Source: Candidatus Zixiibacteriota bacterium (GTDB lineage Bacteria; Zixibacteria; MSB-5A5; GN15; FEB-12). From it: a DNA stretch of 64,000 bases. Made by a program: the position numbers and the translations under genes. This document shows, piece after piece, positions 1 to 64,000 of the stretch. Positions within the stretch are counted from its first letter, which is position 1. Every line of letters starts with the position of its first letter. The notes under the pieces are model-generated. The model was not told the DNA's origin and made no database searches. It worked only from the letters and a program-made list of their open reading frames with translations. The stretch spans positions 2,623,890 to 2,687,889 of the forward strand of contig CP070777.1 in NCBI GenBank assembly GCA_020346225.1. Direction: 5' to 3'.

Positions 1-73
1 CGCGGGGTCTTCGAGCCTGCAGTGAAGGGACCGCCAAGGCCGCCACCAGCACAATAATTAGAGACTTGCGCAT
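1..73 (-). CDS. 5' end (signal peptide) of an exported protein whose body lies left of the window
   Basis: ATG at 71-73 (minus) preceded by GAGAGGAGAAGG Shine-Dalgarno-like run. Translates MRKSLIIVLVAALAVPSLQARRPR, a typical signal peptide. Truncated by the window edge. Confidence 0.35.
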   Translation of the reverse strand, partial: MRKSLIIVLVAALAVPSLQARRPR

Positions 74-266
74 CACCTTCTCCTCTCTTGGTTCAACCCT
101 TGAGCATGAACATAATGTTTTAAACTTATACAAAGTTAGTCAAGGAATAAATTAATAATTCCCGTCACCAGGACGTTGCCGGAGAGCGAACTACACCCCT
201 GACGGGATCGAGTACCGTCACGGACGATGCAAAGTAGCCGGCCGGTCACACGGCGACCCGGCGCGC

Positions 267-1133
267 TCACTCAAATCCGATTCGCTTCTTCCGGAAGAGC
301 TTCAGATAGTCGGCCGCCGTAGTGAAAGAGAAATCGCTCAGCAGCCTCTCTATCTTGTAGCGGAGAATTGACGTGGAACTGTAGGTCCGGAACCTCTGAA
401 TGGCGGAAAGGTGTTCCATGCGGGGGATGTCCGGGTCGATCTCCCACGGGTGAATATAGAAGACGACCGGGTGACCGGCGTCGTTCAACGATTGGATCAC
501 CTTCCGCGAGTACCAGTAAGGGGAATGCCTGAAATAACCGCCTCCGGCCACAGGAATGTTCTTGCCGAGAAGGCGGTAGGTTGTGGCCGGCAGTTCGTAC
601 AATTGGTGACCGTTACCGAAATCCAACTTAAACGGCTGGCGGGGACCGTCGGGCCAACCGTACAAGTCATGCTTGATGGGAAAGACGGAACTGTCGTAAA
701 GGAAACCCATCTCGGCAAGCGTCTCAAAAGCCCAGGTGTTGTCACCGTTGATGGACCAGCTCGGAGCCCGGTAGCCGTACGGCAGGGCGCCGGTGGCGCC
801 GAGGATGGCATTGACGGCCCGTTCCGTGTCCTTTTTGAACTGATCCGGCCTGAGCGAGTCGACCCGACGGTGATGATAACTGTGACAGCCTATCTCGTGA
901 CCGGCCGCAAAAATCTCCTGTATCAGATCCGGGTACCTCTCGGCACACCAGCCAAGGACAAACCAGGTCGCCCTGACATTGTGACGCTTGAGCATCTCCA
1001 GCAGTCTCAAGCTGTTGTTGATCACCCTGGACGGCAGTGACGGCCAGTCGTCCAGAGCATGCCGCCCGGCCAGAGCCTCAACGACAAACCACTCTTCAAG
1101 ATCAACAGTAAAGATATTCTGGGTTTTTGTCAT
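267..1133 (-). CDS. polysaccharide deacetylase (NodB-like, type found in PEP-CTERM/XrtA EPS loci)
   Basis: 288-aa ORF. N-terminus FTVDLEEWF, HSYHH motif and C-terminal region recall the DUF3473-type polysaccharide deacetylases (family recognised from memory, no search run). Confidence 0.8.
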   Translation of the reverse strand: MTKTQNIFTVDLEEWFVVEALAGRHALDDWPSLPSRVINNSLRLLEMLKRHNVRATWFVLGWCAERYPDLIQEIFAAGHEIGCHSYHHRRVDSLRPDQFKKDTERAVNAILGATGALPYGYRAPSWSINGDNTWAFETLAEMGFLYDSSVFPIKHDLYGWPDGPRQPFKLDFGNGHQLYELPATTYRLLGKNIPVAGGGYFRHSPYWYSRKVIQSLNDAGHPVVFYIHPWEIDPDIPRMEHLSAIQRFRTYSSTSILRYKIERLLSDFSFTTAADYLKLFRKKRIGFE

Positions 1134-1503
1134 AACTCGCTAACTCTCACTAACAATCAGTTATTCAACATCTTAGCCCTGACGCCCTCTCGCCGACAGG
1201 ACAAATACGGGATACTGGGTCGTCTGGGTCGCTGCGGTCCACGTTCCTTAGCCCTTGCAACCTTCGGGAACCCGCCTTGGTTCCCGCCTTAACGTCACCT
1301 AACCCGGTCTCGCCTCAGCGATTCGGGCGGTAACGGGCTCGAGGGTACGGCGCCGATCCAACCGGCCGCCTACCCGGAACCTGGGCACTATGTGCTTCGG
1401 GAAATCTGTCGCTGACTGGAAACACGTTCCTGAATAGGTCAGTAATGCGCCCTTTTAAGTCGGCCAGGAGTTCGTTGGCAACCCGGCCGAACAATGCCCC
1501 TTT

Positions 1504-2307
1504 TTAGCTCCGCGCAACGTTGTCTTGCGGAGAATCTTCTTTCTTCGCAGCACCTCTTTCTTCTTTTGCCGGTTTCTTCTTCCCGGTCGCTCTCTGATTG
1601 AGCAACCGCTTCGGGCTATAATCATAGTGATAATATTCATAATCATAGTAATACGGCAGGCTGTGGTTCATATTGTTGAGTACCACCCCCAACACATTGC
1701 TGGTCTCCGGGTCGACAATTTGCACGGCGCGCTGCGCCACTTCCTTCTGGGTGGAGCCGGCCTTGACAACCAGAAGCACGCCGTCCACCTTCGGGGCCAG
1801 CAGCATCGGGTCGGACACCGGCAGAAGCGGCGCGCAATCGACCACGATGAGGTCATAGTAGAATTTCATCTCATCGATCAGACGCCCGATGGCCTCGGGG
1901 TCGAACACCTCGGTGGGGTTTTCCCGCAACCGACCGCAGGTAAGAACATGCAGGTTCTCGACGGCGGTCTTATGGAGAGCGTCGGTCGGGTCATGTCCTT
2001 CCGCGAGAACCTCACTCAAACCCGGACCGGCCGGCAATCCGAACAGCTTGTGGACCGACGGCTTTCTCAGGTCGGCGTCGACAATCAGCGTCTTAAGCTT
2101 CTTCTTCATGACCGCCGTCAGAGCCAACAGACAACAGGCGGTGGACTTGCCCTCTCCCACCATGGCCGAAGTCACCAGCACCGATTTTACCGGCTCCTCC
2201 CGATCCTGGTTCATGATGCGGTGAAGCAGCCGGCGATATTCGGTTACGTAAGGCGCCTCCATGTCATAGAGGTCGGCTATGCTGACCGGTGTCTGTGCCA
2301 TCTTCAC
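1504..2307 (-). CDS. bacterial tyrosine (BY) autokinase, CpsD/CapB/EpsG-like
   Basis: Walker A GEGKST, Walker A' VDADLRKP, Walker B VVDCAP, C-terminal tyrosine cluster YYYDYEYYHYDY. Confidence 0.85.
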   Translation of the reverse strand: MKMAQTPVSIADLYDMEAPYVTEYRRLLHRIMNQDREEPVKSVLVTSAMVGEGKSTACCLLALTAVMKKKLKTLIVDADLRKPSVHKLFGLPAGPGLSEVLAEGHDPTDALHKTAVENLHVLTCGRLRENPTEVFDPEAIGRLIDEMKFYYDLIVVDCAPLLPVSDPMLLAPKVDGVLLVVKAGSTQKEVAQRAVQIVDPETSNVLGVVLNNMNHSLPYYYDYEYYHYDYSPKRLLNQRATGKKKPAKEERGAAKKEDSPQDNVARS

Positions 2308-3429
2308 TCAATTCTGGTCGGTGATTTTTTCAACGACCTGTTTGATTTTATCATAGACGTCTTCCGCAGCATCAAGGTGCGACCCGATTTTGGCCAGGCC
2401 GGGATTGATCTCCAGGGTCTTGTGAAAATGCTCGAGACCTTTTTTCCATTGCATTCGAGCCAGCTCCAGATAGCACCTCGAAAGCTCGGCGTACAGATCG
2501 ACATAGGTCGGATTCTTGACAATCTCGTTATGGAGAAAGTCGATTCTATCCTGAACGATCTTCTCGGTGATCCACTGGGGATGGAGGGCGTACTTCATGT
2601 AGTAAGGCGCATACCGGCGACCGTGGCTCTCTTTTTTCTCCTGGCGGACACTGTACAGCAGATTGGCCGCCGCCTTCAGGTCGCGGGCTTCGAGCGCCCG
2701 GATACCTTTCTCGAACGTCGCTGTTTTGTAACCCGGGTATATCAGGGCGGCCTTGTTGAAGTAATCGTTTGCCTTGGTCACCAAATTGGGCACCACGGCG
2801 ACCCGGTCATCCCGTCGTGCTTCCAGGATCAGAGCCAGACCGTAGTTGAAGTAGGCGTCTCCGTAATACAGATTGATCTCGATGGCCCGGGCAAATTCGG
2901 CCTGAGCCTTGTCGAGCGACTTGGCGGCCAGATAAGCCTCGCCCAGATTATTGTGATAGTCGGCATAGTCCGGCCGGGTGGCAACAGCTTTCTCGGCGGC
3001 GCTCACGGCCCGGTCGTTGTGGCCCAGACCGAGCTCGGCCTGCCCGAGGAAGTTGCTGGCTTCATGATAACGGCCGTTGAGCTTAACCGCCGCCTCGAAG
3101 AGTTCCCGTGCCTCAACGAAAAGACGCTTGTAGAAAAAGGCCAGTCCGAGATGGTACATGATTTCGGGGTTGGTGCTTTCCATGGCCTGACGATATGCTT
3201 TCAGCAGGGTCTCGATTTCCTTTTTCTTCTCCCCGTGCGTCGATTTGACCAGCGACAGGACTTCCTCCGGCCGGGCCTGCTCGGGGTGCGGCAACCGGGC
3301 GACATCGGCCAGCTTGCCGTTGACGTATACCTCGGACGAAACCGTACCCAGCGCCACGTCGTTGGTCGTCTGAATCACGTACTCCTTGTCGTTTTCGACA
3401 ACTCGGCTGTTGAGTCGGTAGGTCTCCAT
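2308..3429 (-). CDS. TPR-repeat protein
   Basis: 373-aa ORF with repeated TPR-like helix pairs. Directly abuts both neighbours: stop of the upstream gene 3 nt away, start of the kinase immediately adjacent. Confidence 0.75.
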   Translation of the reverse strand: METYRLNSRVVENDKEYVIQTTNDVALGTVSSEVYVNGKLADVARLPHPEQARPEEVLSLVKSTHGEKKKEIETLLKAYRQAMESTNPEIMYHLGLAFFYKRLFVEARELFEAAVKLNGRYHEASNFLGQAELGLGHNDRAVSAAEKAVATRPDYADYHNNLGEAYLAAKSLDKAQAEFARAIEINLYYGDAYFNYGLALILEARRDDRVAVVPNLVTKANDYFNKAALIYPGYKTATFEKGIRALEARDLKAAANLLYSVRQEKKESHGRRYAPYYMKYALHPQWITEKIVQDRIDFLHNEIVKNPTYVDLYAELSRCYLELARMQWKKGLEHFHKTLEINPGLAKIGSHLDAAEDVYDKIKQVVEKITDQN

Positions 3430-3432
3430 ACG

Positions 3433-4926
3433 TTATTTCATCACCTTGAGGTTCTCAACCCTGGGTATCGTGGCCAGTACCGGAAGTCCCAGCGTGGCCT
3501 CCACGTCCTCCACCCGTCTGAAAGAGTGGTCGAACAGTTCGGTGAGGAACACGAAGGCGGCGCCCAGGGCCAGACCGAGCACGAACCCCAGTAAGATAAT
3601 CTTCCTCTTGTCCGGCCAGAACGCTTCCAGCGGCAACTGGGCCGGTTCGACGACGCGGTATTTGACCCGGTCTCTGGCCTGCTCCGAAAGGATGCCGGCC
3701 GTGGTCTCTTCCGACCTGAAAGCATCGCGGTAACGCCGGGCATTCTCCACCCGGCTCTGCAGCTCGACGATTTCCGATTCCAGTTGCGGAACCAGAAGAA
3801 TGCGGCGATTGATTTCATCCAGAGGTTGCTGCAACCGCGTCTCCTTGGAATTCAATATGTCGAGGTTCTCCTTCACGATGAAGTACCGGGTCAGCAATTG
3901 CTGCTGATTGGCCGGCAGGGCACCATACTGGGCACCGACGGCCGACTGCACCGCTTCTTCCAGGAACCTCATATTGGCGTTCAGCCTGATATTCACGTCA
4001 ATTACATTCTGCTCGTTCCAGGCGTATTTCTCCATCATGTTGCCGTAGGTGGCCACCAGACCGTCGATAGCCGTCCGCAGGGTAACGATCGAGTCGCTGT
4101 ACTTGAGGCGAGCTTCCGCCAGATTGTAGCCCTGCAGCTGCGACTGCAGCGCCGCAAGCTCGCGCCGATAGTCGTCGCGTTCCAGCCGGGTCTTCTCGAT
4201 GCTCGAAGAGATGGCGGCATGGTTGGCCTCGGAAGCTACCGCCTCGGGAAGCTGCAGGCGCGACAGGCGAGCCTGGGCCGCGTTGAGAGAATCCAGCACC
4301 CGCTGGTAGTAATACTCGGTCTTCTTGAGTTGGGTATCGGTGAAGGCCTGATTGTCCAGAATCTTCTCCATCTCGTACTTGGCTTTTTCACGCTCGAGAA
4401 TGGTGGCCAGACGGTCGGCCATACTGCGGGCCATGAAGGGGTCATGTGATTCGACACGGATTCTGATCTGGTCATAACCGTGAAACGATACCGAGATCTG
4501 CCCGCGCAACTTCTCCACCAGAAGGTTATACTTGATTTCTTCCAGGCTGTACTCCGGCGTGCTCTCCCTGGCCTTGACGGCCCGGCTGGTGATCTCCGCA
4601 TCATCATCAAGCTTCATTTCCCGAATCAGCTGGAGCAGAAAATTCTTCGATGTGATCTCCGTCTGCAGGGCCAGCTGACGGCTCATCTGCTCTTCCCGCG
4701 TTTCGCGGCGGTCGCCGACAATACTCATGAGCTCGCGGGACACGCTGGCCGGTTTGTCGATCCAGACAATGGTAGACGCCTCGTACTTGGGCTGGAGAAA
4801 ATAGGTGCTGCCATAGGCAACGGCCGTAATGATGACAACAGGCAGAACCACCAGCCACTTTCGCCTCAGGGCGATGGCCAGCAGCTCTCTGATGTCTATA
4901 TGTTTAACCTCGTTCGGCGTTTCCAT
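3433..4926 (-). CDS. polysaccharide chain-length determinant (Wzz/GumC/EpsF-like co-polymerase)
   Basis: N-terminal TM (LVVLPVVIITAVAYG) and C-terminal TM (ILLGFVLGLALGAAFVFL) flank a long coiled-coil region, the classic PCP architecture lacking its own kinase domain. Confidence 0.8.
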   Translation of the reverse strand: METPNEVKHIDIRELLAIALRRKWLVVLPVVIITAVAYGSTYFLQPKYEASTIVWIDKPASVSRELMSIVGDRRETREEQMSRQLALQTEITSKNFLLQLIREMKLDDDAEITSRAVKARESTPEYSLEEIKYNLLVEKLRGQISVSFHGYDQIRIRVESHDPFMARSMADRLATILEREKAKYEMEKILDNQAFTDTQLKKTEYYYQRVLDSLNAAQARLSRLQLPEAVASEANHAAISSSIEKTRLERDDYRRELAALQSQLQGYNLAEARLKYSDSIVTLRTAIDGLVATYGNMMEKYAWNEQNVIDVNIRLNANMRFLEEAVQSAVGAQYGALPANQQQLLTRYFIVKENLDILNSKETRLQQPLDEINRRILLVPQLESEIVELQSRVENARRYRDAFRSEETTAGILSEQARDRVKYRVVEPAQLPLEAFWPDKRKIILLGFVLGLALGAAFVFLTELFDHSFRRVEDVEATLGLPVLATIPRVENLKVMK

Positions 4927-4938
4927 AATCTACCGTCC

Positions 4939-5931
4939 TTATCCGGCCCCCGGCGCCGGAGCCGCACCGCCACCGCCGCCCTCGGCCGTGACGACCTCGT
5001 AAATAATCACGGCGGAAGTGATAATCCCGAGAATCGTGGCCGCCGTCGGCAGGCCGATACCCAGGAATCCTTCCCGACGATACGGGACGATGAAAGTGTC
5101 CTCCTTTTGCAGAATGTAGCGCGGAGGCGACCCGGTCTTGGAGTATTTATCCAGATCGACCTGGATTGTCTGCGCGTAGTACCCGTCTTTGGTGACGACC
5201 CGCGCCTTCTTCAAATCGGCTTCGAGAACCGGCCCGCCGGCCAGCGCCAGGGCCTCCATCACGTCCACGTCCTCCTGAAAACTTATCGGACCGGGTGTGG
5301 TAACAGCGCCAATCACGTATATCACGTTCTTGCGCGTGACCTGCTGGCTTATATCCGCGGAAGGTATGCCGGCGGGCGTGCGCGGAATTTCTATTGTGTC
5401 TTCCCGGCGGATCTGGGGAAGCTGGTCCAGCCGCCCCGATTCTATAGCCTCGATTACGTTAACGACCTCCACCTTGCCGGCATCACGGCCGCCGCGGATA
5501 ATGGTCACCCGGGTCAGGTCGCCGATGTCACTGATACCGCCGGCTTCGTTGATGATTGTCCACAGGTCGGGTATCTCTTCGAAGGTGAGCTTGCCCGGGT
5601 TGAGTACCTGCCCCTTGACAAAGACATACTGGTACTGGTACTCGATAACTCTGACCACGGCCTGGGAAATCCGGGTGTTGAGGCGCGACATCTGACGGAC
5701 GATATCGTTCTGCAGCTCGGTAGTGGTCTTTCCGGCAGCCTGCACCTGACCGATAATGTCCAGATTGATCATGCCGTCTTGCCCGACTCGAACGTCCACG
5801 TTAAGAGTGGCGTCCTGCCAGAAGCGAATCTCGAGAAGATCGCCGGGGCCTATCCGGTAACCCTCCGCGGCCCGGGCGCCCACCGCCATAAGGGCCAGCG
5901 CCACAAGCAGATATGCTATTTTCCGGTTCAT
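4939..5931 (-). CDS. polysaccharide export protein (Wza/EpsE-like, Poly_export + SLBB)
   Basis: Signal peptide, GPGDLLEIRFW Poly_export-type motif, repeated SLBB-like segments, C-terminal hydrophobic helix and Gly/Ala tail. Confidence 0.8.
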   Translation of the reverse strand: MNRKIAYLLVALALMAVGARAAEGYRIGPGDLLEIRFWQDATLNVDVRVGQDGMINLDIIGQVQAAGKTTTELQNDIVRQMSRLNTRISQAVVRVIEYQYQYVFVKGQVLNPGKLTFEEIPDLWTIINEAGGISDIGDLTRVTIIRGGRDAGKVEVVNVIEAIESGRLDQLPQIRREDTIEIPRTPAGIPSADISQQVTRKNVIYVIGAVTTPGPISFQEDVDVMEALALAGGPVLEADLKKARVVTKDGYYAQTIQVDLDKYSKTGSPPRYILQKEDTFIVPYRREGFLGIGLPTAATILGIITSAVIIYEVVTAEGGGGGAAPAPGAG

Positions 5932-6094
5932 AACGGTTTGATTTCTCTCTCGTATGATTAAGTATATAACTCCTTACAAAACAACTAAAAACGCCGGAGG
6001 TTTCAATTAAATCGCGACTCGCGGCGCTCGGCCGGCGACCGGCAAGGTTGTTTGATCTTGAAAATCACCGCCCCGCTCGACGGCCGAAAGACGT

Positions 6095-7729
6095 TCAGGG
6101 ACTTTCGGCGTACAGTAGTGACTTGTTGCGGCCTGTTTCCTTGGCCTTCAGTAAAGCCATATCAGCGGCGAAAATGAGCTTCTTGGAATCGGTGGCGTGC
6201 TTGGGGAACACGGCTCCCCCGATGGATACGGTGCAGCCGATCGGCTTGGCAACCCCCTCGATTACAAACTGTGTGTTCAGTATTTCGGTCTGAAGTCGCC
6301 GCATGAACCTCAGGCACATGGTCTCGTTGGTCTCCGGCATAATCACGCAGAATTCATCTCCCCCGTAGCGGGCGATCACGTCAATGGCGCGAATGGTCTT
6401 GCTCAGGATACCGCCCATCTGCCGCAGGATGGCGTCTCCGGCCAGGTGGCCATACGTATCGTTGGTGTACTTGAGCTCGTCGAGGTCGAAGATAATAAGC
6501 GCCAGGTTGCGATTATACCGCTTGGCACGATTGATTTCCTCGTGCAGGCGCTTGAAGAAATAGCGCTGATTGGCCAGGCCGGTCAGACCATCGGTATACG
6601 ACATCTCCTCCACACGCTCGAAGGATTCGGCGTTTTCAAAAAGGTGCAGAGCGTGGTCCCGGTAGACCTCGAGTTGTTTTTCAATGGCCGCGGTATCGGA
6701 ACCCTGGCTCCAGGCAAGCAACCCCGCGCGCTGAGCCGACAGCGGAAACGAGGCCACGTATCTCAGGCCGCTCTTCAAAAAGTCCCGTTTCCAGCGCTCG
6801 GCAGTCGGTCCGGATACCGGCAGTTCGTTCAAGTCATGATACGGACTGTCCTTCACCAGGCTGATGATCTCGCTCAGGGACCGGTTGTCGGGAATTTCGA
6901 AGGGGATGTCGATCCCGCGCCGAAGCGCCGTCGGCTCGCCATCATCCTCGCGCGAAGCATAAACGTAGGCGACGCCCCCCAGACCGGTGGCATCCCTGAA
7001 GGAATCGACAATCCGGTTGACGACGGTCTGCGTGCGGCGATGGCGGACCAGTTTGAGAAAGCGGGTCTCATGGGGCTGGATTTCTTCCGGACCGGCAGCC
7101 GGCCTTTTGCTCTCTTCCAGCTGTTTCTGGAGACTGTCATACTTGGCCTCGTGCCACTTTATGTGATAGGCCGCCGACAGAGACTGCGCGAGACTGGCCG
7201 CCAGCAGGGCAAAGGCCGGCGAACGCGTTTCGATATTGCTGCGGATGAAGTAAATGCCGTAGAGATTCTGGCGCCAGAAAACCGGGAAGAAGACGTCGAT
7301 CCCGAATCCGAGCAAAGCCCGGTAGAAACGTTCCGACAGAAGCTCTTTGATTAGACCGACCGGTCGGGGCAGGAAATCCGCCCTGAGCACATCGGCCAGC
7401 TTTTCGCTGTAGGTGAGATGGAAATCCCCGCGCTTGAAGCCGCCGATGCCATGAGAATAGTTGAGGTCCAGCGCCCCGCGTTTCTTGCGGACAAAGACAA
7501 TTCGATTGCAGCCGAAGGATTTGATGAGAAGGTCCGAAACCTTCCTGGCCACCTCCACGATGCCGCCGTCAACGCTGTTGGAACGGAGGAATTCCGAGAA
7601 GTCCTCGAGCCGCATGCCGCGGACAGCCGCCATCTGGCGTTTTTCACGCCGGATGCGGACGGCCAGCAGCACCAGAAGGGCGGCGGTCGAAACCGCAAGC
7701 AACAATATAAGAACGTCGTGGAAGGTCAT
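6095..7729 (-). CDS. membrane-anchored diguanylate cyclase (GGDEF) with N-terminal sensory region
   Basis: N-terminal TM helix. C-terminal GGDEF domain with intact RYGGDEF active site and RAID I-site 5 residues upstream (same spacing as PleD). Confidence 0.85.
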   Translation of the reverse strand: MTFHDVLILLLAVSTAALLVLLAVRIRREKRQMAAVRGMRLEDFSEFLRSNSVDGGIVEVARKVSDLLIKSFGCNRIVFVRKKRGALDLNYSHGIGGFKRGDFHLTYSEKLADVLRADFLPRPVGLIKELLSERFYRALLGFGIDVFFPVFWRQNLYGIYFIRSNIETRSPAFALLAASLAQSLSAAYHIKWHEAKYDSLQKQLEESKRPAAGPEEIQPHETRFLKLVRHRRTQTVVNRIVDSFRDATGLGGVAYVYASREDDGEPTALRRGIDIPFEIPDNRSLSEIISLVKDSPYHDLNELPVSGPTAERWKRDFLKSGLRYVASFPLSAQRAGLLAWSQGSDTAAIEKQLEVYRDHALHLFENAESFERVEEMSYTDGLTGLANQRYFFKRLHEEINRAKRYNRNLALIIFDLDELKYTNDTYGHLAGDAILRQMGGILSKTIRAIDVIARYGGDEFCVIMPETNETMCLRFMRRLQTEILNTQFVIEGVAKPIGCTVSIGGAVFPKHATDSKKLIFAADMALLKAKETGRNKSLLYAESP

Positions 7730-7765
7730 GCCCAGAAACCAATTAACAAAAACTGTACCTACCTA

Positions 7766-7793
7766 AATATAGACCGGGCTGCAGAACTGTCAA
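7766..7793 (-). promoter_or_regulatory. sigma70-type promoter for the GGDEF gene
   Basis: Minus strand reads TTGACA-N16-TATATT, preceded by a T6 run. The -10 ends about 37 nt upstream of the ATG at 7729. Confidence 0.5.
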
Positions 7794-7824
7794 TGAAAAA
7801 AGGGGTGGCGTAACTCGGGAGGTT

Positions 7825-8118
7825 TCAGCGTCGCCCGAAGATATATTTGAAGCGGGACCGCCTGGTCAGCAGCCTTTTAACCCTGAGTATTCGGAAGATC
7901 CGCCACCAGCTGGGATTGAGGTTGCCGTGTCGGTAGCGCAGCTCAATGTTAATCTCTTTTATGGTTATGAAGGGATCCTGCGTAACGAGATTGACCACGG
8001 CTGTGTCAAGATCGAGAGCCGTCGCGACCGGCTGCGACGGGTTGTCCTCGGTCGTCGACCTGTCGGTGCCGGGTTGGGCGTCAACGACCGTTACCCTCGT
8101 CAGCCCTCCGACTTTTTT
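7825..8118 (-). other. 95-codon open -1 frame continuing from the STAS gene (possible frameshift- or homopolymer-dependent C-terminal extension)
   Basis: Frame is open from the A10 run to the TGA at 7825-7827. No ATG/GTG/TTG until 57 codons from its end. 70 of 95 codons end in G/C by hand count. It fills the apparent 370-nt gap between the STAS and GGDEF genes. Confidence 0.35.
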
Positions 8119-8486
8119 TTTTGATCGTCCCCGGAACCGCCGAAAGCGTTCCGGGCTTCGTCGACCGACGCGTAAGCGCTCAGGACGTTGTCAAACTCAA
8201 GAAGCTCGTAAATCTCAAAAACGTTGTCGATCATGCTGGCCAGCTTGATGTCGCCGTCCCGGGCCCTGACGTCCTTGATGTGGGAGATGAAGATTCCCCA
8301 GCCGGCCGAAGAAATGTAATCGACTCCGGCCAGGTCGACGACGATCTTGTACCGGTCCCGCTTGAGGAGCGAATCCAGGACATCCTCCAACTGGGTAGCC
8401 GTAAGGGTGTCAATGACACCGTCGACCCGGATCTCCGATATCTCGGTTCGCCCTCCTTCGAGTAAAGATATGGAGATGTTATCCAT
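8100..8486 (-). CDS. STAS-domain anti-sigma-factor antagonist (SpoIIAA/RsbV/HsbA-like)
   Basis: 128-aa ORF with STAS pattern (LDSLL..., DLAGVDYISSAGWGIF containing the conserved phosphorylatable Ser context). SD AGGAG 4 nt before the ATG. Confidence 0.85.
   Translation of the reverse strand: MDNISISLLEGGRTEISEIRVDGVIDTLTATQLEDVLDSLLKRDRYKIVVDLAGVDYISSAGWGIFISHIKDVRARDGDIKLASMIDNVFEIYELLEFDNVLSAYASVDEARNAFGGSGDDQKKKSEG
8113..8122 (-). repeat. A10 homopolymer (T10 on plus strand) encoding KKK, contains A_AAA_AAG heptamer
   Basis: Read directly: CAA AAA AAA AAG TCG GAG GGC TGA on the minus strand. Confidence 0.95.
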
Positions 8487-8592
8487 AGCGCTCCTGCTGA
8501 GTTTCGGTAACCTCGAAAAGATACGGAATTAACGCCAATTTGCGGCGGCGTAGCAAGGAAAATTTTCCCGACGGGCGGCCGGCGTCGCGGCT

Positions 8593-10617
8593 TTAATGTT
8601 CCTTCTCCCTCAGCTTCTTCACCTGGATATCGCTCTCGGAAGAAACCGGTTCCTTGACGCAGCGCCGGCACCGGGCCACCACGAAGGTAACATCGTCGGC
8701 GGCCTTGGCAAACCCCGTGAAATCGTCGAGCTGGTTGACCAGAGCTTCCGACAGGTTACTCACCGGCTCGGCGGCGTGCTCGTTCAGATAAGACTCGAAA
8801 AAGGCGGTGAGGCGTTCCATTCCGAACTGACTGTTGTCGCGCCCCCTGGCCTCGGTTATGCCGTCGGTGAAGAGCAGAAACATGTCCTCATGATTCAGCT
8901 TGACGACCAGTTCCTCGAGAGACTCTTCGAAGCTTCGCCCCTCGGCCAGCGGCACGCCCAGGGGAAGACCTTTCGGGTTTACCTTGTCGACCGCCTTTTT
9001 GGACGCGTCATAGAACAGCATCGGGGTATGTCCGGCCGACACCAGGCTTATCCGGCTGGTCTCGGCATCGTAGATAACCAGAAAGATGGTTATGAACATA
9101 CCGGTCGGTATATTCTGGGACAGGTAACCGTCGACTCTGGTGAGGAGCTTCTTGGCCGACGTCTCCTCGGCCGCCTGGATCTGGAGGACGGTGCGCAGAA
9201 TCGACATTACCAGCGAGGCCGGGACACCTTTGCCGGAGACATCGGCCACCGCCAAACAGTACCGCTCTTCGCTGATTTTGAAGATGTCGTAGAGGTCGCC
9301 GCCGATGACCGAGGCCGCGCGATAAAGGGCGTCGATCTCGAGATGCGGGACCTCCGGCAGTTTTCGGGGCAGCAGGGTCTTTTGAATTTCCGAAGCTACT
9401 TCGATTTCCTTGGCCAGTTTCTCCCGCTCCACCACGTTTCTCTGGTCCTGACTCAAGCGCGTCATCATCTGGTTGAAGGCCTTGGATATCTCGAAAAACT
9501 CCTCGGCGCCGGTCAGGGGGAGCTCTGTTTCCATCTCACCGGACGTAAACCGCCGGACGCGCCGGGTTATGTTGAGAATGGGACTGACGAAGTAATTCGA
9601 CAGCAAATAAATGCCGAGAATGCCGAAAACAACGAGAACGACCGTCAGCAGGAAGATACTGCGCCGTGATTCGGTGAGCCGGAAGTAAATCCCGGCCGTC
9701 GAATAGGTGGTGTGCACCTTGCCCAGCAGCCTCTCCCCCGCGCGGATCGGTGTCACCAGATAACTGAATTTCTCAAACTCCGTGGTGACCGGTTGGGGCA
9801 CACCGATTGTGTCGGCGCTGACCTGCTCCGGGACGCGGTACGGCCGACGGATGTTGCGGATGTCATCGGAATGGGCCCTGATGATATTGGCCGAGTCGGT
9901 CAGCACAATCAGCTTCAACTCGGGGTTGGCCCGCATATAGCTCACAATCAGCTCGTCAAACTCGACATCGGAGCGTCGGTTGATAAAGTAACCCGCCGCC
10001 TGATCGGCGATGGTCTTCGAGAGGGCCTGAACGGTTTCATGTTTGTGAGTGTACATCAGCTTTGAAGCGCGGTAATCGAAATAGTAAATCGACGCGCCGA
10101 TAATGACGCACATAATGATAAAGGTCCAGACGGAAAACTTGACCCGCAAAGTGAACAGCCGTCTGAGGAAGGTGTGGCCGATGGGTGACGGCGCGCTGAT
10201 GTGCTTGATCATGCGCAGCTCGTTGAAGCTGGCGGTGGAAATATACTCCACCGAATCCATGATTTTCTGGATCATATAAAAGCCCAGGCCCCCCTTGCGA
10301 CCCGACTCAACGAGCTGCTCGAGATCGAGGGCCCCGGTGCCGCTGGGCTGGAAAGAGCGACCCGAATCTATCAAAGAAAAGACGATCAGCTTCTTGTAGA
10401 TGACGATGCGCAGACGGATGATGCCTTTTTCGTAGAGGTAGGCGTGTCTGATGATGTTGGTGGCACCTTCCTCAATGGCCAGCAGCACGGAAGCGGTGTC
10501 TTTGCGCGACATGGAAGCGGCGATGCAGCTTTCTCGCGCCGTCCGCTGGATGCTGTCGAGGTACTTTTCCTCGGCCAGAAACTCCGCGTTGATTTCCTTG
10601 ACCGGTCTACGGAACAT
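8593..10617 (-). CDS. fusion protein: N-terminal RsbW/SpoIIAB-like Ser kinase (HATPase_c) + 2-TM sensor + HAMP + PP2C/SpoIIE phosphatase
   Basis: N-box EEGATNIIRHAY and G-box GGLGFYMIQKIMD in the first ~140 aa. Two hydrophobic helices flank a ~140-aa segment. HAMP-like linker. SpoIIE motifs EIQKTLLP, GGDLYD, LFTDGITE. Confidence 0.85.
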   Translation of the reverse strand: MFRRPVKEINAEFLAEEKYLDSIQRTARESCIAASMSRKDTASVLLAIEEGATNIIRHAYLYEKGIIRLRIVIYKKLIVFSLIDSGRSFQPSGTGALDLEQLVESGRKGGLGFYMIQKIMDSVEYISTASFNELRMIKHISAPSPIGHTFLRRLFTLRVKFSVWTFIIMCVIIGASIYYFDYRASKLMYTHKHETVQALSKTIADQAAGYFINRRSDVEFDELIVSYMRANPELKLIVLTDSANIIRAHSDDIRNIRRPYRVPEQVSADTIGVPQPVTTEFEKFSYLVTPIRAGERLLGKVHTTYSTAGIYFRLTESRRSIFLLTVVLVVFGILGIYLLSNYFVSPILNITRRVRRFTSGEMETELPLTGAEEFFEISKAFNQMMTRLSQDQRNVVEREKLAKEIEVASEIQKTLLPRKLPEVPHLEIDALYRAASVIGGDLYDIFKISEERYCLAVADVSGKGVPASLVMSILRTVLQIQAAEETSAKKLLTRVDGYLSQNIPTGMFITIFLVIYDAETSRISLVSAGHTPMLFYDASKKAVDKVNPKGLPLGVPLAEGRSFEESLEELVVKLNHEDMFLLFTDGITEARGRDNSQFGMERLTAFFESYLNEHAAEPVSNLSEALVNQLDDFTGFAKAADDVTFVVARCRRCVKEPVSSESDIQVKKLREKEH

Positions 10618-10675
10618 ATCAATGAAATTAGTACCGGGACGGTGAACCGTCTATTAAAAAAAGCACGCCGTCCGG

Positions 10676-12505
10676 TTACTCCGTGTCTTCCGACTGAAGG
10701 CGCAGGCGGGCCTGTTCGATATTGTTGAGCGTGTTCACGTTATTGGGGTATACCTCGAGCACCCGGTTCCAGGCGTCGATGGCTTTCTGGTACTCCCTGT
10801 TGCGCATATGACGCAGCCCGTCCAGATACAGCTGCCATATCTCGCGATCCCGGTAGAGGTCCTCCAGGGTGGTGGTCCGCTCCTCAACAGCGTCGATCTT
10901 CCTGAGATACTCGATGGCCACCGGGTTCTCCCGGTCACTCAAGAGGACCGTGCCAAAGGTGATCCTGGCGTTCTCATAGTCGCCGGCGTTGTACTGACTG
11001 ATTCCCCGGTCAAGCTGTTGCGCCACATCAAGGCTGGCCGCTATTCGCTCCCAGGCGGCGGTAGCCCGCTGATTGTCCGGGTCAAGCTCGAGGATGCGGT
11101 GATAGGATTCCAGCGCCGCCACCGAGTTCTTGCCCCTCTCGGACTCGACCGCCTTATCGAACTCGGCTTCGATTTCGAGCCCTATCGCCTTCTCGATACC
11201 CCGTTTAAGTTCGACCGCGTCGATGTAGTTCGGGTTGATGTCGAAAATGAGCTCCAGCATATCCAGAGCCGCCGGATAATACTTCTTTGCGAAGAAATTC
11301 TGCGCCTGAGCGTAGTAGTTCTCGATCGACTTCTGCAGCTCCAGCCGGGTCTGCCTGATCCTCTGTTGCTCCTCGAGCTGGACCGACAGGGACCTCTCAA
11401 TGGCGGCGATGGTCCCGACAATGGCTTCGTTGTCCTCATCAAAGGCCAGCGCCCGCTGATAATAGACCAGCGCGGAATCCAGGTGGAACCGTGAGTAGAA
11501 ACCGTCGGCCTTCTCTTTGAAGAACTCGAACTGGCGACGCCGTTCATCCTCCAGCAGAACCGTCCCGCGCTGCTCGGCGAGCTGCTCGGAGCGTTCGCGC
11601 TGCGCGGAGATGGGCGTTCCAATCAGGAATGAGACCGAGAAGCGGTGACTGTCGTCAACGTAATCCATGACCTTGTAGGCATAGTCGATCTTCAGCCTGT
11701 TGAGCTTCAGGCCGGCCCCGAATGACAAATTGTCTTTATCGTAGCCGCCTCTGAGAGCGTAGTTGCCGTTGAAGAGCAACTCGACCCCGCCGTGCACTTT
11801 GGCTGAGCGGTTTTCGATCTTCTCCAGCTCGAAGACACCCGTCACACTCACCTCATCGCTCAGGGGCAAAAGCCGGGCCGACATCCCGCCTGCTACCGAA
11901 ATGGGCGTCGTTTCCGATTGCCGCTGCAGCTCCAGTTCGGGCGGCACCATATCACGAAACATAAGACCGGCGGTGAAATAACGGCTCATCCGCGCCATCA
12001 TGCCGAGATCGAAACCAAAGGCGTAGTCGGACAAGTTATCGATAGACTGATTGACAAGCTTGAAACTCAGCCCCAGGGAGAAACCGCCCTGAAGGCGCTG
12101 CCCGTAGGCAATGAGGAACTGGGACTGGGCATAATCAAAGGTGCCGCCCTCGACAAAGTCGGTCCGACGGACAATGTCGTCGGTGCCGATACGCATATAG
12201 CCCAGCCCGAAACCGCCCAGCTTTATATCGGGATAGACCCAGCCGCCGAAGTTGTAGGAAGTGCCTTCAAAAAGGCGCATGTGCATGGCGGAAACTTCCT
12301 GGCTCTCCAGCAGCGCCAATCCGGCGGGATTGTAGTAAATCGCCGAGGCGTCGTCGGCCAGCGAGGTAAAGCCGCCGCCCATGCCGAGGGCGCGGGCACC
12401 CAGCCCGACCGTAAAAGGCGACTCCTGTCCGGCGTCACCGGCCGCCGCCGGCGAGCCCGCCAGAAGAACGATAACCGCCGCTGTAACCAGTGCCGCGCGC
12501 ATCAT
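10676..12505 (-). CDS. outer-membrane beta-barrel (PorV/PorQ-like) fused to C-terminal TPR domain
   Basis: Signal peptide. GARALGMGGGFTSLADDASAIYYNPAGLA signature and alternating beta-strand pattern for ~300 aa, then ~300 aa of TPR repeats. The ATG overlaps the upstream stop (ATGA). Confidence 0.7.
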   Translation of the reverse strand: MMRAALVTAAVIVLLAGSPAAAGDAGQESPFTVGLGARALGMGGGFTSLADDASAIYYNPAGLALLESQEVSAMHMRLFEGTSYNFGGWVYPDIKLGGFGLGYMRIGTDDIVRRTDFVEGGTFDYAQSQFLIAYGQRLQGGFSLGLSFKLVNQSIDNLSDYAFGFDLGMMARMSRYFTAGLMFRDMVPPELELQRQSETTPISVAGGMSARLLPLSDEVSVTGVFELEKIENRSAKVHGGVELLFNGNYALRGGYDKDNLSFGAGLKLNRLKIDYAYKVMDYVDDSHRFSVSFLIGTPISAQRERSEQLAEQRGTVLLEDERRRQFEFFKEKADGFYSRFHLDSALVYYQRALAFDEDNEAIVGTIAAIERSLSVQLEEQQRIRQTRLELQKSIENYYAQAQNFFAKKYYPAALDMLELIFDINPNYIDAVELKRGIEKAIGLEIEAEFDKAVESERGKNSVAALESYHRILELDPDNQRATAAWERIAASLDVAQQLDRGISQYNAGDYENARITFGTVLLSDRENPVAIEYLRKIDAVEERTTTLEDLYRDREIWQLYLDGLRHMRNREYQKAIDAWNRVLEVYPNNVNTLNNIEQARLRLQSEDTE

Positions 12506-15500
12506 TTCACCACCGCTACTTTGAGTGTAGCCGTTTCACCGGTGCTGGCGTTCCTTATGAAAGCCAGGTAAACACCGTTAAGCACCATATAGCCGCTGGT
12601 GTTGCGTCCATCCCACTGAACCAGGTAAGGCTCATCCGCGGAGCTGCGCCCGAAACCGGCCGGCAGGTCGGCGCTGTACACCTCTTCTCCCGTGAGGCTG
12701 AAGACTCTGAACTCCACCGGAGCGTCCCCGGCCAGTTCGTAACTGAAGCGTACCGGCCCGTCGTCGGGATTGAACGGGTTGTTCTCGACGAGAAAAGAGC
12801 CCTGAAGGGTGGCGTCCGTCACCACGACCGGCTGCGACAGAATAGACTCGCCTTCCGAAGGCGACGTGATGGCCGGGGCCAGACCGGCGTTGGGACCGCT
12901 TGTGAACCGAGCCACCACACCGTCCCACGGAAGTTCCAGGGCAACCGTACTCTGGTCGGTGCCGTAGAACTCTGCTTTGAGGATAAGCGAACGGCTGGCT
13001 CGGGGCTCGATGACAAAGTCGCTAAAACCGAAGGCTATCAGGCTGTCCCCGGCACTGGTACTGGAAACCGCCTGCTCGTTTTCATAGAAGGCGGTATTGC
13101 CGATGTTGAAAACAGACATAGCGTCGAGGGGCCGGCCGTCGGCGCCCCTGACGATCATCTGAATTCGAACCAGCTCAACCGTGGTCACCGATGAGATGCC
13201 TGTATTGGTCAAGTCGATTTGAAACAGGTCCTTGGCGCGTCCCGGGAGCACCAGGTTGGTTCCGAGCGGCGTGACCTCAACGTGAAGAGCGGCCTCGGCA
13301 AAGATGATACCGAATTCGGACGTGAACGACGTGTCATCGATGGCGGCTGGCTGATCGGCGTTGACGTCCACCGGCCGGTCGGTGAGACTGAAGAACATGC
13401 TCTCGGTGGTATCGTGCTGCGGAGCCACGTAGGAAAAGTCGATATGCCGGTCAGCGGTTATGAAACCTGACAGCGTGTCCGGGCCGTCACGGTCGAGCCC
13501 CTCGGTCACCAGTATATACCCTGACTGGCTTACCCCCGCCATCCCGTGGTTGATAATCTCCACGGTCAGCGTGATGTTGCTGCCGTAGCTGGCCAGCCCG
13601 CCCTCGACGCCGAACAGGTCGTAGGTGAGTTCAAGCTCAGCCGGCGTTTCGATCGTGATCAGGGCGACGTTGTTCACCGGCGTGAGGCCCGACACGTCAG
13701 GCACCGCCACCTCGACAATGAAGATTTCGGCCGGGTTGGGCTGGCTCGCCGCGATGACCTCCCAGAACACTTCGACCGTGTCGCCGGGGTCAATGGCGAA
13801 GGGAGGCAACTGCGGTTCGAAGGTCGAGTTGCCGTCGGAGAACAGCCTGAGTGTGACCGACCCGGCAGCAACCGTTCCCTGATTGGCCACCGTGCAGGAA
13901 ATCTGGAATTGCTGCAGAGTATTGACCTTGGGCGCGTTCGGGGCAACTACCGCCAGATCGATTATTCGAACGGCCGGCTGGGAAATTACGGCTATCGTCA
14001 GACCGTTGAAATCAGAGGTAACTTCCTTTATGTCCGCCGAGCCGGGAACCCGATAGGCGACGCGCGCATTAGCCTGAAGCTGCTGGCCCTGAAGCGAGGG
14101 CGGAAAATATATGTCCTCACTGTAGCATGTGTTGACTCCCGGGTTAAGCGTATCGCGGTCGGCGGAGATATCAACGGTAGCGTCGAAACCGTCTCCAACG
14201 AGTTGAAACCACGAGCTGCCGTCAACCGCCAGAGGCACCGCGCTGTTGTTAACCACATCGAACGTAAAGGGCGCCGCCGTACCCACCGTGACGAACGTGG
14301 GCGCGAGCGACTGCGCATCAACCGCGACCTGAGGAGCCTGAACGACAAAAAACGAGTCGGGGTACCGATTCTCAAGCTGCATCACCGCGCTCAGCGAGTA
14401 CATGCGCAGGTTCAGTTCCACCGGGTACCAGCCCTCTGACGGCACCGCCCCCACCGGCAACAAGGAAAGCATACCTTCGAAACTGATATAACCGCCGCCG
14501 ATTGCGGTCGGCTCGGGATTCCCCGTGTAAACCGTGGCCAGAATCTCCCCGTCGACTGCATCTCTTAGTCTTATTTCCAGCGAAACGCTGTCGACAGTCA
14601 GCGAGAATCCCTCGGAGAAAACTTCGAAGGATACACCGAACTGGGTCCCCTCGGTTACCGTGTCCGGGGTCAGCGTGCCATCGACAACATTGAACGGCGC
14701 GACCCGCACCACCTCGACCGGAAGCAGAAGTGAGTCGACCGTGGAGTAAATCGTCCCTTCCGTCTCGAAGTCGGCTTCCACGGTCACCAGCAGCGTGTCC
14801 TCGTCAAGCTGGTGTTCTATGTTCGGCGGAAATATGACTACCGTGTCCAGGCCCGCGGGCAACTGCTCGGCCGGTATCATCAGCCCCTGGGACCCGACCC
14901 CCCCCAGGAACCTGGTACCCACATAAACATAGCCGGTCGGCGCCACATTCCCGGCGCGGTGGATTATGACGCTGACAACGTTGTGGACACTGAAATCGTC
15001 CGCGAACACGGTGTTGACGGTTTGCCCCGACGGATCCAGGGCATTGATAACGTCGTAACCGTTGAATGATACCGTGGCCGACGCCGATACGCCCCGGTCG
15101 TCTTCAATCGCAAGAGTTGTCGTCGTCGACAGGCCGCTATAAACAATGCCGGCATCGAGCATTTGCACCACACCGTCCGTAATCAGGCTGTTGCTCGCCA
15201 GGACATCGGGCACCAGCTTACCTTCGCCCGTACTCAGATACAGCGGGTCGGAAGAGAGCACGTAATCGGTTTTCAAGTTGTCGAAGGCATCAAACAGCGT
15301 TGCCGTCGCCTCACCGCGCAGCGGGTGACCGACGAACTGGGTATCGGACAGGGTCAGCGCGATACGCGCCATATCCCCCGGCCGAACCGTGATCAGACCC
15401 GATTGACCCGAGACATTTCCGACACGGGCGACGGCGTGTCCTTGCCCAACCGTGGTAGCATAAAGAGTGGAGCCGCTCAAATCACCGAGACAGTCGCCGC

Positions 15501-16305
15501 AGTCGAGCGACCAGAGAAAACTCAGGCCGCTCACAATATTGCCGAACTCGTCATAGCCGGTCGCACCGAAACTGACCGACTCGCCGGCGGGCAGGGTGAT
15601 GTCATCCTGCGGCGCAACCGCTATTGTTGCCACGCGAGCCGGAGTAATCTCGAACGGCTCTGACACGGCCGGGCCGGCGATGGCCGTACCGTTTTGCCTG
15701 AAGGCCAGGGCCGCGAGATAGTACGCACCGGCGTGTGTCGGATTGCCGATGCTGCGAACAGTGAAGGTGACGTCTACCGTCACGCTCGCAGAGCCCAGTA
15801 GCTCCTCACCTTCGGGCTGAACCTGCTCGACGTAGACGACCAGCATCTGGTCGATAATGTCGTACCCTTCCACCTCGAAAACGAAAGTCTGGCAGTTGTC
15901 AACCAGGCTGACCGAGTGAATGGAGTACAGGTCGAATCCCGCGGGCAGAGCGAAATTGAAGCCGCCGTGCCGGACAAGTTCATAGGTGGCCTCGCTCATC
16001 TGAAAGTCGATCTCATACTCGGAGGTTGCCCCGGCCTGCGGGTCGGCTACGGTCACCTGAAGGTTGGCGATGGTACCGTCGTCGATAGGCAGGTCAACAC
16101 CGAAGACCTCCACCAGTTCGGCGGGGTCACTCTGAGCGCAAAGCTGAGGAGAAGCCCACAAGGGATACAACAGAAGCGTCAGAAGAACGATAAAAGATGT
16201 TGTCCGACCAGGCCTTATCAACGAATTCAATCCCTTTTTTGGCGCTTGGGTGCTACGGTAACTATGTTCAAAAAGCAAACGGTGTGCCTTGAAATATGAC
16301 CGCAA
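12502..16305 (-). CDS. large secreted surface protein with Ig-like (Big_2-type) repeats and FlgD-Ig/T9SS-type C-terminal sorting domain
   Basis: Up to 1267 aa. C-terminal ~90 aa (NPFNPDDGPVRFSYEL...FRVFSLTGEEV...LNGVYLA...KVAVVK) resembles T9SS type-A/FlgD-Ig CTDs. The track start is TTG at 16305. A better start is TTG at 16221 (MIRPGRTTSFIVLLTLLLYPLWASPQLCAQ signal peptide, AAGGGA upstream). Confidence 0.75.
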   Translation of the reverse strand: MRSYFKAHRLLFEHSYRSTQAPKKGLNSLIRPGRTTSFIVLLTLLLYPLWASPQLCAQSDPAELVEVFGVDLPIDDGTIANLQVTVADPQAGATSEYEIDFQMSEATYELVRHGGFNFALPAGFDLYSIHSVSLVDNCQTFVFEVEGYDIIDQMLVVYVEQVQPEGEELLGSASVTVDVTFTVRSIGNPTHAGAYYLAALAFRQNGTAIAGPAVSEPFEITPARVATIAVAPQDDITLPAGESVSFGATGYDEFGNIVSGLSFLWSLDCGDCLGDLSGSTLYATTVGQGHAVARVGNVSGQSGLITVRPGDMARIALTLSDTQFVGHPLRGEATATLFDAFDNLKTDYVLSSDPLYLSTGEGKLVPDVLASNSLITDGVVQMLDAGIVYSGLSTTTTLAIEDDRGVSASATVSFNGYDVINALDPSGQTVNTVFADDFSVHNVVSVIIHRAGNVAPTGYVYVGTRFLGGVGSQGLMIPAEQLPAGLDTVVIFPPNIEHQLDEDTLLVTVEADFETEGTIYSTVDSLLLPVEVVRVAPFNVVDGTLTPDTVTEGTQFGVSFEVFSEGFSLTVDSVSLEIRLRDAVDGEILATVYTGNPEPTAIGGGYISFEGMLSLLPVGAVPSEGWYPVELNLRMYSLSAVMQLENRYPDSFFVVQAPQVAVDAQSLAPTFVTVGTAAPFTFDVVNNSAVPLAVDGSSWFQLVGDGFDATVDISADRDTLNPGVNTCYSEDIYFPPSLQGQQLQANARVAYRVPGSADIKEVTSDFNGLTIAVISQPAVRIIDLAVVAPNAPKVNTLQQFQISCTVANQGTVAAGSVTLRLFSDGNSTFEPQLPPFAIDPGDTVEVFWEVIAASQPNPAEIFIVEVAVPDVSGLTPVNNVALITIETPAELELTYDLFGVEGGLASYGSNITLTVEIINHGMAGVSQSGYILVTEGLDRDGPDTLSGFITADRHIDFSYVAPQHDTTESMFFSLTDRPVDVNADQPAAIDDTSFTSEFGIIFAEAALHVEVTPLGTNLVLPGRAKDLFQIDLTNTGISSVTTVELVRIQMIVRGADGRPLDAMSVFNIGNTAFYENEQAVSSTSAGDSLIAFGFSDFVIEPRASRSLILKAEFYGTDQSTVALELPWDGVVARFTSGPNAGLAPAITSPSEGESILSQPVVVTDATLQGSFLVENNPFNPDDGPVRFSYELAGDAPVEFRVFSLTGEEVYSADLPAGFGRSSADEPYLVQWDGRNTSGYMVLNGVYLAFIRNASTGETATLKVAVVK

Positions 16306-16507
16306 GTGGAAAACCGAAACTACCCCTGTATGCCGGGGTGGCAGTCTAATGTAATAATCAATAACAGCTTATGCAAGTAATAAAGACGTGTTTGGGCTTC
16401 GTTTTGGCGCATCAACCCCCTCCCGTCACCAACCACCGGTTTTTCGGTGTGTAAAGTTTTGCACTATCGTTCACAAAGACTGCAGGCTAGCCCAAAGAAC
16501 CTGCCGG

Positions 16508-17389
16508 CTATTTAATCGCCCTTTCAGCGGCCGTAACAGTGTTGGCCATCAGCATGGCGATCGTCATCGGGCCGACACCCCCGGGCACGGGGGTGATTTT
16601 GGCTGCTTTTCCCATACAGCCGGCAACCTCAACATCGCCTACCAGACGATAACCCTTTTCGTTTGAACTGTCCTCGACGCGGTTGACGCCGACGTCGATT
16701 ACCACAGCCCCTTCTTTGACCATATCCGCCTTTATAACCTCCGGTTTACCGATAGCCGCCACCAGGATGTCGGCCCGACACGTAATCTCGGCAAGGTTGG
16801 CGGTTCGCGAGTGGGCAACCGTCACGGTGGCGTTGCCCATTGGGCCCTTCCTCAGGAGCATAGCGGCCAGGGGCTTTCCCACGATGCTGGAACGCCCCAC
16901 GATAACAACCTCCTGACCGGCCGGGTCAATCTCGTAAAACTCCATCAGACGTAGGATCCCGTGGGGGGTACACGGCAGAAGGTCCCCCCGGCCGATGAGC
17001 ATCATGCCGACGTTGTACGGGTGAAACCCGTCCACGTCCTTCTCGGGTAAGATGGTGACCGTGACAGCATGCTCATCGATCTGCGGCGGCACCGGCGATT
17101 GTACCAGTATACCGTGAATCTGCGGGTCTTCGTTGAGCGACCTGACGATGTCTACCAGTTCGTCCTGACTCAGCGAGACATCCTTTTTGATCACCCGTGA
17201 ATACAACCCCAGCTTGTCGCAGGCGGCGACTTTGCCTCTCACGTAGGTGGCCGAAGCCGGGTCGTCGCCCACGAGCACGGCGGCCAGGCCGGGCGTGACC
17301 CCCCGCTCTTTCAGCGTCGCAATACGACCTTTCAGTTCCTTGCGAATGCTCTTTGCAACTTCTTTGCCGGTAAGAATTTGAGTGTCCAT
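16508..17389 (-). CDS. folD: bifunctional methylenetetrahydrofolate dehydrogenase/cyclohydrolase
   Basis: 293 aa, full-length similarity to FolD (ILVGDDPAS.YV..K, VVIVGRS.IVGKP, PGGVGPMT motifs). Confidence 0.95.
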   Translation of the reverse strand: MDTQILTGKEVAKSIRKELKGRIATLKERGVTPGLAAVLVGDDPASATYVRGKVAACDKLGLYSRVIKKDVSLSQDELVDIVRSLNEDPQIHGILVQSPVPPQIDEHAVTVTILPEKDVDGFHPYNVGMMLIGRGDLLPCTPHGILRLMEFYEIDPAGQEVVIVGRSSIVGKPLAAMLLRKGPMGNATVTVAHSRTANLAEITCRADILVAAIGKPEVIKADMVKEGAVVIDVGVNRVEDSSNEKGYRLVGDVEVAGCMGKAAKITPVPGGVGPMTIAMLMANTVTAAERAIK

Positions 17390-17404
17390 TTCTAAAGTAG
17401 CGCT

Positions 17405-18235
17405 TTACTCTTCGACATTCTGGTTCTTATTCTGATGGGCCTCAAGATCGAAATCCTCCCGAAACCGCTCAATGCTGAGAGCTTCACCCGAGGACGGGTC
17501 CGCCGTGATGACCACCCCGGAGATTTTGACGTCATCGGTAGCCGTGGTGAACCGTATCGGCAGCCCGGTCAGAAAGCGTTCAAGCGACGGCCCCACTTCC
17601 ATACCGATCACGGAATCATAGGGACCGGTCATACCGGCATCGGTGATATAAGCGGTACCGCGACGGGAGACCTTCTCATCCGCCGTCTGTACATGCGTGT
17701 GCGTTCCGATCACGGCCGTCACGAGCCCGTCGAGATGGTAAGCCATAGCCTGCTTTTCGGAAGTGGCCTCGGCATGGAAATCGACAATGATCAGGTTGGT
17801 TTCCTTTCGCAGGGCAGCCAACTCGCGCTCGGCCACTTGGAAGGGACAGTCGATGTCTTTCATGTAGGTACGGCCCATCAGGTTCAGTACACCGATCTTC
17901 GTGTCTTTTGCAACGTCGAGGAACGCGCCTGAACCGGGCACCTTGCCCGGATAGTTGGCCGGCCGAAGCAGCCGGGGCTTGGTGGCGAAGTATTTCATGA
18001 TGTCCATCCGGTCCCAGATGTGGTTGCCGGACGTCTGAATATCAACCCCGTAACTGAAGATTTTCTGAGACATCTCGGCGGTGATACCGAAGCCTCCGGC
18101 TGCGTTTTCGACATTGGCGATGACGTAATCGGCGTTGTATTTCTCCCGGAGCGGCTTGACCATATAGGCCGCGGCCTGGCGGCCCGCCCGCCCGCAGATA
18201 TCGGCAACAAAGAGAACGATAAAAGCTGACATCAA
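17405..18235 (-). CDS. ymdB: YmdB-family metallophosphoesterase (2',3'-cyclic-nucleotide phosphodiesterase)
   Basis: 276 aa. N-terminal VLFVADICGRAGR and GNHIWD motifs. Conserved position immediately downstream of rny, as in Bacillus. Confidence 0.85.
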   Translation of the reverse strand: MMSAFIVLFVADICGRAGRQAAAYMVKPLREKYNADYVIANVENAAGGFGITAEMSQKIFSYGVDIQTSGNHIWDRMDIMKYFATKPRLLRPANYPGKVPGSGAFLDVAKDTKIGVLNLMGRTYMKDIDCPFQVAERELAALRKETNLIIVDFHAEATSEKQAMAYHLDGLVTAVIGTHTHVQTADEKVSRRGTAYITDAGMTGPYDSVIGMEVGPSLERFLTGLPIRFTTATDDVKISGVVITADPSSGEALSIERFREDFDLEAHQNKNQNVEE

Positions 18236-18309
18236 ATCGTCTTTCTAAGGCGGTTTGAAGTAACCTGCCAACCGGTTCCGCCGCAGCCGACCGGCAGGTG
18301 GCCCTGCAA

Positions 18310-19878
18310 TTACTTGGCGTACTCGGTGGCCCGGGTCTCCCTGATGATGGTCACCTTTATCTGGCCCGGGTACTGCATTTCCTTTTCTATCTTATCCGCA
18401 AGGTCGCCGGCCAAAATAGAACAGCCGAGATCATCGAGCGACTCGTTTTCGACAATGACACGCACTTCCCGGCCGGCCTGAATGGCGTAGGCCTTTGAGA
18501 CTCCCTTGAAGCTGTCGGCCAGCTCCTCCAGTTGCTGAAGCCGCTTGATGTAAGCCTCGAGCGGCTCCCGCCTGGCTCCCGGCCGCGCTCCGGAGATAGC
18601 GTCGGCGGCCTGCACCAAACCCGGATAGGGACTGTTCATGGGCACGTCGCCGTGGTGCGACTCCACGGCGTTGACCACCATCTCATCTTCTTTATAACGG
18701 CGGATAAAATCCGCGCCGATCATGGTATGAGTACCTTCCGTCTCGCGGTCGATAGCTTTTCCTATATCGTGGAGCAGACCGCAGCGCTTGGCCAGAACAG
18801 CGTCGAGCTCCAGTTCGGCGGCCATCAAACCGGCCAGCATGGCCACCTCCTTGCAGTGCGCCAGGACGTTCTGACCGTAGGAAGTCCGGAAGTTCAGCTT
18901 GCCGAGCTGATAAACCACGTCGAGATGGAGACTGTGCACGCCCAGCTCGAAGCAGGCCTGCTCGCCGGCCTCGCGAACGATAACCTCCATTTCCTTTTTC
19001 GATTTGTCAACGACCTCCTCGATCCTCGTCGGATGTATCCGGCCGTCGGAGATCAGCTTCTCCAGTGCCATCCGCGCGATTTCCCGACGCACCGGGTCGT
19101 ACCCCGAGAGAATTACGGCTTCAGGGGTGTCGTCAACAATAACGTCAATACCGGTGGCGGTCTCAAAAGAACGAATGTTGCGGCCCTCACGGCCGATAAT
19201 CCGCCCCTTCATCTCGTCGCCCGGAAGGTTGACCACGGACACCGTTGATTCCACGGTGTGGTCGGCGGCGCATCGGTATATGGAGTTAAGAATGATTTCC
19301 TTGACTTCTTTCTCGGCGTCCTGCTCCGCCTTCTCCTTGATTTCCTTGATGCGGGCCGCAGCCTCCATCTTGGCGGAGCTGATCATATTATCCATCAACT
19401 GCTTCTTGGCCTCTTCCGGCGTCATCTGGGCTATCTTCAGGAGCTGCTCGTTCTGGGCGGCAATGATCTCATCGAGCTGTTTCTCGCGCAGGGCGATGCC
19501 CTTTTCGCGGGCTTGAACGTTTCTCTCACGGTTGGACAATTCCCGGTCACGGACCTGCAGAAGGTCGACTTTCTTCTGTACGGAAGCCTGTTGGGTCTCG
19601 AGCTTCTTCTCGGCGGCCTCGAGTTCTCGCCGTCTTTTTTCGGACTCGTCCTCAAACTCCGCTTTTAGCTTCAGCCACTCCTCGCGAGCTTCAAGAACCG
19701 CCTCTTTTTTCTTCATCTTGGCTTCATTCTCGGCTTCCGCCATTAACTTTTTCGTTTCCTCGCGGGCAAGCTCTCTTTCCCTCCTTATAGCTCGCCGGGG
19801 CAAGTAACCGAAAACGAGGAATGAGACGGCCGCAACGACCGCAGCCACTACAACAAGAATGATGGCGTCGTTCATCAT
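18310..19878 (-). CDS. rny: ribonuclease Y
   Basis: 522 aa. N-terminal TM, long coiled coil, KH domain (GRIIGREGRNIR), HD domain (LLHDIGKA). Confidence 0.95.
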   Translation of the reverse strand: MMNDAIILVVVAAVVAAVSFLVFGYLPRRAIRRERELAREETKKLMAEAENEAKMKKKEAVLEAREEWLKLKAEFEDESEKRRRELEAAEKKLETQQASVQKKVDLLQVRDRELSNRERNVQAREKGIALREKQLDEIIAAQNEQLLKIAQMTPEEAKKQLMDNMISSAKMEAAARIKEIKEKAEQDAEKEVKEIILNSIYRCAADHTVESTVSVVNLPGDEMKGRIIGREGRNIRSFETATGIDVIVDDTPEAVILSGYDPVRREIARMALEKLISDGRIHPTRIEEVVDKSKKEMEVIVREAGEQACFELGVHSLHLDVVYQLGKLNFRTSYGQNVLAHCKEVAMLAGLMAAELELDAVLAKRCGLLHDIGKAIDRETEGTHTMIGADFIRRYKEDEMVVNAVESHHGDVPMNSPYPGLVQAADAISGARPGARREPLEAYIKRLQQLEELADSFKGVSKAYAIQAGREVRVIVENESLDDLGCSILAGDLADKIEKEMQYPGQIKVTIIRETRATEYAK

Positions 19879-19885
19879 TTCCTCC

Positions 19886-19905
19886 CATCCGACGAGGGTC
19901 GGATG
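19886..19905 (-). promoter_or_regulatory. 8-bp hairpin abutting the rny Shine-Dalgarno
   Basis: Minus strand CATCCGAC-CCTC-GTCGGATG immediately followed by GGAGGAA ATG (rny start). Confidence 0.35.
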
Positions 19906-19972
19906 TGCAATCTATTTATATTAAGGATGGATAAGGAAGATGAGCGGGATCAAAACGGTCGGACTCACGAAC

Positions 19973-20278
19973 CTATGGCAAGTCTTTCAGGGCTGCGTCA
20001 AGCCGCTTGAGAATGGCGTCAATCCGATGGTCGAATTGCTTACCGGATTGTCGCAGGGTGGCCTTTTCAGCATGTAGCTCAGAAGCTATGGACATCGCTG
20101 CCAATATTGCCACCTTATCCCGGGACGCCACCCGGCTGGTTTTGGCCGTTTCTTTCATCTTGGCATCAACATAGTCGGCAATCCGGGAAATATAAGACGG
20201 GTCGCCGGCACCGGTTATTGGATAATCCTCACCGTATATATTTACCACTACCTTGCTTGCCGCTGAACTATCTGCCAT
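19973..20278 (-). CDS. zapA: cell division protein ZapA
   Basis: 101 aa. VNIYGEDYPI... and AILAAMSIASEL helical region typical of ZapA. Confidence 0.8.
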   Translation of the reverse strand: MADSSAASKVVVNIYGEDYPITGAGDPSYISRIADYVDAKMKETAKTSRVASRDKVAILAAMSIASELHAEKATLRQSGKQFDHRIDAILKRLDAALKDLP

Positions 20279-20364
20279 TGGTCTATAAACACTATCCGCT
20301 ATCTTCTTATCCTACTAACTTACAACAATTTATACGGACGAACGGGTCAATGTCAAGGAAAAAA

Positions 20365-20607
20365 TCAATCAACTGCCTGCTGCAGCTGGTCAAGGCGGTT
20401 GATAATCGACGTAAGCTTGGTGCGCGCCGTCTCGGCCCGGTCGGCAACCTCCAGCTTCAGCTTCTCGTTATCTTTTTTCAGCGCGGAAAGCTCTTTGTTC
20501 AGCGCCTTTACGGCCTTCTGGAGCGCCTCGTTCTCGGCCCGAGTCGCTTCCAGATGGCTGAGCACCTTCTCGAGTTTATCCACTATCTGGTCGAGTTTAT
20601 CAGGCAT
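20365..20607 (-). CDS. small coiled-coil protein (ZapB-like)
   Basis: 80 aa, entirely heptad-repeat/coiled-coil. Position upstream of zapA. No catalytic motif. Confidence 0.5.
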   Translation of the reverse strand: MPDKLDQIVDKLEKVLSHLEATRAENEALQKAVKALNKELSALKKDNEKLKLEVADRAETARTKLTSIINRLDQLQQAVD

Positions 20608-20609
20608 GG

Positions 20610-22991
20610 CTATTTATCCCTGATCTGGGCGTTAAAATTCTTCTTCAGTCGGCTGACAAGCGCCTTTTGCATCTGGTCAACCTGTTCGCTCGACAGGCTG
20701 CCTTCGTCGGAACGATAGTTTATGGATATAGCTATGGACTTCTTTCCTTTGTCTATCTGCTTGCCGGTGTACAGGTCGAATATCTCAACACTCTCGGCCA
20801 GATCACCGGCACTTTCCTTGACCACTTCCACCAGGTCTCCGGCCTTGACAGACTGGTCGACTACCAGCGCAAGGTCGCGGGGAGCGGCCGGATAGACCGG
20901 AAGGGGCCGATACTCCTTGCGGACTTCCTCGGCGGCGAGCAGCGGCTCCAATTCGACCTCAGCCAGGTAGACGGGTTGTTTTATCTCGAAAGCCTCCGAA
21001 ATCTTCGCTGACACCTTACCCAGAAAGCCCATCTCAATATTGTCAACAGTCATCTGAAAAGAAAGGTCGCCCTCGAATGCCGAAAATCGATGCGGCCGGT
21101 AAGTCAACCCGGACCAGTTGAAGTGCCGGGCCAGGTGGTCGACGGCGCCCGAGACGTCGTAGAAATCGTAAGGCCGGGGCCGGCTTCGCCACGTGTGCGG
21201 AGAATGACCGGTAACGGCCAGCACCAGGCGCTCCTTCTCCACCCACTGGCCGGGGCCGCCGCCGGGGAAATAAACCTTCCCCAGTTCGAACAGGCACAGG
21301 TCCAGGTTGCGATGAGCCAGGTTGTGGCTGATGACATTGAGCGTCGTGGTGACCAGCGAGTTGCGCATGGTGTTAAGCTCCTCCGACGCCGGATTGGTCA
21401 GCTTCACCTGAGGCTGCCCGGGATTGACCAGGGAAGACTGATTCTGATGCACCAAACCGTGATTGACGATCTCGTCGAAACCGCTTCCCGTGAGAATGTG
21501 TCTGGCATCGGCTTTGAATCGGTCCAGTCGGCCCAGCGGCGTGTAGAGGGGGCCGATGTTGGCGACGGCGTCGGGAATGTTATCGTAGCCTTCGATTCGC
21601 GCGACCTCCTCGATCAGGTCGATCTCGCGCTCGATGTCGGGACGAAAAGTGGGCACGGTGACTTTCATGGGGTCGTCGCCAGTGACCGTGAATTCCAGGC
21701 CCTGAAGGATCTCCTTCATGCGAGAAACCGCGATCGATGTTCCCAGAACGGAATTGCACCGGGATGGCCGAAGCGTGATTTCTTTCGGTTCGATTGCGCC
21801 GGGGTAACAGTCGACAATTCCCTTGAGTACCTCTCCCCCGCACAGCTCCTGCATGAGATGGGCGGCCCGGTCGATAGCGTAAGGAATGCCGTTGGGATCG
21901 GCCCCGCGCTCGAACCGGGACGAGGACTCCGTCACGAGACCCAGGTGCTTGCGACCCTTTCTAATCACGGCCGGGTCGAAATAGGCCGCTTCAAGAAGAA
22001 TATCGGTCGTAGTATCTTCGATCTCCGAGTCCAGACCGCCCATGATACCGCCGGCGGCCACGCCGACCTTGCCGTTGGTAATCAGCAGAACGTCGGGCAC
22101 CAGCTCGTGCCGCTCGCCGTCGAGAGTCACGAACTCTTCGCCGTCGGCGGCGCGCCGGACGACGACCTCCCGCGAACCGAAACGGTCGAGGTCAAAGGCG
22201 TGCAGCGGATGCCCCGTTTCCAGCATGACCAGGTTGGTGATGTCGACAACATTGGATATTGGCCGAACCCCGGAGGTCAGCAGCTTCCTTTTCAGCCACC
22301 ACGGTGACGGACCTATTTTCACGTTCCTTATCAGGCGGGCGGCATAGCGCGGACACCCTTCGGGGTCATCTATACTGACTTTAATGGAATCGGAAGCCTT
22401 AGCGGAAACTTCCTTCAGCTCGAAAGAGGGACGCCTGACCTCTGTGCCGCCGAGAGCGGCCAGGTCGCGGGCGACGCCTATCGCCGACATGGAATCGCCC
22501 CGGTTGGGCGTCAACTCGAAAGTCAGAATATAATCATCGTATTGAAGCTGCTCCGCCAGAGGCGTCCCCAAAACCGCGTCCGCCTCCAGGACCATTATAC
22601 CCGAGTGGTCGTCCGAGATGCCCAGCTCCCGTTCTGAACAGATCATGGCGGCCGACTCGACGCCCCGTATTTTCACTTTCTTGATGACCATATCGCCGGC
22701 CAGCTTCGCGCCCTCGAGTGCGACCGGCACCTTCTGACCGACAGCCACGTTGGGAGCGCCGCAAATGACATCCATACCGTCACCGCCGAGATCAACGGTA
22801 GCCAGCTGAATCTTCGCGGCCCCTTCCACCGGCTTTAAGGCGGTCACCTTACCGACCACCACGCGGTCCATGTAGCGGTCGGCCTTATCGATATACTCAC
22901 AGGCGGTGCCGCACAGGGTGAGACGCTCCGCCATCTCCTGCGGCGACCAGTCCAGACCGGTAAGTTCTTTAAGCCACTTGTACGAAATCAT
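20610..22991 (-). CDS. pheT: phenylalanine-tRNA ligase beta subunit
   Basis: 793 aa. N-terminal MISYKWLKE, B3/4, B5 and FDX-ACB region order typical of PheT. Confidence 0.95.
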   Translation of the reverse strand: MISYKWLKELTGLDWSPQEMAERLTLCGTACEYIDKADRYMDRVVVGKVTALKPVEGAAKIQLATVDLGGDGMDVICGAPNVAVGQKVPVALEGAKLAGDMVIKKVKIRGVESAAMICSERELGISDDHSGIMVLEADAVLGTPLAEQLQYDDYILTFELTPNRGDSMSAIGVARDLAALGGTEVRRPSFELKEVSAKASDSIKVSIDDPEGCPRYAARLIRNVKIGPSPWWLKRKLLTSGVRPISNVVDITNLVMLETGHPLHAFDLDRFGSREVVVRRAADGEEFVTLDGERHELVPDVLLITNGKVGVAAGGIMGGLDSEIEDTTTDILLEAAYFDPAVIRKGRKHLGLVTESSSRFERGADPNGIPYAIDRAAHLMQELCGGEVLKGIVDCYPGAIEPKEITLRPSRCNSVLGTSIAVSRMKEILQGLEFTVTGDDPMKVTVPTFRPDIEREIDLIEEVARIEGYDNIPDAVANIGPLYTPLGRLDRFKADARHILTGSGFDEIVNHGLVHQNQSSLVNPGQPQVKLTNPASEELNTMRNSLVTTTLNVISHNLAHRNLDLCLFELGKVYFPGGGPGQWVEKERLVLAVTGHSPHTWRSRPRPYDFYDVSGAVDHLARHFNWSGLTYRPHRFSAFEGDLSFQMTVDNIEMGFLGKVSAKISEAFEIKQPVYLAEVELEPLLAAEEVRKEYRPLPVYPAAPRDLALVVDQSVKAGDLVEVVKESAGDLAESVEIFDLYTGKQIDKGKKSIAISINYRSDEGSLSSEQVDQMQKALVSRLKKNFNAQIRDK

Positions 22992-22997
22992 GGTCTG

Positions 22998-24017
22998 TCA
23001 GCAAAACTGCTTGAGGAACCTGACATCATTGTTAAAAAACAGTCGGATATCGTTGATCCGGTATTTGAGCATGGCCGGGCGTTCCATGCCGATACCGAAA
23101 GCATACCCGGTGTACTTCTCCGGGTCATGGCCGGCCTTTTCCAGCACCGCCGGATGAATCATGCCGCAACCGAGAATCTCCAGCCACCCGGTCTGCTTGC
23201 AAACCTGGCAACCCTTCCCATCGCAGAGAAAGCAGGACACGTCAACCTCGGCCGACGGCTCCGTGAAGGGGAAAAACGACGGCCGGAACCTGATTGCGAC
23301 CTTCTCCCCGAAGAAAGCTTTGCAGAAGGCGACCAGGGCACCCTTGAGATCACCCATGGTCACACCCTCGTCGACCAGAAAGCCGTCGACCTGGTGGAAG
23401 GCGACGTGGGAGCGCGTCGAAATAGCCTCGTTACGAAAACACAACCCGGGCGTTATGGCTTTGATGGGCGGTTTCTGCGTTTCCAGGACCCGGGCCTGCA
23501 CCGGCGTCGTGTGCGTCCGAAGAACGCCGTTGCCTTCTACAAACATGGTATCCTGCATGTCGCGGGCCGGATGGTCGGGCGGAAAGTTGAGCGCCTCGAA
23601 ATTGTAGTAGTCGGTCTCGATATCGGGACCGCGCTCGATGGCAAACCCCATCCGCTGAAAGATGAGGCAGGCTTCGTCTATCACCTGGTTGACGATATGG
23701 ATGGCCCCGAGGCGCGGCGCCGTGCCAGGGAGAGTATAATCAAAAGCGTCGCCGGCGGCGGCGACAGACAACTTGCCAAGCGTTTCCTTGATCTGCTCTT
23801 CCAGCTCAGCGCGGACCCGATTGGCCGCAGCGCCGACCTTCTTTCTCTCATCCAGAGCGAGGTCCTTCAGCCCCTTCAAAACGGCCGTCACGGCCCCCTT
23901 GCGCCCGAGGTATTTGATCTGGATTTGGTTAAGGCGCTCCGGGGAATCGGCGCGGCCGATTTCGTCGAACGCCTCCTGTCTCAATCTGGCAACATCGTCA
24001 GTGAGGGACATTAGCAA
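22998..24017 (-). CDS. pheS: phenylalanine-tRNA ligase alpha subunit
   Basis: 339 aa. Class II motifs (HPARDMQDT, FRNE, GxGxGxER-like GIGMERPAML). Confidence 0.95.
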   Translation of the reverse strand: MLMSLTDDVARLRQEAFDEIGRADSPERLNQIQIKYLGRKGAVTAVLKGLKDLALDERKKVGAAANRVRAELEEQIKETLGKLSVAAAGDAFDYTLPGTAPRLGAIHIVNQVIDEACLIFQRMGFAIERGPDIETDYYNFEALNFPPDHPARDMQDTMFVEGNGVLRTHTTPVQARVLETQKPPIKAITPGLCFRNEAISTRSHVAFHQVDGFLVDEGVTMGDLKGALVAFCKAFFGEKVAIRFRPSFFPFTEPSAEVDVSCFLCDGKGCQVCKQTGWLEILGCGMIHPAVLEKAGHDPEKYTGYAFGIGMERPAMLKYRINDIRLFFNNDVRFLKQFC

Positions 24018-24029
24018 GGCACTCCGGCA

Positions 24030-24380
24030 TCAGTTTCCGGCTGCCATCTTTGCCAATTCCGAGAAGGTGGCCGCATCGCGTGCGGCGATGTCGGCGAGCA
24101 TTTTGCGGTCGAGATTTACCCCGGCTTTCTTGAGACCCGACATGAAAGCAGAGTAGTTGGTGCCATTCATCCTCGCAGCGGCTGATATGCGGGTGATCCA
24201 CAGACTGCGAAAAACCCGCTTCTTGTTGCGGCGGTCGCGGTAGGCGTACTTCAGTCCCTTGTTGACGGTTTCAAGAGCAGTACGGTAAAGCTTGGCTCGA
24301 GCGTTATAATTACCGCGAGCCTTCTTCAGAATCTTCTTGTGACGCTTATGAGCAGCAACATTATTCTTAGTACGTGGCAT
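24030..24380 (-). CDS. rplT: 50S ribosomal protein L20
   Basis: 116 aa. [19 protein letters not shown]... is unmistakably L20. Confidence 0.97.
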
Positions 24381-24410
24381 CTGTCATTATCTCCTCGGTT
24401 AAACAAAAAG

Positions 24411-24605
24411 CTACTTGGGCAGCATCCGCCTGACCCTCTTGGTATCGGGCTTGGACACCAGGGTGGACTTTCTCAGTTTACGTTTGCGCTTGGGGCTTTT
24501 CTTGGTCAGGATGTGTGACTTGAAAGCCTTGTTCCGTTTAAACTTGCCGGTACCCGTTTTCTTGAATCGTTTGGCGGCTCCGCGCTGTGTTCTTATCTTC
24601 GGCAT
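24411..24605 (-). CDS. rpmI: 50S ribosomal protein L35
   Basis: 64 aa. [24 protein letters not shown] is typical L35. Confidence 0.95.
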
Positions 24606-24611
24606 CGGTTG

Positions 24612-25241
24612 TTATCCTTCGCTTTCTGTTGGTTCACTGTGTGGTGCTTTCGCCTCGGTTTGCTGCTGTCTGGCCTTCTGCTCCTCCGCCAGCCTGGCGG
24701 CCCGGGCGTCTTTCATCTTCTTTATAACTTCGGGTTTCGGCCCGAGGATCATAGCCATAGTCCGGCCTTCCAGCTTGGGCTCGTTCTCTATCAAAGAAAT
24801 ATCTTTCAGCTCCTCGGCCACCCTGTCAAGAATCTTTCGACCATACTCGGTGTGGGCCATCTCGCGGCCCCGAAACATCACGAACACCTTGACCTTGCTG
24901 CCGGATTCCAAAAATTCCCGCACGTGCCTGGTCTTGAAATTGAAGTCGTGCTCGTCGATCTTGGGCCGATAACGCATCTCCTTGAGATGGAAAGAATGCT
25001 GTTTCTTCTTGGCCAACCGGTCCTTCTTGGACAGCTCGTATTTGAACTTGCCGTAGTCAAGGATCCGGCATACCGGCGGTCTGCTGGTCGGCGCCACTTC
25101 AACAAGATCAAGTCCGTACTCTTCGGCCCGCTGAAGCGCCTGGTCGGTGGGAACAATGCCGAGCTGGTCACCGTCCGGCCCGATGAGCCTGACCGGTGAT
25201 ACCCGGATACGGCGATTGATCCGCAAATCCTTGCTTGCTAT
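24612..25241 (-). CDS. infC: translation initiation factor IF-3 (probable non-canonical ATA start)
   Basis: IF-3 sequence (INRRIRVSPVRLIGPDGDQLGIV...). The track start is TTG at 25226. In frame 5 codons upstream is ATA (25239-25241), preceded by AGGAGG with 5-nt spacing and by an in-frame TAA. Confidence 0.9.
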   Translation of the reverse strand: MASKDLRINRRIRVSPVRLIGPDGDQLGIVPTDQALQRAEEYGLDLVEVAPTSRPPVCRILDYGKFKYELSKKDRLAKKKQHSFHLKEMRYRPKIDEHDFNFKTRHVREFLESGSKVKVFVMFRGREMAHTEYGRKILDRVAEELKDISLIENEPKLEGRTMAMILGPKPEVIKKMKDARAARLAEEQKARQQQTEAKAPHSEPTESEG

Positions 25242-25264
25242 GTATTCCTCCTGTTAACTAAGGG

Positions 25265-27193
25265 CTACTTTGCGGCCAGCCCTTTTGACCTGATTTCTTC
25301 TTCGAGCAAACCGAGCGCATCGGCGATGGTCTTGGACCCCAGATCCCCGGCCGAATGCTTTCGCACCGACACCGTTTCCGCCTCAACCTCCCGGGCGCCC
25401 ACTATAAACATGTAGGGCACCTTCAACAGTTCCGCGTCGCGAATCTTGGCGCCGACTTTCTCGGAACGGAAATCGAGTTCGGCACGGATATTATGCTCCT
25501 TGAGCCGGTCTACGACCTGTCGAGCATAGTCGTTGATGCTGTCGGTGATGGGCAGGACTTTTACCTGCACCGGCGCCAGCCACAGCGGAAAATTCCCGGC
25601 GTAATACTCAATCAAAACACCGAAAAAGCGCTCAATGGCGCCGAGCAAAGCTCTGTGTATCATAAAGGGCCGCTTCTGCTGCCCATCGGAAGCAATATAA
25701 TAGAGGTCGAAGCGCTCAGGCAAGGAAAAATCAAACTGGATGGTCGAACACTGCCAGCTTCGCCCCAGTGCATCCTTGATCTTTATATCGATCTTGGGCC
25801 CGTAGAAAGCACCGCCACCCTCGTCGACATCATAAGCGAGCCCGACCTTCTCCAGGACCTGACGCAGACCGGCCTCGGCCCGACGCCAGTCCCCGACATC
25901 GCCGATCGCCTTATCCGGCCGGGTGGAAAGGTAGGTGTCGAAATCGGAAAACCCGAATGACCTCAGGATGTGAACGCAGAAATTCAGCAGCCAGCCCAGC
26001 TCTTCCTCCATCTTCTCCTGGACGACAAAATGATGAGCATCATCCTGAGTCAGACCCCGGACACGCATCAGCCCGTGAAGCACACCGCCTCGTTCGTAGC
26101 GGTAAACGGTCCCCAGCTCGGCCCAGCGCAGCGGGAGGTCCCGGTACGACCACAGGCGTGATTTATACATGGCGATATGGAAAGGGCAATTCATCGGCTT
26201 TAACTGGTACTGCCTTCCTTCGACGTCGATGGTGCCGAACATGTCCTCGGTGAAGAAACTGGTATGCCCGCTCTGCTCCCAGAGTTCGAGGTTGGCTATA
26301 TGCGGGCTGTACACCAGTTCGTAGCCGTGCCTCAGGTGCTCCTCCCGCCAGAAATTCTCGATTTCGTTCCGCATTCTGGCCCCCCGCGGCATCCACAGCA
26401 CCAGGCCGGGCCCGACACTGTCAGAAAAAGTGTAGAGCTCGAGTTGCTTGCCCAGAATGCGGTGATCCCGCTTGCGCGCCTCCTCGAGGCGCTTCACATA
26501 GTCATCGAGCATCGCCTTCTTGGGGTACGAAACGCCGTAGATACGTTGAAGCATGGTCCGTTTCTCGTCGCCCCGCCAGTAGGCCCCGGATGTCGAAGTC
26601 AGCTTGAACGCCTTGATTAAGCCGGTTCGCGGAATATGCGGCCCCCGGCACAGGTCTTCGAAACGGGAGTGATAATAAAGACTGACTTCATCGCCCTCCA
26701 GATCTTCGAGAAGCTCCACTTTGTAGTCGGCCTTCTGCTCTCTGTAATGGGTGATCGCGTCACTGCGATTCATTGTTTCGCGACGAAAGACGGCATCCTC
26801 ATCGATGATCTCCTGCATCTTGAGCTCGATCTTTTCGAGGTCCTCGGGCGAAAACGGTTTCTCCACCTCGAAGTCATAATACCAGCCCTCGTCGATAGGC
26901 GGGCCGATGGCGAGCTTGGCCCCGGGAAACAGTTCCATTACAGCCTGGGCCATTATGTGAGAACTGGAATGCCAGAACACCTGGCGGCCCTCGGGCTGTT
27001 CAAAGGTCAGAATCTCGACCGGAGCATCGCCGGGGATAGGCGCATTAAGGTCCATTACCGCGCCGTCTACCTTGACCGCCAGGGCTTCTCGAGCAAGGCC
27101 CGCAGAAACGGCGGCGGCTATCTCGGCCCCGGTGACACCGGCTTCAAATCCTTTGACCGAACCGTCCGGCAGAGTTATCTGTAATTGTCCCAT
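25265..27193 (-). CDS. thrS: threonine-tRNA ligase
   Basis: TGS-type N-terminus (MGQLQITLPDGS), editing and class II catalytic domains. The track GTG start at 27232 would run into the upstream hairpin, so ATG at 27193 is preferred. Confidence 0.95.
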   Translation of the reverse strand: MGQLQITLPDGSVKGFEAGVTGAEIAAAVSAGLAREALAVKVDGAVMDLNAPIPGDAPVEILTFEQPEGRQVFWHSSSHIMAQAVMELFPGAKLAIGPPIDEGWYYDFEVEKPFSPEDLEKIELKMQEIIDEDAVFRRETMNRSDAITHYREQKADYKVELLEDLEGDEVSLYYHSRFEDLCRGPHIPRTGLIKAFKLTSTSGAYWRGDEKRTMLQRIYGVSYPKKAMLDDYVKRLEEARKRDHRILGKQLELYTFSDSVGPGLVLWMPRGARMRNEIENFWREEHLRHGYELVYSPHIANLELWEQSGHTSFFTEDMFGTIDVEGRQYQLKPMNCPFHIAMYKSRLWSYRDLPLRWAELGTVYRYERGGVLHGLMRVRGLTQDDAHHFVVQEKMEEELGWLLNFCVHILRSFGFSDFDTYLSTRPDKAIGDVGDWRRAEAGLRQVLEKVGLAYDVDEGGGAFYGPKIDIKIKDALGRSWQCSTIQFDFSLPERFDLYYIASDGQQKRPFMIHRALLGAIERFFGVLIEYYAGNFPLWLAPVQVKVLPITDSINDYARQVVDRLKEHNIRAELDFRSEKVGAKIRDAELLKVPYMFIVGAREVEAETVSVRKHSAGDLGSKTIADALGLLEEEIRSKGLAAK

Positions 27194-27210
27194 AACGTTT
27201 CCGCACCGAT

Positions 27211-27243
27211 ATAGCAAAAGCGGGTTACACACGCCTGTAACCC
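27211..27243 (-). terminator. hairpin plus short U-tract between tRNA-Val and thrS (terminator/attenuator candidate)
   Basis: Minus strand GGGTTACA-GGCGTG-TGTAACCC followed by GCTTTTGC. A second hairpin CACCG-AAGGTT-CGGTG lies just upstream. Confidence 0.35.
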
Positions 27244-27268
27244 ACCGAACCTTCGGTGCCTACCTATA

Positions 27269-27345
27269 TGGTGGGCGATACTGGAATCGAACCAGTGACC
27301 CCTTGCATGTCAAGCAAGTACTCTAACCATCTGAGCTAATCGCCC
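27269..27345 (-). tRNA. tRNA-Val (anticodon GAC), CCA encoded
   Basis: Hand-folded cloverleaf: acceptor GGGCGAT/ATCGCCC, D-arm GCTC...GAGT, anticodon arm CTTGC-TTGACAT-GCAAG, T-arm ACTGG-TTCGATT-CCAGT, discriminator A, CCA. 77 nt. Confidence 0.9.
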
Positions 27346-27392
27346 GTCCACTATTTCTCACCAAATGCCTGTAACTCGTTAGGCAGTCACCT

Positions 27393-27420
27393 ATTATACA
27401 ATACGAACCTTGATTGTCAA
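27393..27420 (-). promoter_or_regulatory. consensus sigma70 promoter for tRNA-Val (and probably thrS operon)
   Basis: Minus strand TTGACA-N16-TATAAT, both hexamers perfect. The -10 ends ~48 nt upstream of the tRNA 5' end. Inverted repeat CCTTGA-CAA-TCAAGG overlaps the -35. Confidence 0.6.
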
Positions 27421-27520
27421 GGGCTAATATCAAGTGCCCCTAAATTAAATCCTTTGAGCACCATATGTTTACACTGGAGAAACGAACAACCGGATTAAGC
27501 GGGGCTGGTGTCTTGAGGCC

Positions 27521-28405
27521 TCAGGAAATGCCCACCATCTGCATGAACGTCTCAGCCTTGTTGTATTCCTCCTTCAGGCCGTCGTTCAATTCCAGCAGAG
27601 TTGTCTCATCGACCGCAAAGTAACCGAGGGCGGTTTCGGGCGCGGCCCCGACCAGGTGCGCCTCGGATTCATCGTAGAAGGCTTTCTTGGCCATGTAGTC
27701 GGCGAGATTGACCATATAGGCGATGGGCTCGTCCTCCTCCTGCTGCCCGGGGTCATGATGATACGTAATCGCATTAATCAGCTTATGCGGAATTTTCCAC
27801 TGGGTAGCCAGGAAGCCGCCGATCTGGCCGTGGTTATAGCCAAGGATTTTCTGCTCGATCTCAAAGTCGGCGCTCGACGCATCCTTGTCCCGCTCCGCTT
27901 TGAACCGGCTGTATTCAGCGGGCAGGTAACAGCAGATGACCATCTTCCCCACGTCGTGAAGCAACCCCGCCGAGAAGGCCGCATCGGGATCGACCATTCC
28001 CCGCGATTTCAACCGGCGGGCCAGGAGACGACAGGCCACACCCGTTGACAGCGAATGCCGCCAGTACTTTTCCTGATAGTCCTCGTCGATATTCTTGCCT
28101 TTGAACATATCGAGCACCGATGCCGAGAGCACCAGGTTCTTGATGGCCTCGAAGCCGATGATAACGACGGCCTGTTTGACCGACTCGATTTCGCGGGCCA
28201 AGCCGTAGAAGGCCGAATTGGTCAGGCGAAGCACTTTCACCGACATGGCCGGGTCCTCAGCCAGAATCGACGCGACTTTCACGGCATTCACGCCGGGGTC
28301 GTTGATGACCTTCTGGATCTGGTGGAAAACGATCGGCGGCGTGGGCAGGTTGCGCACATTGGAAACCACCGTCTTTATTTTGCTGTCAATCTCTGCCGTA
28401 ATCAT
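27521..28405 (-). CDS. HDOD-domain signalling protein
   Basis: 294 aa. LPTPPIVFHQIQKVINDP...ILAEDPAMSVKVLRLTNSAFYGL and HDVGK motifs typical of HDOD. Confidence 0.85.
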   Translation of the reverse strand: MITAEIDSKIKTVVSNVRNLPTPPIVFHQIQKVINDPGVNAVKVASILAEDPAMSVKVLRLTNSAFYGLAREIESVKQAVVIIGFEAIKNLVLSASVLDMFKGKNIDEDYQEKYWRHSLSTGVACRLLARRLKSRGMVDPDAAFSAGLLHDVGKMVICCYLPAEYSRFKAERDKDASSADFEIEQKILGYNHGQIGGFLATQWKIPHKLINAITYHHDPGQQEEDEPIAYMVNLADYMAKKAFYDESEAHLVGAAPETALGYFAVDETTLLELNDGLKEEYNKAETFMQMVGIS

Positions 28406-28411
28406 AATCCA

Positions 28412-28753
28412 TCACTTATAGAAACGTTTTATGTCCTGTAGCATTTCATCGACCAGCCTGTCAATCGTCCTGTCTCTGACGGCGGGGAGTTCATAGAAAC
28501 CGGATTCGATCCTACCCGCCACCCGCCTGAGCCGTTCCGGCAGATTCCGGCTTACGTTCCCGGAACCGGCGGCGCCGGCTGTCAGGTCCGGCGACGGTTC
28601 CTCCAGCCGGGCGAGCCGGCGTCTGGCGTCGGTGGATATTTCGAGACTGTCTCTTTTCGTTTCCTGTCCGGCCTTTGCCTGCGGGCGCCTGTCGGGAGCC
28701 TTGCCGGTGCTGTCAACGCCTTTGTTGTCGCTGCCAATCGGTCCAATCTTCAT
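28412..28753 (-). CDS. flgM: anti-sigma-28 factor FlgM
   Basis: 113 aa, disordered N-half, DSLEIS segment, C-terminal RLRRVAGRIESGFYELPAVRDRTIDRLVDEM matching the FlgM sigma28-binding helix pattern (I..G.Y.v....iA..l). 6 nt upstream of the HDOD gene. Confidence 0.7.
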   Translation of the reverse strand: MKIGPIGSDNKGVDSTGKAPDRRPQAKAGQETKRDSLEISTDARRRLARLEEPSPDLTAGAAGSGNVSRNLPERLRRVAGRIESGFYELPAVRDRTIDRLVDEMLQDIKRFYK

Positions 28754-28823
28754 GGCCTCACCTTCCTTAAATCCAATTTAGGCACAGCTTACAGCCGTAT
28801 CTGTTTTCTTTGGCCTCCCTAAC

Positions 28824-29276
28824 TCATTTCTTACCGTCAACGAGCTGGGCCGAAGTAGCGTCATTCTGAAAATACTGCATGATTTTGTGACTGTTTTTCA
28901 GTTCGCCCAGTTCGACTTTCAACCGGTCGTACCGGTTGCGCATATAGTCTTCGTTCTCGTTTACGAGATTGATGCTCTTCTTGACCAGCGTGACGATGCC
29001 GTTGATGATTTTTCGCACGTCCGGAGAAACCGCCGCCATCTTGAAAAGCCGCGGGTCGCGCTTTTTGATTTCTTCGATCTTGGCCTCGGACTTTTTGATT
29101 CTCATGTGGCAGCGCTCTATCTCGGCGAACAGGTCAAGCAACCGGCCGTCTTTTTCGTACTTGATCAGATCCCGCTGCTTGTCCAGCATGACATACAGCG
29201 TCTGATAAAAGGCGTATTCCTCTTTGAGGACGCTCACCAGTTCTTTCTCGAGTTGAGTTATCGCGTTGTTGCTCAT
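28824..29276 (-). CDS. FlgN/FliT-like flagellar export chaperone (second FlgN-like paralog)
   Basis: 150-aa all-helical protein directly after fliS, in the FliT position of fliD-fliS-fliT operons. Heptad pattern resembles the FlgN family. No search run. Confidence 0.45.
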   Translation of the reverse strand: MSNNAITQLEKELVSVLKEEYAFYQTLYVMLDKQRDLIKYEKDGRLLDLFAEIERCHMRIKKSEAKIEEIKKRDPRLFKMAAVSPDVRKIINGIVTLVKKSINLVNENEDYMRNRYDRLKVELGELKNSHKIMQYFQNDATSAQLVDGKK

Positions 29277-29286
29277 GACTAGCTCA

Positions 29287-29724
29287 CTAAGCCGAAGTAA
29301 TCACGGTCCGCTGCGACTCGCCCTGCGAGCCGTCGGCCGCGGCCTCTTTTTCTCTTTCCTGCTGTTCCTTCAGACCCACCCAGCCGAGCCGAAGATTTTC
29401 GAGTATACTAATGTTATCGTCAATCTGATTCAAATCTTTGGTGGCCTGCGCCACGTTCGACTGGTTGATGACGAAGGCATATAACCGGCTCAGCCGCTTG
29501 GCGATTTCGCCGCCCTTCTCCTCATCCAATGTCGTGTACAGATGGGTGACAAAACGCTTGGCCTTCTCCAGCCTTTCATACCCCCTGCCGTTGTCGCCTT
29601 CGCGGTATGCCTCAACGCCCTCTTTGAAGGCGGCGATGGCTCCGTCGTACACCTTTATGACCAGTTCCACTTGAGATTTGCCGAGGATGGCGGTTTTCTG
29701 GTAAGCGTTCATCTCATCGGACAT
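29287..29724 (-). CDS. fliS: flagellin-specific chaperone FliS
   Basis: 145 aa. AYQKTAILGKSQVELVIKVYDGAI... and LYAFV... motifs typical of FliS. Confidence 0.85.
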   Translation of the reverse strand: MSDEMNAYQKTAILGKSQVELVIKVYDGAIAAFKEGVEAYREGDNGRGYERLEKAKRFVTHLYTTLDEEKGGEIAKRLSRLYAFVINQSNVAQATKDLNQIDDNISILENLRLGWVGLKEQQEREKEAAADGSQGESQRTVITSA

Positions 29725-29741
29725 AAAAGATTCCCATTCCT

Positions 29742-32084
29742 TTAGCGGTTGTTCGTATAGCCTTTCCAGTTGACATTGATGCCGGCCAGCTGGTTGGTTA
29801 GATACTCGCTCTGCGCACTCAGCTGGCCCAGTATCAGCTCCATCTCGTAGAACTGCTTATAGAGTGCCTGCCTCCTGAGTTCGAGCCGCTCGTCGATATC
29901 GGCAACGCGCTCGGCGATACTCTCTATCTGATTTTGATAAGCCCTTATGCGGCGGTCGAAGGTACCGTCGCCCGCTCTGGTGACGCTTTCCACAAAATCC
30001 TTCAACCGCGCGGCGACGCCTTTGGTAATAGTGATACTGCCGTCGATACCCGCCTGCACCTGCGATTCATCCAGGGTAACCCGTATCTTGAGACCCTCGG
30101 TGGTGGCGTTACCTTCTTTGCCGGTCAGGAACTGCCCGGCTCCCTCGGCTTCCTCCCCGTTGATGGTCCCGGCCACATCAAGGCCGGTTATGATTTGACC
30201 GCCGGAAAGACCCAGGCTGGCATAAGCCGAGTTGGATTGCTCGGTGACCAGCTCGATCTTCGACCCGGAGCCGTACGTGGAACCGGTGAACTGCAGATAA
30301 CCGGTGGTTGCCCCCGTCGAAACCCATTCGACCGTCACGTCGCGACTGCCGATCTTGGCATCACTGTCTATTTTCCCCTGGATCTCCGTGACGAGTTCCG
30401 CGGCGGTCTGGTAGGTCTTGGCCGCCAGTATGATCTCATCGGAGGTGACGCCGTCAACCGTCAACCTTAGCCGGTTGCCGGTGCTGGTCAGGGTAAGGCC
30501 GCTTTGCGACGGGTCTGTGATATCGACACCCTGATAACCCCCCTGGCTGGCGGCCTGAGTGATGTCCACATCAAACGCCGTGCCGACCATCGTTTCTGAC
30601 GATGACGATACGAATTCGATAAAACTCGTCGAGGAACTGCCGTTCGGGGCGAACAAACTGATTACATCATCCAGATTATTTCTCAGGGCGTTTTCCAGAC
30701 GGGCACTATCGGTTATGGCCAGCTCACCGGTGGCGGTGGTGCGAATGCCGATGGAATAAAGCTGGTTGAACTGACCCTCGATGCCGGGAATCGTCGAGCC
30801 AAGCGCCCGCCGCAGCTTGTTCTGCATCGTCCAGACGGTGATGTCACCGAACAGCATACCGGCCTCGTCGGCTTCCTTGTCATAAGTGTTCTGATCGTCG
30901 ATATATTCGTTCAACTCATTATAGCGGGCGATAAAGGTGCTGATCTTCTCCTTTATCCCGCTTATGTCCAGATCGGTGTTGATGGTGACGCTTTCGCCGG
31001 GGGCGGTCTCCTTGGCCACGGTGATGGAGAGGCCGCCGACCAGATCATTGAAGGTATTGGTGACCGACTGCACGATTATGGGCGAACCCCCGCCGCCGCT
31101 GGAGCCCAGCGTTATCCGCGCGTCGGACGCCTCCTGAAGCAGCGGCGAGAATGTGTTTACCTGGAAAATATCGCCGGCCGTGAGTACGCCGGCCGAGAAC
31201 GTCAGCGTCAGACCGTCGGCGCCGTCGCCGACCAGTTCCACCTCGGTATCGGCCTGGGTGACGACGATCGAGCCGGAATTGGTGCCGTCGCTCCAGTTGA
31301 TGGTAATGTTGTCGGAGCCGATTGTCTGGGCGCCGGTGCCGGCCACGGTAAAAGTATAAATCTTGTTTTCCGACCCGGTATAGGCGGCCGTGGCCCCGAG
31401 AGAAATCTGCGAGGTGGAGCCGGAGTCCGTGGTAACCGTCTCCGGGCTGTCGAACGATGAAGTCGCGAAGTCGAGATTGTTTCCCCCCGAAAGATTCGAG
31501 GTTACCGTCATTTTGTTGGCGGCGCCGGGGTTGTCGGCTGAAAGCAGCAACCGGTAGGGGTTGGAAGATGACCCGTCATTGATAATCGATGCCGTGACGC
31601 CCATATCGGCGTCGTTAATGGCGTTCTTGATGCCCACCATCGAGTTGTTGGTCGCGTCGATGGTAACGGTATACTGGCTGCCCTCGCCGACCTGAATGGT
31701 AATATCACCGGTTCCGAATGACGCCAGGGCCTCGTCCGAGAAACCCTGGCTGGCCAGCTGGTGATTGCGGGCCAGCGACAAAACCTGAACATCGTAGGAG
31801 CCGGAACTGACCCGGCCGGAGGCCGTCGCCGAAAGGATAGATGAATCCGAGACACTGATAGAAGATTTCTCGAAGGTAGCGACCCTGGTCAACTGGGAAA
31901 GGGCGGTGTTGAGGCCCAGAAATTTGGCCTGCAGTGCCTGATAAGCGGAGATTATCGACTGTTTTTCGGCCTGCTGCTGCTCGAGCAGGGCGGCGTTTTG
32001 ACGCTCAAAGGCTATTATGGTATCGACGATGGAAACGGTATCAAGGCCGGAGTTGATTCCGGTGATCGAATTGAGGGCGGGCAT
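29742..32084 (-). CDS. fliD: flagellar filament cap protein FliD (expanded, 780 aa)
   Basis: N-terminal GINSGLDT..IVD.....E and C-terminal FliD_C-type coiled coil (YQNQIESI...RYVKQF-like YKQFYEMELILGQL). Confidence 0.85.
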   Translation of the reverse strand: MPALNSITGINSGLDTVSIVDTIIAFERQNAALLEQQQAEKQSIISAYQALQAKFLGLNTALSQLTRVATFEKSSISVSDSSILSATASGRVSSGSYDVQVLSLARNHQLASQGFSDEALASFGTGDITIQVGEGSQYTVTIDATNNSMVGIKNAINDADMGVTASIINDGSSSNPYRLLLSADNPGAANKMTVTSNLSGGNNLDFATSSFDSPETVTTDSGSTSQISLGATAAYTGSENKIYTFTVAGTGAQTIGSDNITINWSDGTNSGSIVVTQADTEVELVGDGADGLTLTFSAGVLTAGDIFQVNTFSPLLQEASDARITLGSSGGGGSPIIVQSVTNTFNDLVGGLSITVAKETAPGESVTINTDLDISGIKEKISTFIARYNELNEYIDDQNTYDKEADEAGMLFGDITVWTMQNKLRRALGSTIPGIEGQFNQLYSIGIRTTATGELAITDSARLENALRNNLDDVISLFAPNGSSSTSFIEFVSSSSETMVGTAFDVDITQAASQGGYQGVDITDPSQSGLTLTSTGNRLRLTVDGVTSDEIILAAKTYQTAAELVTEIQGKIDSDAKIGSRDVTVEWVSTGATTGYLQFTGSTYGSGSKIELVTEQSNSAYASLGLSGGQIITGLDVAGTINGEEAEGAGQFLTGKEGNATTEGLKIRVTLDESQVQAGIDGSITITKGVAARLKDFVESVTRAGDGTFDRRIRAYQNQIESIAERVADIDERLELRRQALYKQFYEMELILGQLSAQSEYLTNQLAGINVNWKGYTNNR

Positions 32085-32129
32085 CTTTACTCCTGTAAGC
32101 TAAGACATCAATGTCCAATCAGTTTAGCG

Positions 32130-32159
32130 TTCCGGGGGAAGCTGTCACTTCCCCCGGAA
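32130..32159 (-). terminator. perfect 12-bp hairpin between fliC and fliD (no U-tract)
   Basis: Minus strand TTCCGGGGGAAG-TGACAG-CTTCCCCCGGAA, 13 nt after the fliC stop. Followed by CGCTAAAC, not a U-run. Confidence 0.45.
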
Positions 32160-32171
32160 TATTCACAATGA

Positions 32172-34337
32172 CTAGAAGAGCTGCAGAACTACCTGCGGAA
32201 CCTGATTGGCCTGAGCCAGCATGGCCGTGCCGGCCTGGATCAGAATCTGGTTCTTGGTGAATTCGGACATCTCTTTAGCCATATCGGTATCGCGAATCTG
32301 CGATTCAGAAGCCGTCAGGTTCTGAGCCGCAACCCTGAGGTTTCTCAGGTTGGATTCCAGAGTGTTCTTCTGGAAACTACCCAGCGTACCACGGGTGGTC
32401 GAAACCTCGTTAATGGCCGCGTCAATAACCCTCTGGGCATCCTGAGCACCGGCCACGGTGGTAACGTCGATTTCGGACAGCGAGCGGAACAGGCAGCCTT
32501 CCAGATCCGTACCGAGGGAGGTGGCGCACATGTTACGCAGACCGATGCTGGCCGTCTGACCAACGTTGGCGCCGATCTGGAAGACCAGCGACTGGTCAAC
32601 GTTGTAGATGGTCTCAGTACCACCCTGCGAAGTCAGGGCGTAGACCAGCCTCAGCGACTCGGAACGGTCGGCATTGTACACGGTAGTCTCGATACCGGCC
32701 GTGACGGAGTTCGCCGGGCCGCCGTCAAGGCGAACATCGAATCTGGCCGCGCTCACGTCGAGCAGCAGGTTGCCCAGATTGATGCCGTTGAGGGCGGTGG
32801 CCACGGTCATCTCGATACGACCCTGACCGGTCTCACCGTCAGCCTTGTTGATCAGACTGATATCCCTGGTCGAACCGTAATTGACGGTATCAACGGTGTT
32901 GGTGTAACCGTCGAAGCCGATCAGGGCGTCGGTCCCGCTGTTGGCCAGCGTATCGACCGAGATCTTCAGAACATTCAGGCAGTTGCCGGTACCGGCCGCG
33001 CCTGCGTTGATCTTGACCGAATAGGCCGAGCCTTCATCGTTAGTGTGAATCTGGATCTGGTTGTCGTTGGCTACGGACGCATCGATATCGGACACGGTAC
33101 CGTCACCCTGGACCTTGCCAAACTGGGTGTCAATACCTTCATCGATACGTGTCACCAGATCGGTCAGGCTGCTGTAAACTGAGGCGTTGATGGTAACGTC
33201 CCAGGTTACATTGCTGTTGGTCGCCGTGTTGGCGGTCATGTTGATGACGTTGGCCGAGGCGCCGCGGCTATCAGCGGCGCTGACGGTGAACTGAGACGTT
33301 GCCGCCGTGGTGGACGACGCCTTGGTCTGCACCGAGTACTGAGCGCCGAGGTTAGCCGATTTGAAGCGGAGTGCACCACCGTCGGTCCCGGTGCAGACAA
33401 CCTTACCAGCCAGTTCAGAGTTCAGGTTGATCTGAGCCTGGACCTTGGAGGCCACGACGGAGGTGGTGTCGCCGAGCTCGACCCCGATCTGCAGGGTCTG
33501 GTCACCTGTCGGCGACTCACCATTCTCCTGATAATTCAGGACGATGGAGTACGTACCCACATCGGTGGCAATGGCAGCCGCCAAACCGGCGTCTGAGGAG
33601 AGCATAGCCACGGTCGCGGCGGCAGCAAGCTCAAGACCGTTGCCGAAAGCGTCCGACATGCTCAGAGCATCCGACAGCTTCTCGGCCCAGCCAGAGGCCT
33701 GGAGGACGTTGATGTTGTGAATGCCTTCCGCCAGGTTGTAAGGATCCCCGTCGGTATTCGCCAGCGACAGACCCAGTGAGGTCGTGTTCAACTGGGCACT
33801 CGAGTCGGCCGTCTTGGTAGCCGTGATCGAGTGCTGCCCATCACTGAGGTAGGACCTCTTGATGCTCACGCCGGAGGTGTTGGCGGACGTGATGGTGGCG
33901 ATGTTGTCCTTGGAGCCGTCCAGCAGCTTCTTGGTGCCGAACTGGGTGTTGGCGGCAATACGATCGATGGTGGTGATCGCATTGTCGATTTCCGCCTGGT
34001 CGGCGGCCAACTGATCGGCATCGTTGAAGCCTTCGTTGGCGGCGTGGATGGCCAGCTCTCTCATCGAAACCAACAGGTTGTTGATCTCGGTGATCGCGCC
34101 TTCAGCCGTCTGGATCATGGAGATCGAACCCTCCGAGTTCGCGATCGCGCGGTTCAGACCGGCTATCTGCGCCCGGAACTGTTCGGAAATGACCAGACCG
34201 GCCGGGTCATCGGCTCCCTGGTTAATCCGGTAGCCCGATGACAACCTCTGCATTGACTTTTGCAGCGCATTATTGGTGAAAACCAAATTGCGGTGCGCAT
34301 TCAACGCGGCCAGGTTGTGGTTGATGCGAAGTGACAT
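32172..34337 (-). CDS. fliC: flagellin with very large Ser/Thr-rich central domain (721 aa)
   Basis: Conserved N-terminus MSLRINHNLAALNAHRNL...RLSSGYRINQGADDPAG and C-terminus ...QILIQAGTAMLAQANQVPQVVLQLF. About 450 aa variable middle. Confidence 0.9.
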   Translation of the reverse strand: MSLRINHNLAALNAHRNLVFTNNALQKSMQRLSSGYRINQGADDPAGLVISEQFRAQIAGLNRAIANSEGSISMIQTAEGAITEINNLLVSMRELAIHAANEGFNDADQLAADQAEIDNAITTIDRIAANTQFGTKKLLDGSKDNIATITSANTSGVSIKRSYLSDGQHSITATKTADSSAQLNTTSLGLSLANTDGDPYNLAEGIHNINVLQASGWAEKLSDALSMSDAFGNGLELAAAATVAMLSSDAGLAAAIATDVGTYSIVLNYQENGESPTGDQTLQIGVELGDTTSVVASKVQAQINLNSELAGKVVCTGTDGGALRFKSANLGAQYSVQTKASSTTAATSQFTVSAADSRGASANVINMTANTATNSNVTWDVTINASVYSSLTDLVTRIDEGIDTQFGKVQGDGTVSDIDASVANDNQIQIHTNDEGSAYSVKINAGAAGTGNCLNVLKISVDTLANSGTDALIGFDGYTNTVDTVNYGSTRDISLINKADGETGQGRIEMTVATALNGINLGNLLLDVSAARFDVRLDGGPANSVTAGIETTVYNADRSESLRLVYALTSQGGTETIYNVDQSLVFQIGANVGQTASIGLRNMCATSLGTDLEGCLFRSLSEIDVTTVAGAQDAQRVIDAAINEVSTTRGTLGSFQKNTLESNLRNLRVAAQNLTASESQIRDTDMAKEMSEFTKNQILIQAGTAMLAQANQVPQVVLQLF

Positions 34338-34343
34338 GTGTCA

Positions 34344-34378
34344 TCTCCTCCTTGAAGATTTTGGGGTCTCCTTACCCC
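34344..34378 (-). promoter_or_regulatory. CsrA-type binding sites in the fliC leader: GGA-loop hairpin plus GGA-containing SD
   Basis: Minus strand GGGGT-AAGGAG-ACCCC (34363-34378), then 9 nt, then CAAGGAGGAGA SD 7 nt before the ATG. A further GAAGGAGACC copy lies at 34452-34461. Confidence 0.45.
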
Positions 34379-34554
34379 TAGTTTCTATTTCATTGGTTTC
34401 GTTTGTTTGACACAAAGTATCACTTCCAATGTGGCTTGCTCTATTTACACAGGTCTCCTTCAATGGCCCTGCCCAATCAGATATAGTTACCTCCTCTTTT
34501 GCTCTTACTCAATGATGCCTTGGCTCATTAATTAGTGCTCTTATTCTAAGAACT

Positions 34555-34581
34555 AAATCGGCAGATATTGCGACAACTTTA
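34555..34581 (-). promoter_or_regulatory. sigma28 (FliA) promoter of fliC
   Basis: Minus strand TAAA-N15-GCCGATTT (consensus TAAA-N15-GCCGATAA). Implies a ~210-nt leader. Confidence 0.65.
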
Positions 34582-34630
34582 CATCGCAACCCGGCTTAGA
34601 TTAAGGACTTTTTCGGCCCCCGGGGAGTTG

Positions 34631-37324
34631 TCAGGGGACGCGTGATACCGGCCGCGTGAGGCTCTCCAGCCGCTCTTGAGCCGGTTTGAAGTCCGGCTGA
34701 AGCTGAAGAACCCGCCGGTAGCCGAGAATGGCCGAATCTTCATGTCCCATATTGAGATAGCACTCGGCCAGGCTGTATAGAATGCGAACGTCCGAGGGCG
34801 TCGCACTGAGATATTCCTCGTAATGCGGCAGTGCCCGGGCGAATTCACCCTGCTTACAGAGAAGATCGCCCAGAATCGGCAGGATTTCGCGCGCCCCGGG
34901 GGTCATTTCGAGGTACTTTTCGAGAGCTTCGACTGCCTGTTCGTACTGCTCCAGACCGGCCAGGGCCAGGCCGAGATTGCGATACGCGACAGCCAGGCTG
35001 CTATGCTCCTGCAGGGCTTGCTGATAATATTCCACCGCAGGGGCGTACTGTTTCATTTTGAAATAGCAGTTGCCCAGATCGTTGAGGATTTCAGCTGAAG
35101 GCCCTCCGGCTTCCAGAATCGATTCATACACCTCCACGGCTTTCGCGTACTGCTGGGTCGCCAGATAAGCTTCGGCCGCCTGGACCATGACATCCCGAGA
35201 CTGCCCGGAGAGCCGGACCGCTTCGTCAAACTGCTCGCAGGCTCTTTCGGTGCTGCCTGTCTCAAGCAAAAATCGGCCGTATTTCAGCCGCAGGCCGGCT
35301 TCCTGAGGGCATTCCTTCATGGCCCGCCCGAAGTAACGGTCAGCCGTTTCGAAATCGCCGTCCGACCGGCATACCTCGGCCAGTCCCGCCAGCGCGCTAT
35401 CGGAACCGGCGTCAACGGCCAGGTGTCGCTGGAAGTAGGTCTTCGCCTCAGCCCGGTTGCCTTCCGCCACGAGGAACCCCGCCAGACGCAGGTTGGCCTC
35501 GAGGTAGCTGGACTGAACCTCCAGTGTCTTTCGGAGAAAATGCTTGGCCTTTTCACTATCGCCGCGAATCTCGGAAATAAGCGCCATGCCGTAATAGGCG
35601 CTGGCGCGATTATCTATGTGAGTCAGAATAAGGCAATCGGTCTCGGTGCCGGGGTCATAGGCGGCTTGAACACGGAGATATTCTTCATACGCTGCGAAAG
35701 CTTCGTCCCACTGCTCCTGACGGGCCCGAGTGTGCGCCTTCAGCATGAGAGCGTCGAGATAGTCCGGTTTGAGATGCAAAGCCCGTTCGGCGTATTGCAT
35801 GGCCTCGTTGTACGAACGCTCGAAAAAATACGCCCAGCCGATTTGATCCAGACACATCAGATGAATGTGGCGCTGGTCTTTCTTCGCCGGGTCGGTCAGC
35901 TTCACGGCGCGTTCGGCCGTCTTGATAATTTCTGCTATGTTCCTGGTCGGGTAGTCCTGTCCCTCCCCCTTCAGCAACTGTGCGTAATTGAAGAGGGCAA
36001 AAAAGTTGTCCGGGTTTTCCTCAAGCTGCTTCTCCAGCAGTTCTTTTGAGCGAAGAAACTTCTGACGCATCTTCTCGGGACCAAGATCGTAACCGAGATG
36101 CTTCAGGCGAATGTCGGCCCGGACGACCGGATGCTCCAGGCCGAGCTTCAGCAGGTTGTGGACGATACCTTCATATTTCAAATCGAGCTTGCGTCTCCAG
36201 AAACGCACCGAGGGCAGGAACGTTTTCAGTTCCTCTTTGGCGCCGTAGACATTGTACACGTTTATGGAAATTATGCCGATGTTGTCCCGGTTGGTCAGCC
36301 GGCGCAGCATCGGCAGGTCTTCCTCGACAAAGCGCTCGTCGGCATCGATGATGAAAACCCATTCACCAGTAGCCTGCTCGAGCGAAAAGTTACGATGTTT
36401 CGAGAAATTACCCTCCCACGGCTGGTGGAAAATCCTGGCCCCGTATGACTCGGCAATTTCAACCGTGCGATCGGTGGAACCGGTGTCGACGACGATGATC
36501 TCGTCGACCCAGTTGCGCACCGTGTCGAGACAGCCCGGCAGTAGCTCTTCTTCGTTCTTGACGATCATGCAGGCGGAGACGGTCGCTGTATGTTCGAAAG
36601 TTTTCAGCAGAAGACGAAGTTCCTGTACCTGTCGACACTCATTCAGACCGCGCTGAACGATATCGCGGGCCGCAGCCGGATTTTTGTGGTGCTTCTCGAT
36701 GTTGGCTAAGTTGATATACGGCAAGTGGTTGCCCGGGTCGCTCGAAATCGCTCGTTCAAGGTACTCCCGCGCCTTGTCCCACTGCGATTTTTCGTAGTAA
36801 GCCGATCCGATGAAGTTCTCCACCTGGGCGACATGATATGATGAACCGCAATAGCTCGGTGTCTCGACGACTTCAGGGCTCGAATCCTTGACTGCTTTTA
36901 GAAAGTCTCGTCCCGACGCAACCGCTTTCTCGTACTCGCGCAGCGAAAGATGCACAAAAGTCAAAACGAAAAGATAGTCCGGTCCAGCCGGCTCATCCTT
37001 CATTCCCCGGCGGCACACCCGCTCGGCATCGACCAGCCTGTTGAGGTGCGCGAAGCCGAGGGCCAGAAGTCGGTCATAGAGCTTTCTACTCGGACCGTCG
37101 CCGAAAGGATACTGCTCTTCCAACAGCTCCAGTGTCGGTGCAATCTTTTCCTGCTCATCGCGTCGGAGATAATGGTCGGCCAGGGCCAGGCGGGCTTTCA
37201 CATCACCGGGATTGCGCTCGACTGCGGAGAGAAGATGGGCTTGGCCCGGATCAGACCCGTGGTGGGCGGCGGAATTACCTCGGGCGCGCCCCCCGGTTCG
37301 CTTTTTCGCTTTCTTTCTGGACAT
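34631..37324 (-). CDS. TPR - family-2 glycosyltransferase - TPR protein
   Basis: 897 aa. Central GT2 core (MIVKNEEELLPGCLDTV...VVDTGSTDRT...IIDADE) flanked by many TPR repeats on both sides. Confidence 0.8.
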   Translation of the reverse strand: MSRKKAKKRTGGRARGNSAAHHGSDPGQAHLLSAVERNPGDVKARLALADHYLRRDEQEKIAPTLELLEEQYPFGDGPSRKLYDRLLALGFAHLNRLVDAERVCRRGMKDEPAGPDYLFVLTFVHLSLREYEKAVASGRDFLKAVKDSSPEVVETPSYCGSSYHVAQVENFIGSAYYEKSQWDKAREYLERAISSDPGNHLPYINLANIEKHHKNPAAARDIVQRGLNECRQVQELRLLLKTFEHTATVSACMIVKNEEELLPGCLDTVRNWVDEIIVVDTGSTDRTVEIAESYGARIFHQPWEGNFSKHRNFSLEQATGEWVFIIDADERFVEEDLPMLRRLTNRDNIGIISINVYNVYGAKEELKTFLPSVRFWRRKLDLKYEGIVHNLLKLGLEHPVVRADIRLKHLGYDLGPEKMRQKFLRSKELLEKQLEENPDNFFALFNYAQLLKGEGQDYPTRNIAEIIKTAERAVKLTDPAKKDQRHIHLMCLDQIGWAYFFERSYNEAMQYAERALHLKPDYLDALMLKAHTRARQEQWDEAFAAYEEYLRVQAAYDPGTETDCLILTHIDNRASAYYGMALISEIRGDSEKAKHFLRKTLEVQSSYLEANLRLAGFLVAEGNRAEAKTYFQRHLAVDAGSDSALAGLAEVCRSDGDFETADRYFGRAMKECPQEAGLRLKYGRFLLETGSTERACEQFDEAVRLSGQSRDVMVQAAEAYLATQQYAKAVEVYESILEAGGPSAEILNDLGNCYFKMKQYAPAVEYYQQALQEHSSLAVAYRNLGLALAGLEQYEQAVEALEKYLEMTPGAREILPILGDLLCKQGEFARALPHYEEYLSATPSDVRILYSLAECYLNMGHEDSAILGYRRVLQLQPDFKPAQERLESLTRPVSRVP

Positions 37325-37329
37325 GTCGA

Positions 37330-38979
37330 CTACGATTCCAGCGCCAGAGGCTCCTCCTCGCGCTCCCTGAGCACACGGCCAAGGGCCCGCGTTACTTTCT
37401 CCATCTGGTCGGGCAGACTGTAGCGCTCGAGTATGAAGTCACGGTTCGGCTCGGCCAACCGGGCGCGGTCGCCGCCTTCAAGTCTCTTCAGCAGGGCCAG
37501 ACAACCGTCCGGGTCCTGAGACAGGAACCGCTCGGGATACAGACGGCGCGCCCCGTACCAGTTATGAATGAGGGGCATCAGACCGCAGGCCATACCCTCG
37601 GCGATGGAGTAGTGGAAAGACTCGAAGAGCGAGGTGGAAATAATGTAATCCTTGTCCCGATACCACTGCGGCATGTCCTCCACCCAGCCGTTGAATGTCA
37701 CCGGCAGCGGGTTCTCCCTCAGAAAATGCTCGAAATACAGCTCGATGCGCGGGTCCTGATGCCGACCGGCGACGTGAAACGTGTACGCGGGATCGTGCTC
37801 GTGGATCTTCTTGAAGCAATAAAGCAGAAGCGACGGGTTTTTCTTGTAATTTATGTATCCAACCGAGGCTATTTTCTTGCCGTAGACTTTCCCCGGCGGA
37901 ATCACGAAGCGCTCGGTGTCAACGGCGTTATGTATAACCACCGAAGGCGTGTCGATCTTGATCTTTTTGTTCACGATGGCCCGGACCGACTCGTTGACAT
38001 AGATCAGCAGATCTACCTTGCTCCAGTCTACCTGGGCGGGCATATCATCGAAAGCTTCGTAGCTGTGGAGACGACAGACGATTTGGCACGTCTTGGGAAG
38101 CTTGGTTGCTTCGATAATAAAGTTGTCACACCATTCGAACCAGGCCAGATCAGCCCAATCCATAAGCTGGCGCAAACGTTCCACCGTGCCTCCAGTGAAC
38201 GTCTGGACCTCGTTATCCGCCGACAGTTGCCCGGCGATATCCTTAACGAAAGAGTCCAGGGAGGCGAACACGGCTATCTTTTTGCCCTTGAGGGGCGCGG
38301 GCGCCGTTTTCTCTCCCTTCGATGCGACGACCGAAGCCTCCCTGTAGGTCGCATCTTGAAGGGCGGAGTCCAGTCGCTCGGCCCAGTTTTCGATCTCTTT
38401 GACGGACCGCGAACTGACCCCGGTGCAAGCGGCGTTCAACCGCAGCAACCGTTTGCCCTCGGTGACCATCTTTCGTTCAACCACCGCTTCCATGGCGTTG
38501 TCGCGGGCCAGCGTGTAATTCGGGTCAAGACTCAAGGCCCGTTGCCAGGCCTCGACGGCCGCCGGAAGATCATCCATGCCGGCGCATATCACTCCCAGGT
38601 CATTATAAAGCGGGGCGTGCTGCGGGCTGGCTTCGATAAGGCTCTGGAAACGGCACCTGGCCTGCTCGAGCGCCCCGCATTGCACGTCCAGAAGAGCCAG
38701 ATTGTAAGCCGCGTCAAAATTCGACGGGTCCCGGCGGAGGGCTTTTCCGAACCAACCGGCGGCCGTTTCCATGTCTGATTTCGCCAGGGCCACCAGTCCG
38801 GCCGTGAGAATCGTTTGGACCGATGCCTCGGGGCTCTCGGCCAGCACTGTTACTATTGGATAGACGCTGTCGAGCCGGTTTTCCGCCAGGTAGCCGTTAG
38901 CCAGCTCGATTAGCTTCTGAGGGGTGGTGTCTCCGCGAGAAAGAGCCTCGCGGACGTCGCTTGCCTGGTGATACTCCAT
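37330..38979 (-). CDS. TPR + GT-B (family 1/4) glycosyltransferase, FlmG-like architecture
   Basis: N-terminal TPRs. C-terminal GT1 fold with E-x7-E (ESFHYSIAEG). The track TTG start at 39060 overlaps fliW. ATG at 38979 with AGGAG 7 nt upstream is preferred. Confidence 0.75.
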   Translation of the reverse strand: MEYHQASDVREALSRGDTTPQKLIELANGYLAENRLDSVYPIVTVLAESPEASVQTILTAGLVALAKSDMETAAGWFGKALRRDPSNFDAAYNLALLDVQCGALEQARCRFQSLIEASPQHAPLYNDLGVICAGMDDLPAAVEAWQRALSLDPNYTLARDNAMEAVVERKMVTEGKRLLRLNAACTGVSSRSVKEIENWAERLDSALQDATYREASVVASKGEKTAPAPLKGKKIAVFASLDSFVKDIAGQLSADNEVQTFTGGTVERLRQLMDWADLAWFEWCDNFIIEATKLPKTCQIVCRLHSYEAFDDMPAQVDWSKVDLLIYVNESVRAIVNKKIKIDTPSVVIHNAVDTERFVIPPGKVYGKKIASVGYINYKKNPSLLLYCFKKIHEHDPAYTFHVAGRHQDPRIELYFEHFLRENPLPVTFNGWVEDMPQWYRDKDYIISTSLFESFHYSIAEGMACGLMPLIHNWYGARRLYPERFLSQDPDGCLALLKRLEGGDRARLAEPNRDFILERYSLPDQMEKVTRALGRVLREREEEPLALES

Positions 38980-39049
38980 GCCCGTACTCCTATGGCGGGT
39001 TGGTTGGCCTGTCCTGGCCGGAGCGCTGTGGCACCTCAAAAGAGGTACT

Positions 39050-39529
39050 CTATACGCCAACCAGTTCTTCTTTCTGAGGGCTGGACTCCGTCTGCTTCTG
39101 CGGCAGACTGTCCATTATCCGATGAGCAATCTGATAACCGGAGTTGACCAGAATCAGTTGCTTGGCCTTGTTGTTTTCGGTGTTGATAAGAAGAGGGCCT
39201 TGCAGATTCACCGACATCTCATCGGGCCTCTCCGGAACCGTGACGATAACATAGGTCTCAACCGCCTCCACCCTGTTCACCTGAAGCTCGGCGATCTCGT
39301 TGGAGTTAACCTCGATCCTGTAATCCGGGAAGAAAACCCTGGGGTTGACCATGAGAAAAGCGATGGCCGGGTCGTCCACGGATTGCAGCCACAAGAACGG
39401 CCTGAGTTCTTCGACGTCCACCAGACAGTAGCGCCGCAGATGCTCGAAACCGAGGATCGGCTTTTCGGTGAAAATGACCTTGTCGTCGGGAACCTCGAGT
39501 TGTCCCAGCCTGAGACTGCTAATAATCAT
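39050..39529 (-). CDS. fliW: flagellar assembly factor FliW
   Basis: 159 aa. LEVPDDKVIFTEKPILGFEHLRRYCLV... and VNPRVFFPDY typical of FliW. Confidence 0.85.
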   Translation of the reverse strand: MIISSLRLGQLEVPDDKVIFTEKPILGFEHLRRYCLVDVEELRPFLWLQSVDDPAIAFLMVNPRVFFPDYRIEVNSNEIAELQVNRVEAVETYVIVTVPERPDEMSVNLQGPLLINTENNKAKQLILVNSGYQIAHRIMDSLPQKQTESSPQKEELVGV

Positions 39530-39548
39530 AGATCCTATCCTCTCCTGC

Positions 39549-41474
39549 CTATGTCAGAAAATCCAATAGCGATGGTTGTACGATTTTGGCGGCGGCGATG
39601 AGCGCCGACTGGTAGTTGTTCTCATAAACGGCCAGGTCGGTGATTAGCCTGGTAATGTCGGCATCTTCCACCTCGGACAGACGCCGCGTAAAAGTAAGCT
39701 CCCTGTTCAGCAGGCGCGATTCGGTGGAATTCAGCCGGATACCGCGGGCCCCGACCGTGGCCCGATGGGTCACGAGATGTTCCATCGATTTCTCGAGAGT
39801 CGCCAGGAGGCGCCCGACGCCGTCCTGGTCGTCCCGTTCGAGCGAATTTATCAATACCGTAAAGGTCCCGAGCATGTCGCTGGACCCGAATATGTCCATG
39901 GCTTTGCTGGTGGTACCCTCGCCGACATCCTCTATAATGAAGGAACGGGTAACGTCGTTGTTGACAATCTGGATCCCCCGCCCTTCGGGATTTATGGACG
40001 CCGTGATATCGAGGCCGCAGTTGTTGAAAGCATCGAGCATGTCCTGCACCGTCACGATCGACGGGCTGCCCAGGTCTAACACCACCGTTCTTTCACCCTG
40101 ACTCACCCGGATCTCGCTCAGGTCGAAGCCTACCCCGGTGTTCAGATCGGTTACCAGCGAGGTCGGCAGAAGCAGCGGGTCGAGATCGGAACCGGCGAAG
40201 TCGCCGAAGAATTCCCCAAGGATACCGAGATCGGCGGCCGTCGTTCCGCCCAGCTCGGCCACTTCAAAGCTCACCGTGGGCTCCAGGTCGCTGCCCACCA
40301 GGGTCGGGTTGATGGGGCCGAGGATACCGAGACTGGTGGCGACGCTGGAGACGTGGTCGTTCTCGATTATTGACAGACCCAGAGGCGTTCCGTTGGTGTC
40401 ATTAATCTCAAAACCGGTACCAGCGGCGTTTATCTGCATGGTGACATTGTTGACGCCGGCGGCGCTGACCTGGCTGTTGAACTCGTTTATGATATCACCA
40501 ATAGTGCTGCAACCGCTGAAATCGATGACAACGTCGGTGGCGCCGTAATCGGTAAGCCGGATTTTGCCCACCGAAAGATCGATTCCGTTGCCGCCGTTGA
40601 TGACATCGAGGGACGTTACAGGCGAAATGAGGCCGTTGGCGGTGGTATCGAGGAGGATGTTGTTCTGCTCGTCGCCTATCCTGGCCTCCAGGTTGGTGAT
40701 ACCGGCCGCCGTGAGGTTGGCATTGATGGCGTCGAGGACATCCTGAACGGTGACACACGATGACGCGTCCACCGTGGCGGTTATGCCGAGATTCCTGTCG
40801 GTGATGGTAAAAAGTCCGGGGCTCAGTTCCACCCCGTCCCCGTTATGCAGATCGGCCAGCAGGGTACCGGCGGTGACCGCCACGTCGAGGTCGGCGGTCT
40901 CGCCGAGGATAGCCAGCTGCTTGAGGAACACATCGGCGCCGATCAGGTTGACCGTCACGTCCGTGGAAGGGTCGATCTGGAACTCGATCTGCCCGAAATC
41001 GCCGTTATATCTGGCCCCGGTGGCCGACGCGATGATGGCTCTTTGGTCCGTCCGGAATCCGGAAAAGACCGTCTTGTCCTCCAGTTCGGAGTTAGCCAGT
41101 TGTATAATCTGGTCATAGATTTCCCTCACGTCGGCGGCGGCGGCGCGGCGCGAAGTGCCGTCGTCGTCGGCTACCTCGTTGGCCATGGCGATGGCCAGTT
41201 CGTTGGTGCTGGACACCATGTTCTTGAGTTCGGCCAGAACGGTGTCGTAGGTCTGCACCCAGTCCTGGCCCCGACTGACATTCTTGAGGTACTGCGTATT
41301 CTTGGAGAGCTCGGTGCGGTAATCCAGGTCGCGCAGGATCCCCAGCGGGTCATCGGAGGGCTTGTTTATCCGGCGCCCCGACGACATCTGGGTCTGCATT
41401 TCCAGAAACCTTTTGAGTGCCGTATGCATGTTGTACGACACCCGCTGGGTCAGCATGTTAGTGGTAACCCGCAT
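39549..41474 (-). CDS. flgL: hook-filament junction protein FlgL (expanded, 641 aa)
   Basis: Flagellin-like N-terminus (MRVTTNML...SSGRRINKPSDDP) and C-terminus (YENNYQSALIAAAKIVQPSLLDFL). Large insert of repeated NxG/D-rich segments. Confidence 0.8.
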   Translation of the reverse strand: MRVTTNMLTQRVSYNMHTALKRFLEMQTQMSSGRRINKPSDDPLGILRDLDYRTELSKNTQYLKNVSRGQDWVQTYDTVLAELKNMVSSTNELAIAMANEVADDDGTSRRAAAADVREIYDQIIQLANSELEDKTVFSGFRTDQRAIIASATGARYNGDFGQIEFQIDPSTDVTVNLIGADVFLKQLAILGETADLDVAVTAGTLLADLHNGDGVELSPGLFTITDRNLGITATVDASSCVTVQDVLDAINANLTAAGITNLEARIGDEQNNILLDTTANGLISPVTSLDVINGGNGIDLSVGKIRLTDYGATDVVIDFSGCSTIGDIINEFNSQVSAAGVNNVTMQINAAGTGFEINDTNGTPLGLSIIENDHVSSVATSLGILGPINPTLVGSDLEPTVSFEVAELGGTTAADLGILGEFFGDFAGSDLDPLLLPTSLVTDLNTGVGFDLSEIRVSQGERTVVLDLGSPSIVTVQDMLDAFNNCGLDITASINPEGRGIQIVNNDVTRSFIIEDVGEGTTSKAMDIFGSSDMLGTFTVLINSLERDDQDGVGRLLATLEKSMEHLVTHRATVGARGIRLNSTESRLLNRELTFTRRLSEVEDADITRLITDLAVYENNYQSALIAAAKIVQPSLLDFLT

Positions 41475-41502
41475 GCTCTATTCCCTCAAAACTCGAGTCG
41501 TT

Positions 41503-41838
41503 TCAATACTTCCTCGGCCGGCGCTGATGGCCCGGTCGCTTTCCCTTCCCGTCGGCGTCCTTGTAGTCGATGGCCGGCGGGGATTCGCTTTCCTTTTTGT
41601 CTCCCTTGATCTTACCTTTGATCAACTGAACCATGCCCTTGAAATCGCTTGGGATCGATTTCGAGGCTTTGCGGTTCTCTTCCTGAATCTTGACATAGAT
41701 CTCTTCCCGGTGAACGACGACATCCAGAGGAGCGTCGATCCCGATTCTTACCTGTCGTCCGTGAATCCCCAGCACGGAGATTTTTATGTCCTCTCCGATA
41801 TTGATGGACTCACCCAACTTCCTTGTCAAAATCAGCAC
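41503..41838 (-). CDS. csrA: carbon storage regulator CsrA with ~50-aa Lys-rich C-terminal extension
   Basis: GTG start with [58 protein letters not shown] matches CsrA almost residue for residue. 111 aa total. Confidence 0.9.
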
Positions 41839-41882
41839 AGAACCCTCCTTGGCGTTTCCAGGCTTCCGGAAATTGCGCGGTC

Positions 41883-43268
41883 TTACCTACCGACCACTCC
41901 CATCCATGAGATAACCGTCTCCAGAGCCTGATCCATGGTTGTAATCACCCGGGCGGCCGCATCGTAGGCGTGCTGGTACTTGATCATGTTGGTCATTTCC
42001 TCGTCCAGCGATACTCCCTGAACCGACTGCCGGGCAAACTCTATCTGTTGTAGCAACAGCTCGAAATTGTTTGTGAACGATTGCGCTTCATGCGCCTCGG
42101 CCCCCATCGTTCCTACGAGGGCGTTATAAAAATCATTAATGGTCAATGTGTCGTCTTCGAGCACGGCGGCGTCACGCAGCTTACTGATAGCCACGGCGAT
42201 TTGCTGATCCCCCGCCTCGCCCGTCGCCGATGTCGCGATCCGGGACACGTTACTTACAATATCGGGGTTGACGCGTATGGAAAGTGCGTCGAGACCGGCC
42301 GGGTCAAAAAAGTCCACGCCGGTGCTCCCGTCGGCCCCGTAGCCGGTGACATGGATGGCGTTGACCTGCTGGACCAGCGTTCGCGCCAGCGTGTCAAGCT
42401 GTTCCAGATACCGGGGGATGATCTCGTCTCGCGCATCGGTGAGACCCTTCAGCTGACCGTTGAGGCACTTCAGCTCGACCGAGGTCCCCTCCCAGATAAG
42501 CCGATGCAGCGGCTGGCCGTCAACATTATCGAGTTCCACGGCGATGGGCATGTAGTCCTTCCCGTTCACTATCGACATGGCCCCGATGTAGACCGTGACC
42601 TCGCCGTTTTCCTGTTCCACCGCATTGACATCTACCAGTGCCGACAATTCATCGATATACAGGTCGCGGCGGTCCCGAAGATCGTTGGCCCGGGTGTCGC
42701 CCAGTTCGGTGGACGCGATCTGATTATTGGTGCTGGCGATTTCGGCGGTAAGACGATTGACGTCGCGGACGAGGTTGGCCAAGTCGAGGTCGATCGATTC
42801 ACGAAGGCGGTTCAATTCATCGGCCACCTGGTGGAACCCGTTGCTCAGTCGTTGCGCCACGGCCAGAACATTGGAGCGGTCGCCGTCGTACGTTGACAGC
42901 GCCGACCAGGAATCCCAGAAGCCGTTGAGCATCGTGGCCAGCGTGTTGTCGCTGGGTTCGTTGAACATCGTTTCCACTTCCGACAGTATCCGCTCCTTGT
43001 ACGTCCACTGCCCCAGCGACTTGCTTTCCTCCCGATACTGCTGACCGAGAAACAGGTCACGAACGTGCCTGATGGTGGAAACGGTCATGCCGCTGCCGAT
43101 GATTCCGATGGGTTGTACTTCCGGAAGTGTCGTCGTCACGTTTACCCGCTGGCGGGTATAACCCGGTGTGTCGACGTTGGCAATGTTGTGGCCGATGGTT
43201 TGAAGCGTCAGCTGATGCGTCATCAGCGCTTTTCGGCCGATCTCCAATCCTTGAAATAACCCTGGCAT
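41883..43268 (-). CDS. flgK: hook-associated protein FlgK
   Basis: 461 aa. N-terminal [34 protein letters not shown] and C-terminal [27 protein letters not shown] motifs. Confidence 0.85.
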
Positions 43269-43753
43269 CAGGCTCTCCTATCGACGGCAAGGTTGAGCTT
43301 CTGGGCTTTCGATTTCCCGGAAGCGCCGTAGGTCGGCTCCGGGCTGTTTAGCTTCGAGAGCATTTCCATCGTCTTGAGGATATAATCCCGGGAGCGGTTT
43401 AAAAGCACGGCGTTCTGGTTTCGCGTTTCGAGAATCTTATCATTGAGCCCCAGAATCAGCCGCTGCAGTTTCGAAAGACGGTCAGCCTGGTCTTTGTCGA
43501 CAATCTTCAGCAGCCGGCTGACATTGAGGTCACCCTCGATATCGTTGGCCACTCGAATCTTCTCGACTAGATCCTGTCTCTTCTTGTTCAGAAGCTGGCT
43601 TTCGACCAGCTTTTCGCGCTGGAGGTCGGAGGTGCGATTCAGGCCGTCGACATCGTTTTCGACAAGCATGCGCTGCTGTTGTTCGAGTAATTCGAGGAAG
43701 GCTTCGAAGACAGCGGCTTCCCTGCCAATAATCTCAATAAGTTCGTTTACCAT
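43268..43753 (-). CDS. flgN: FlgN-family export chaperone
   Basis: 161-aa helical protein immediately upstream of flgK. EAFLELLEQQQRMLVENDVDGL pattern of the FlgN family. Confidence 0.6.
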   Translation of the reverse strand: MVNELIEIIGREAAVFEAFLELLEQQQRMLVENDVDGLNRTSDLQREKLVESQLLNKKRQDLVEKIRVANDIEGDLNVSRLLKIVDKDQADRLSKLQRLILGLNDKILETRNQNAVLLNRSRDYILKTMEMLSKLNSPEPTYGASGKSKAQKLNLAVDRRA

Positions 43754-43787
43754 GTCCTATATTTCCTGAACTTTTCCTACACATCTA

Positions 43788-43814
43788 TTATCGACCCGTC
43801 ATGGCGACACTTTA
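43788..43814 (-). promoter_or_regulatory. sigma28 promoter of the flgN-flgK-csrA-flgL-fliW-GT operon
   Basis: Minus strand TAAA-N15-GTCGATAA. The -35 lies inside the last codons of flgJ. Confidence 0.6.
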
Positions 43815-44743
43815 GCCGTCGCATCCGGTCCCGTGCGACCCAGCGAGTTGAGGGTGTCGAGCACCTTCTCCACGTACCTTTCGGTCTCGGCGAACGGCGG
43901 CACGCCGCCGTATCGCATCACATTACCCGGCCCGGCGTTATAGGCGGCCAGGGCCACCCGCAGGGAGCCAAATCTCTCGATCAAATCCTTCAGAAAGCGG
44001 CTGCCGCCCTGGATATTCTGCTCCGGATCGAACACCTCCTCAACGCCGTAGTCGGCCGCCGTCGAGTCCGCCAGCTGCATCAGGCCCTTGGCGCCGGCCC
44101 GCGAAACCGCCGTCGGATCGCCGTTGGACTCCGCCTTTATGACCGATATGATCAGGGCAGGGTCGAGGGCGGTGTCTGCGGCGGCCCGCTGAATGTGACG
44201 GCCGAAACGCGACAGGATCTCGTCGTTCCTGACCGGTTTGGGGCGCGGCTGAAGCGGCGCAAACTCGGCGGGGCGAGGCTCCATCTTGATCTGCTCTTCC
44301 TCTTTCAAAACCGGCTCGAACCTTTCCCGTTCGAGCTCGATGGCCGGGTCGGCCGCCGGTCGCAGCGGTTTCATTCTTACATCCGGTTCGCTTTCCGCAT
44401 ACTGCGCCTCGAGGATTTTCAACAGCGACCCGTAAAGCGTTTCGGAAATCGATTTCTCTCCGCCCGTCACCATCTTTCTGGCCAGTTGCATATCGAAAAG
44501 CTCGGTGAAAATCTCCTTGCCCGATTCCCCCGAAAGAACACCGTCCTTGTTGAACGGCGACTTGGGGACCGTCTTGCGCATGGTCTTGAGCAGCTGATAC
44601 ATGAAGAAGGACTCGAATTCGCGCGTGGCTTTGCGCAGCCGCTTCTTCTCTGCATCGAGGCTGTCCGACGCCTGCCTGCCGAGTTTCTCGATGGCGGCCG
44701 CGTCGTAGCCGAGCGGGGCCGCCCTGACACCGTGCATGGCCAT
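43799..44743 (-). CDS. flgJ: FlgJ: rod-binding domain fused to SLT lytic transglycosylase
   Basis: N-terminal Rod_binding motif (REFESFFMYQLLKTMRKT). C-terminal SLT motifs (KAESNGDP, GLMQL, AYNAGPG). Confidence 0.8.
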   Translation of the reverse strand: MAMHGVRAAPLGYDAAAIEKLGRQASDSLDAEKKRLRKATREFESFFMYQLLKTMRKTVPKSPFNKDGVLSGESGKEIFTELFDMQLARKMVTGGEKSISETLYGSLLKILEAQYAESEPDVRMKPLRPAADPAIELERERFEPVLKEEEQIKMEPRPAEFAPLQPRPKPVRNDEILSRFGRHIQRAAADTALDPALIISVIKAESNGDPTAVSRAGAKGLMQLADSTAADYGVEEVFDPEQNIQGGSRFLKDLIERFGSLRVALAAYNAGPGNVMRYGGVPPFAETERYVEKVLDTLNSLGRTGPDATAKVSP

Positions 44744-45876
44744 TACAGAATCACCAGTTCGGACCTCAGGGCGCCGGCCTGTTTGAGCGCCTGGAATATG
44801 GCTATGATATCGCGGGGCGTGGCGCCGATCTTGTTCAGGGCCTTGGCTACATCGGCCAGATAAACCGACCGGGCCAGATGAACCACCCGGGCATTCTGGT
44901 CGCTGACCGTTATCCGCGACTCCTGAGTCAGGATCGTCTCGCCCACGCTGAACGGCTCCGGCTGCGAAATAACGGGCGTTGACTGGATATTGACGGTAAT
45001 GGTACCGTGGGCGATGGCCACCGGTTCGATGGTGACATGTTCACCGGCCACGATGGTGCCGGTCTTTTCGTTGATGACCACTCTGGCGACGTTATCGGGC
45101 ACCACCGTCAGCAGGCCTATATCCGAGATGAATCTCGTGCGATAAACCGGGTGCGTCAGCGAATCGGGCACCACCACCCGGACATTGCCGCCGTCGACGG
45201 CAACGGCGGTCAGGCCGTACTTGATGTTGATTCGTTCGGCGATTCGGTGCGCAGTGGTGAAGTCGGCGTCGCGCAGAGACAGATAGAACTCCCGTTCACC
45301 GTCCCCGCTCCCCGGCAGAGCCTTGGTTATCTTGGCTCCTCCGGGCACCCGCCCGACCAGCGTGTAGTTGTTGACTATCTTGTTGGCGTCATCCACCTGG
45401 ACGTTGAATCCGCCGATCGAAACCGGGCCCTGGGCCACGCCGCGAACCGTTCCCCCGGCATCGGACATAGGCGTCAGCAGGAGGGTGCCCCCCTGCAGCG
45501 AGCTGGCGTCCCCGATGGACGACACAGTAACATCGAAATAGCTTCCCTCTTTCTGGACGCTGGAGATACGGGCCGTAACGAGCACCGCCGCCACATTTTT
45601 CACCTTGACCTTGTTGGCATCGACGGTCAGGCCCATCCGCTCCATCATGTTGGTCAGAGACTGTATCGTAAACTGGGTCCCGGCTCCGTCGCCGGTCCCG
45701 TCCAGCCCGATGACCAGGCCGTAGCCGACCAGGTCGACTTCTTTCTTGTTCTGAAAGTCGCAGATGTCTTTTATCCGCACCTTGTTGGCTTCAACCGGGC
45801 TGTACAAAAGCAGAAGCAGCGTTATTATGAGAATCATCCCGGTCGGCGTGGCGAGCTTGCTGTAGACTCCTGTCAT
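44743..45876 (-). CDS. flgI: flagellar P-ring protein FlgI
   Basis: 377 aa. RIKDI...LVGYGLVIGLDGTGD and C-terminal LKQAGALRSELVIL typical of FlgI. Confidence 0.9.
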   Translation of the reverse strand: MTGVYSKLATPTGMILIITLLLLLYSPVEANKVRIKDICDFQNKKEVDLVGYGLVIGLDGTGDGAGTQFTIQSLTNMMERMGLTVDANKVKVKNVAAVLVTARISSVQKEGSYFDVTVSSIGDASSLQGGTLLLTPMSDAGGTVRGVAQGPVSIGGFNVQVDDANKIVNNYTLVGRVPGGAKITKALPGSGDGEREFYLSLRDADFTTAHRIAERINIKYGLTAVAVDGGNVRVVVPDSLTHPVYRTRFISDIGLLTVVPDNVARVVINEKTGTIVAGEHVTIEPVAIAHGTITVNIQSTPVISQPEPFSVGETILTQESRITVSDQNARVVHLARSVYLADVAKALNKIGATPRDIIAIFQALKQAGALRSELVIL

Positions 45877-45888
45877 AACATGCTCCTT

Positions 45889-46476
45889 TTAGAACAGCCA
45901 GTTCAAAAACCGGGTGAAGAAGCCCGGCCGCGAACCGGTGTTGGTGCTGCCCTTGCCGGAATAATGAATCTCGGCGTCGGCGATGAGGTAAGAATCGATC
46001 GTGTTTTCCGGCGTGATGTCCTTCTGCCGGACGACGCCGGTCAGCGTCAGCGTTTCACGATCGTTCGAAATTCCGATGGTTCGTGAGCCTTCGATGATGA
46101 GGTCACCGTTGTCCCTGACCTCGACCACCGTCACCGACATCTTGGCGCGGAGCGTCCCGTTGCGGATGTTCTCGCCCTTGCCGTCGAAGGTGTTGCTGTT
46201 CTCGGCATCGGCGCTGAAAAGCGGAATGAAATCCAGCGTTCCCACTCCGGGGCCGCCGCTGGCCGAAGCTTTGGTCGATTTCTCCGTTTTCGACTCGACC
46301 TTGCTCGTGGCCCGGCTCTGCTCGTAAATGAGAACGGTCAGGATATCTCCCACCCTCTGGGCTTTGATATCGGTGAACAGCGACTGCGACTGACCGAAAT
46401 CGCTGCCGTAGATCTTCACTGACAACGGCAGTACCAGCAGAATGGCCAGAATGACCAAAATCCTTTTGATATTCAT
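45889..46476 (-). CDS. flgH: flagellar L-ring protein FlgH
   Basis: 195 aa. SLFTD.KA.RVGDILTVLI.E and NTGSRPGFFTRFLNWLF motifs. No Cys lipobox visible in the signal peptide. Confidence 0.85.
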   Translation of the reverse strand: MNIKRILVILAILLVLPLSVKIYGSDFGQSQSLFTDIKAQRVGDILTVLIYEQSRATSKVESKTEKSTKASASGGPGVGTLDFIPLFSADAENSNTFDGKGENIRNGTLRAKMSVTVVEVRDNGDLIIEGSRTIGISNDRETLTLTGVVRQKDITPENTIDSYLIADAEIHYSGKGSTNTGSRPGFFTRFLNWLF

Positions 46477-46491
46477 GTGTCCCTCTGATTC

Positions 46492-47187
46492 CTATGGGTC
46501 AACTGCGACCGCGTTTTCATCAATGACGCGGGCAACTAATATCTTTTTCGTGGCCTTGTTCTTGACTTTTATGTAATCCCCCGTCGACCCCGACTGCAGC
46601 GCCACGCCCGGGGCGGTGACCCGGCACAGGCCGTTATCGTAAACGATGAGCGTTTCCCTGCCCGACTCAATATCGGGGATGGGCTCCAGGGCGGCCGTGG
46701 TGACAATACGCCCGCACCGAATGTTCCGACGAACGCGATAACCGACCGTCTCTTCGAGTGAGGTCACCGGTTTCTCGGTAAGGTTGGTTATCTCCGTTCG
46801 CTGGACGGCGACATTCTTGGGGTCGATTCGTTCACCGCGCTTCACCTTGTCGGTGGTTACCAGTACGCTGGCGTAACGATGGATGCGCGTGCGTATCTGT
46901 CCGGTCTCGATGGTCTGGCCGCCGCGGGAGACGGTTGCCAGTACTGTGAACAGACCGCTCGGCTCCTTCTGCGACAATGCCCGGAAATCGACCGCCAGGT
47001 CGTCGGCGTGCGGCGTCTTGAGCGGGTTGGATAGCAGCTCCACCGTGCAGCTTTGCGGATCCAGGGCGTAGTTTTTCGTGATCCAGTCAACAGCCACCTG
47101 GTCCCAGCGATTTGGCGTGGCCTCGCTGGACGCCGCTGACGATGCCAGAAGCACGCTTAACAGCACGGTCGAAAGAGTAGTCTTCAT
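46492..47187 (-). CDS. flgA: P-ring assembly chaperone FlgA
   Basis: 231 aa, signal peptide, SAF-like segment (VLVTTDKVKRGERIDPKNV) and C-terminal GDYIKVKN...V motif. Confidence 0.75.
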   Translation of the reverse strand: MKTTLSTVLLSVLLASSAASSEATPNRWDQVAVDWITKNYALDPQSCTVELLSNPLKTPHADDLAVDFRALSQKEPSGLFTVLATVSRGGQTIETGQIRTRIHRYASVLVTTDKVKRGERIDPKNVAVQRTEITNLTEKPVTSLEETVGYRVRRNIRCGRIVTTAALEPIPDIESGRETLIVYDNGLCRVTAPGVALQSGSTGDYIKVKNKATKKILVARVIDENAVAVDP

Positions 47188-47193
47188 ACTCGC

Positions 47194-47982
47194 TTATCTC
47201 TTCAGGCTGTTGGCAATTTGAGCCATGTCATCAGCTGTCTGAATGGCCTTGGAATTCATTTCGTAAGCTCTCTGGGCCACGATCATGTTGACCATCTCGT
47301 CCACCACCTTCACGTTCGACATCTCCAGATAGCCCTGGTCGATCTGCCCCAGGCCGCTCTGAGTGGGTACGTCAACAAGCGGGTCACCCGAGGCGCTGGT
47401 CTGGACCAGCAGGTTGTGGCCGATGGCCGACAGGCCCGAAGGGTTTATGAACCGGGCCAGCTCAATCTGACCGATCTGCGTGGGAACGTCGGTTCCGTAC
47501 TGCATGACCTCGACCGTCCCGTCGGAACCCACCGACAACGACACGGCGTCCTCGGGGATAGTGATCTCCGGAAGGAGCCGGTACCCTTCCGAGGTGACGA
47601 TGCCGCCGTCGGCCGAGAGTTTGAACGCCCCGTCCCGGGTGTACACGGTGCTCCCGTCGGGATACTGAATCTGATAGAAACCGTCGCCGGCGATAGCCAG
47701 GTCGAGCGGGTTCCCCGTCGGCGTCAGATCACCCTCGGTGAACTGGCGATGGGTGGTAACCGCCTTGGTGCCGTACCCGATCGACAGCTCCGTCGGCAAC
47801 TGGGTGCCCACCGAAGAGGCGCTGCCTGCTTTGCGGAAGTTCTGGTACAGCACGTCCTGGAATTCCACCTTGCTCTTCTTGAAGCCGGTCGTATTGACGT
47901 TGGCCAGGTTGTTAGCGATGTTGTCGACGTTCATCTGCTGCGCTATCATTCCCGTGGCAGCTGTTCGCATCGCTTTGATCAT
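47194..47982 (-). CDS. flgG: distal rod protein FlgG
   Basis: 262 aa. MIKAMRTAATGMIAQQMNVDNIANNLANVNTTGFK and C-terminal GYLEMSNVKVVDEMVNMIVAQRAYE. Confidence 0.9.
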   Translation of the reverse strand: MIKAMRTAATGMIAQQMNVDNIANNLANVNTTGFKKSKVEFQDVLYQNFRKAGSASSVGTQLPTELSIGYGTKAVTTHRQFTEGDLTPTGNPLDLAIAGDGFYQIQYPDGSTVYTRDGAFKLSADGGIVTSEGYRLLPEITIPEDAVSLSVGSDGTVEVMQYGTDVPTQIGQIELARFINPSGLSAIGHNLLVQTSASGDPLVDVPTQSGLGQIDQGYLEMSNVKVVDEMVNMIVAQRAYEMNSKAIQTADDMAQIANSLKR

Positions 47983-48011
47983 CGTATCCTCCTATGTCCT
48001 TTTCCTATTCT

Positions 48012-48743
48012 CTATCCGTTTGAGCCGACCCGCCGGAAAAGATGATCCAGCGATTGATCCTGTACCTGGACCGCCTTGGCGTCGGCCTCGTAATTTCTGA
48101 AGGAAATTATCATATCTATCATTTCACGGACGATATCGACATTGGACGCTTCGAGGAACCCCTGCTGGATCGTGGACGTTTCCACCGTGATCAGGGTGGT
48201 ACCTTCGGGAACGGCGAAGAGCGAACTGCCGATTTTTTCCAGCTGCTCGAAATCGGCCACCGTAACGGGGGTGATGCGCCCGGCCGCCGAGCCGTCAACC
48301 TCAACCGTGCCGTTTTGGGCCACCGCCACTTTCCCGTTGCCCACTTCCAGCGGCCCCCCTTCCCCCACCAGCAGGGCACCGCCGGGAAAGCTCACAAAGC
48401 CTTCCTCGTTGACGCTGAAGCAGCCGGCCCGTGTCAGAGCCGTGGAACCGTCCGGAAGCTGAAGTCGGAAGAAACCCTCGCCGTCGATGGCCAGGTCTAG
48501 CTGGTTACCGGTTTTATCGAAGACACCCGGCGCGTAGCTGGTATAGACTTCGTCAACCATCGGTTGCTGCCAGTCGGACTTCCTGGGCTGCAGTCTCTTC
48601 TCGGCTTTCGATAGTTCCCGGGTAAAGATCTGGTCCTTCTTGAAACCGGGGGTGGATGCATTGGCGATATTGTTAGCAGAAATCTCCTGCTTTTTGATGC
48701 GGGGAATCATCCCCGACGCGGATGTAAATATGCCTTTTATCAC
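48012..48743 (-). CDS. flgF: proximal rod protein FlgF
   Basis: Rod-protein N- and C-terminal motifs (IKGIFTSASGM...ANNIANASTPGFK; GFLEASNVDIVREMIDMI). The GTG at 48743 with GAGGAGGAAAAC SD is preferred over the track TTG at 48782, which overlaps the promoter. Confidence 0.8.
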   Translation of the reverse strand: MIKGIFTSASGMIPRIKKQEISANNIANASTPGFKKDQIFTRELSKAEKRLQPRKSDWQQPMVDEVYTSYAPGVFDKTGNQLDLAIDGEGFFRLQLPDGSTALTRAGCFSVNEEGFVSFPGGALLVGEGGPLEVGNGKVAVAQNGTVEVDGSAAGRITPVTVADFEQLEKIGSSLFAVPEGTTLITVETSTIQQGFLEASNVDIVREMIDMIISFRNYEADAKAVQVQDQSLDHLFRRVGSNG

Positions 48744-48764
48744 GTTTTCCTCCTCTCTCTTAGG

Positions 48765-48781
48765 AAGCAGAGAGTATGCCA
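48765..48781 (-). promoter_or_regulatory. sigma54 promoter of the flgF operon
   Basis: Minus strand TGGCAT-ACTCT-CTGCT (GG-N10-GC spacing exact). About 20 nt upstream of the flgF SD. Confidence 0.55.
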
Positions 48782-48880
48782 ACCGCGACGGGCCGACTCA
48801 ACTTATTGTCACTCAATCACATGCGGTAGTCCCTCGCATTGGCGGTCGAGCCGAATCGGAAGCGATTGCATTACGGCACG

Positions 48881-48893
48881 GGAATATTTTTCT
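48881..48893. promoter_or_regulatory. candidate enhancer (UAS) ~100 nt upstream of the flgF sigma54 promoter
   Basis: Plus strand GGAATATTTTTCT, similar to the GGAAATAATTTCC palindrome upstream of flgB. Confidence 0.3.
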
Positions 48894-48923
48894 GGGTTAC
48901 CTCGGGTTCGGGTCAGGGCAGGG

Positions 48924-49388
48924 TCAGTTCGACGATCGGTCGCTTCGGTGACGTTGACGATAAGAACGGATTGCGTTCTCGTCGGATTCTTTGGTCAGCG
49001 CGGCCTCGACTTCCCGGTGGTATTTGTCCCGCTGGTGCTGGCGCAGTTTGTCGTATTTCTTGCGCTCCCGACTGGCCTCAACCAGCTCCTCCCGCTTACT
49101 TTCCCGATCTTTCCTGAGCACTCTGAGAAGCCCGCGTCCCACCAGGGTGTCGCGCCGGAGCTTGTGCAGATAACGCGATACGATCAGCATCTCGGCCACC
49201 GAGAAGGCCGCGCGCGTCTTGCGGCGGGACAGGTCGAATGTCTCGGCCCGGTCATCTTCGATAGCCTCCAGCTTGTTTTCCTGGTCGTGCACCTTGCCGG
49301 TGCTCTCGGCCAGAGCTTTCTGCCTTTCCCGTTCGATGTGTTCCTTGACTTTCAGCAACGCTTGCAGTCGGTATTTGAACTTCTTCAT
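48924..49388 (-). CDS. fliJ: flagellar export chaperone/stalk FliJ
   Basis: 154-aa coiled-coil. FKYRLQALLKVKEH start typical of FliJ. 4-nt overlap with fliI. Confidence 0.65.
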   Translation of the reverse strand: MKKFKYRLQALLKVKEHIERERQKALAESTGKVHDQENKLEAIEDDRAETFDLSRRKTRAAFSVAEMLIVSRYLHKLRRDTLVGRGLLRVLRKDRESKREELVEASRERKKYDKLRQHQRDKYHREVEAALTKESDENAIRSYRQRHRSDRSSN

Positions 49389-50716
49389 GCCTGCGCAGCC
49401 TGCCTTTCGACAATTTCTCGCAGCCGCGCCAGCGACTGCTCATAGTCAGCTTTTTCCCATATCCCCTGCCGGAAGAAGGTGTTGAGATCATCGATCTTCG
49501 AAATGGCGTCGTCAATCCGGGCGTTGGAACCCTTGGCGTAGGCGCCGATGTTGATGAGATCCTCCGCCTCCCGGTACACCGAGACGATTTCCCGCACCTG
49601 TCCGGCCAGGTCACAGGCTTGTTGCGCGACGACGTCCTTCATCAGGCGGCTGATAGAATCGAGCACGTCCACGGCCGGGTACTGGTTGAGCGAGGCCAGC
49701 CTTCGCGACAGCGAAACGTGACCGTCGAGGATTGACCTCACCGCGTCCGATACCGGCTCATTCATGTCATCACCTTCGACCAGGACCGCATAAAGACCGG
49801 TTATCGAGCCGCGCTCGGTGTGGCCGGCGCGTTCCAGAAGTCGCGGCAGGAGGGCGAACACCGACGGGGTGTAACCTTTGCTGGTGGGCGGTTCACCGAC
49901 AGCGATACCGATCTCGCGCTGGGCCATGGCGATTCTCGTGAGCGAATCCATCAGAAGCATGACATCCTTGCCCTGGTCGCGGAAATACTCGGCGACGGTA
50001 GCGGCCACCATGGCGCCTTTGATTCTGATGAGCGCCGGCTGGTCGGAAGTAACGGCCACCACCACGGTGTTCTTCATTCCTTCCGGCCCCAGGTCGTTTT
50101 CGATGAATTCGCGCACTTCGCGACCGCGTTCACCGACAAGGGCAACGACATTGACATCGGCCGAGGAACCGCGAGCCATCATACCGAGCATGATCGACTT
50201 GCCGACCCCCGAACCAGCAAAAATTCCCATCCGCTGACCTTTGCCCACGGTAGCGGTCAGGTCGATCGCCTTGATGCCGGTACAGAGCTTCTCGGTAATG
50301 GGCTGCCTGCTCAAAGCCGGTATCGGCTCGGCATCGATCGAGCGCGTCGTGCTCGTTATCAACATGCCTTTCCCGTCGATAGGTTGGCCCAGGCCGCCCA
50401 CCACGCGGCCGATCAACTCCGGTCCGACCGGTATGCGCAGCTGCTCTGACGTCGAAGTTACGATGGCACCGGGCGTGATGCCACTGATGGGCCCCAGGGG
50501 CATCAGCAGAATACGGTCGTCACGGAAACCGACGACCTCGGCCTTGACGCAGTGTCCGTCTTCCCTGTTCTCAATATTGCAGATCTTGCCGATGGAAATC
50601 GCCGGGCCGGCCGATTCAATAACCAGTCCGACAACCTGCGTGACTTTGCCGAAGTGCTTTATGGTCTTGGCCCCGGCAATGCGCTGGGCGTAAGTATCGT
50701 AAGGAATGAATGTCAC
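49385..50716 (-). CDS. fliI: flagellum-specific ATPase FliI
   Basis: 443 aa. Walker A GSGVGKS, Walker B, strong similarity to the FliI/F1-beta fold. Confidence 0.95.
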   Translation of the reverse strand: MTFIPYDTYAQRIAGAKTIKHFGKVTQVVGLVIESAGPAISIGKICNIENREDGHCVKAEVVGFRDDRILLMPLGPISGITPGAIVTSTSEQLRIPVGPELIGRVVGGLGQPIDGKGMLITSTTRSIDAEPIPALSRQPITEKLCTGIKAIDLTATVGKGQRMGIFAGSGVGKSIMLGMMARGSSADVNVVALVGERGREVREFIENDLGPEGMKNTVVVAVTSDQPALIRIKGAMVAATVAEYFRDQGKDVMLLMDSLTRIAMAQREIGIAVGEPPTSKGYTPSVFALLPRLLERAGHTERGSITGLYAVLVEGDDMNEPVSDAVRSILDGHVSLSRRLASLNQYPAVDVLDSISRLMKDVVAQQACDLAGQVREIVSVYREAEDLINIGAYAKGSNARIDDAISKIDDLNTFFRQGIWEKADYEQSLARLREIVERQAAQA

Positions 50717-51414
50717 TTCTCATCATCTCCCGACACCAGCACTTCCTTGAGAACTTCAAACTGGGATTCCAAACGGGCATCAATATCGCCGGTAGGCGTC
50801 TCGATGAAACACCCGCCGTAACGGACACGCGGATCAGGCTCGACCGCAATCTCCTTGATGGTGGTACTGCTTTTAAGGAAACGATCGATGTTCTGCTCGA
50901 TTATGGGATGATGGTCCGGGTTGACTTTTATCTTCAGCCGGGAACGGTCGATGAGCGTGTCGATGACCCCGTTGATCATGGCCAGAGTGGACTCGGGGTC
51001 GACCTCGACCGCGTCATATGTCACTTTGCGACTTATCTCGATTATCAGGTCAAGAACCTTTTCCCTGGCTTCTTCCAGAAGGGCTTCGCGCTGCCCGATG
51101 GCTTCCTTTATGGCCTGGTCGAACTGCTCGAGCACCTTGGCCGCCTCGTCAAGGCCTTGCTCGAGTCCGGCCCGGTGACCCTCTTCGCAACCCTCGCGGC
51201 GGGCGTCGGCCAACCGCGCCTCGAGATTTTCCTCGATTTTGAAGACTTCCTGGATGGGTATGAGCTTGGCACCGTCGGCATCGGTCAGAACCGAAACAAC
51301 GGGAAACAACTGACCGAGACGGGACTCGGCCTTCTCTTCCATCTCGAAATCGAGGTGTCTTTCCCCGATAAAGACAGCCGCGGTCGACACCGGCCTGCGG
51401 AGGATTTTAGACAA
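50713..51414 (-). CDS. fliH: flagellar assembly protein FliH
   Basis: FliH-like C-terminal domain. The track start (51513) overlaps fliG by 107 nt. TTG at 51414 overlaps the fliG stop (ATTGTCTAA) and has AAGAGGA 5 nt upstream. Confidence 0.7.
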   Translation of the reverse strand: MSKILRRPVSTAAVFIGERHLDFEMEEKAESRLGQLFPVVSVLTDADGAKLIPIQEVFKIEENLEARLADARREGCEEGHRAGLEQGLDEAAKVLEQFDQAIKEAIGQREALLEEAREKVLDLIIEISRKVTYDAVEVDPESTLAMINGVIDTLIDRSRLKIKVNPDHHPIIEQNIDRFLKSSTTIKEIAVEPDPRVRYGGCFIETPTGDIDARLESQFEVLKEVLVSGDDEK

Positions 51415-52417
51415 TGATATCCTCTTTTCTGCCTCTGCCTGAGATGATAACCTGGCCCTCTTCCTCGAGCCGGCGGACTGCCTCGACGATTCGCGACTGG
51501 GCCGCCTCGACATCGGATAGACGTGTCGGCCCCATGAATTCCATCTCTTCCTGAATCATCACGGAAACGCGTTCCGAGACATTGGAAAAGATCTTGTTCT
51601 TGACCTCTTCGCTGGTAGCCTTCAGGGCGACGGCGATGTCTTTGGTCTCGATCTCCTTCAGCAGGCGCTGAATGGAACGGTCGTCAAGAAGAACGAGATC
51701 GTCAAAGACGAACATCATGTTCTTGATTTCCGCGGCCAGGTCGGCGTCTTCCGCCTCGAGAGACTGCAGGATGTTTTTCTCGGCGGAGGTATCGATGAGA
51801 TTCAGCACCTCGGCGATAGCCTTGGCGCCTCCGGAGGCCGACATTTCCCCCCCGGCCGTTTGCTCGAAGTGATCTTCCAGGGTCTGCTCGATTTCCTTGA
51901 GAATCTCAGGAGCGATTTTCTCCATGGTGGCGATTCGCAGAGCCACCTCCCCCTGAAGCTCCGGTGCCAGCTCTGAAAGAACCGAGGCGGCATGATGCGG
52001 ATTGAGCTGTGTCAGTATCAGAGATATCGTCTGCGGGTGCTCGTTCTGGAGAAAACTGGTCAGCTGTTTGGGGTCGATATCTTTCAAGAGTGAAAAACCT
52101 TTCGAGTGTATCGAGGATTCCAGGCGGTGGAGGATTTCCCGTGCCTTCTTACCGCCCACGGCCTTTTCCAGGATCTGCTGGGCGAAATCGATACCGCCCT
52201 GGGAGATGTACTGACGGGCCATGAAGATCTGGTGGCACTCTTCTATCACTTTTGTTTCCACCTCGGGAGGAACATCGCGCAAATTGGCGATTTCAACCGT
52301 AATGCTCTCCAGGTCCTGCTCGCTCATACCCTTGAGGACGTGGGCCGAAACCTCGGGGCCAAAAGCTACCAGGGCCACGGCGGCTCTCTGCATCGGTGTC
52401 ATTTGTTCGAAATCCAT
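51407..52417 (-). CDS. fliG: flagellar motor switch protein FliG
   Basis: 336 aa. MFVFDDL motif and overall FliG N/M/C organisation. Confidence 0.9.
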   Translation of the reverse strand: MDFEQMTPMQRAAVALVAFGPEVSAHVLKGMSEQDLESITVEIANLRDVPPEVETKVIEECHQIFMARQYISQGGIDFAQQILEKAVGGKKAREILHRLESSIHSKGFSLLKDIDPKQLTSFLQNEHPQTISLILTQLNPHHAASVLSELAPELQGEVALRIATMEKIAPEILKEIEQTLEDHFEQTAGGEMSASGGAKAIAEVLNLIDTSAEKNILQSLEAEDADLAAEIKNMMFVFDDLVLLDDRSIQRLLKEIETKDIAVALKATSEEVKNKIFSNVSERVSVMIQEEMEFMGPTRLSDVEAAQSRIVEAVRRLEEEGQVIISGRGRKEDIIV

Positions 52418-52424
52418 AACTTGC

Positions 52425-54005
52425 CTACTCGACCATCATGGTTTTGATTACACGGGCTATTTCTTCCGGCTGATCCTTGGCCGTTCTCTGCATTTTATCC
52501 ACCAGCCGGGGCTGCCGCATCTCGGCCTGAGCTTCTTCAACTTCTTCTTGCTCGACAACCGGTGACTCGCTCGGCCCGGTACGAAGCGGCTGACTGCCGC
52601 CGGTCGCCGCGACACGCCGCGGCGGAGGCGTGATACCCTTAAGCGCCGCAAAAAGCTTGGAGGATTTTTTCCGGAACCAGAACAGCAGGGCCAGCACCAG
52701 CAGAACCAGTCCCACCTTGCGGGCGATGTCCATGATGAACTCGCGCTGGTACATGCCGTCAAGAAGCTCCCGATCCTGCTGCAGATTCTGGCGGTCGAAG
52801 GCGATGTTCACCATCTCGATCTGGTCGTTTCTCTGCTGATCGAAACCGACCGCGTTCTTGACAATGGCCGCCAGTCGGTCCAGTTCCTCCTGCGGGCGAG
52901 GCTGATAAACCATTTCGGTCGCACCGCCGCCGCCTTCCACCGGACTGTAAACACCGTCCACCAGCACGGCTACCGAGAGACGGTCGATATTGCCCACGGC
53001 ATTGACTATGTGCTCGACCGTTTTGTTGAGTTCGTAGTTGGTGATGACGCTTTCCGAATTGTCGTCCTGGCTGCTTTCCGCGGACTCGGAGGGCTTGTCG
53101 GACGAGGTCGCGCTGGTTGTCACCCGCTCCTCGCTTCTTATCGACGGGGCGTTGGGGTCGAAAGTCTCGGAGGTCCTCTCGATCTGCTGGAAATCCAGGT
53201 CGGCCGTGACACGAATAACCGACTTCCCGGAACCCAGGACATCATCCATCATCGATTGCGCTTTGTCCTGCAGGTATTGTTCGACCTGCTTTCTGACCTC
53301 GAGCTGCGATGAAGACAGTCCGGCCAGCGGGTCGGTTTCGCTTCCGGAGGACATCAGGTTGCCGTCATAGTCGACGATGGCGATGTTGGCCGGTTTCAAA
53401 CCCTCCACGGACGAGGCCACCAGATGGGTAATACCGTTGATCTGGCGTTTCGACAGGCCCGTGCTGCCCTTGAGCTTCAGAACGACCGAGGCCGTGGCCT
53501 CCTTCTGGTCCTTCTTGAACAGCCTCTCTTTGGGCATTACGATATGCACCCGGGCGGCCTGCACCTCGTTGAGCTGCATGATGGTTCGGGTGAGTTCTCC
53601 TTCGAGGGCGCGACGGAAATTGAGATTCTGAAGAAAATCCGTCATGCCCAGATTATTCTCGTCGAAAATGGAGTAACCCATATTACCCGACCGGGGCAGG
53701 CCTTCCGAGGCCAGGGCTATTCTGGTCTTGTACACGTCACCCGAGGGAACCTCGATCCCGCGCCCGCCGTCGGACAAACGATAGGGAATCCTGTTATCGG
53801 TGAGATATGAGACGATCTCACCGGCTTCGGCCTGATCCAGGTCCGAATAGAGGGGCGTGTAGGTGGCGTCGTTGAGCCAGCCTACAACGAATATGATACC
53901 GACAACCGTTCCGGCGATTACGCCGAGCAGCATCATAACCTGGCTGGGGGTCATTCTGCCGACATAATCGAGTATACCTTTGAAATATTCTCCAATTCTT
54001 CCCAT
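52425..54005 (-). CDS. fliF: MS-ring protein FliF
   Basis: 526 aa, two TM segments, YscJ/FliF ring-building motifs. Confidence 0.9.
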   Translation of the reverse strand: MGRIGEYFKGILDYVGRMTPSQVMMLLGVIAGTVVGIIFVVGWLNDATYTPLYSDLDQAEAGEIVSYLTDNRIPYRLSDGGRGIEVPSGDVYKTRIALASEGLPRSGNMGYSIFDENNLGMTDFLQNLNFRRALEGELTRTIMQLNEVQAARVHIVMPKERLFKKDQKEATASVVLKLKGSTGLSKRQINGITHLVASSVEGLKPANIAIVDYDGNLMSSGSETDPLAGLSSSQLEVRKQVEQYLQDKAQSMMDDVLGSGKSVIRVTADLDFQQIERTSETFDPNAPSIRSEERVTTSATSSDKPSESAESSQDDNSESVITNYELNKTVEHIVNAVGNIDRLSVAVLVDGVYSPVEGGGGATEMVYQPRPQEELDRLAAIVKNAVGFDQQRNDQIEMVNIAFDRQNLQQDRELLDGMYQREFIMDIARKVGLVLLVLALLFWFRKKSSKLFAALKGITPPPRRVAATGGSQPLRTGPSESPVVEQEEVEEAQAEMRQPRLVDKMQRTAKDQPEEIARVIKTMMVE

Positions 54006-54069
54006 TATAAGTCCTATTTATAATGCGGTTATCCAGCCGTCCGTGGCCGGGTTTATTATGTCTGTTCGT

Positions 54070-54390
54070 CTACAAAGGCATGCGCATCAGTTCAGAATAC
54101 GCATCCATAAGCTTGTTCCTGATTTCCAGCAGCAAATCCATGGCGATTCCGGCCTCTTGAGCCTTGATCATCACTTCGTGCAGTTCCACCGGTTCGCCCG
54201 ACATGAAGGCCCGCTGAATTTCGGCCGCGTCAAACTGCAGGTCGTTAACCGACTCCAGCATCTCAGAAAACAGCTTGGTGAAACTCTGTTCGGGTTTTTC
54301 ACCCTGAGAGACACCGGCGGACGGTTTCTGGTCGAGTCTTTCGACCAGGCCGGGCACCAGCCGATTGATACTGCCGGCGGGACTGCTCAT
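54070..54390 (-). CDS. fliE: flagellar hook-basal body protein FliE
   Basis: C-terminal VELHEVMIKAQEAGIAMDLLLEIRNKLMDAYSELMRMP typical of FliE. ATG at 54390 lies 2 nt after the upstream TGA (the track uses TTG at 54396). Confidence 0.8.
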   Translation of the reverse strand: MSSPAGSINRLVPGLVERLDQKPSAGVSQGEKPEQSFTKLFSEMLESVNDLQFDAAEIQRAFMSGEPVELHEVMIKAQEAGIAMDLLLEIRNKLMDAYSELMRMPL

Positions 54391-54392
54391 AA

Positions 54393-54725
54393 TCAAACCT
54401 TCACATCGACCATTCCGCCGATCAGCGGATTATCCTGCTCGGAAGCCATGCGGTTCTGGTAAACCTGCCCGAAACGGGAACTGTCACGGAACCGGCTGAA
54501 CAACATATCCAGAGCGCTCTTCTCCTCGGGCGTCAGCATGTCGGTATAATTGTCGACTCTTGCCCGCACTGCCAGTCTCGACTCCGAGCCCTCGCTCTGC
54601 GGAGCGATCTTGACTTTCTTGCCGGGTTCCTCCGACCCCGCCTGCTGCGGCGTCTGCGGAGCCACCCGGTTCTCCCTCTGGACTGTCTGTTGATATGATT
54701 GGATAGCTACCGGATTGACTTTCAT
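54393..54725 (-). CDS. hypothetical 110-aa protein inserted between flgC and fliE
   Basis: ATG with GAGAGGA SD 7 nt upstream. GC3-rich codons. Stop 2 nt before the fliE ATG. No family recognised. The N-terminus MKVNPVAIQSYQQ resembles the start of FlgM-like proteins, but the C-terminal sigma28-binding pattern is absent. Confidence 0.5.
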   Translation of the reverse strand: MKVNPVAIQSYQQTVQRENRVAPQTPQQAGSEEPGKKVKIAPQSEGSESRLAVRARVDNYTDMLTPEEKSALDMLFSRFRDSSRFGQVYQNRMASEQDNPLIGGMVDVKV

Positions 54726-54741
54726 CGTGTAGTCCTCTCAA

Positions 54742-55236
54742 TTATATATCAAGCGCTTCTTCTGCCATCTTCTTGGCGGCCGAAATGGCCACGGTATTGG
54801 CCTCATAGGCCCTGGCCGCCGCCATCATGTCAACCATCTCGTTGACAATCTCGATGTCCGGATACTTCACATAGCCGTCTTCGTCGGCGTCGGGATGACC
54901 CGGGTCATGAACCAGCTTGAAGTTTGACTCCGCATCTTCGGCCACCTTCATCTCGACACTCGAGAACTCCGTCTTCTCTTTGAGGCGCTGCGGTCGACCG
55001 GGCATGTGCCCGTCCTTGGTGCGGTTGAGCTTAAGACCGGCCCGCCTCAGGTGCGAGGTGAAATTACCGTCGGTCTTGCCTTCCTTGACGGTGACCCTTT
55101 CGCGACGGTACGGCCCGCCTTCCTCCGTTTTGGTGGTCTCGGCGTTGGCAATGTTCTTGGCAACCGAGTTCATCCGGGCCCGCTGAATCGACAGCCCTTT
55201 GGATGAAATTTCGATTGCGTTCAGTATGCCGGCCAT
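54742..55236 (-). CDS. flgC: proximal rod protein FlgC
   Basis: 164 aa. IEISSKGLSIQRARMNSVAKNIANAET and C-terminal VNEMVDMMAAARAYEANT. Confidence 0.9.
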   Translation of the reverse strand: MAGILNAIEISSKGLSIQRARMNSVAKNIANAETTKTEEGGPYRRERVTVKEGKTDGNFTSHLRRAGLKLNRTKDGHMPGRPQRLKEKTEFSSVEMKVAEDAESNFKLVHDPGHPDADEDGYVKYPDIEIVNEMVDMMAAARAYEANTVAISAAKKMAEEALDI

Positions 55237-55246
55237 AGCTTAACTC

Positions 55247-55660
55247 CTATCGGCTCTGGATCGCTTTGCGGATCCCTTCGAATTTTCTCTGAAGCAGCGT
55301 AGCACCAACTGTGAAAAGAAGCTCGTTCTGGGCCAGGTTGGAAATCTCCTGGTCGATGTCGACCGAATTGAGGTCTCCATCTATCACCTCGGCCTCTTCG
55401 GGCTCCGGCGGTTTGGATTCGTGGTTGCCGGTCGGGATGTGAGCCGGATGGGTGGTTACGCCCGATAAGCGACTGTCATTCTTGGTGATACGGTTGAATT
55501 CCCGGTGAAAATCGATATCGCGGCTCTTGTAGACCGGAGTGGACGAATTAGCCACGTTGCCGGCGATCAGCTTCTGGCGGAATGAGGCGACATTCAGGAA
55601 TTTCCTGAAGTTGCCCACTCCGGTTCGATTGAACAGAAACTCCGCGATCTTATTTTCCAT
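55247..55660 (-). CDS. flgB: proximal rod protein FlgB
   Basis: 137 aa. FRQKLIAGNVANSSTPVYKSRDIDF and C-terminal LAQNELLF motifs. Confidence 0.85.
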   Translation of the reverse strand: MENKIAEFLFNRTGVGNFRKFLNVASFRQKLIAGNVANSSTPVYKSRDIDFHREFNRITKNDSRLSGVTTHPAHIPTGNHESKPPEPEEAEVIDGDLNSVDIDQEISNLAQNELLFTVGATLLQRKFEGIRKAIQSR

Positions 55661-55697
55661 GGCGCACTAAAACCTACATTTTGTCACTGGCCAACAA

Positions 55698-55713
55698 TGC
55701 AAGGCCGGTGCCA
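55698..55713 (-). promoter_or_regulatory. sigma54 promoter of the flgB operon
   Basis: Minus strand TGGCAC-CGGCC-TTGCA, a perfect match to TGGCAC-N5-TTGCW, ~38 nt upstream of the flgB ATG. Confidence 0.7.
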
Positions 55714-55802
55714 GCCGCCTGTCGCCGCATTTACTTGATTGGTTTTCAACGAATTAGGGTCGTGGCCGATTCGAACCCGAGCGCCCCCTGCCCCGCTCCG
55801 CA

Positions 55803-55815
55803 GGAAATAATTTCC
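55803..55815. promoter_or_regulatory. perfect 6-1-6 palindrome, candidate enhancer ~90 nt upstream of the flgB sigma54 promoter
   Basis: GGAAAT-A-ATTTCC read directly. The position is typical for bEBP upstream activating sequences. Confidence 0.35.
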
Positions 55816-55832
55816 CCCCGGGCGTGAACAAA

Positions 55833-56579
55833 TTACTGATTATCGGCCAGATTATATAATTGAGAGGATGGCTCTTTCATTGACAGTTCCATCGTCAGGA
55901 TGACCACGTCGACGCGACGGTTCTTGGCCCGGTTCTCGATGGAATTGTTCGGTCTGATGGGGCGGAATTCGCCGTATCCCAGGGCCGATATCTTGTCGGG
56001 AGGAATGCCGTGGTTTTCGATGAAATACCTCACGACCCGGGTGGCGCGGGCGGTCGAGAGTTCCCAGTTGGAGGGAAACAAAGGCGTGTTAATGGCCCGG
56101 TCATCGGTATGCCCTTCAATCCGGACGTGGTTGGGCAGGACTGCCACCTGCTGGTTGATGATATCCAGAATCTCGCGGGCTCTCGGCTCTATCTCGGCCG
56201 AGCCTTCTTTGAATAGAGCCGATTCCATGATATGCACCACCAGCCCGCGTTCGGTAATCTCGGTCTGAACCTGCTCCGGCCGCTGCACATTCTCGAACTT
56301 CTCTTCGATCTGTTTCTGGATCATGCTGAGTTCGCCGAGCTTCAAAAGACCATGCCCTTTAAGCACATCCTCGTCGTTGATATGCTCAAAAACGGTGTTG
56401 CCGCCTTTGAGCACACCGCTGAGAGCTTCGGCCATCTTACCGAAGCGCTTGGCGTCGATACGTGACATGGAATACATGACGATAAAAAAGGCCAGCAGCA
56501 GAGTAATCAGATCGGCGTACGTCAGCAGCCAGCGCTCAAGGTTCTCGTTACCTTCATTCTTCTTTCTTCTGCGGCGCAA
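55833..56579 (-). CDS. motB: flagellar stator protein MotB (OmpA-like)
   Basis: N-terminal TM with the conserved Asp (WLLTYADLITLLLAFF) and a C-terminal OmpA-like domain. Confidence 0.9.
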   Translation of the reverse strand: MRRRRKKNEGNENLERWLLTYADLITLLLAFFIVMYSMSRIDAKRFGKMAEALSGVLKGGNTVFEHINDEDVLKGHGLLKLGELSMIQKQIEEKFENVQRPEQVQTEITERGLVVHIMESALFKEGSAEIEPRAREILDIINQQVAVLPNHVRIEGHTDDRAINTPLFPSNWELSTARATRVVRYFIENHGIPPDKISALGYGEFRPIRPNNSIENRAKNRRVDVVILTMELSMKEPSSQLYNLADNQ

Positions 56580-56582
56580 AAT

Positions 56583-57347
56583 TTATACCTCTTGGCTTCG
56601 CATGCGAGGAGCGATAAAGGCCATCAGGCGGGTCCGGATGTTGCGCGGGTTCTCCCCTGACTGCAGCCAGATGACGCCTTCCATTATCAGCTCGAGATGG
56701 GCGATTTCTTCCTCGTGGCGCATCCGGAGTTTGTCGGAGACGGGCAAGAAGAAAAGGTTAGCCAGCCCGACTCCCCAGAGAGTGGCGATGAATGCGGCGG
56801 CGATGGCCGCGGCCATCTTCGACGCGTCCTGCGTGTTGCTGAGAGTGTGTATCAGGCCCAGTACCGTGCCGAGAATACCCATGGTCGGCGAGAAACCACC
56901 CGCCTTCTGAAAGAAGATGATTCCTTTCTTGTGGCGCTCCTCGATGTACGCTATCTCCGTCTCCAGAATCTCCCGGAGAGCCGTGACTTCCGTTCCGTCG
57001 ATAACCAGCTGAACGGCCTTTTTGAAGAACGGATCGGGCAGATACCTCAGCTTAGACTCCAGGCCGAGGATGCCCTCGCGTCTGGCTTTCTCGGACAACC
57101 GCACGAGGGCGTTGATGGTCTTGTTGAAATCCCTGGACTTGCCGGAGAAGGCCAGCTTCAGAAAAGTCGGCACCCTGATAACAGTATCCATAGAGGTCGT
57201 GACGGTGGTCGCTCCGAGCGTTCCGCCGATCACGATCAGCATGGGAGCCAGCAGAAAAACCGAGCTAAGATGGCCGCCCTCGAGCACAAAGGAGCCTCCG
57301 ATAGCGCCCACTGCCACAATCAAGCCGATTATAGTCGCAAAATCCAT
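56583..57347 (-). CDS. motA: flagellar stator protein MotA
   Basis: 254 aa, four TM segments, MotA/TolQ/ExbB motif (PTMGILGTVLGLI...ALVATLWGV-like). Confidence 0.9.
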   Translation of the reverse strand: MDFATIIGLIVAVGAIGGSFVLEGGHLSSVFLLAPMLIVIGGTLGATTVTTSMDTVIRVPTFLKLAFSGKSRDFNKTINALVRLSEKARREGILGLESKLRYLPDPFFKKAVQLVIDGTEVTALREILETEIAYIEERHKKGIIFFQKAGGFSPTMGILGTVLGLIHTLSNTQDASKMAAAIAAAFIATLWGVGLANLFFLPVSDKLRMRHEEEIAHLELIMEGVIWLQSGENPRNIRTRLMAFIAPRMRSQEV

Positions 57348-57422
57348 TCTCTAACACAGCCAGCGATAGGTAGATTTCTGCGGATCAAAACTGCGTCAGG
57401 CAGTTCTGCCCTTTCTCCCCTG

Positions 57423-57450
57423 TTATCGGCACAAAATCAGGATATTAAAG
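57423..57450 (-). promoter_or_regulatory. possible sigma28 promoter of motAB
   Basis: Perfect -10 GCCGATAA. The -35 is imperfect (TTAA/TTTA at N14-N15). Confidence 0.4.
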
Positions 57451-57501
57451 GGAAAGAAGCCGCAAAACGCCCCGTCGGTCCGGTCCGGGCCGCCCGGCGA
57501 A

Positions 57502-58869
57502 TCACTTTTCCAGCAGATTATATTCGGCCAGCTTGTTGCGGATAGTCCGGGTGGTGATGCCCAGAGCTTCCGCGGCCTTGGTCTTGTTGCCGTTGTATTT
57601 CTCGAGCGTTTTGAGAATCAGGTACTTGTTGCCCTCTTCCAGCTTCATAGGGATTTTCAGGCCCGGCACATCATCGGCCGCCGGTCCCAGGGCCAGGTCG
57701 GCGGGAAAATCATCCTCGGCCAGCATGGCCCGCTTGGTGGTGACAACGGCCCGCTCGATCAGGTTTTCCAGCTCACGGACATTGCCGGGCCAGTGATACC
57801 GAGTGAGCAGGCTCAGGGCGCTCTGTTCGATCCCTTCGACCTGTTTGTTGTTCTCCCGATTGTATTTGTCGATAAAGTGACGCACCAGTAAAGGAATATC
57901 CTCGACCTTCTCGTTAAGGGGACACAGGTGAATGGGAATCACGTTGAGACGGTAAAAGAGATCTTCACGAAACCGCTTGGCGGCTATGTATTCTTTCAGG
58001 TTGCGGTTGGAGGTGGCGATAATACGAACATCGACCGAAATCGTGCTGCTGGAACCGACCCGCTCGAACTCCCGCTCCTGGAGCACCCTCAGTAGCTTTG
58101 ACTGAAGGTTCAACGGCATTTCCGAGATTTCATCCAAAAGCAGGGTGCCGCCGTCGGCCAGTTCGAACCGCCCCCGGTTGGTCTTCTTGGCGTCGGTGAA
58201 AGCCCCCTTCTCGTAACCGAACAACTCCGCCTCGACCAGATTCTCCGGCAGCGCGGCACAGTTGAGCTTTATGAAGGGACCGCCCTTGCGATCGGAAGCA
58301 TAGTGAATGGCGCGGGCCACCAACTCTTTTCCGGTTCCGGAGGCGCCCGTAATCATCACCGTCGAGCGGGCCTCGGCCACCGACGAAATCAGGTCGAACA
58401 CTTCCTTCATGGCCTTGGATTTGCCGATGATATTCTGGAACCGGTGGGCCAGGTCCTTGCGCATGATTTCGTTCTCGGACTTGAGCCGCAGCATTTCGGT
58501 GACCCGCTTGAGAATATGCTCGATGGTCTCCGGATGAAGCGGTTTTAGCAGGAAATCATAAGCGCCCAGTTTAATGGCCCGTACGGCGGTTTCGATGGTG
58601 CCGTAAGCCGTCATTATTATGTACACGATGTCGGGATACAGGTCGCGGGCATGTTTCAAAAGGGCGATGCCGTCAATCTCTTTCATCTTCAGGTCGGCCA
58701 GGACAATGTCGAACTGCTGCCGCTTCAGCAGGGTCAGACCCTCTTCGCCCGAGAAGACAGCCTCACAGGTATAACCACAGCGCCGCAACGTCGCCACCAC
58801 GAATTCGTTGACCAGCTTATCATCATCAACAACCAGAACTGAATACTTCATAGTGATTACTCCGGACAC
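57502..58869 (-). CDS. sigma54-dependent response regulator (REC-AAA+-Fis HTH; FleR/FlrC/FlgR-like)
   Basis: REC (VLVVDDD...VLADLKM), AAA+ (GASGTGKE, ESELFGYEKGAFTDA loop, RVLQEREFERVG), C-terminal HTH (AAEALGITTRTIRNKL). Confidence 0.9.
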   Translation of the reverse strand: MSGVITMKYSVLVVDDDKLVNEFVVATLRRCGYTCEAVFSGEEGLTLLKRQQFDIVLADLKMKEIDGIALLKHARDLYPDIVYIIMTAYGTIETAVRAIKLGAYDFLLKPLHPETIEHILKRVTEMLRLKSENEIMRKDLAHRFQNIIGKSKAMKEVFDLISSVAEARSTVMITGASGTGKELVARAIHYASDRKGGPFIKLNCAALPENLVEAELFGYEKGAFTDAKKTNRGRFELADGGTLLLDEISEMPLNLQSKLLRVLQEREFERVGSSSTISVDVRIIATSNRNLKEYIAAKRFREDLFYRLNVIPIHLCPLNEKVEDIPLLVRHFIDKYNRENNKQVEGIEQSALSLLTRYHWPGNVRELENLIERAVVTTKRAMLAEDDFPADLALGPAADDVPGLKIPMKLEEGNKYLILKTLEKYNGNKTKAAEALGITTRTIRNKLAEYNLLEK

Positions 58870-60194
58870 CCGCCGCCTACCGGCACGGGCATCAACAGAC
58901 GGAAAGTTGCTCCTTTTTGATCTTTGTTGTCTTCCGCGATTATCTCCCCGCCGTGCGCTTTCATGATTTTCCAGGCGATAGCCAGGCCCAGGCCGTTGCC
59001 CCCCTGCTTGGTGCTGAAGAACGGCGAAAAGATGCGATCGAGCTGACCGGCCTCGAACCCGCAGCCGTTGTCCGAGATGGTTACCTCCACCACCGTCTCG
59101 CGTATTCCCAGCAGCATGCGGTCGTTGTACTTGGCCACGGCCGTCTGACGCGGCAGTTGCCGGCTCCGCATTTCGATTTCTCCCCAGCCGTCGCAGGCTT
59201 CGACCGCGTTTGACAGGATGTTAACAATGACCTGGCGAAACAGCATCTTGTCTACACACACCCGGGTCGATTCCGCGCCCGGGCGCGCCGTCGGTCGGTA
59301 GTCTATGGTCATGTTCTCCAGCCGCGATTCGTGGTCGAGCCGGAACTGCTCCACTGTCCCCTTCACGTATTCCTCGAGGTCCACCTCGGTCTTGTTTACC
59401 TCCTCAAAACGACTGTAACTGAGCAGTGTCTCGACCGTTTCATTGAGGCTGTCGACGCCTCTGGTTATCTTCTCGACCAGCTCACGGCGCGGATCGTTGT
59501 CATCGAGATCCCGCAGCAACAGGGCCGCGAAGCCGCCGATTCCCGACAGCGGATTTCTGACCTCGTGGGCGACGGTGGCGGCCATCTCGCCCAGGGCCGC
59601 CAGCGTGTTGAGACGGGCTATTTCCTGCTCCATCTTCTTGAACTTGGTCAGGTCCTGGAAAACTTCCACGGCGCCGGTGGGCCGGCCGTCGCTGTCACGC
59701 AGGACGGCCGTCGAAACGGAAACCTGCAGGCTGCCCCCGTCGGGCAATTCGATCTGCTTTTCCACCGAATCCACTTCCCGCCCGGACTCAGCGGCTCTCA
59801 CGGCGTTGGCCGCTACCGGCGTTCCCGGCGGGATGATGTCGCGATAGGGCTTGCCGAGGGGTTCCCCGACCGGAATCCCGAGAATAATGGAAGCGGCCGG
59901 ATTGAAGTGCGTAATCCTGCCGTTGAGGTCAATGGCAATGACCCCGGCCGAAATCGAATTGAGAATCCCTTTCAGAAACTCGGTCGCGGCGATGTTCTTC
60001 CTGGTAAGCGCCACCAACTTCTGGTTGGCCTGAACGAGTTCCTCGTTCTGGGCGCCGAATTCTTCCTTGAGCTCAATGTACTTTCTCTGAAGGGAGTTGA
60101 CGATTCGGCTGAAGGAGGCATAGGAATCAGCAAACCTCGATACTTCGGTCACCGCGCTGCCGGGCTCGTCGGCGAATTTGCTCTTCTCGTCCAT
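58857..60194 (-). CDS. PAS sensor histidine kinase (FleS/FlgS-like)
   Basis: PAS region, H-box [12 protein letters not shown]-box [10 protein letters not shown]-boxes DNGCGF and [12 protein letters not shown] at 60194 is preferred to the track GTG at 60212. Overlaps the regulator gene by 13 nt. Confidence 0.85.
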
Positions 60195-60223
60195 AACTTT
60201 ACGCGCTCCCACTACTGCGGTAG

Positions 60224-60253
60224 ATTATAAAGCCCGTCCATACAGTTCAACAA
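60224..60253 (-). promoter_or_regulatory. possible sigma70 promoter of the HK/EBP operon
   Basis: Perfect TATAAT at 60224-60229 (minus). The -35 is either TTGAAC (N15) or TTGTTG (N18), so spacing is suboptimal. Confidence 0.4.
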
Positions 60254-60279
60254 AAACTTTCCCGGTCTCGCCAGACCGG
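60252..60279 (-). terminator. terminator candidate after the receiver genes
   Basis: Minus strand CCGGTCT-GGCG-AGACCGG, then GAAAG, then TTTTTG. Confidence 0.4.
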
Positions 60280-60392
60280 TCGCCGCCGGCCGATTTGCGG
60301 ACCGGTCCGCGTAAAGCGAGGTGTCCCATGGTCCCCGTGACGGGGTGGCTCGATAAGACTGTCCGGTATAAAACAGGAAGAGTCTAAGCTGC

Positions 60393-60869
60393 TCAGGCGT
60401 GAGAACCTACCGGCCGCTCACGCAATTCTTCTTCCATGAGCTGCTTGACCCTGTCGAGATTTCTTCTCACGTAGCCGTAGACTTTTTTGAGTTCGTGCTG
60501 CTTGAAGGCTCGTTCCACCACTTCGCTCATCTCGAACAGGTCCAGCGGCTTCGGAACCACATCGCTGGCTCCCCGCCGATACGCATCGATGACCAGTTCG
60601 ATAAGTGGATAACTTGTTATCAGGATCACACAGGCTGAGGCGTCGGCCCTGATGAGCTGGTCCAGAATCTCCGGGTGCTCACCGGCGCTCAGATGATAAT
60701 CGAGAATAATGACCCCGCAACCTTTGTCGAGGGCTTGCGCAACGATCTCCGAGCGTACCTTTACCCCCCAGACCTCGTAGCCGACTTGCCGGAAGTATTC
60801 AACGAGAGTATCACAGATGGCGCTGTCTTTTTCGGCGATCAGTAATTTGCCCGTGTGCTGGACCGACAT
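60393..60869 (-). CDS. receiver-domain protein with ~35-aa C-terminal helical tail
   Basis: REC fold (LLIAEKD, ILDYHL, ILITSY, VVPKPL). The first acidic pair is degenerate (EKD). Confidence 0.8.
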   Translation of the reverse strand: MSVQHTGKLLIAEKDSAICDTLVEYFRQVGYEVWGVKVRSEIVAQALDKGCGVIILDYHLSAGEHPEILDQLIRADASACVILITSYPLIELVIDAYRRGASDVVPKPLDLFEMSEVVERAFKQHELKKVYGYVRRNLDRVKQLMEEELRERPVGSHA

Positions 60870-61252
60870 TAGTGCCCTTCACCCCTTTTTTCGCTTATCT
60901 TCTCTTCTACCGACTTGTAGAGCTGATTGATATTGAACGGCTTGATGATGTAGTCGGCCACTTTCTGGCGCAGCGCCGAAACGGCGGAGTCGACCGACGG
61001 GTAACCGGTCATAATCACCACCGGCATGTCGGGGTAAGATGCCCTGACCCGGTCGGTCAGGGCCAGGCCGTCCATATCCGGCATCTTCAGATCCGTCAGG
61101 AGGAGATCGACTTCCTTGTTCCGCAGGATCTCCAGCGCCTTTTCACCGCTCTCGGCGATGGTTATGTCCCAGCCCTGCTCCGTGAAGAAATCATAAAGAA
61201 GGTCGCGTATAAGCAGCTCGTCGTCGACCACAAGAATTGAACGCTGTTCCAT
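60869..61252 (-). CDS. single-domain CheY-like response regulator
   Basis: ILVVDDE, LLLTDLKMPDMDG, VVIMTGY, DYIIKPF. The stop overlaps the next start (TAATG). Confidence 0.85.
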   Translation of the reverse strand: MEQRSILVVDDELLIRDLLYDFFTEQGWDITIAESGEKALEILRNKEVDLLLTDLKMPDMDGLALTDRVRASYPDMPVVIMTGYPSVDSAVSALRQKVADYIIKPFNINQLYKSVEEKISEKRGEGH

Positions 61253-61316
61253 GTCGCCTAATCCCGTATGCCGTTTCGTCAGTAACCGCGCCTCCGTGCC
61301 GGCGCAAAATCTTTCA

Positions 61317-61667
61317 TCAGTCCGTGGTGACCGAATCGTAGGACTTCAGCGCCTCGGACTCGGTCGGAAATATTTCGAAAATGTGCGACAATTGCGTAAT
61401 TTCGAATATTTCCTGAACGTAACTCGCCAGGTTGGAAAGGGTGAGGCGGCCTTTACGCAGCCGCGCTTCTTTCATTATCGAGACCAGAACGCCCAGTCCC
61501 GAACTGTTGATAAAATCAACGTGAGACAGATTCAGGTGCAAAAGACTCTTCTCCCTGCTCAGAAGGTCCTTTACCTGATCCTTAAGTCCGCTTCCGCTGG
61601 CGAGGTCCAGTCGCCCCTTAAGGGTCAGGACAACAACTCCTCCCTCCTCTCTCAGTTCAATCTCCAT
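61317..61667 (-). CDS. STAS-domain anti-sigma-factor antagonist
   Basis: 116 aa. VVVLTLKGRLD..., DLSHVDFINSSGLGVLV with the conserved Ser context. Confidence 0.85.
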   Translation of the reverse strand: MEIELREEGGVVVLTLKGRLDLASGSGLKDQVKDLLSREKSLLHLNLSHVDFINSSGLGVLVSIMKEARLRKGRLTLSNLASYVQEIFEITQLSHIFEIFPTESEALKSYDSVTTD

Positions 61668-62121
61668 GATCTCCTCCGTGAGGACGCGCTACCGCCTTAT
61701 TGTATTTTCTTCTCGTGCGAGCAAACTTGATAGATACCTTCAGGCCGCCCTTTTCCGTTTCCTCAAACTGGACCGAATCGGCGTAGTGCGCGATGATCTC
61801 CAGACCGCGACCGCCTTCGTCCATCAGGCAGGATGGCCTCTTTCTCTTTACTCTGTCCAACCCTCCCCGTCCTTCGTCAATAATATCGGCAACGATTTCC
61901 GTTTTGTTTACGCTTACCGCGACATTTACCTGTTTTTCCGGGTCGAGCCGGTTGCCGTGCCTGAGGGCGTTGGTGAATGCCTCCGAAACGACTATCATGA
62001 AACTGTGTTTCAAAAGGCCCGCCACGGCGTTCCGATCCAAAACCGTCCGCACGTCTTTCAGCATCTGATCCTCGGATTCCAGTACCGAGGGATATGTGAA
62101 TTCGTGAGTTTTCACGGTCAC
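61657..62121 (-). CDS. RsbW/SpoIIAB-like anti-sigma Ser kinase
   Basis: N-box SEAFTNALRHGN and G-box GGRGLEIIAHYAD. GTG at 62121 overlaps the upstream TGA (GTGA) and is preferred to the track start at 62172. Confidence 0.8.
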   Translation of the reverse strand: MTVKTHEFTYPSVLESEDQMLKDVRTVLDRNAVAGLLKHSFMIVVSEAFTNALRHGNRLDPEKQVNVAVSVNKTEIVADIIDEGRGGLDRVKRKRPSCLMDEGGRGLEIIAHYADSVQFEETEKGGLKVSIKFARTRRKYNKAVARPHGGDHGD

Positions 62122-63410
62122 AGCGCCTTTACCTGCAGGACGGTGAAGTCGTCGATGGTATCCTCCTGACAACCCTCGGTGAATCGGTCGACCCGTTCCT
62201 TTATCTTCAGGCAGAAGTCCTTCGGAGACAGTGCGATCTCTTGTACGAAAATTTCCCGGACCCGGTTGCGCCCGAACAGCTGACCGTCGCGATCCGCCGC
62301 CTCCGTCAAACCGTCCGTCAGCAGAAGGAGCCGATCGCCGCTTGCGAACGAGCGCCGACCCTGCTTGAACGTTGTCCCCGGAAACTGACCGATAAGGGGT
62401 CCGCCCTCGGTCAGCTCGACCGCCTGCCCCTGCCGACTGTCCCAGAAGAGTCCCGGAATATGACCGGCGTTGCAGTAGGTGAGTGTCCGGTCGGCAAAAT
62501 CGAACCTGCCGAAGAACAGAGTAACGAACATCTCGCGATCCTTGATAATCTCACTGGCCAGCATCTCATTCGTTTTGGCCGCCAATTCCGACACCCTTAT
62601 CCCCGGCTGCGCAACGATGGCCGACTTTATTATACCCACCGCCGCCGACATCACCAGGGCCGCCGGTACCCCCTTGTTGGAGACGTCACCCACTATGACA
62701 ACGCACTGGTGCTCATCAATGTTCACTACATCGTAGAAGTCGCCTCCGACATCGCGGGCCGGAGAATAGATCGCGCCTATGTCGGCGCCCTCGATGCTGT
62801 CGATGTTGCCGGGAAGTATCGTCTCCTGGACCTGACGGGCGATCATCATCTCTTGCTCGACTTTCTGCTGCTGTAACTTCTCTTTGACCAGTATCGAGTT
62901 GTCAATGGCGACTGCCACGAAATTCATGAGCATCTCAAGAATCTCCTGGTCCTCCTGCGCGTAATAGCCCCCGTCGGTCTTATTGAAAATGATCACCGTA
63001 CCGAAACATCGTGAGGCCGTTTTGATCGGCACACAGATGACGGAGCTTATTTTGAGGCACTCCTGAACGCTGCAGCGCGGGTCATTCAGTATCACCGACT
63101 GCTGTGTTTCGAAACAGTAGGTGGCGATATCCTGCCCGTTGCGGTATTTTATCGTCTTGACCAATTCACCCTGAACGCCCCATGAAAGACTGGCCTCCAG
63201 GCCGCCGTCTTTCTTCATCAGCATGGCCCCGACCTCGCCGTTGACCAGGCGCACCGACATCTCCATGGCCACCGACAGCACCGCCTCGATCTCGTGGATG
63301 GAAGTAACCACGGCTCCCATCGTCGCCAGATCGCGCAGGTCGGCTCTTCTGGCCTCCAGCTTTGATTCCAGGTCGTGCATCAAATCGACGGTCTTGGTAG
63401 AGGACGTCAT
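62118..63410 (-). CDS. GAF-domain PP2C/SpoIIE phosphatase (RsbU/RsbP-like)
   Basis: GAF-like N-half. SpoIIE motifs ARQVQETILP, GGDFYDV, LLTDGLTEA. ATG at 63410 with AAGG SD is preferred to the track TTG at 63461. Confidence 0.85.
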   Translation of the reverse strand: MTSSTKTVDLMHDLESKLEARRADLRDLATMGAVVTSIHEIEAVLSVAMEMSVRLVNGEVGAMLMKKDGGLEASLSWGVQGELVKTIKYRNGQDIATYCFETQQSVILNDPRCSVQECLKISSVICVPIKTASRCFGTVIIFNKTDGGYYAQEDQEILEMLMNFVAVAIDNSILVKEKLQQQKVEQEMMIARQVQETILPGNIDSIEGADIGAIYSPARDVGGDFYDVVNIDEHQCVVIVGDVSNKGVPAALVMSAAVGIIKSAIVAQPGIRVSELAAKTNEMLASEIIKDREMFVTLFFGRFDFADRTLTYCNAGHIPGLFWDSRQGQAVELTEGGPLIGQFPGTTFKQGRRSFASGDRLLLLTDGLTEAADRDGQLFGRNRVREIFVQEIALSPKDFCLKIKERVDRFTEGCQEDTIDDFTVLQVKAL

Positions 63411-63519
63411 ACTACCTTGTATCGACAGCCCGGCCGGATTACTGAATCGCAAGAGCCACAATCAGAAAGGAGTCGCCCCGCCTGGCCCGGTTCCGGCGCG
63501 ATTAATCGCCGGTCAGCAG

Positions 63520-64000
63520 CTACTTCTTGCGGAATTTGAGCCTGATTGGTACCCCCTCGAAGCCAAACTCGGCCCGGAGCCGATTGGACAGGTAGCTTAT
63601 ATATGATTTGTCTACAAGCTCCGGATAATTGCAGAAGAAGACGAACGTCGGCGGCGCCGTTTCGGACTGGGTTACGTAGTTCAGCTTTATATACTTGCCT
63701 TTGCGGGCCGGCGGGTGCTTGCGCGAAACGGCCGTTTTCAAAAACCGGTTGAGCTCGGCCGTCTCTATGCGGCGTCGGTTTTCCTCATCAACCTTGCTCA
63801 CCATCGACATTACCTTTGTCACCCGTTGACCGGTCAGGGCCGAGATATATACGACCGGCACGTGAGCGTGACGGGCAATAGCCGCCTTGAGTTCACGCGT
63901 AAAATCGTCCGCGGTCTTGGTGTCCTTCTCCACCAGGTCCCATTTGTTCACGGCCAGAATTGCCGGCCGGCGGACGGAGGCCACCTTGTCGAGTATGCGC
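63520..64000 (-). CDS. der: GTPase Der/EngA, C-terminal part (gene continues past the right edge)
   Basis: NKWD G4 motif and KH-like C-terminal domain (YVTQ...PPTFVFF.N, ...IRLKFRKK). The frame stays open to position 64000. Confidence 0.8.
   Translation of the reverse strand, partial: RILDKVASVRRPAILAVNKWDLVEKDTKTADDFTRELKAAIARHAHVPVVYISALTGQRVTKVMSMVSKVDEENRRRIETAELNRFLKTAVSRKHPPARKGKYIKLNYVTQSETAPPTFVFFCNYPELVDKSYISYLSNRLRAEFGFEGVPIRLKFRKK

Follow-up and report, generated by a model that had tools for sequence, protein, structure and literature searches.

A conserved adenine run between a STAS antagonist and an out-of-frame helical extension in Zixibacteria: a candidate for programmed frame change

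How a conserved coding sequence without a start codon of its own comes to be translated is the question raised by a STAS-domain gene in a 64-kb window (the whole stretch of DNA analysed, 64,000 nucleotides) from Candidatus Zixiibacteriota. The gene carries a run of ten A's close to its end, and a long reading frame continues from this run in the -1 frame. An original prediction, made from the letters of the window, had proposed that the run might be a frameshift site. The features of the junction are the following.

8100-8486, minus strand: STAS ORF (SpoIIAA/RsbV-type anti-sigma-factor antagonist), zero frame, 128 aa, Pfam STAS E 3.8e-15
8113-8122, minus strand: A10 run, proposed slippage or frameshift site, with A_AAA_AAG in phase with the STAS zero frame
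7825-8112, minus strand: -1 frame extension, 95 codons and a TGA at 7825-7827, read after a -1 shift or when the mRNA carries one additional A
8080-8103, minus strand: linker motif LTRVTVVD, clade consensus (L/V)T(R/K)(L/V)TVVD from the alignment

The 3' end of the STAS ORF is GAC GAT CAA AAA AAA AAG TCG GAG GGC TGA, and the zero frame closes at 8100-8102 with a 128-aa product ending in ...DDQKKKSEG. The A10 run is the sole A/T run of 8 or more on either strand of the window. From 8112 the -1 frame reads VGGLTRVTVVD...FGRR; joined to the STAS zero frame, it would give a 220-aa fusion with the junction ...DDQKKK / VGGLTR..., spanned in the long form by the peptide ...DDQKKKVGGLTR, and the short forms would have the tails ...KKKSEG and ...KKSRRADEGNGR. 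The end of the STAS gene, the run with its in-phase heptamer and the open 95-codon frame were all found as originally predicted. The first ATG/GTG/TTG in that frame had been placed 57 codons from its end, and the earliest is indeed the GTG of a 57-aa ORF (7998-7825). The codon usage of the frame had been likened to that of real genes, and 70 of its 95 codons (73.7%) do end in G or C, compared with 74.2% for STAS and 76.4% and 73.7% for the genes on either side. An exact-sequence look-up of the window's STAS protein returned no matching record. The set of tRNA-Lys genes has a bearing on how shifty AAG is; a tRNA scan of the window found tRNA-Val only.

The claim that the -1 frame is coding and is entered from the STAS frame is borne out by comparison with relatives. 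Homologues of the extension follow STAS directly in 27 of 27 orthologous Zixibacteria genome loci (tblastn E 1e-7 to 1e-24) and in 65 further metagenome loci, which were gathered by a scan with a STAS-domain alignment. An exhaustive HMMER search of 1.84 billion representative proteins gave 63 matches to the extension, and a word-indexed protein search with its 95 residues gave none. Purifying selection is indicated by dN/dS values of 0.02-0.25: the ratio is 0.023 between L009 and L010, both in the -1 arrangement, and 0.17-0.25 for other locus pairs, in which synonymous sites are saturated. No stop or indel interrupts the extension in any of the 61 loci of the clade that bears the run. Many relatives encode in-frame STAS-extension fusions of 221-254 aa, and the in-frame orthologues of about 220 aa that had been predicted do exist in some cases, at about 220-230 aa; for 120 fused homologues, precomputed Pfam annotation lists STAS only. 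On this comparative evidence the -1 frame of the window truly codes for protein and is under purifying selection.

The extension might still be a separate small gene, with translation restarting at the STAS stop (by reinitiation or on a non-canonical start codon) or beginning at the internal GTG, 7998. Public gene callers do report 'hypothetical proteins' of 56-115 aa at such positions, and a TTG or GTG overlaps the STAS stop in L004, L026 and L027, but in most loci the overlapping codon is CTG, GTA or ATA. Across the orthologous loci no start codon for the extension is conserved; the first canonical start falls anywhere between +20 and +233 nt, often inside or beyond the helical domain described below, the extreme being L001, in which the earliest ATG/GTG/TTG sits 233 nt beyond the STAS stop. 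The window's own GTG is not preceded by an SD-like sequence. In several loci (L009, L010, L020, L021 and L026) the linker motif precedes the zero-frame stop, and 45 of the 87 loci compared are continuous fusions. In the window the motif overlaps the stops of both other frames, the zero-frame TGA (8100-8102) being embedded in its CTG ACG codons and the TGA that closes the third frame (8081-8083) in its GTT GAC codons. A separate gene is very improbable, and the comparison of these loci indicates that the extension has no start of its own and must be entered from the STAS frame at the A run.

The run itself is as well conserved as the frame behind it. Pooling and de-duplication, in which the metagenome contig L055 was merged with the identical L021, gave 87 loci, 61 of which form a single clade with a run of A9-A11 at the homologous junction in every case; all 26 loci with eight or fewer A's are plain in-frame fusions (Fisher p = 2.5e-10), and since the loci are phylogenetically related, these locus counts overstate the number of independent events. 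In the clade the run is A9 in 11 loci, A10 in 49 and A11 in one. Relative to STAS, 39 of these loci have the extension in the -1 frame and 19 have it in frame; in the other three (L007, L020 and L021) it is in the +1 frame and likewise intact and conserved. At least 12 changes of frame state are found on the tree of the clade, with the run always at 9-11 A's. It is kept across a range of locus GC from 31 to 61%, in genes where AAA makes up just 54% of the Lys codons elsewhere, and pS is about 0.55-0.83 for most locus pairs, the run nonetheless being present in 61 of 61. The pattern argues that the run has been conserved by selection while the surrounding synonymous sites turned over, and the same pairing of run and extension throughout the de-duplicated clade rules out chance as its cause.

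Selection is also seen in the frames that do not lead into the extension. These close within about 4 and about 10 codons, and a stop within 12 codons is found in the two off-frames of 60 and 58 of the 61 loci, respectively; in 2000 synonymous codon resamplings the means were 42.3 and 32.3 loci and the maxima 53 and 44. Judged by this resampling, the quick stops in the off-frames have been selected.

Such observations bear on whether the frame break is an artefact, that is, a homopolymer sequencing or assembly error in what is truly an in-frame fusion gene of about 220 aa, or else the mark of recent decay, with the extension a dead remnant. Homopolymer errors are a weakness of long-read assemblies, from which some of the genomes derive. 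Homopolymers tend to come out too short in them, and a true A11 reported as A10 would give the same picture as that in the window; L002, L017, L019 and L024 are on contigs whose names suggest long-read assembly, and in-frame fusions are, as noted, common in relatives. Yet the extension is out of frame in 42 of 61 independent loci at species level, and most of these are on MEGAHIT- or SPAdes-style contigs (the assembler being judged from contig names) or from JGI metagenomes, and independent assemblies of near-identical populations agree. An extension free of stops and indels in 61 loci, with dN/dS far below 1, fits neither error nor decay, and error can account neither for the conserved run nor for the enriched off-frame stops. 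A one-off sequencing error and a decayed gene, both offered as alternatives in the original prediction, are excluded by this conservation and by purifying selection across dozens of independent assemblies. Error or decay in the wider sense can be given hardly any weight.

A further alternative that had been raised at the outset is phase variation at the DNA level, in which slipped-strand mispairing during replication would switch heritably between STAS-only and STAS-extension states and the assembly would report the majority allele. A homopolymer within a coding region speaks for such a switch, poly-A tracts are known sites of phase variation (PMC3711429), and all three frame states occur among relatives. 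Moreover, the Logan contig L108 carries A9, whereas the other six sequences in its species-level cluster (90% identity) encode an in-frame A10 protein, so that some length variation in DNA, or some assembly error, does exist. The alternative is nonetheless weakened by closely related pairs (89-100% nucleotide identity), ten of ten of which are identical in run length and frame, several of them from different samples. Sister lineages that differ in frame are often both A10 (L005/L031, L024/L082 and L052/L057), their frame having changed because the flanks changed and the run was held at 10, which is unlike simple length switching. The extension is strongly purified in lineages that would be 'OFF', and the selected off-frame stops imply that all frames are frequently read in every lineage. 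A cytoplasmic regulator of free-living sediment and soil bacteria would also be an atypical contingency locus. Phase variation is thus regarded as quite unlikely.

If the change of frame occurs during expression, it could take place on the ribosome or on the RNA polymerase. In the first case, dnaX- or IS3-type programmed -1 ribosomal frameshifting would act on mRNAs that are uniformly A10, at A_AAA_AAG or A_AAA_AAA, giving the long form in -1 loci and a truncated form in in-frame loci. The heptamer A_AAA_AAG is among the shiftiest in E. coli (PMC5009743), and it is in phase in the window; A_AAA_AAR (A_AAA_AAA or A_AAA_AAG) is in phase in 61 of 61 run-bearing loci, and since it is present in every run, a ribosomal -1 shift could yield the extended product in the 39 -1 loci and a truncated one in the 19 in-frame loci. 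Exactly -1 is needed in 39 of the 42 out-of-frame loci, and where the extension is in frame, a -1 shift would meet a stop after about 10 codons, as for the dnaX gamma product. Against this mechanism, a ribosomal shift would require no more than 7 bases, and yet no run has fewer than 9 A's; in three lineages the extension, intact and under selection, calls for +1 or -2; and the G-ending heptamer is in phase in just 19 of the 39 -1 loci. The conserved unit is the run of at least 9 A's and not the dnaX-type heptamer named in the original prediction. As for the stimulators that it had suggested, a GGGGA upstream and a hairpin downstream, the window does have the GGGC...GCCC hairpin downstream of the run, and neither element is conserved among relatives. 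An SD-like 4-mer lies upstream of the run in 11 of 61 loci, compared with 1 and 11 in control windows, and no conserved RNA fold was found around the run (mean z -0.05 upstream and -0.19 downstream). Hairpins ahead of the run are a feature of terminator-like slippage stimulators, and the window does have a 7-bp CCGGAAC/GTTCCGG stem there, but this is not conserved either; an Rfam scan returned noise only, without a match to a frameshift element. Ribosomal frameshifting as the main mechanism is accordingly held to be unlikely, with a real if minor chance of being correct.

We favour, with moderate confidence, a programmed frame change at the A run for which slippage of the RNA polymerase is the most likely mechanism, and which would yield both a 128-aa STAS protein and a 220-aa STAS-linker-four-helix protein. 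The unshifted DNA frame would give the STAS-only protein. In a fraction of expression events the frame would shift at the run, and the product would be STAS followed by the linker and the basic four-helix domain. The polymerase would slip on the A/T homopolymer (programmed transcriptional realignment), and one extra A would bring the extension into frame; two extra A's, or one fewer, would lead into the third frame and to a stop after 10 codons. A ribosomal -1 shift on A_AAA_AAG would yield the same long protein and may contribute. Slippage at the RNA level, like the ratio of isoforms, is inferred here. A homopolymeric A/T run of about 8-9 or more, as expected of transcriptional realignment, lies at the frame junction. 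The occurrence of both shift directions within one family has been used to tell such realignment from ribosomal frameshifting (PMC3711429), and by this criterion the three +1 lineages and the 19 in-frame lineages that keep the run point to slippage of the RNA polymerase rather than to ribosomal -1 frameshifting. The +1 arrangement is found in just 3 of 61 loci, and the argument from both directions rests on few lineages. Slippage on runs of 9 A's or T's is efficient in vivo and for the most part adds A's (PMC5009743), a bias that fits the excess of -1 arrangements.

The closest precedents are dnaX of Thermus thermophilus (tau/gamma) and the A9-A10 dnaX genes of Chlorobi, in which, as in the locus described here, 9-10 A's in a row mark a domain boundary; one gene has two products there, a long and a short one, as is proposed for the present locus. 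Their slipped mRNAs carry one or more extra A's (PMC5009743), and the DNA frame of dnaX amounts to a single ORF in some orthologues and to two in others (PMC3711429). In contrast, the protein is here a STAS regulator and not a replicase subunit; the short form is the DNA-encoded default in most lineages, and all three frame arrangements occur within one clade. With the -1 sites of E. coli dnaX and of IS3-family elements the window shares an identical in-phase A_AAA_AAG, but there the -1 shift is defined by an SD-like element and a downstream stem-loop that are not conserved here, where the heptamer is not the conserved unit, no Rfam match is found and some orthologues need +1; in the window, a -1 shift would lead to the long product. 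Bacterial and archaeal 'magnesium chelatase' genes likewise join two overlapping ORFs by a conserved poly-A tract (A_AAA_AAR, or an A7-A11 overlap). In E. coli reporters, the efficiency of slippage rises with run length, from 10% for A7 to 40% for A9 and 63% for A11 (PMC3711429). In Shigella, mxiE and spa13 obtain C-terminally extended products by transcriptional slippage, as is proposed here, the extended regulator MxiE being one of them (PMC5009743). The Zixibacteria locus differs from these in its proteins and phylum, in the in-frame relatives that keep the run and in the selected early stops of both off-frames. No earlier description turned up in literature searches that combined STAS or anti-sigma antagonists with slippage, or Zixibacteria with frameshift.

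What the two products might do depends on the domains that the run separates and on the genes around them.

8029-8112, minus strand: predicted disordered interdomain linker, extension residues 1-28, AF2 pLDDT 54-60
7828-8028, minus strand: basic four-helix C-terminal domain, extension residues 29-95, from AF2, with motifs DPFxTIxEI, (G/S)WWxxF and RSRF(R/K)(Y/F)
8593-10617, minus strand: upstream 674-aa protein with RsbW-type kinase domain (HATPase_c_2), sCache, HAMP and SpoIIE/PP2C phosphatase (Pfam)
7766-7793, minus strand: sigma-70-like promoter TTGACA-N16-TATATT, 11/12 matches, 31 nt past the extension TGA
7729-6095, minus strand: downstream GGDEF gene, syntenic in orthologous genome loci

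In the AF2 models, the A run falls at the start of a disordered linker that separates two confidently folded domains; in the full-length in-frame orthologue P0031, residues 121-159 have pLDDT below 50. The model of P0031 matches SpoIIAA/RsbV structures with Foldseek TM scores of 0.87-0.92 (normalised by target), and S59 and S60 are invariant in a YISSAGWG motif directly before helix 61-76. The modelled STAS fold, with a putative phosphorylatable Ser at the start of helix 2, places the domain in the SpoIIAA/RsbV type. The helices of the extension are predicted at residues 29-45, 51-62, 69-78 and 84-93, with pLDDT of about 85-96. For the C-terminal domain no Pfam match reached threshold (HTH_Tnp_Tc3_2, at E 0.017, is below its own), the best hit of a Foldseek fold search was a Pax/Tc3-type HTH at E 0.42, and a profile search of the PDB gave nothing below E 0.8. 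Likeness of the modelled domain to an HTH is thus a lead only.

Nearly all genome loci that reach far enough have the 674-aa kinase/phosphatase gene upstream, and its product is the presumed partner of the STAS domain. This adjoining gene would supply the RsbW/SpoIIAB-type kinase and the PP2C phosphatase of a putative partner-switching system, with no sigma factor partner identified. Both isoforms may be substrates of the adjacent protein, and the long form might couple the phosphorylation state of STAS to a target of the basic helical domain, possibly nucleic acid. Downstream, the original prediction had pointed to a 370-nt gap and to a near-consensus promoter about 30 nt past the TGA. The distance from the STAS stop to the start of the next gene at 7729 is 370 nt, and the promoter lies where it was described. 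A TTGAC also follows the extension stop in L005, L011, L017, L018 and L022; the promoter at 7766-7793 probably serves the GGDEF gene and marks the end of the STAS transcription and translation unit.

A known protein of similar layout is CapS, a STAS-wHTH repressor phosphorylated by the GHKL kinase CapK (PMC13373217). CapS and the long isoform have in common an N-terminal SpoIIAA-like STAS domain with a conserved Ser, followed by a small C-terminal helical domain, and an anti-sigma-type kinase domain is encoded next door in both cases (PMC13373217; Pfam for the present locus). CapS, however, is one in-frame protein with a recognisable winged helix, whereas the C-terminal domain described here has no significant sequence or fold match and is set off from STAS by about 40 linker residues predicted to be disordered; that it binds DNA is a guess, and the neighbours are a PP2C fusion and a GGDEF gene rather than an immune operon.

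It may be, and we suggest this as a tentative idea that could well prove wrong, that in the Zixibacteria clade slippage at A10 sets the ratio of a STAS-only decoy to a STAS-tethered effector with a putative nucleic-acid-binding domain, that evolution retunes this ratio by moving the default frame between -1, 0 and +1, and that the stops in both off-frames, encoded through synonymous sites, are part of the device. Paramyxoviruses, which swap P and V as the unedited product, offer a parallel for such a moving default frame. To our knowledge, few cellular genes other than mobile elements, dnaX and a handful more have a programmed frame change that many species share. The kind of recoding is known; what the present locus would add is a gene family new to it, and one that encodes a signalling protein (a SpoIIAA/RsbV-type STAS antagonist) in a phylum without cultivated members. 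Annotation pipelines should handle such loci as one recoded gene and not as a short STAS gene with an orphan ORF or pseudogene. If the recoding is real, the C-terminal helical domain represents a new, previously undescribed family, which is now missed or split into spurious 'hypothetical proteins' of the lengths given above, and the clade provides a natural -1/0/+1 series around one conserved A run in which the use and tuning of slippage efficiency could be studied. It would also mean that a layer of control by isoform ratio is added to partner-switching signalling in these bacteria.

The features concerned all lie on the minus strand of the window:

10617..8593, minus strand: kinase/phosphatase gene, 674 aa, with HATPase_c_2 (RsbW/SpoIIAB-type), Cache, HAMP and SpoIIE/PP2C domains
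8486..8100, minus strand: STAS ORF, 128 aa (Pfam STAS, E 3.8e-15)
8113-8122, minus strand: A10 run, inside the STAS 3' end GAC GAT CAA AAA AAA AAG TCG GAG GGC TGA
from 8112 to the TGA at 7825-7827, minus strand: extension, 95 open codons in the -1 frame (VGGLTRVTVVDAQPG...SRFKYIFGRR)
7766-7793, minus strand: TTGACA-N16-TATATT, near-consensus sigma-70-type promoter of the GGDEF gene, 31 nt past the extension stop
7729..6095, minus strand: downstream GGDEF diguanylate cyclase gene (domain search)

The first canonical start in the -1 frame is a GTG at 7998, which opens a 57-aa ORF, and GC3 is 73.7% in that frame and 74.2% in the STAS gene, the flanking genes being alike. On re-checking, the factual statements of the original prediction (A10 run, 95-codon -1 frame, start, GC3 and promoter) were all borne out. 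The A10 run is the sole A/T run of at least 8 nt in the 64-kb window.

The original prediction had proposed a search for homologues of the extension and for in-frame orthologues of about 220 aa; homologues exist, and some orthologues are in-frame fusions. With the 95-aa extension as query, tblastn found matches directly after STAS in 27 of 27 orthologous genome loci (E 1e-7 to 1e-24), and 1.84 billion representative proteins, searched exhaustively with HMMER, yielded 63 matches, which are either orphan ORF calls of 56-115 aa or the C-terminal part of STAS proteins of 227-254 aa. In the alignment, a linker motif, (L/V)T(R/K)(L/V)TVVD, is conserved immediately after KKK, as is a C-terminal core, DPFxTIxEI...(G/S)WWxVFxIL(R/K)RxxLLx(R/K)RSRF(R/K)(Y/F). 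Codon analysis gave a dN/dS of 0.023 for two loci that both have the -1 arrangement (L009 and L010) and of 0.17-0.25 in other pairs, with synonymous sites near saturation. Judged by these comparisons, the -1 frame is real protein-coding sequence under purifying selection.

A metagenome scan contributed 80 loci, and 87 were left after pooling and de-duplication. In 61 of them the run has at least 9 A's (A9 in 11, A10 in 49, A11 in one), and the extension is in the -1 frame in 39, in frame in 19 and in the +1 frame in three; in the 26 with at most 8 A's it is always in frame (Fisher p = 2.5e-10 for the association of run and out-of-frame extension). A neighbour-joining tree places all run-bearing loci in one clade, inside which the frame state has changed 12 times or more. 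Sister lineages that differ in frame often share A10; it is thus the flanks that drift, at constant run length. The run is kept across locus GC contents of 31-61%, and AAA makes up only 54% of the Lys codons elsewhere in these genes. The dnaX-type A_AAA_AAG heptamer, which had been put forward as the key element, is in phase in only 19 of the 39 -1 loci, and it is the A run rather than the heptamer that, across these loci, is conserved. Distant in-frame STAS-extension proteins (L064-L106, 214-264 aa) have longer, variable linkers and lack both the KKK/A run and (L/V)TxxTVVD, so that motif and run arose jointly in one clade.

These patterns probably reflect a genuine, conserved recoding site at the A run, for which slippage of RNA polymerase is the leading mechanism and somewhat favoured overall. 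Runs of 9 A's or T's are efficient slippage sites for bacterial RNA polymerase, and in Thermus thermophilus dnaX the resulting mRNAs carry one additional A or several, the longer insertions being progressively scarcer (PMC5009743). In reporters, slippage climbs with run length (A7 10%, A9 40%, A11 63%), and gene families in which the required shift direction varies between members have been assigned to transcriptional realignment (PMC3711429). The minimum run of 9 found here fits, as does the majority of -1 arrangements, each needing one extra A; the few +1 arrangements would depend on a gain of two A's or the loss of one, and in-frame members, which keep the run, would likewise yield truncated forms. 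In the window, A10 mRNA would encode the 128-aa protein ending in ...DDQKKKSEG, A11 mRNA a 220-aa protein with the junction ...DDQKKKVGGLTRVTVVD..., and A12 or A9 mRNA a short form with the tail ...SRRADEGNGR, stopped by the TGA within GTT GAC (8081-8083).

The 220-aa protein would be identical if it arose by ribosomal -1 frameshifting on an in-phase A_AAA_AAR, which could serve the -1 and in-frame arrangements; this is the next candidate, though an unlikely one. The upstream and downstream stimulators proposed originally did not hold up: SD-like 4-mers precede the run in 11 of 61 loci, predicted folds on either side are no more stable than shuffles, and an Rfam scan matched no frameshift element. 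A perfect 7-bp stem in the window, CCGGAAC-N10-GTTCCGG (8131-8154, minus strand), ends 8 nt 5' of the run, in a layout like the hairpin-plus-run of terminators or of stem-loop-stimulated slippage; it is not kept among orthologues (mean z ~0).

Phase variation, in which the run would change length in the DNA itself, ranks below both and is improbable: run length and frame agree within each of the ten pairs with 89-100% nucleotide identity, several of which were drawn from different samples. The exception is a 961-bp Logan contig (L108; SRR24224778, 510-840) with A9 and an intact extension in the +1 frame, whose 90%-identity cluster includes six members encoding the in-frame 227-aa protein expected from A10. 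Either the tract length is truly polymorphic or low coverage led to an error; variation in length, or error, thus does occur, though it is not the rule. Sequencing error and gene decay, taken jointly, have very little probability, since most out-of-frame loci are on contigs with short-read assembler naming (technology being inferred from contig names) or in JGI metagenomes. An ENA scaffold of the P0031 species cluster (L109:1600-1891) turns to unrelated AT-rich sequence right past A10, giving a 136-aa 'STAS' protein, and is probably a chimera that assembly introduced at the homopolymer.

Independent initiation of the extension is just as remote. In -1 loci, its first ATG/GTG/TTG is scattered from -1 to +233 nt from the STAS stop, the codon overlapping that stop is mostly CTG, GTA or ATA, and in five loci (L009, L010, L020, L021, L026) the linker motif is 5' of the zero-frame stop, within the two-frame overlap. 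By this reading of the start codons, translation of the extension cannot be initiated independently. Gene callers list it as separate 'hypothetical proteins' of 56-115 aa (P0001, P0002, P0010 and others), many beginning within (L/V)TxxTVVD; such entries in public protein sets are, on the same reading, frame-change artefacts.

In the two non-extension frames the first stop comes 4 and 10 codons (medians) after the run, against a background median of ~20 codons in the window's genes. Synonymous codons were redrawn from the family's own usage with amino-acid sequences fixed (2000 runs). Stops within 12 codons were found in 60 of 61 loci in the extension frame +1 (resampling mean 42.3, maximum 53) and in 58 of 61 in the +2 frame (mean 32.3, maximum 44), a comparison that is not a clean probability because the loci are related. 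They arise from codon pairs such as CTG ACN or GTA ACN, and GTT GAY. That these stops are kept although synonymous sites are saturated between most loci suggests that translation regularly proceeds in each of the three frames past the run.

Searches of two main recoding surveys (PMC5009743, PMC3711429) and of the available literature turned up no recoding case in STAS/anti-sigma antagonist genes or Zixibacteria. The kind of mechanism, poly-A recoding yielding two isoforms, is already known; the gene family, the phylum, the co-occurrence of three frame arrangements and the apparently selected off-frame stops would be new.

The nearest relatives, in which STAS identity reaches 77-78%, are metagenome-assembled genomes of Zixibacteria, and the order kinase/phosphatase, STAS, GGDEF is conserved across orthologous genome loci. 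Since the upstream 674-aa protein combines the kinase, Cache sensor, HAMP and phosphatase domains, STAS kinase and phosphatase appear united in one sensor polypeptide. A TTGAC hexamer also follows the extension stop in L005, L011, L017, L018 and L022, so that the promoter position upstream of the GGDEF gene looks conserved.

The STAS part structurally matches SpoIIAA and RsbV, with invariant serines in the motif YISSAGWG immediately before helix 2. AlphaFold2 (52 aligned sequences) models extension residues 1-28 as disordered, followed by four helices (29-45, 51-62, 69-78, 84-93; pLDDT ~85-96). In the full-length model of P0031, an in-frame orthologue, STAS is confidently predicted and a disordered linker (121-159, pLDDT <50) separates it from the four-helix domain already seen in the extension; the pTM of 0.54 suggests two independent domains. 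For the C-terminal domain, no relative reached significance in Pfam (HTH_Tnp_Tc3_2, E 0.017, under its threshold), Foldseek (best match E 0.42, Pax/Tc3-type HTH domains) or PDB profile searches (nothing below E 0.8). Pfam annotation lists STAS alone for 120 fused homologues, which bear the names 'STAS domain-containing protein' or 'anti-sigma B factor antagonist'. From its basic composition and weak HTH resemblance, one may guess that the four-helix domain binds nucleic acid. CapS, a STAS-wHTH repressor under GHKL kinase control, shows that proteins of this architecture can bind DNA under the control of phosphorylation (PMC13373217).
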